Of a DNA stretch of 20,000 bases, positions 1 to 20,000 are shown piece by piece (within the stretch, counting starts at the first letter, position 1; each line of letters opens with the position of its first letter). The DNA comes from an uncultured virus (IMG/VR IMGVR_UViG_3300043568_001227) (Duplodnaviria > Heunggongvirae > Uroviricota > Caudoviricetes). Both the position numbers and the translations under genes were made by a program. Where the stretch lies: positions 57,669 to 77,668 of IMG/VR virus record IMGVR_UViG_3300043568_001227. One strand, written 5' to 3'. Below the pieces are notes generated by a model that ran no database searches, had not been told where the DNA came from, and worked only from the letters and a program-made list of their open reading frames with translations.

Positions 1-1345
1 TCGTTTCACCTTTACCAATAGGGGTCATAACAATACCCGTTTTCTCTTTAATCATATTAGCGATTGTATTTGCTCTTTGTTGTGATAAACATTGATTATA
101 CTCACCAATAGTTTTAGATGATTGACATGCAGGTAATTTACCAATTATTCTATCGTTAGGGTCTTTATCTCTTGATGAATATCCGATAATTAATGGGACG
201 TTTTGTAATAAGAATTTACCATACTTAGGATATGTTTTCAAGTAACCATTTAAATTAGAAATAAATTTATCAATCTTATCTTGAGCTTCAGGTTTTAATT
301 CTGTTTTGTCAAATACGAACGGTTCTGTAATATCCAAACTAATATTAGTCGGTGTTGGTGTTGTTTTTTTTGATGACCCACCAATTGTAACTTCAGTACC
401 AGGTCTTGCGCCAGGATATAACATCACATAATACCCTTTTCCACCCTTCTTATAATACATCATAGGTGAAATGGTAGTATCTTTAGATTCGGTCATTCCG
501 ATTGATTTTAAGACACTTATGTCCTCTGCAACAATATTACCCGTGTAAACAACTGGTTTACCGATTGAGGCCTTATTAGGAACACCTTCAGGTGCCACGG
601 CAATAAATTTGTATCTTACATTATTATATTGTCCAGGTTGTATATCAGAACGAACTATATCATTCCAATAAAACTCTGTGAATTCGATATTTGTTCTATA
701 GTCCTCGTCAAGTACTTCACCTGTTTTAACATCTACTTTGAAGTCGTATAACTCCCCGTTTAATGCGTAGTCTGGTTTTACTTCACCTGTTGATTTATTA
801 AATAATACCGTGTATAATTTTCCATCAATAATTTTAAATCCTAAACCTGTTGCACCTAACTTATAATAAGTTTTTTCATCATCTTGTTCAGATAAAATTC
901 TTTTTACCATTCGAATAATATCACCTTCGTTAAGTTTAATTACTTTCTTTTCACCAACAACTACAGTGTCTTTTTTTATTTCAATCCACTCTTTTAGAGT
1001 TGTGATTGGTACAATACTTTTTTTACCTCCAGGTGTTTGGTTTATATTATTACCTTCATCATCACCAGATGTTAAAGTAGGGTGATTCTTAATATAATTG
1101 GAGATGTTTTTTGCTTTATTTTCCATCTTTTTAATTTTCTTTTTAGGGGTACTCATTTTACCGTCATAACTGTCGTATCCCAACTCAGTATTGACATACT
1201 TTGATACGGGTGTTATAAATGGTTGTAACGACTCTTTACTAAATTCTCTAACACCAGGTTGTAAAGGAGAAACATAGGACCCTCTACCCCCATTACTGTC
1301 AGAAGTTGCCTCGAGTAATACTTTCTTTATTAATTGATTTAGCAT
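1..1345 (-). CDS. OmpA-like (OmpA_C peptidoglycan-binding) domain protein, 3'-truncated by the window edge (>=448 aa)
   Basis: Not in the ORF track; translated by hand from ATG at 1345 (MLNQLIKKVLLEATS...). The frame stays open to base 2. The C-terminal part, PFVFDKTELKPEAQDKIDKFISNL...IIGYSSRD...EYNQCLSQQRANTIANMI...PIGKGET, matches the OmpA_C pattern (F.FD...L, GY/HxD, YN..LS..RA..V, G.GE). A TATTTAT motif lies 18 nt upstream. Confidence 0.8.
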   Translation of the reverse strand, partial: MLNQLIKKVLLEATSDSNGGRGSYVSPLQPGVREFSKESLQPFITPVSKYVNTELGYDSYDGKMSTPKKKIKKMENKAKNISNYIKNHPTLTSGDDEGNNINQTPGGKKSIVPITTLKEWIEIKKDTVVVGEKKVIKLNEGDIIRMVKRILSEQDDEKTYYKLGATGLGFKIIDGKLYTVLFNKSTGEVKPDYALNGELYDFKVDVKTGEVLDEDYRTNIEFTEFYWNDIVRSDIQPGQYNNVRYKFIAVAPEGVPNKASIGKPVVYTGNIVAEDISVLKSIGMTESKDTTISPMMYYKKGGKGYYVMLYPGARPGTEVTIGGSSKKTTPTPTNISLDITEPFVFDKTELKPEAQDKIDKFISNLNGYLKTYPKYGKFLLQNVPLIIGYSSRDKDPNDRIIGKLPACQSSKTIGEYNQCLSQQRANTIANMIKEKTGIVMTPIGKGET

Positions 1346-1393
1346 AGATATTTTAGTATACTTATAAATATATCAAAAAAAGATATTTTCACA

Positions 1394-1627
1394 ATGGAAG
1401 AACAACAATTATTTGGAAAACTATTCGACACAATACCTCTACTAACTGAGGACCATTTAGACGTGCTACTACAATCTATGGATAAAGACAATGCTTCATA
1501 CCTATTAATACAAGCGGTTAAGAAGGCATACCACGAGGGGGTTTATTCTTTAGGTGAGGCAGAGGTTGTATCAAGAGCAATTAGAGTTATGTCAAAACAG
1601 GAAATTAAAAATGAAACAGAAGATTAA
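1394..1627 (+). CDS. hypothetical protein (77 aa)
   Basis: ORF track; ATG start; the 3' end overlaps the mgsA start, suggesting a two-gene plus-strand unit. No motif recognised. Confidence 0.7.
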   Translation: MEEQQLFGKLFDTIPLLTEDHLDVLLQSMDKDNASYLLIQAVKKAYHEGVYSLGEAEVVSRAIRVMSKQEIKNETED

Positions 1628-1994
1628 ATTAGCGTTAATCGCTCACGACGGTAAGAAGGCCGATATGGTATCATTCGTAATGAAACGACTACCTTTCTTC
1701 ACTTCAGATAATGTTGAAGTAGTTGCCACAGGTACAACAGGAAAACATTTAAAACATGCTGGATTAACTAAGGTTGAGACGATGTTAAGTGGTCCTATGG
1801 GTGGTGACGCTCAGATTGCGTCAATGATTGTAAACAAAGAAGTCGATATAGTTATATTCTTTATCGACCCCTTAGAAGTTCATCCACATCAAGTAGATGT
1901 TAGTATGTTATTAAGAATTTGTAATGTCCATGACATTGCAATCGCTACGAATTATTCTACCGCTAGTAGATTAATCAGTCCCTTAGAAGATTAA
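1611..1994 (+). CDS. mgsA: methylglyoxal synthase (127 aa from ATG 1611)
   Basis: Contains ALIAHDGKK, ATGTTG, LSGPMGGDAQI, FFIDP, PHQVD and LLRICNVH, the conserved MGS active-site motifs. ATG at 1611 follows an A-rich stretch (gaaattaaaa) and is more plausible than the track's 1554. Confidence 0.95.
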   Translation: MKQKIKLALIAHDGKKADMVSFVMKRLPFFTSDNVEVVATGTTGKHLKHAGLTKVETMLSGPMGGDAQIASMIVNKEVDIVIFFIDPLEVHPHQVDVSMLLRICNVHDIAIATNYSTASRLISPLED

Positions 1995-2473
1995 ACCGTT
2001 AAGCTATCAACAGGTTCATCTGTTGCTGACGCAACTGTAGTTCCAGCGGGTGTTTGTACTCCTGCGGGTGTTTGTACTCCTGCAGGTGTTTGTACTCCTG
2101 CGGGTGTTTGAGTTCCCGAACTTTTACTCAAATCAATACCCGTACAAGCATTAATTGCGTTCATAGTATTAGTACCGTATATACCATCCTCAACTAATTT
2201 TTTAGATATCTTAGTACATTTATCGTTAATTTTAACTTGTACATCTAAAACTTTTTGTTTACATCTTGTAGGATTTTTAGTTGTTGTACAATCTACTTTT
2301 CTATCTTGGGATGCAGGAGCTGCGGTTGCAGGAGCTGCGGTTGCAGGAGTTGCGGTTGCAGGAGCTGCAGTTACAGGAGCTGGTGTTTGTTCCATTAATC
2401 TATTTTTATACGTGTTATGTAAATTTAAAATAGACTCTTTTTCAGATTCAGTTATTTTTATAATTTTCTTCAT
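1991..2473 (-). CDS. peptidoglycan-binding-domain (PG_binding_1-like) protein with Pro/Ala/Thr repeats and a shared N-terminal leader
   Basis: aa ~72-113 KVLDVQVKIN...LVEDGIYGTNTMNAI fit the PGBD signature (V..lQ..LN...L..DG.yG..T..Ai), flanked by APATA and GVQTPA repeats. Leader: MKKIIKITESEKESILNLH...LME. Confidence 0.75.
   Translation of the reverse strand: MKKIIKITESEKESILNLHNTYKNRLMEQTPAPVTAAPATATPATAAPATAAPASQDRKVDCTTTKNPTRCKQKVLDVQVKINDKCTKISKKLVEDGIYGTNTMNAINACTGIDLSKSSGTQTPAGVQTPAGVQTPAGVQTPAGTTVASATDEPVDSLTV
2043..2114. repeat. 4 x 18-bp in-frame tandem repeat (encodes GVQTPA)
   Basis: cc(a/t)gc(g/a)ggtgtttg(t/a).. units start at 2043, 2061, 2079 and 2097. Confidence 0.95.
2312..2386. 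repeat. 5 x 15-bp in-frame tandem repeat (encodes TAAPA-like units)
   Basis: tgcaggagctgcggt-like units start at 2312, 2327, 2342, 2357 and 2372. Confidence 0.9.
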
Positions 2474-2489
2474 TTTAATAATTAATAAT

Positions 2490-3365
2490 TTAAAGTTTAG
2501 TCAATACCATATCTAAATCTGTATCTGAAGGTATTGTTGGTTGTTTAACTTTTGTCTTAGTATTTGTCTTAGTATTAGACGATTCTTTACCACAAGAATA
2601 ACTGGCCATAGTTCCGTCGACCAATTTTTTTCTACCATTCCCGTAATAAACCACCCCATCAATTATGTAAGCAATACTACCGTCACTCAATTTTGATGAT
2701 TTCGCTTTTGGGTTACTTGGAATACAAGGAAATTTTTCAAATCCCTTTACGACACTTGATTCCTTTTGTGCCGCCAATTTTTTACCAAGGTCAACACTGT
2801 TTTCATATGCGTCTAATAATGGTAAAAAAACATATTGTTTCCATTCACCCTCAGAATCGATGTCCCCATCAATTGCTGCGAATAAACTTTCACCATGTCT
2901 TGTATTATATATGTTTGACATCGCACATAAATCAGGAATTGTTGTGATTTTTTGTAGATTACTTTTAATTGCATCCTCATCAGTACCCATACCATCAACC
3001 GCTGCGTTAATACCATCGGCAATACCATTTAATGTGGCTCTACTCAGTGTTGATTTACCAACTTCTTTTAAATTTCCACAAGCTTGTAAAATTTTTTCGG
3101 CACCTTTGTAAGAATAATTCCCACCATTAATTAATCCGTTAATTAATCCAATCGCTCCACCGATAATTGCTCCTGGAACTAAACCAACGGCTCCACCAAT
3201 TGCAGCACCTGTTGCCATTGACGCCATTACACCATCTTCGGCTAACTCATTTTCAGATGACATCATAGTGTCGTCTTCTTTAAGATATTGTTTTTTAGTT
3301 GCTTCTTTATGAAGATTTAGAATTCTTTTAGATTCTTCTTCATTTAAAAAATATAATTTTTTCAT
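2490..3365 (-). CDS. glycine-zipper plus annexin-like repeat protein (291 aa), putative virion/ejection protein
   Basis: Leader MKKLYFLNEEESKRILNLH...YLKE; hydrophobic GxxxG zipper at aa 50-81 (ATGAAIGGAVGLVPGAIIGGAIGLINGLING); annexin-like segment at aa ~113-184 (IADGINAAVDGMGTDEDAI...YNTRHGESLFAAIDGD). Confidence 0.7.
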   Translation of the reverse strand: MKKLYFLNEEESKRILNLHKEATKKQYLKEDDTMMSSENELAEDGVMASMATGAAIGGAVGLVPGAIIGGAIGLINGLINGGNYSYKGAEKILQACGNLKEVGKSTLSRATLNGIADGINAAVDGMGTDEDAIKSNLQKITTIPDLCAMSNIYNTRHGESLFAAIDGDIDSEGEWKQYVFLPLLDAYENSVDLGKKLAAQKESSVVKGFEKFPCIPSNPKAKSSKLSDGSIAYIIDGVVYYGNGRKKLVDGTMASYSCGKESSNTKTNTKTKVKQPTIPSDTDLDMVLTKL

Positions 3366-3412
3366 ACCTATTTCTGTTTAATATATAAATATCTGTTTTT
3401 TCGAAAAAAAAG

Positions 3413-3442
3413 TTGTGGATTCAGTATATTTACTTATCTTTG
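3413..3442 (+). promoter_or_regulatory. Bacteroidota housekeeping-sigma promoter (-33 TTG / -7 TAnnTTTG)
   Basis: TTG at 3413-3415, a 19-nt spacer, then TATCTTTG at 3435-3442. The 16-mer TTTACTTAyCTTTGTA (3429-3444) recurs at 19904-19919. Confidence 0.7.
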
Positions 3443-3447
3443 TAATG

Positions 3448-3559
3448 TGGTTGAGGGAAACGATTCAGATACAACTAAATCAATCATAATGGTTAGGACG
3501 AAAACCTCCTAATTTGAACGGGATAGAAACGATTTAGATACTAAGTCCCGTTCTTTTTT
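3448..3559 (+). ncRNA. putative structured small RNA (~110 nt, three hairpins, two with near-identical loops)
   Basis: Lies downstream of a host-type promoter with no ORF. Hairpins: UGGUUG/CAACUA (3448-3477), UUAGGA/UCCUAA (3493-3512) and GAACGGGA-UAG/CUA-ag-UCCCGUUC (3516-3553) followed by U6. Direct repeat GAAACGATTyAGATAC at 3457-3472 and 3526-3541. Confidence 0.6.
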
Positions 3560-3971
3560 AAATCCAAATAACAAATTGGTCTTTACCAACTCTAAAAGAT
3601 AAATCATACGATTCTCTAAAAACGGTAATTATAAGTAATTTCCAATAGGAGCCACCACCATGTTTTGGTACTATGACCATAGCGATTTCTTTTTCTTTTG
3701 ATTTAATAACAAATGCTACATCATCTTTAATCTCTCCTGTGGTAATTCCTTCCGCAATTTCTCGTCTACAACTCTCAATTATATATTTTAATTCACCGTT
3801 AGATATTTCTCTATCATTATAATCAGGAATATCAGTTCTGTTTTTTCTTTCATATGCGTGGGTAGTTCTATCAATCTCAAAACCAAAGGCAATTTCTATT
3901 TTGGCCATAATATGCCCAATTTTCTTTTCTAATAATAAATGTTCTTTGATTAATCTACGTAATTCGCTCAT
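3558..3971 (-). CDS. putative RNase-toxin-like (DUF4258/RelE-like BECR fold) protein with a short leader (137 aa from ATG 3971)
   Basis: TTHAYERKNR...REIS and C-terminal LLIITVF fit the HA..R...R.I / IITV pattern. Likely start is MSELRRLIKEHLLLE at 3971, because the track's 3995 start runs through the terminator/promoter region. Confidence 0.5.
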   Translation of the reverse strand: MSELRRLIKEHLLLEKKIGHIMAKIEIAFGFEIDRTTHAYERKNRTDIPDYNDREISNGELKYIIESCRREIAEGITTGEIKDDVAFVIKSKEKEIAMVIVPKHGGGSYWKLLIITVFRESYDLSFRVGKDQFVIWI

Positions 3972-3993
3972 ATAATATAAATACTTGTAAAAC

Positions 3994-4022
3994 AAAAAAA
4001 GGGACGATTACTCGTCCCTTTT
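3994..4022 (-). terminator. intrinsic terminator after the major capsid gene (possibly bidirectional)
   Basis: Minus strand reads GGGACGA-GTAA-TCGTCCC then T7; a T4 run flanks the other side. Confidence 0.9.
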
Positions 4023-4042
4023 CATATTATTTAAGATGTTGA

Positions 4043-5914
4043 TTATCTCAATTCTCTTAAGTCGAATGTTCTAACTCCATCAACTGTGATACGTCCGTAG
4101 AAACGGTTGTTAACCATTTTCTTAGCGTAACGTGTCATAATACCTTTAATAGGTGTGAAGTTGAATGGGTTATACATTGTAGGTGTTAATTGTAATGGTA
4201 CATACGGTGCGTAGATGTAACCTGTGTCTAACAATGACGTTCCTTTATGTCCTACTAACACTGTGTTAGCTGGGAAGTAAGGGTCACGGTAAACTTGGTA
4301 ACGACCTGCTAATGTTCCAACTCTTTCAATACCCATGTTGTATTGGTCTTGCTCTGGAGACGCGTTAGATACGTGGAAGTACTCTAAATCATCAAAAATA
4401 GCCGAAATCTCAGAAGAAACTACAATCCAGTTAGCTCCACCTCTTAATGTAGATTTGTGGATTTGTGCTGACAATTGGTTAATTGCAGTAATTAATGTTT
4501 GATTCCAATCTTTTTGAGTATAAGATGTAGTTTGAGAAATTCTTCTCCATCCGTTGTAATCCCAACGTAAGTTCCATGCCGCACCTTTACGTAAATCTCT
4601 TAAGATTTCACGGTCGATTTCAGCAGCAACTTGTTCAGATAATAAAGCCGTTAATTCAGCTTCAGCATCGATGTTGTGGAATGCAGCAACGTCTTGAGCT
4701 AACTCAGGAGACCATTGTGCTCTTAATTTTCTTTCTGTAACAGATACAGTAACTGAATCTAAGTCGAAAGAAACCTCACCGATTTTATCTTCAAATTCTA
4801 ATTGTTCGTAACGTCTGAACGCTGCGTAGAATGATGTTCCTGAAGACGCTTCAGTAATAGTAGTACCTGTGTAACCATCTAAAGATGTAGAATCACAATC
4901 AGCACATACTGGACAAGATAAATCAACTTCTAAGTAGATACATCCGTTAGCGTCACATACGGTTTTAAACGAACCACCGTTACCTGCAGGGTTATTACCT
5001 GATGCCGCTGGCCAATTAGTTTGAACTGTATTACCGTAAGAAACGATTCCTTTACCATATTGTTGAGTAACAACTCTGAACAATAATGCTCCTGTTGAAA
5101 CTGTACATGGAGAACCTTCAGCAACTGTTAAACCAGCACCTGTAAAGATAACTAAATCAGATAAGAAAGATTCTGTATCCATTTCATTACCGTCAGGTCC
5201 GATTAATTTACCAGCTCCTGTATCAGCGAAACCACACATTTTAACAATAACTTTTCTTGTGTTACCTGAAGCAATTTCAATACCATTTGCTGGTGCACCA
5301 TCATTAATAGTTGCATCAACTAATGACCCATTTGACCATGCTTGAATCAACGTACTTGCAGTGATTGCTGACCAACGACCTTTTGAATAATCGAATAAAC
5401 CTGCTGGGTCTAAACCTGGTTCAGTTCCTTCGTAGAATAAGTCATAAAGGTTTTTAGCAACCGCTCCAGTTCCTGTGTAACCTGCATTTTGAGATGTTGG
5501 TCCGTTTGGTGCTCCTAGTGGTGCGTAGTGGTCTCCTGAAGATACATCACTCCATGGAGTGTTAGTACCACCTGAATACCCTTGAATTTTAGGTACAAAG
5601 AAGAATAATTTACCGATTGGTAAATTCATCGCTTGTACTGATACGATGTCATTCGCTAATAATTTAGAGAATACACGTCTTACGATAGGGAATACAACAG
5701 TTTCAAATGAACCTGAAGACCCGTCAGACGTTGCTTCGTTAATTAAGAAAGACGCTTGGTTCTCATATAACTGAGCTACGTTTTCTTTTAGGTGACCTTT
5801 AAGGCCTTCTAGGAATCCTAATTTATCCCATTTGTTGATAGTATCTTCTTTGATAACTTTAAGGTGTTTTAACCCGATGTTACCAACAAGACCTGATTCT
5901 AATAATGCTCCCAT
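4043..5914 (-). CDS. major capsid protein, T4 gp23-like, with a large insertion (623 aa)
   Basis: FPIVRRVFSKLLANDIVSVQAMNLPIGKLFF, RKLRAQWSPELAQDVAAFHNIDAEAELTALLSEQVAAEIDREI, YIYAPYVPL and FTPIKGIMTRYA are gp23-family hallmarks. Confidence 0.97.
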   Translation of the reverse strand: MGALLESGLVGNIGLKHLKVIKEDTINKWDKLGFLEGLKGHLKENVAQLYENQASFLINEATSDGSSGSFETVVFPIVRRVFSKLLANDIVSVQAMNLPIGKLFFFVPKIQGYSGGTNTPWSDVSSGDHYAPLGAPNGPTSQNAGYTGTGAVAKNLYDLFYEGTEPGLDPAGLFDYSKGRWSAITASTLIQAWSNGSLVDATINDGAPANGIEIASGNTRKVIVKMCGFADTGAGKLIGPDGNEMDTESFLSDLVIFTGAGLTVAEGSPCTVSTGALLFRVVTQQYGKGIVSYGNTVQTNWPAASGNNPAGNGGSFKTVCDANGCIYLEVDLSCPVCADCDSTSLDGYTGTTITEASSGTSFYAAFRRYEQLEFEDKIGEVSFDLDSVTVSVTERKLRAQWSPELAQDVAAFHNIDAEAELTALLSEQVAAEIDREILRDLRKGAAWNLRWDYNGWRRISQTTSYTQKDWNQTLITAINQLSAQIHKSTLRGGANWIVVSSEISAIFDDLEYFHVSNASPEQDQYNMGIERVGTLAGRYQVYRDPYFPANTVLVGHKGTSLLDTGYIYAPYVPLQLTPTMYNPFNFTPIKGIMTRYAKKMVNNRFYGRITVDGVRTFDLRELR

Positions 5915-5946
5915 TTTTTTGGTTTTTATTAATTTTTTAGTTTATT

Positions 5947-7446
5947 TTATTTTAATTTTGACATTAAATCTTTCATTCTTAAGAACTGAGGATTTTCGTA
6001 TGTTTTAGACTCAATCAAGTTAGCCGAAGAACCTGTTGATGGAGAACTTTGAATGGTTCTTTCCATTGATTCATTCATTGGTTGACTTGTCGTAGCCGAA
6101 AGGTCATCTTTTAATGTCTTATACAAGTTTTTAGATTCTTTAATAGTTTCAACACTATCAAAACGTCTTAAGATATTAATCTTCTCTTGTTTTGATGTCG
6201 AATGTTCTGTAAACAAACGTGTAGCATAAGCTAAGTTTGAATTAAACACTGCAACTTCGTTTAATTTATTTCTGAAAACGTTAAGTGCTTTTCTGTACTC
6301 TTCATTTTTTTCTCTAAGAACTTGTAATTCTTTGTTATCAACACTCTCTTTTTGGATTGCGGTATTAAATTTAGAGTGAGCTCTTGGTTTTGATAAACCA
6401 CCCTTTCTAAAGTTAGAACCGTTTCCTAAAGTTCTTGATGCTTCTTTGGTTTCAACCTTTTTAACAGTTTTCATATCACCGTCAAGATTTTCACCGTCTT
6501 TGTATTCAAATTTCGCTTTACCAGTACCCATAGTTTTATTAACTGTTTTTTTCACAGTTTTGAAACCACCTTCTTGGTTAGGTTTGTTTGAGTATACTTT
6601 TTTCTTATTTGGATTTCCCATGCCAACACCCTTAGGTTTGATTGACATCTTTTTAGATTCCATAACAGGTTCTTCTTCCATATCCTCGTCTTCTTCTTCG
6701 TAAGATTCGTACATTTCTTCTTCTACTTCATCTTCTTCAGATAGACCCATATCTTCTTCACCTTCTTCTTCGTTGAATTCAATTTCATAAACAATTTCTT
6801 CACTGTCCATTCCTTCTTCTTCTCCGAACTCTAATTCATCTTTTTCAAAATCCATTTCTTCTAATTCGTCGTTATCTTTTTTAAATACTCTATCAATGAT
6901 GCTATTGATGTCTTCGTCTTCATCGTCTTCCATACCAAAATCTGACATATCATCCATTTCAAACATTTCTTCAGAATCATCCATAAATTCTTCACCTTCA
7001 CCAACAATCATATATTCTTTTTCAGAATCTTTAAGATTGATATTACCTGAATTATCTTTGGTAACCACGATATTATCTTCAGGTCCCATTAAACTAAATA
7101 CACGTAAGATTTCATCTTCGTCGTCAACGTCGGTAAGGTCAATAGTTTCATCGTCATCCATAAAGTCATCCTCCATAGAATCTTCATCATCCATATCCAT
7201 ATCTAAATTATCAGTATCCATTTCCATTCCTTCGTCGTCAGACATATCGTCTTCCATTTCAGGCTCGTCCATTTCAACATCCGTTTCAATCTCGTCTTCT
7301 TGTTCAGTTAGAGATTCTTTTACTAGTTCTTTGATTTCTTCCTTCATAGTTGAAGCAAGTATTCCTTTTGCATTTTCCGCAACCGCTTCTTCCAAATTTT
7401 TCATTTGGATGATTGCTTCTTCCACTAAAGATTTTTCTTTCGCCAT
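5947..7446 (-). CDS. prohead core/scaffolding protein (gp22-like position), highly acidic (499 aa)
   Basis: Directly upstream of the capsid gene; long D/E/M-rich tract, coiled-coil C-terminus and many L/I/M-x-E sites typical of protease-degraded core proteins. Confidence 0.8.
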   Translation of the reverse strand: MAKEKSLVEEAIIQMKNLEEAVAENAKGILASTMKEEIKELVKESLTEQEDEIETDVEMDEPEMEDDMSDDEGMEMDTDNLDMDMDDEDSMEDDFMDDDETIDLTDVDDEDEILRVFSLMGPEDNIVVTKDNSGNINLKDSEKEYMIVGEGEEFMDDSEEMFEMDDMSDFGMEDDEDEDINSIIDRVFKKDNDELEEMDFEKDELEFGEEEGMDSEEIVYEIEFNEEEGEEDMGLSEEDEVEEEMYESYEEEDEDMEEEPVMESKKMSIKPKGVGMGNPNKKKVYSNKPNQEGGFKTVKKTVNKTMGTGKAKFEYKDGENLDGDMKTVKKVETKEASRTLGNGSNFRKGGLSKPRAHSKFNTAIQKESVDNKELQVLREKNEEYRKALNVFRNKLNEVAVFNSNLAYATRLFTEHSTSKQEKINILRRFDSVETIKESKNLYKTLKDDLSATTSQPMNESMERTIQSSPSTGSSANLIESKTYENPQFLRMKDLMSKLK

Positions 7447-7468
7447 TTGTATGTTTTTAATTTACTAT

Positions 7469-7541
7469 ATAAATATCTCCCAATATCAAAAAAGTTTTAA
7501 TTAAACTAATTTGATAATTGGTTTTTTATTTATTATAAATA
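7469..7541 (-). promoter_or_regulatory. two copies of the putative late-promoter motif TATTTATA upstream of the scaffold-capsid operon
   Basis: ATAAATA on the plus strand at 7469-7475 and 7535-7541; the same motif precedes most minus-strand genes. Confidence 0.65.
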
Positions 7542-7561
7542 TTACCATTTTGATAAAAAAC

Positions 7562-7588
7562 AAAAAAGGGGACAAATGTCCCCCTTTT
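7562..7588 (-). terminator. intrinsic terminator after the protease/DUF4494-like genes
   Basis: Minus strand reads GGGGACA-TT-TGTCCCC then T6 (plus strand aaaaaaggggacaaatgtccccctttt). Confidence 0.85.
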
Positions 7589-7611
7589 ATTATTATTGAA
7601 ATGTAAAGATT

Positions 7612-7821
7612 TTATTCTATCACTTCATCTATTTTACTTTCAACAATTGCAGTTAGTCTCCAATCCTGTGTGTAGTTCTCAAAAACTTTCGTTACTTTGG
7701 CCTCAACATCAGTAGGGTTATAACCTTTTACTAATTTTTCTTCTCTTAATTTTTTAAGTTTTCCCGATTTTTCATCAATCATATCGGTTGTGATTTTTGC
7801 AATAAAATACTTTTCGTCCAT
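7612..7821 (-). CDS. small protein resembling DUF4494 (Bacteroidota and phage family), 69 aa
   Basis: YFIAKI...GKLKKLREEKLVKGYNPTDVEAKV...IVESKIDEVI recalls the DUF4494 pattern (wF..Kv...G..KKv.E.yLV.a.s.TeaEa.i). Recognised from memory. Confidence 0.5.
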   Translation of the reverse strand: MDEKYFIAKITTDMIDEKSGKLKKLREEKLVKGYNPTDVEAKVTKVFENYTQDWRLTAIVESKIDEVIE

Positions 7822-7835
7822 GTTATAATTTTTTT

Positions 7836-8564
7836 TTAATATCCTAAATAATCGTTCAATTTTTTCATTAAGTCAAGTGATTTATTTCCACTTTCCCCAA
7901 CTTGTCTTTCGACTTTCATTTTTTTCTCCTCTTCCAAGTTCTCCTCAAAGTTAAATCTATCTTCAGGATTTTGGAATAAATACGCTCCTGGTGTTGATGG
8001 TGAGGATACTAAGTCAAAACAGATTAATTCAAAATCTTCTTGGACCTCATTCTGTTCACCAACTTTTTTAAGGGAACCAACTCCTCTTGAAGAGATTCCT
8101 AACGTAACTCCTTGTCTTAGGTAATTAGCGGCTAAATCTCCTTTAGTTGATACAATACCTCTTTCGTGGAATCCTGGTGATGTAAGTAATTGTATCTTAC
8201 CCATTAGTACAGGACCTTCCCACCATATTTCAGTTATTGCATGAGAAACTCTATCTAAATCAATTAATGACGATTCAGGGTGATTTAACTCTGAAAGAGC
8301 GGTGCCCTTTTCTATCATTTTTTTATAGTTTTCTGATTCTCTTTTTAAAATACGTTCAGGGTATATTCTACCATTTCTGTTTGGGGTATTATATTTCTGT
8401 AATACCGCATAAAATTCAAATGGTTTAGAGTGGTCTAACATATTACCTTTAGATTCTTTAATAACCTTAGCATTATGTGTATCTGTTGGTGATACGTAAC
8501 CCGCATCGTATTCTATTAATATACCTTTACCTATTTCAGTTGGTTGTAAAATTCTTAAATTCAT
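7836..8564 (-). CDS. prohead core protease, T4 gp21-like (242 aa from ATG 8564)
   Basis: NRNGRIYP, ELNHP (catalytic His), GISSRGVGS (catalytic Ser) and FDLVSSPSTPGAY. ATG 8564 (MNLRIL) follows the TATTTAT motif at 8580-8586. Confidence 0.95.
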   Translation of the reverse strand: MNLRILQPTEIGKGILIEYDAGYVSPTDTHNAKVIKESKGNMLDHSKPFEFYAVLQKYNTPNRNGRIYPERILKRESENYKKMIEKGTALSELNHPESSLIDLDRVSHAITEIWWEGPVLMGKIQLLTSPGFHERGIVSTKGDLAANYLRQGVTLGISSRGVGSLKKVGEQNEVQEDFELICFDLVSSPSTPGAYLFQNPEDRFNFEENLEEEKKMKVERQVGESGNKSLDLMKKLNDYLGY

Positions 8565-8586
8565 CTCAAATGTTTTATTATAAATA

Positions 8587-9057
8587 TTAAACATTCTCTA
8601 ATTGTAGCGTATCATCGTTTGTTTTGATTTTTTTAGTTAGATAAAAGTTGAAGTAATCGTTACCGATAAAGTTTTCGTAAAAAATTCTATTAGTAATATC
8701 TTTAAGTGAATCTTTAATTTCTTTTGATTTAAAGTCATGTCCTTCATGATTTAAAAAGAAATTAATCTCTAAGTTCATAAAAGATTTTTTACCTTGATTT
8801 AATCCGCTGGACCTTAAATCTAAATCTACTATAAATTTATCATCAAATAACTCTTTATCTAAGGATTCGTAGACCGAATGTTTTATGGCTCTGCTCATAT
8901 TGAGAACTGTCCTTGTCCAATTTTCGCACTCTGTAGTTGGTTCTACCCATGTTTGGATGTTAAGATAGAGTGACTTTAAATTCATCGAATCAACTGTTCC
9001 ATATACTACCTTGGCAGTGTTGAATCCGTGAATGTGTGAGGTTTTACCCTTTTTCAT
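8587..9057 (-). CDS. hypothetical protein (156 aa)
   Basis: ORF track; good length and composition; a possible host-type promoter lies upstream (TTTG-20 nt-TATTTTTA, minus strand ~9091-9122). Confidence 0.8.
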   Translation of the reverse strand: MKKGKTSHIHGFNTAKVVYGTVDSMNLKSLYLNIQTWVEPTTECENWTRTVLNMSRAIKHSVYESLDKELFDDKFIVDLDLRSSGLNQGKKSFMNLEINFFLNHEGHDFKSKEIKDSLKDITNRIFYENFIGNDYFNFYLTKKIKTNDDTLQLENV

Positions 9058-9144
9058 TAAATTTCATAATTTCTAAGTTTATTGTTTTAATAAAAATAGG
9101 TATATTTACTGCAATAGTCAAAATAAATATAAACTCACAAAAAC

Positions 9145-9339
9145 ATGTTAATCATAAAGGTAGAAAAAAATGTAACTCTTGAAAAAGCGTTAAAAATTTA
9201 CAAAAGCAAAGTCATAAAGACAAGGCAAAGTAAGGAATTAAATGAACGAAAAGAATTCCAAAAAAAATCTGTTAAAAATAGGAATATGATTTCAAAAGCG
9301 AAATACGTTCAGAAAAAATATAAATCAAATAACGATTAA
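9145..9339 (+). CDS. rpsU: phage-encoded 30S ribosomal protein bS21 (64 aa)
   Basis: MLIIKV...LEKALKIYKSKV.KT...EL.ERKEF.KKSV..R..I.KAKY fits Bacteroidota bS21 (MLII.v....IdrALK.yK.K..kT.....LR.R..F.KPSv..R....KA.Y). It lies antisense within the head module, as is known for bS21-carrying freshwater phages. Confidence 0.88.
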   Translation: MLIIKVEKNVTLEKALKIYKSKVIKTRQSKELNERKEFQKKSVKNRNMISKAKYVQKKYKSNND

Positions 9340-10055
9340 AGATTCTCATTCAAACTTTTAAGTTTGAAATAAGTTAACTTGTCGTATTTTTCTGAAATTA
9401 CTTTATCAAGAGTTTCATCAATTCTTGTTTGAGTTGAGTTATCTTCATTATTATTTTTCATTTCAGTTAATTTAGTTACAACACTTTTTTTAACATCATC
9501 AAATTTTTGGTTTAAAGTAACGTCATCTTCAGATAAAAGTTTTGTTAATTCTTTTTTATCTGACTCAGTTAATGAATCAATAAAATTTGTGATTGTTTTA
9601 TTTGCAACATTAACCATAGAAGTTAGCGATATTTGAACAGTATCTGCTTTCTTGATAGGTAATTTCTTAAGAGATTCTGAAATGTATTTTTTACTAGTTA
9701 TTCTTGATTCGATTGTTAGGACATCTCTCGAGAATAAATTATCAATATTATTATACTGATTGTCAACCTTAGAATTTTTAATCCAAGACTTTAATGGTGT
9801 AATATCCGACTCTTGTATTTTATTAATGGTATTTTCATAAATGGTTATACATTCATTCACATATTCATTAACGATAGATTCCGATAATCCTTTATTAGAA
9901 GATAAATCATCATATAAATAAAAAAGTTTGCATATTTTTTTATTTTCTAAAACTAACTTTTTAAAGTTTTTGAATTCTTGTTTAAATGTGTTGTTTTTAT
10001 ATGATTCTAATAACACATCTTCTATCTTCGATTTAATTATTCCAAAATTTGTCAT
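9336..10055 (-). CDS. hypothetical helical head-module protein (239 aa)
   Basis: Directly downstream of the portal, with its own TATTTATA motif and numerous L/I-x-E sites (LLES, LSES, IQES, ISES, LTES, LNEN). Confidence 0.8.
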   Translation of the reverse strand: MTNFGIIKSKIEDVLLESYKNNTFKQEFKNFKKLVLENKKICKLFYLYDDLSSNKGLSESIVNEYVNECITIYENTINKIQESDITPLKSWIKNSKVDNQYNNIDNLFSRDVLTIESRITSKKYISESLKKLPIKKADTVQISLTSMVNVANKTITNFIDSLTESDKKELTKLLSEDDVTLNQKFDDVKKSVVTKLTEMKNNNEDNSTQTRIDETLDKVISEKYDKLTYFKLKSLNENL

Positions 10056-10075
10056 CTCTTTTTTATTTATAAATA

Positions 10076-11920
10076 TCAGTCTTTTAGAAGTTTGTTTAAC
10101 TCTTTTTCCATTTCACCTAAAGAATTTCTTGCTTTAGACAAATCAATAAATGAATCCGAATCTGTTAAGTTATCACTTTCTAATAAAATTGTTAAGTTAT
10201 CACGTTTATATGATTCAGGTGTTATCTCCGCTTCACCTCCTGGTTCAGGTCCTGGTGGTGGTGGTATTGGAGCCCCTCCACCCATATCTTCAGGTGCTCC
10301 TAATCCTCCACCACTTGATTCACCTCCTGGAGGTGGTGGGGTTGCTCCCACAGTTTGAGTTGCGCCTGATTTAACACCATATAGTTTATCAATATTGTCA
10401 AATACACCTGTATGACTGATAATAGTCGCCGTGTTAGTTAATTCAGCACCAACCGCTTTTTCAATACGTTGTTGTTGTAAATCTAATTTAATTTCTTCAT
10501 CAGAGAATCCTAATACGTGTTTCTTAGCCCAAGTTACAGAAACTGGTGCAATACCTTCGATTGCCGTTACTGCATCTTTATATAATAAAACTTTTTCTTT
10601 CCAAACATCAATTTTTAATAAATCGGCCTGTGTTGATGGGTTAGTTAAACCTAATGTAAAGTTTGACAATTCATCTTCAAACCCTAATAAGAATAAATGG
10701 ATGATAGCTATTTTATTCATTTCCGCAATCATAGATTTTTGAATTCTATTAATTGTTCTTGCGAAACGGATATCTTGTAATGATAAATTCTTACCATCAC
10801 CAACAACTTCCTCAAACCCTAAAAACGCTTTAGGAACTCTAAGGGCGGTTAATAATTTCTTTTGGATGTATTCAATATCGGCAATCTCCGCTAAATTCTG
10901 TGCACCTGGTAGAGTCTCAATTGGAGATGCTTGAGCAGGGTCACGTACAGGAATAAAATAATCTTGGTCAACCGCCATTTGATTAAATCTCATATCAACA
11001 TTACCTGATTGACTATCAACAACCTGACTACGTTTGAATTTGTTCGCAACACGTTGTACATACGACTCAACATCTTTATCGTCCATATTACCTACAAAGA
11101 CTTTAAAGACACGTCTTTCAGGGGCTCTTGAGGTACGATAGATTAACATTGCGTCTTCCGATAATAATAATTGTTTCCAAATACGTCTCGCTTTTTCTAA
11201 CATAGAAGTACCATAAGGTAATTTTCTATCATCACCTAATAATCTAAAGTGGGCAATTTCCCATGAATTAAATTCCATGTCTTTAGCCTTCCACTTAAAT
11301 CTTAAACCTTTATTTTCTGCGGGTTCCTCGACGTTTGCCGATTTTGCCGCCATACCTCTTTCAAGTCGTTCAATCTCAATATTTGGTAATTGCATACATC
11401 CAACAATACCTTTTTCAGCATCTAATTTTAAATAAACAAAATTATCACCGTATTTTGCGGTATTTCTTGTCCACATCGGTAAATTAGTATTGATATCTAA
11501 AACATTATTAAACAAGTCAATTAAGATTGATTTAATACGTTTAGATTCTGAATATATTTGTAACATGTAACCATTTTGGTCAACAGTTGTTGATTCTTCA
11601 CCGTAGATATCTAAAGCCGCCGAAATTTCAGGAGTATATTCCATTGATTCATAATCATAGAATGATGCTAATCTTGTTGGTTCATAATAAACCGCTTGAG
11701 TGTATAAGTTACTCTCAATTTTAGTCCATTGATTGGCTAAGTAATACGTTTGTTGAGCTTGTAATTTTTCTTTATCGTATTCCTGTTTTGATGTCGTTTT
11801 TAATAACTCAGTCTTGTCTAACTTATATGTTGGATAATCTTGATTTAACAGGGCGTTAGGACCGAAGGCTTGAGATAGCCTCTGCCAAACTGTAAATTGA
11901 TTATTTTGATTGTTTTCCAT
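10076..11920 (-). CDS. portal protein, T4 gp20-like (614 aa)
   Basis: YGTSMLEKARRIWKQLLLSEDAMLIYRTSRAPERRVFKVFVGNM, DYFIPVR, IETLPGAQNL and DIEYIQKKLLTALRVPKAFL; Pro/Gly-rich C-terminal tail. Confidence 0.96.
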   Translation of the reverse strand: MENNQNNQFTVWQRLSQAFGPNALLNQDYPTYKLDKTELLKTTSKQEYDKEKLQAQQTYYLANQWTKIESNLYTQAVYYEPTRLASFYDYESMEYTPEISAALDIYGEESTTVDQNGYMLQIYSESKRIKSILIDLFNNVLDINTNLPMWTRNTAKYGDNFVYLKLDAEKGIVGCMQLPNIEIERLERGMAAKSANVEEPAENKGLRFKWKAKDMEFNSWEIAHFRLLGDDRKLPYGTSMLEKARRIWKQLLLSEDAMLIYRTSRAPERRVFKVFVGNMDDKDVESYVQRVANKFKRSQVVDSQSGNVDMRFNQMAVDQDYFIPVRDPAQASPIETLPGAQNLAEIADIEYIQKKLLTALRVPKAFLGFEEVVGDGKNLSLQDIRFARTINRIQKSMIAEMNKIAIIHLFLLGFEDELSNFTLGLTNPSTQADLLKIDVWKEKVLLYKDAVTAIEGIAPVSVTWAKKHVLGFSDEEIKLDLQQQRIEKAVGAELTNTATIISHTGVFDNIDKLYGVKSGATQTVGATPPPPGGESSGGGLGAPEDMGGGAPIPPPPGPEPGGEAEITPESYKRDNLTILLESDNLTDSDSFIDLSKARNSLGEMEKELNKLLKD

Positions 11921-11957
11921 GTAATAAATTTAATTCTAATTATCTATAATTAAATAG

Positions 11958-12113
11958 TTAATTTTGTTTACCTTTCTTTCCATTAGGGTCACCCTTTTGT
12001 TGGTTTATTTTATTATCACCACCAGGTCTAACATTACTAATACCCTGACCAGGTACGTTTAATTTACTACCATTAAGTTTGTTCCCCGATTTTTTTCTAG
12101 AAGTTAGTCCCAT
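11958..12113 (-). CDS. small basic Gly/Asn/Lys-rich protein (51 aa), not in the ORF track
   Basis: Hand translation: MGLTSRKKSGNKLNGSKLNVPGQGISNVRPGGDNKINQQKGDPNGKKGKQN*. It fills the terminase-portal gap, with TATTTAT 14 nt upstream. Confidence 0.7.
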   Translation of the reverse strand: MGLTSRKKSGNKLNGSKLNVPGQGISNVRPGGDNKINQQKGDPNGKKGKQN

Positions 12114-12134
12114 GTGATATTTTATTAATAAATA

Positions 12135-13904
12135 TTATCTAATACCAAATAACCAACCGTACTTTTGATAATCTTCTTTAGACATGTTCTGATTATTATA
12201 TTGACCTATTCTTTCTGACATGTGTGGTATAACAGGATTAAATTCTAAATTTTTCGCAACTTGGTCATTATTGCTAACCGCCCAAGACTCAATCATTGCC
12301 TTAGTATGTTCGACAACTTTAGTTAAATTACTAAATGACGACTCAGCAACATAAGTTGCCATGGCGACTGACATAATTAAGTCATCATGATGTCCTTTTT
12401 GGTGGTCAGGACGACCATTAATGTAAATGAAAGTATTCATTTCATTGAAAAGTCTTGAACTGTAGATTTTAAACCCATGTCTCATCCCTTCTTCAAATGA
12501 AGCAATAATTTGAACTCTTTTATTATTAAAATTAATTCCTGGTATTTTTTCATGGGACTTAGAATCGTATTTCCACTTATTAGCGGTGTCAACACCATCA
12601 ACATATAAGTCTTTATAACCCATTTCCTGTAATTTTCTTGAGGTGGAAACTCCCATTCCACCTGTGATATCAATCACAATAAAACATGAATACATGTTGG
12701 CCCATTTATAACAAATTTCCGCCATAGTATCAGGAGGTAATTTACCAACATATTCCGCAACTTGTTCTCTTTCGTCAAAATCAATGATTTGGAACGAACT
12801 AAAGTCTTCACTATCCCCACGAGAAACGTCGACCCCCATAATGTATTTATGTCCAACGACAGGTTCTTTCCAAATCCACAAAGCATTACCCATCATTTTA
12901 TTCTTGGGTTCTACAATAGAATTTTCTCTAATTGTTTGTAACATTTTAGAATCAAATACGTTATCACCTGAACCTAAGAAGTTACATTCCAACTCCTGAG
13001 ATACTTTACGTTTATCATATTTTAATTTCTTAACCATCGCTTCAAACCAAGACGAGCAAGGTTTATAACCTTGATTCATTAATTCTCTCAGTTCTTTATA
13101 ATCTCTTTCGTGTGCGGGTATATGGGACCAACTGAGTATATCTTTTTCACTGTATTCTTCTTTATTTAAAAGATAGTGAATCATATCGTCGGTTTTAACC
13201 AAATATAAATCTTTTGTGTAACGAGGGTCACGGTACCAATACATTTCAGAAATCCTGAAGTCATTCATATTCCTTAACGCTTGGTCGTATATCTCATAAT
13301 AAATTCGGTCATAACCATTTGGTGTTGAGACTACGATTACTTTACCACCTGTAGATAAGGACGCCATACAAGCTGCCCAAAAATCACTGTCGGCCTCGAT
13401 AAATGCCGCCTCATCAAATACAAGTATTGTTGGTGTAAATCCACGTAAGGCATCTTTAGATGTTGCAACGGCTTTAACCTCACTACCGTTATTTAGTTTA
13501 TAATGTTTTTGTGAGTTTTTTTCTACCGCAAAATCAATACCGACCCAACTTGGCCATTGACTGATAAAAGCTCTAATCTTGTTAGCCATCTCTAATGACG
13601 TATCAAGTTTATTGGCTATTATAAGGATTTTTTCGGGTTTGTTTTTCTTAGCAAAAGAAAGTTTCATCGAAGCCCAAGCTGCGGTAACCGTAGATACACC
13701 CGCTTGTCGATATTTTAAGGCAATATTTTCGTTGTAATTTTCGTAATCCTCAAGTAATGATACTTGGTCAGGAAATAATTCTAACGGTACGTATTTAGAA
13801 ACTGTGTTATCGTATGTTTGTAGATATGTTTTTAACGCATATTGTACGTCCTTATGACATTTTACGTACTCTATTAGTACCTGTTCTCTGGTTAAATTTG
13901 ACAT
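12135..13904 (-). CDS. terL: terminase large subunit, T4 gp17-like (589 aa)
   Basis: LFPDQ (adenine motif), KYRQAGVST (Walker A), ILVFDEAAF (Walker B), VSTPNG (motif III), QELECNF, MGVDVSRG and HDDLIMS (RNase H-like nuclease). Confidence 0.96.
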   Translation of the reverse strand: MSNLTREQVLIEYVKCHKDVQYALKTYLQTYDNTVSKYVPLELFPDQVSLLEDYENYNENIALKYRQAGVSTVTAAWASMKLSFAKKNKPEKILIIANKLDTSLEMANKIRAFISQWPSWVGIDFAVEKNSQKHYKLNNGSEVKAVATSKDALRGFTPTILVFDEAAFIEADSDFWAACMASLSTGGKVIVVSTPNGYDRIYYEIYDQALRNMNDFRISEMYWYRDPRYTKDLYLVKTDDMIHYLLNKEEYSEKDILSWSHIPAHERDYKELRELMNQGYKPCSSWFEAMVKKLKYDKRKVSQELECNFLGSGDNVFDSKMLQTIRENSIVEPKNKMMGNALWIWKEPVVGHKYIMGVDVSRGDSEDFSSFQIIDFDEREQVAEYVGKLPPDTMAEICYKWANMYSCFIVIDITGGMGVSTSRKLQEMGYKDLYVDGVDTANKWKYDSKSHEKIPGINFNNKRVQIIASFEEGMRHGFKIYSSRLFNEMNTFIYINGRPDHQKGHHDDLIMSVAMATYVAESSFSNLTKVVEHTKAMIESWAVSNNDQVAKNLEFNPVIPHMSERIGQYNNQNMSKEDYQKYGWLFGIR

Positions 13905-13910
13905 GTTTCA

Positions 13911-15236
13911 TTATTTTGGTCTTGATATACCTAAACCACTTAAGAAATCATCTAATCCATCATCGTCATCTTCTTCATCATCACCACCACTTAACGCTTC
14001 TTCAGCATCATATTGTTTCAGTTCAGTAACGATTTCATTAACCATTCTCTGAATAAATTGAGTTCCTTGTGGGTTACCTGAAAGTATAAGTTTAGCAACT
14101 CTGAAAAATTCTTCAGCATTTAATTTAGAAAATCTCATAAATAAGTAGTGTTGGATATGTTTCATATCCTCATCAAACAATTCCATCGGGTAAGCCTCTA
14201 AGAATTTTTCCCAAAAAATTGGTCCTAAACGAGAATCCCAAATCTCAGCTGGTAAAGTATCCTCAGCCTTCATAATCATTTCTTGTTGTCTTGGGTCATC
14301 AGGTAAACCGTGAGTACCAAATATTTCATAAACACCTTTAACCAATTCATGAACTAAAAGTGGGAACGTCATTGCCCTCGCTTTTACTGTTGGTGGGTCT
14401 GTTTCGGTATCAACTTCTGATTGTCCCATTTGACCACCGCCACCGCCAGCCATTCCTTCCATATCAGGGAATAACCAATATGCGTGTTCCATTAAAGATT
14501 GCGACACGGTGTATAAATTCATTAATCTAGGGTCAACGTCATTAAGTTCTCTTGAAACTAAATTAAACATATGTCCCCCTTTGAAGGCGGCCCCTTGAAT
14601 AAGTGAGTTAATAAATCTTCTTTTCGCTCTCTCCAAATCAAATGTTTCGGCATCACCCATAAACTCTTCGATTTCTTCTTCACTTGGCATTTCAGGTTCT
14701 TCTTGCATTCCTTGAGACGCTCCCATTGGTTGCATAACCAATTTAGCATCAAACTGCATCGCTCCTTCAGGAATACCCATTTCTTTAATAACTAAATCAA
14801 CCGCAAGTTGTTCTAAAACTTCTTTGTTTTGCATTTGAATCGACACAACTGTTTGTAGCGATTGCATTGCGGTCATCATTAATGAATTTAATGGATTCGC
14901 TCCTTGGATTGCTCTGGTATCACCCATGGCTCTTCTAACTTTATCTACAGAATCTTTAAATCTTTTTGAGGAGATTAATTCAATATAATCCTTATCCATA
15001 TCCATATTAGGGATTGCTGGAAAGTTATTATAAGGAGTCCCTTTGGATGTAATTTTTCTTTCAATACCAGGTTCCATTCTTTCAGGGCCTTCATAATCAA
15101 TAGGAGCTTCTTTTAAGTTATTTTTTAACTCACTTAAAAGACTACGTTCACTATTAGTTAAACCTTCACTAACTAATTTTTTTTCTAAAAATTTTTTAAC
15201 TTTTAGATTTTTTTCTGTATTTGGATTTAGACTCAT
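13911..15236 (-). CDS. hypothetical phage head-module protein (441 aa)
   Basis: Long ORF just upstream of terL; LKE-A site near the N-terminus, a conserved-looking core (FPLLVHELVKGVYE, AEIWDSRLGP) and an acidic tail. Function not recognised. Confidence 0.8.
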   Translation of the reverse strand: MSLNPNTEKNLKVKKFLEKKLVSEGLTNSERSLLSELKNNLKEAPIDYEGPERMEPGIERKITSKGTPYNNFPAIPNMDMDKDYIELISSKRFKDSVDKVRRAMGDTRAIQGANPLNSLMMTAMQSLQTVVSIQMQNKEVLEQLAVDLVIKEMGIPEGAMQFDAKLVMQPMGASQGMQEEPEMPSEEEIEEFMGDAETFDLERAKRRFINSLIQGAAFKGGHMFNLVSRELNDVDPRLMNLYTVSQSLMEHAYWLFPDMEGMAGGGGGQMGQSEVDTETDPPTVKARAMTFPLLVHELVKGVYEIFGTHGLPDDPRQQEMIMKAEDTLPAEIWDSRLGPIFWEKFLEAYPMELFDEDMKHIQHYLFMRFSKLNAEEFFRVAKLILSGNPQGTQFIQRMVNEIVTELKQYDAEEALSGGDDEEDDDDGLDDFLSGLGISRPK

Positions 15237-15240
15237 TTTC

Positions 15241-16170
15241 TTACTTTAATTTAATTCCTAATGATTTAAATGATAACCAACTTGGTACCTTTGTTTTCGC
15301 TTTAGGGGCTGGTTTAACTCCTGGCTTAGGTTGGTACGGTGTTGCAGGTTTTGAGGGTCTTGTTGGGGTATCAACATCAGGTTTAACCCCTGGTCTTGAT
15401 GGCGCCGTTTTAGTACCTTGTTCTTTAACTAAATTAAGGAATTCCTGCTTAGTCATTTTTGGTGTGATATGTTTTTCCACTAACTTCATAATTTTTTTCT
15501 CTATTTCGTTCTCACCAAATGTAACGCTTGGGGAGATGGAATTCAACTTATTTTTTACTCCACCAGCATATGCCGCAGAAACTTTATTAACTAAATTATT
15601 TAAACCGCTTTCTTTAGCTTCAGTTTTTTTCTTTTCAGGTAACTTTTTAAAGTTTGTTTTATCGGCAAATTCTTCAGCCATTTTACACCATTTTTTTTGT
15701 TCTTTTGTTTTACCATCACCGCATTTGGCGAAGAAATATTTTTGTTGTTTTTTAGACTCAAATTTTTCCGCAAGATTTTTATACTCTTGTAATGAATCAG
15801 GGTCACCGTCACCTGTAGGTCCTTTTTGAACTGGGTCTTGTGTATCACCTTTCATTAACCAATTCATTTCAGAATCAGTGTCTTCGGTCATTTCAGTCTC
15901 CATAGGTGTTGCTTTCATAGTACCATCAGGTTTTTTCTCAACCTTATATCCCTTTCCTGTTGGGTTATTTGGTAATTCACCTCCTTGAGTTCCTATATTA
16001 ACAATTTCTTTAGCGGGCTCAGTAGTTTTGGTAACTTGTTCTTTATTTTCTTTTTTAGACTCATTCAGTCTGTTAAACAAAATATCCACTTGTGATTCAC
16101 TTAATTTAGTGACAGTGGAAGCCTTCAACCCGTGTTGTATTAATTTTAATTGTTTTTGGTTAGTTTTCAT
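15241..16170 (-). CDS. hypothetical low-complexity head-associated protein (309 aa from ATG 16170)
   Basis: ATG 16170 (MKTNQKQL) overlaps the 3' end of the upstream gene; many L-x-E / E-x-K-E sites, a Pro/Lys-rich tail and an internal FESKKQQ...EEFADKT..KKLPEKK module. Confidence 0.8.
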   Translation of the reverse strand: MKTNQKQLKLIQHGLKASTVTKLSESQVDILFNRLNESKKENKEQVTKTTEPAKEIVNIGTQGGELPNNPTGKGYKVEKKPDGTMKATPMETEMTEDTDSEMNWLMKGDTQDPVQKGPTGDGDPDSLQEYKNLAEKFESKKQQKYFFAKCGDGKTKEQKKWCKMAEEFADKTNFKKLPEKKKTEAKESGLNNLVNKVSAAYAGGVKNKLNSISPSVTFGENEIEKKIMKLVEKHITPKMTKQEFLNLVKEQGTKTAPSRPGVKPDVDTPTRPSKPATPYQPKPGVKPAPKAKTKVPSWLSFKSLGIKLK

Positions 16171-16570
16171 AGACAACCTTTTTTTCAAATTCTAAAACGA
16201 TATCACGTTCATATAATTTATCTTTGACTGTGGTTTCTTCGTCACCGAATCTAAACACTAATCTTTTTTGATGGTCAAAATCGACATCATCACTTTCGTT
16301 CTCCCAAGCCATCGCAATTACTCCATCCATAGAATCCATCATTGAGAAGTAATCAGAATTTTGGATAACTGATAATGTAACTTGGTCATCTTTTAGAGTT
16401 CCTACTTTTCGTATAAATTCTAAATCAGGTGGTAGTGGGTAACCATTTGATGGTTTTGACTCCCAATTATCCCCCCATATTTTTTCTAAAGTATCAGAAA
16501 ATATGAATTCATATATGTTATCTCCCTTATAATTAGGGCCTAATTCATTAACATATATTAAATAACTCAT
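16160..16570 (-). CDS. hypothetical protein (136 aa)
   Basis: ORF track; the start is coupled to the upstream stop (TAATG at 16568-16572). Confidence 0.8.
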   Translation of the reverse strand: MSYLIYVNELGPNYKGDNIYEFIFSDTLEKIWGDNWESKPSNGYPLPPDLEFIRKVGTLKDDQVTLSVIQNSDYFSMMDSMDGVIAMAWENESDDVDFDHQKRLVFRFGDEETTVKDKLYERDIVLEFEKKVVYEN

Positions 16571-17916
16571 TATAGTATCTGACCTTTAACCGTAACTCTA
16601 AGTTGTTTATTATTCATTTCAAAAACTAAATTTTTGTGATTTGTTTTACCCACTAATTTAGCGTTAGGGTATTTGGAAACCAATTTAGTTGATGCAACTT
16701 CTTGAGAAATACTTTCAGAAACAATCTTAATTTTACTAATCGTTTTTGATTTGTTTTCTTTAATTAAATTAAGTTTTTGTTTTTTAGCTTCGATTAAATT
16801 ACGTTCGTTTTCCTCAACCTTGAAGTATTTTTTTAATATGTCATCAACTTTAGATTCGGTAAAAAGTCCTTCGATAACATCTTCCATGTGTTTACCATGT
16901 TTTGGGTTAACACCTTTAATTTTTGAACGATATTCTTCACCATCTTCTTCATCATGACCTTCACCAAAAATATTATCTGCTAATTTTTTACCCGCAGAAA
17001 GTGCTTCGTCTTCATCATCAAACATGCCAGAATCACCCTCAGCCATTTCACCTTCAGGTTCTTCCATACCCATTTCGTCACCCTCAGGTTCTTCCATATC
17101 CATTTCTTCACCACCAAATTCTTCCTCAGATTCAATACCCTCAAGTTTATTTAAAATATCTTCTTTATCTTCTTCATCCAATGATTCTAAATTCAATGCT
17201 GATAAGATAGAATTAATAACATATTTAATGTCTTTAGATGTCATTGGTTCCTCATCTTCTTGAGTGTCTTGGAAAGCTCTTAATTTCTGAGCTAATTTAC
17301 CTGTTAATTTTTGAATAACTTTTAATGTAATAACTTCATCTTCTTCAGGTTGTTCCATTTCTTCACCTTCAGGTTCTTCCATACTCATATCATCTTCCAT
17401 ACCTAAATCGTCTGTCGGTGCAGGAGCGGGTGAGGGTGCAGGAGCGGGAGCGGGAGCGGGTGCAGGAGCGGGAGCGGGTGCAGGAGCGGGTGCCGCTTGT
17501 TCCTTAGTTTCCCCCATTTTCAAAATGTATTTTGTCGCCGCTTTTTCATCAATATCGCTCTCACCAAATAATGAAACATTTGATTCATATCCTTCATTAA
17601 TATTAACCTCTTTAGCAATTAAGTTAAGACGTTTGAACGCTTGCGAATAAGAAGAATAGTATTTTCTATTTTTCATTGGTTCTAAGTAATCATTTTCACC
17701 AACAGATTCAGTTAGTGATTTTTTAATTACGTACCCATTTTTTTCTTTAACAATTTGATAATTGTTTCCGTCAGATAAAGTCTTTCTATATTCGATTGAT
17801 TTATCTTCATTTATAGGCGTCGGAGTATTTTCATTATATCTAGAAATTTCAATGATACGGTTGATTTTATCCATACCTTGTAATTTTTCACTTCCAATTG
17901 GTTTTAAGTTTCCCAT
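16570..17916 (-). CDS. acidic, scaffold-like head-associated protein with a Pro-Ala linker (448 aa)
   Basis: EEPEG repeats, a (PA)n tract and many L/I/F-x-E sites; TATTTATA motif ~31 nt upstream. Confidence 0.75.
   Translation of the reverse strand: MGNLKPIGSEKLQGMDKINRIIEISRYNENTPTPINEDKSIEYRKTLSDGNNYQIVKEKNGYVIKKSLTESVGENDYLEPMKNRKYYSSYSQAFKRLNLIAKEVNINEGYESNVSLFGESDIDEKAATKYILKMGETKEQAAPAPAPAPAPAPAPAPAPAPSPAPAPTDDLGMEDDMSMEEPEGEEMEQPEEDEVITLKVIQKLTGKLAQKLRAFQDTQEDEEPMTSKDIKYVINSILSALNLESLDEEDKEDILNKLEGIESEEEFGGEEMDMEEPEGDEMGMEEPEGEMAEGDSGMFDDEDEALSAGKKLADNIFGEGHDEEDGEEYRSKIKGVNPKHGKHMEDVIEGLFTESKVDDILKKYFKVEENERNLIEAKKQKLNLIKENKSKTISKIKIVSESISQEVASTKLVSKYPNAKLVGKTNHKNLVFEMNNKQLRVTVKGQIL
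17416..17496. repeat. GC-rich in-frame (Pro-Ala)n coding repeat
   Basis: gcaggagcgggt / gagcgg iterations encoding APAPAPAPAPAPAPAPAPAPSPAPAP. Confidence 0.9.
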
Positions 17917-17999
17917 TATTTTGTTTTTTTTTTAAAATTATTTTATATATAAATATATTCAGAATCAAAAATGTTATCGTTCTAACGTAATTGAATCAT

Positions 18000-19295
18000 T
18001 TATTTAAATCCTAATGTCGATAATAATGGTTCTAACCAATTACTAACTTCTTTATTACTTCCTTCGATACCTTTGGTGATAACAGTCTCGTCGTAATCAG
18101 TTTCGTCATTATTACTATCATCTTTATAATCAGTACCCAATTTATTAGTGAAAATTTTTCCAGAATTTTTTAACAATTCTCTAATATGTTCCCCATAAGG
18201 TAATCCTATGTGCACATGAGTCATTGTGTCATGTCCAACCCATTCAGAAACAACTCCAATGTAATCACCAACTTTAATTGTATCTCCGTTCTTTAATTTT
18301 ACATTTTTAACGTGAGTGTAAAAAATATCAGGAAATCCGTCAGACCCTTTAATCGATACTTGTGTTCCATAAATTTTTCCAGAATTTTTACCAGTATCTC
18401 TTATTTTAGTTACAGTACCGTTAGTATATGAATTAACAACTGTATTCGGAGGGGCAAAAATATCCCAAGCATTATCTGATTGCCAATTACCTAATTTTCT
18501 ACTACCATGATTTTTTGGACCGTTCTCTAAATCAGTTTTAAAATTACCACCAATAGTTGTTGTAGATTCTTTCAAGGATAATTCTTTATCAATACGATTA
18601 TCTTGATATTGATATAATTTTTCAATATATCCATTTCTTCTCAATACTTTAAATACTAAGTTTTCATCAGAATATTCTCCACCTTCTTCTAATCCGCAAG
18701 TTCTATATTTTTTAAGTTTTTTCTTATACTTGTCGATAATTTTTTTAGTGTCATCAATAGATTCATCCTTAACACTTTCAATAACACCGTCAATAATGTC
18801 CATCCATTGTTTTGATTTGTTTTTAATCAGTTCAAGGTCAATTTTAACATTTTCTTTTTTAGGTTCATTTTCCCATGTATCAAATAAAACAGAATACACT
18901 CCACTACTAAAGTGAGACTCAATTTCATTTTGAACATATAACTCAACTTCATATCCGTAGATGGTGATATCGTGTTTGTCGTTATATATGGTTTTTTTTA
19001 ATTGGAATAATTCTTCGTATAAAGGTAATTCAGTTTTTGAGAATTGATTAAAGTCAACTAAGATGTGTAAATCAATGTCTGAAAATTTTGACCAGTTATA
19101 ATTGGCTAATGAACCTGTCATTATAACGTCTGACACAAAAATATCAACGTTTAAAAATTCTATAAACTCATAAGCAATCTCAAGTAGACGTGACCTAACT
19201 TTAGGTGACATCTTTTCCATTGACCCATCCCAAATCTTAGGATTTAATTCGTCTTGTACGTGAAAACTAGTTAATATACTTTTTAAATCACTCAT
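18000..19295 (-). CDS. fusion of a pol-beta-superfamily nucleotidyltransferase (N-term) and an M23-like peptidase (C-term), 431 aa
   Basis: IMTGSLANYNWSKFSDIDLHILV (GS..DxD) plus YEVELYV; C-terminal WDIFAPPNTVV...GTV...FYTHVKNVKLKNGDTIKVGDYIG...THVHIG (M23 fold with HxH). Confidence 0.8.
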   Translation of the reverse strand: MSDLKSILTSFHVQDELNPKIWDGSMEKMSPKVRSRLLEIAYEFIEFLNVDIFVSDVIMTGSLANYNWSKFSDIDLHILVDFNQFSKTELPLYEELFQLKKTIYNDKHDITIYGYEVELYVQNEIESHFSSGVYSVLFDTWENEPKKENVKIDLELIKNKSKQWMDIIDGVIESVKDESIDDTKKIIDKYKKKLKKYRTCGLEEGGEYSDENLVFKVLRRNGYIEKLYQYQDNRIDKELSLKESTTTIGGNFKTDLENGPKNHGSRKLGNWQSDNAWDIFAPPNTVVNSYTNGTVTKIRDTGKNSGKIYGTQVSIKGSDGFPDIFYTHVKNVKLKNGDTIKVGDYIGVVSEWVGHDTMTHVHIGLPYGEHIRELLKNSGKIFTNKLGTDYKDDSNNDETDYDETVITKGIEGSNKEVSNWLEPLLSTLGFK

Positions 19296-19325
19296 TACTA
19301 ATAAATAGTCGAGTATTGATAATAA

Positions 19326-19568
19326 TTAAAGTTTAGTATATTTGAATTTTTTAGAGATTTCTGTGTTAAAGAATTTACCTTGAGACTCATTCATTCTAAA
19401 TCTAGTGTAAACCTCATGAGGAACCGCGTCATATTGGTATTTCATACCGTTTTTAAATTCCACCACCATTAATTTGGTTTCGGTATCATACTCAGTTTTT
19501 ACTAAGTTACTTGAATCTATCTCGTTAATAATCTTCGTCCCGATTATCTCTTCTTTTTTTACTGCCAT
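19326..19568 (-). CDS. KTSC domain protein (80 aa)
   Basis: DSSNLVKTEYDTETKLMVVEFKNGMKYQYDAVPHEVYTRF..NESQGKFFNTEI matches KTSC (SS.I..vgYD....L.veF..G..Y.Y..VP..vy..l..a.S.G.yfn..I). Confidence 0.9.
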   Translation of the reverse strand: MAVKKEEIIGTKIINEIDSSNLVKTEYDTETKLMVVEFKNGMKYQYDAVPHEVYTRFRMNESQGKFFNTEISKKFKYTKL

Positions 19569-19860
19569 TTTGTAAAGGTGTTTCTGAATCTATTATTTGT
19601 AATTTACCTTTAAGATAATCAACAAACTCATTGTGGTCAACATCAGGGAAAAAACTTTTTAGTTCTTGGAATAATTTTGAATGTAAACTACTAAACCTTT
19701 GGAAGTTTCTCATAATATCTTGGGGATAATATGGTGGTTTCTCCAAATCCTTTTCGGACCAACCTTCTCTTTGGAATGATTGTCTAAGATTTCTATATGT
19801 TTCTAAGATATCTTTATCAGCACCTAAGGTCTCAATATATTTGGTGTAGTGTTTTATCAT
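19525..19860 (-). CDS. hypothetical protein (~111 aa; start 19860 or 19866)
   Basis: ORF track (given to 19878); the TATTTAT motif at 19865-19871 favours ATG 19860. Confidence 0.65.
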   Translation of the reverse strand: MIKHYTKYIETLGADKDILETYRNLRQSFQREGWSEKDLEKPPYYPQDIMRNFQRFSSLHSKLFQELKSFFPDVDHNEFVDYLKGKLQIIDSETPLQNGSKKRRDNRDEDY

Positions 19861-19903
19861 ATTCATAAATATAACCAAAAATTAAATTTTTTAATTTAGA
19901 TAT

Positions 19904-19919
19904 TTTACTTACCTTTGTA
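19904..19919 (+). promoter_or_regulatory. Bacteroidota-type -7 promoter element for the plus-strand gene starting at 19972
   Basis: TACCTTTG (19910-19917) inside TTTACTTACCTTTGTA, 15/16 identical to 3429-3444. Confidence 0.65.
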
Positions 19920-19971
19920 CCTGTTGTTGAAAATACAAAATTAATCCTTATAATTAACTAAAAAACAAAAT

Positions 19972-20000
19972 ATGATAGAATCCATGGATAATGGGGGAAA
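19972..20000 (+). CDS. start of a gene running off the window (MIESMDNGG...)
   Basis: ATG after the A-rich leader aaaaaacaaaat, downstream of a promoter element; too short to assign. Confidence 0.55.

Follow-up and report, generated by a model that had tools for sequence, protein, structure and literature searches.

A predicted small RNA with twin loop motifs from a family in uncultured freshwater Bacteroidota phages

The window is the whole 20-kb stretch of DNA analyzed here. It is the last part of a 77.7-kb viral record with a CheckV completeness of 26%. Judged by comparison with its relatives, one locus in the window (positions 3413 to 3559) is a plus-strand gene for a structured RNA, which starts at a promoter of host type and ends at an intrinsic terminator. 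The RNA belongs to a previously undescribed family of small RNAs from uncultured freshwater Bacteroidota phages. The hairpin that defines the family appears as a portable module with an arbitrary stem sequence and a fixed loop. We tentatively read the window RNA as a trans-acting two-site RNA that carries two copies of a putative protein-binding loop, a reading to which we give somewhat less than even weight. What we infer is that the RNA is transcribed in vivo, is bound by a protein, acts in trans, and has some effect.

Results

Genomic setting

A T4-type head module is encoded in the window, entirely on the minus strand (Table 1). The RNA locus lies inside this late structural (capsid) module and is antisense to it. 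It occupies the intergenic gap between the 291-aa gene and the 145-aa gene. The gap spans 3366 to 3557 (192 bp) and contains no ORF of at least 40 aa, so the ORF-free gap described in the first-pass annotation was reproduced. A 14-codon ORF from the ATG at 3445 was rejected, since its start codon is not conserved and, in other members, the variable base of the motif would create a stop in the same frame. Downstream of the RNA, the plus strand of the window has no gene for 16 kb.

Among cultured phages, Flavobacterium phage immuto comes closest in its capsid protein, with 40.8% amino acid identity. The loop motif is absent from immuto and from the uncultured record LR756508. A blastn search with 1.7 kb around the locus returned no match among 50,697 phage records. 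ARAGORN found 0 tRNA or tmRNA genes in the 77.7-kb record and likewise 0 in the window. The GOLLD model (RF02032) had no match in the window or in the 26%-complete 77.7-kb record.

Table 1. Features of the predicted RNA gene and of the genes around it, in window coordinates
Feature	Positions	Strand	Remarks
Promoter, -33-like TTG	3413-3415	+	19 nt before the -7 box; TTG or TTTG likewise placed in most homologues with upstream flank
-7 box TATCTTTG	3435-3442	+	Presumed Bacteroidota TAnnTTTG type
Hairpin 1	stem 3446-3454/3480-3488	+	Loop of 25 nt; MFE fold
Loop motif copy 1 GAAACGATTCAGATAC	3457-3472	+	Conserved core ~3455-3474
Hairpin 2	stem 3491-3498/3507-3514	+	Loop of 8 nt; MFE fold; missing in two-hairpin relatives
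Hairpin 3, terminator stem	stem 3516-3524/3545-3553	+	Loop of 20 nt; MFE fold
Loop motif copy 2 GAAACGATTTAGATAC	3526-3541	+	In the loop of hairpin 3
U6 run, intrinsic terminator	3554-3559	+	RNA 3' end expected here
291-aa gene, function unassigned	2490-3365	-	Start 80 nt from the expected 5' end of the RNA, opposite strand
145-aa gene	3558-3995	-	Convergent with the RNA; synteny limited to one clade
Gp23-type capsid protein	4043-5914	-	
Prohead protease	7836-8594	-	
T4-type portal	10076-11920	-	
Large terminase	12135-13904	-	

Anatomy of the RNA gene

The first-pass annotation had proposed a plus-strand Bacteroidota-type promoter (TTG-19-TATCTTTG), three stems followed by U6, and a 16-nt repeat with 1 mismatch in the loops of hairpins 1 and 3, whose stems are unlike. 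Each of these was recovered. The promoter is in place and its -7 box is conserved in homologues. The plus-strand fold of 3446 to 3553 gives the three stems and is followed by T6. The repeat sits in the two loops, and its copies are identical except at the Y position. The -7 box at 3435 to 3442 is of the Bacteroidota type, with the consensus TAnnTTTG. The RNA would be expected to start near 3444 to 3446 and to form an independently transcribed product of about 112 nt.

With 3 mismatches or fewer, there are 4 matches to the 16-mer against 0.55 expected, and none of 200 shuffles reached 4. With 2 mismatches or fewer, the 77.7-kb record has no copy of the 16-mer beyond these two, and its reverse strand has none. 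The plus-strand folding energy has a z-score of -1.79, and 7 of 200 shuffles fold equally well. Folding is slightly better on the minus strand (z = -3.20) when only the window sequence is considered. Because the single-sequence folding energy is unremarkable, the case rests on conservation and covariation in the relatives.

Homologues and loop conservation

Scanning viral contigs for the exact motif gave 115 loci. Sixty-nine of these align to the RNA locus over at least 150 nt and represent 28 distinct sequences with 69 to 100% identity (alignment A1). In A1 the stems vary, whereas little or no change is seen in the -7 box, the two loop motifs, and the T-run. T36, A37, and T40 to T42 of the -7 box never vary, and 27 of the 28 sequences have G43. 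The T-run is found in all rows, and a G+C-rich terminator stem followed by T6 to T9 is conserved. The distance from the end of the -7 box to the first motif is exactly 14 nt in members with two or three hairpins. When the sequences were folded individually, 27 of 28 gave the same three hairpins; the MFE fold of the other (L032) has no hairpin 1.

The loci were obtained by exact motif match, and diverged members are invisible to such a scan. At least one loop per locus is therefore invariant by construction, and the second loop alone is an unbiased observation. About 49 of the 115 viral loci have no flanking stem or promoter. The same is true of 19 of 98 loci from the metagenome scan described below. 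These loci were treated as chance matches, and their agreement with chance expectation is a rough estimate. One-mismatch motifs in the phages G001 and G004 (L142, L143, and L144) were also set aside. They are within coding sequence, and one starts a 118-aa ORF.

Covariation and strand

A covariance model was built from 24 homologues with the structure proposed here. It gave 54 matches among 100 sources at an E value of ≤1. The 32 best model matches (29 distinct) form alignment A4, which was fitted to the proposed structure. In A4, 93.8% of 694 cells pair, compared with 80.9 ± 0.8% in shuffles (0 of 500 reached the observed value). Compensatory changes on both sides occur in 18 of 25 pairs, compared with 11.7 ± 1.6 in shuffles (again 0 of 500). 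Controls with slid partners were only 31 to 52% paired. Hairpin 1 has 97.8% of its cells paired, and 3 of its 8 modeled pairs change on both sides. Hairpin 2 has 95.0% paired, with both-side changes in 6 of 8 pairs. The terminator stem, hairpin 3, has 89.2% paired, with both-side changes in 9 of 9 pairs.

RNAalifold recovered only hairpin 2 and one spurious helix from the raw MAFFT alignment A1. It missed the others because the 3' arms of hairpins 1 and 3 are misaligned between subgroups. Per-sequence folds and the covariance-model alignment were used after that.

The stem cells contain 77 G-U or U-G combinations and 18 A-C or C-A combinations. Such a surplus of G-U is consistent with plus-strand pairing. 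The promoter and the terminator T-run share this polarity. In relatives, the strand that carries the motif in its sense orientation is also the strand of the downstream tRNAs and GOLLD.

These results bear out part of the first-pass annotation. A structured plus-strand RNA is favored by the covariation in all three stems (18 of 25 pairs) and by the G-U excess. The loops are near-invariant on covarying, non-identical stems, as had been proposed for conserved loops on different stems. The suggested comparison with the orthologous region of related phages yielded 28 homologues, with compensatory changes in the 18 of 25 pairs. A DNA operator or iteron, which the annotation had named as what would refute it, is disfavored by the compensatory stem changes and the G-U excess.

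Variants of the hairpin unit

The viral and metagenome collections contain 87 distinct hairpin units on 72 distinct stem pairs, all with the same loop core. The core is AACGAUU-N-AGAUAC(A)A, in which N is C in 49 units, U in 36, and A in 2. The loop is 20 to 26 nt long, and its near-invariant sequence is RAACGAUUNAGAUACAA (17 nt). The two collections overlap, so their loci are not independent. The metagenome scan was made with a 19-mer and returned 98 loci. Hairpin-embedded motifs are present in 79 of these; 43 have one motif in the available DNA, and 36 have two.

Each unit is directly behind its own promoter. It may contain one, two, or two plus one hairpins, and tandem arrangements also occur. 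Two-hairpin RNAs lack hairpin 2 (L027, L043/L007, and L034). Single units are about 45 to 50 nt long and consist of a promoter, a stem with the same loop, and often a T-run (L004/L068/L081, L025, L042, L059, L051, L097, and L101, for example). L207 contains tandem single units. L206 and L229 contain a composite of about 230 nt, made of two modules that each combine a hairpin-2-like element with a motif hairpin. An invariant 17-nt loop that is displayed once or twice on arbitrary stems is the signature of a recognition site.

Association with tRNA arrays, GOLLD, and boxA

The three-hairpin form is syntenic. The order is capsid gene, 145-aa gene, RNA (on the opposite strand), and 291-aa gene. 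The single units are found elsewhere. Among 23 viral loci scanned, single units lie upstream of tRNA arrays and on the same strand in L004, L068, and L081 (10 tRNAs each), L025 (6 tRNAs), L042 (8 tRNAs), and L059 (3 tRNAs). In the metagenome collection, tRNAs were found at 7 of the 43 single-motif loci, and in 7 of 7 cases they are downstream on the same strand. No tRNAs were found at the 36 two-motif loci.

GOLLD (RF02032, 310 to 330 bits) is downstream of single units on the same strand in L051, L141, G033, L193, L200, L204, and L207. G001 and G004 also encode GOLLD, elsewhere in the genome. A cryo-EM preprint on GOLLD links it to tRNA islands (bioRxiv 10.1101/2024.12.08.627333).

The phage G005 (195 kb) contains four motif copies. 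These are the three-hairpin RNA and two units in which AAGTTCTTTGA comes directly after a motif hairpin. The second unit continues into GOLLD and forms the GOLLD leader. The motif hairpin in G005 is directly 5' of GTTCTTTGA. In 8 of 8 Bacteroidota rrn operons sampled, GTTCTTTGA is found 80 to 212 nt before the 16S gene and again in the spacer downstream of it. The leader and the spacer of rrn operons are the classical boxA positions. We infer that GTTCTTTGA is an rrn-type boxA. The GOLLD unit of L051, L101, and L207 starts from a promoter of its own and has a plain hairpin and this same boxA; the motif unit is just upstream as a separate small gene. The boxA sequence TTCTTTGA is absent after either hairpin in the window RNA and in the other two-motif members.

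The neighboring 145-aa protein

The 145-aa gene is the immediate neighbor of the RNA in ten of the related loci searched. Eight aligned homologues of the protein have invariant His, Arg, Tyr, and Glu residues. The protein has no sequence match in Pfam, PHROG, or PDB. Its AF2 model has a pLDDT of 82. Among solved structures, its fold comes closest mostly to RelE, HigB, ParE, and YoeB toxins and to T4 RegB, and the matches are weak (best Foldseek E value, 0.034). VIA-align gave Z-scores of 4.3 to 4.9 over 74 to 91 residues, which is below the level at which the tool is trusted (<5). As a weak lead from this model, the protein may be a RelE/RegB-like endoribonuclease. The 385-kb, 95%-complete phage G001 carries the hairpin, and a homologue of the protein was not detected in it.

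Known families, host counterparts, and pairing targets

Rfam 15 gave 0 matches at gathering scores across the whole window. At an E value of ≤10, the region from 3350 to 3620 gave four chance rows with 13.6 to 17.6 bits against cutoffs of 35 to 56. The best row from a CRISPR-DR family for the locus had an E value of 8. The motif strings are absent from the papers covered by a full-text literature search. Literature searches on GOLLD, phage sRNAs, and boxA, mostly at the level of abstracts, gave no description of the loop hairpin. The initial statement that the RNA belongs to no recognized family thus stands, with no match in Rfam 15, no tRNA by ARAGORN, and no trace of the motif in the literature searched.

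The 19-mer was compared with 185,579 prokaryote genomes on both strands. It gave 8 matches, and none is in a hairpin, behind a promoter, or in a repeat array. These were rejected as host counterparts. They look like chance and are in unstructured, probably coding sequence. Because the 8 matches have no stem or promoter, the loop is not an exact copy of a host RNA or repeat, and it has no perfectly complementary host target in this collection. A search of phage and host genomes for the 16-mer or its complement had been suggested initially. The phage record has two sense copies; the prokaryote genomes yielded neither a hairpin counterpart nor a perfect complement.

The loop was also compared with rRNA (six 16S/ITS stretches and three downstream stretches, where 23S is expected). 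The longest Watson-Crick match was 6 to 8 nt. Shuffled loops gave a mean longest match of 6.7 to 7.5 nt against rRNA operons, and up to 10 nt. The best local alignment in an rrn operon is with the 16S 790-loop region; it was rejected as chance, because 61 to 88 of 300 shuffles, a number that varies with the loop variant, reach its score. Matches to the phage's own 77 kb (the 26%-complete record) did not exceed 10 nt in the conserved part, which is the chance level. Matches to four GOLLD transcripts were 7 to 8 nt with G-U allowed, which is a chance length.

Expression

For expression, 24 RNA runs were available as contigs with small shares, and four freshwater metatranscriptomes were mapped. 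The RNA region had only low cover, with bin depths of about 1.5 to 1.9 (X2 and X3). One 151-nt metatranscriptome contig with a depth of 2 covers the RNA region and continues into the neighboring gene. Strong cover was confined to the capsid gene of relatives.

Discussion

Proposed mechanism

The 17-nt loop would be a sequence-specific recognition site, most likely for a protein. The recognizing protein would more likely be encoded by the phage than by the host. The two-loop RNA would titrate, sequester, or scaffold the bound factor in trans. A protein partner is favored because the base in the middle of the motif is free, no RNA complement was detectable, and no host counterpart was found. A phage-encoded partner is the more likely one because the prokaryote genomes searched do not contain the loop sequence in this form. 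Action in trans is suggested by the strong, conserved terminator and by the empty plus strand downstream. The variable base in the middle of the motif is also compatible with two short pairing seeds of 9 and 8 nt.

Against action in trans, the hairpin of relatives begins longer units. It is part of a GOLLD leader with boxA in one phage and lies ahead of tRNA arrays in others. Since the hairpin is the first element of longer units, a cis role fits those units at least as well as a trans role.

Alternative explanations

In a cis role, the hairpin would be a promoter-proximal attenuator or a nut/put-like element, and a factor bound to the loop would set the choice between stopping and read-through at the U-run. 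Read-through would enter the tRNA arrays or GOLLD in relatives, and it would run antisense into the late capsid operon in the window. The short RNA would then be the "off" product. The first hairpin is always within a few nucleotides of the expected start (13 to 17 nt from the -7 box to the motif in single units), and the motif hairpin is itself the terminator in many single units, as motif 2 is in the terminator loop of the window. Single units are upstream of tRNA arrays on the same strand in the seven metagenome loci with tRNAs and in the six viral loci, as they are for GOLLD in the seven loci listed above, and the hairpin of G005 is fused to an rrn-type boxA. We nevertheless consider this role rather unlikely for the window RNA. 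BoxA is absent from it and from the other two-motif members, and no plus-strand gene follows it. The tRNA and GOLLD units that lie downstream are served by promoters of their own, the terminators are both strong and conserved, and no alternative (antiterminator) fold is evident. The loop could instead act by base pairing or as a kissing loop with a host or phage mRNA, a tRNA, or a GOLLD loop, and the two loops would then be two seeds. Seed regions usually take the form of long single-stranded loops on stable stems, the motif is genomically linked to tRNA and GOLLD loci, and in G005 it is covalently joined to the GOLLD transcript. This is quite unlikely in our view, given that the complement of the 19-mer is absent from the 185,579 genomes and that the free central base splits the motif. 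The matches to rRNA, to the 77 kb available from the phage itself (26% of its genome), and to GOLLD are no longer than those of shuffled loops or than chance length.

Pairing with the neighboring protein is very improbable. Here the RNA would be a substrate, inhibitor, or antitoxin-like partner of the 145-aa, possibly RelE/RegB-like, protein. The gene adjoins the RNA in the ten related loci, the invariant His, Arg, Tyr, and Glu residues are present, and the AF2 model (pLDDT of 82) is nearest mostly to RelE/HigB/ParE/YoeB toxins and T4 RegB. The fold matches are weak (Z of <5), however, and there is no sequence match in Pfam or PDB. The gene is also on the strand opposite the RNA, and it is not near L027, L043, L007, or any single-unit locus. 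G001 (385 kb, 95% complete) has the hairpin and no detectable homologue of the protein. A purely anti-defense or antitoxin reading, moreover, does not predict the tRNA-array and GOLLD context of the relatives. We can hardly credit the view that there is no plus-strand RNA gene at all and that the locus consists of regulator-bound DNA repeats (an operator or iteron) or of minus-strand hairpins for the processing or stability of late mRNA. In its favor, the direct repeats are 67 to 71 bp apart in a gap between two late genes, a late transcript probably crosses the gap, and in the window it is the minus strand that folds with the better z-score. Against it, all three stems show compensatory changes, which speak against a site in duplex DNA, and the 77:18 ratio of G-U over A-C is in the wrong direction for the minus strand. 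The T-run is conserved, as is the promoter box with its fixed spacing, and in every one of its unrelated contexts the hairpin has the orientation of the promoter and of the RNA genes downstream. A two-site RNA that acts in trans through a loop-bound protein remains the reading that we prefer, with the reserve stated above.

A further reading would join the free RNAs to the longer units. The loop hairpin would be a portable "address tag" of phage noncoding RNA islands, and its 17-nt loop would be recognized by a phage factor or by the GOLLD assembly. The free one- and two-loop RNAs and the GOLLD of G005 would be brought to the common machinery for handling phage tRNAs and GOLLD, or would regulate it. 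We regard this reading as improbable.

Comparison with known systems

To our knowledge, few phage-encoded small RNAs have been characterized outside enterobacterial phages. The window RNA resembles the sponge sRNAs CsrB and RsmZ in having a short recognition sequence repeated in loops on unrelated stems. It differs in that the repeat is 17 nt rather than GGA and is present in one or two copies rather than many. GGA is not found in every loop: loop 2 of the window has AGAAACG, and the base before the core is A in 24 of the 87 units. As far as we know, Bacteroidota have no CsrA and no classical RNA chaperones.

The family shares with lambda nut sites (boxA plus boxB) and rrn leader sites a promoter that is closely followed by a hairpin whose loop is specific. 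The likeness is strongest in G005, in which the hairpin is followed by an rrn-type boxA and then by a long untranslated RNA. The window RNA, in contrast, has no boxA, ends at its own terminator (stem and U6), and has no plus-strand gene after it. The lambda boxB loop is much smaller than 20 nt, and the loop here, with at least 20 nt, is far larger. The guanidine-II (mini-ykkC) riboswitch also has two covarying, unlike stems with identical loops and a variable linker. Its loops are kissing tetraloops. The loops here are 20 to 26 nt and not self-complementary, and single-hairpin members occur. The window RNA also has no downstream regulated gene and no Rfam match.

GOLLD and ROOL are phage noncoding RNAs, and relatives of the window RNA adjoin tRNA arrays and GOLLD. 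The RNA here is small (45 to 115 nt) and simple, however, and it has neither sequence nor structure in common with GOLLD. T4 encodes further noncoding RNAs in its tRNA island, the stable RNAs C and D. The window copy differs from noncoding RNAs of tRNA islands in being in a capsid module.

The type III antitoxin RNA ToxI is similar in having a repeated RNA motif beside a possible endoribonuclease gene in a phage-related setting. Here, only 16 to 19 nt are repeated, the stems differ, and there are no tandem whole units. The 145-aa gene is on the opposite strand, and its protein is absent from the genomes of other members. In contrast to a phi29-type packaging RNA, the two loops are identical in sense and are not mutually complementary. 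RNA anti-CRISPRs, which are repeat or guide mimics (see, for example, the preprint 10.64898/2026.06.03.729762), are likewise small, structured, phage-encoded RNAs that could serve as decoys. The loop here has no counterpart in the 185,579 prokaryote genomes, so it is not an exact copy of a repeat or tracrRNA.

Implications

The RNA family is a tractable entry point. It offers an RNA of 45 to 115 nt with a 17-nt site, strong covariation, its own promoter and terminator, and an invariant loop of unusual length that recurs as a module. The interest comes mainly from the tie of the module to tRNA and GOLLD islands. We know of no function assigned to GOLLD since its discovery. The rrn-type boxA leader on GOLLD units predicts that these units would use Nus-factor antitermination in these phages. 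If the address-tag reading were true, the window RNA would be the first defined handle on the role of GOLLD-type RNAs in infection.

Capsid gene and neighboring features of the window

The capsid gene is adjoined by a gene for a 145-aa protein. The structure model of this protein was confident. The closest solved folds to the model were RNase toxins of the RelE/HigB/ParE type and T4 RegB, each with a weak score. Its invariant residues are His46, Arg50, Tyr59, Glu68, and Arg127. Two palindromes in the window, one 3' of the capsid gene and one 3' of the gene for a 499-aa protein, are rich in G+C, carry a T-run on each strand, and look like bidirectional terminators. A 431-aa protein combines a nucleotidyltransferase N-terminal part (NTP_transf_2/Pol-beta type) with an M23 peptidase domain.

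In the capsid gene, conserved stretches were covered by contigs from lake and freshwater metatranscriptomes (X1, X2, X3, and X5); the summed depth was high, and the contigs carried numerous variant letters. Relatives of the phage are therefore present in these RNA libraries. Separately, a promoter-pattern scan retrieved GTTGTTGTTGTCGTTG-type tandem repeats in record G000, each with an embedded TAAATTTG. These repeats are probably a repetitive coding stretch.

Coordinates of features in the window and in related loci
Feature	Location	Strand
145-aa protein gene	window 3558-3995	minus
Palindrome 3' of capsid gene	window 3996-4023	
Capsid gene	window 4043-5914	
Palindrome 3' of 499-aa gene	window 7563-7588	
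431-aa protein	window 18000-19295	minus
GOLLD unit with GTTCTTTGA leader	L141 1000-2260 (L141 from G005:C1:106500-110500)	minus
Two units upstream of GOLLD	L141 2010-2400	minus
Composite RNA	L206 40-300	minus
Glu/Gln-tRNA synthetase gene	L145 3878-5509	
Tandem repeats	G000:C1 ~33440-33520 (outside window)	

Larger relatives and tRNA genes

Loci L206 and L229 contain a ~230-nt composite RNA, which is a larger relative of the window's small RNA. It has two modules 110 nt apart, each a hairpin-2-like stem plus a motif hairpin (a stem displaying the conserved loop), and a 12-bp long-range helix encloses both.

Four loci (L004, L068, L081, and L168) carry arrays of 8 to 10 tRNAs, in which sets for Lys, His, Phe, and Trp recur. 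The arrays start ~300 nt 3' of a single motif hairpin. The 385-kb phage G001 encodes a full-length class I Glu/Gln-tRNA synthetase directly 3' of two tRNA-Gln genes.

GOLLD leaders and boxA

In Bacteroidota phages (L141, L051, L207, and L101), units of the non-coding RNA GOLLD start with a host-type promoter (TAnnTTTG), a short hairpin, and then GTTCTTTGA. Upstream of GOLLD, L141 has two more promoter-led, apparently non-coding units. Unit A is a ~200-nt stretch preceded by the first motif hairpin and boxA; unit B is ~100 nt, closed by the long-range helix TTTCAGA/TCTGAAA. Neither had an Rfam match.

The same GTTCTTTGA lies 80 to 212 nt 5' of 16S in all eight Bacteroidota rrn operons examined (L148-L155, eight genomes), with a second copy 347 to 448 nt past the 16S end in 8/8. 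From its position in these operons, it is taken as a phylum-wide boxA form. The GOLLD leader copies are identical to this leader and spacer boxA, which suggests that Nus-type antitermination complexes make GOLLD in these phages.
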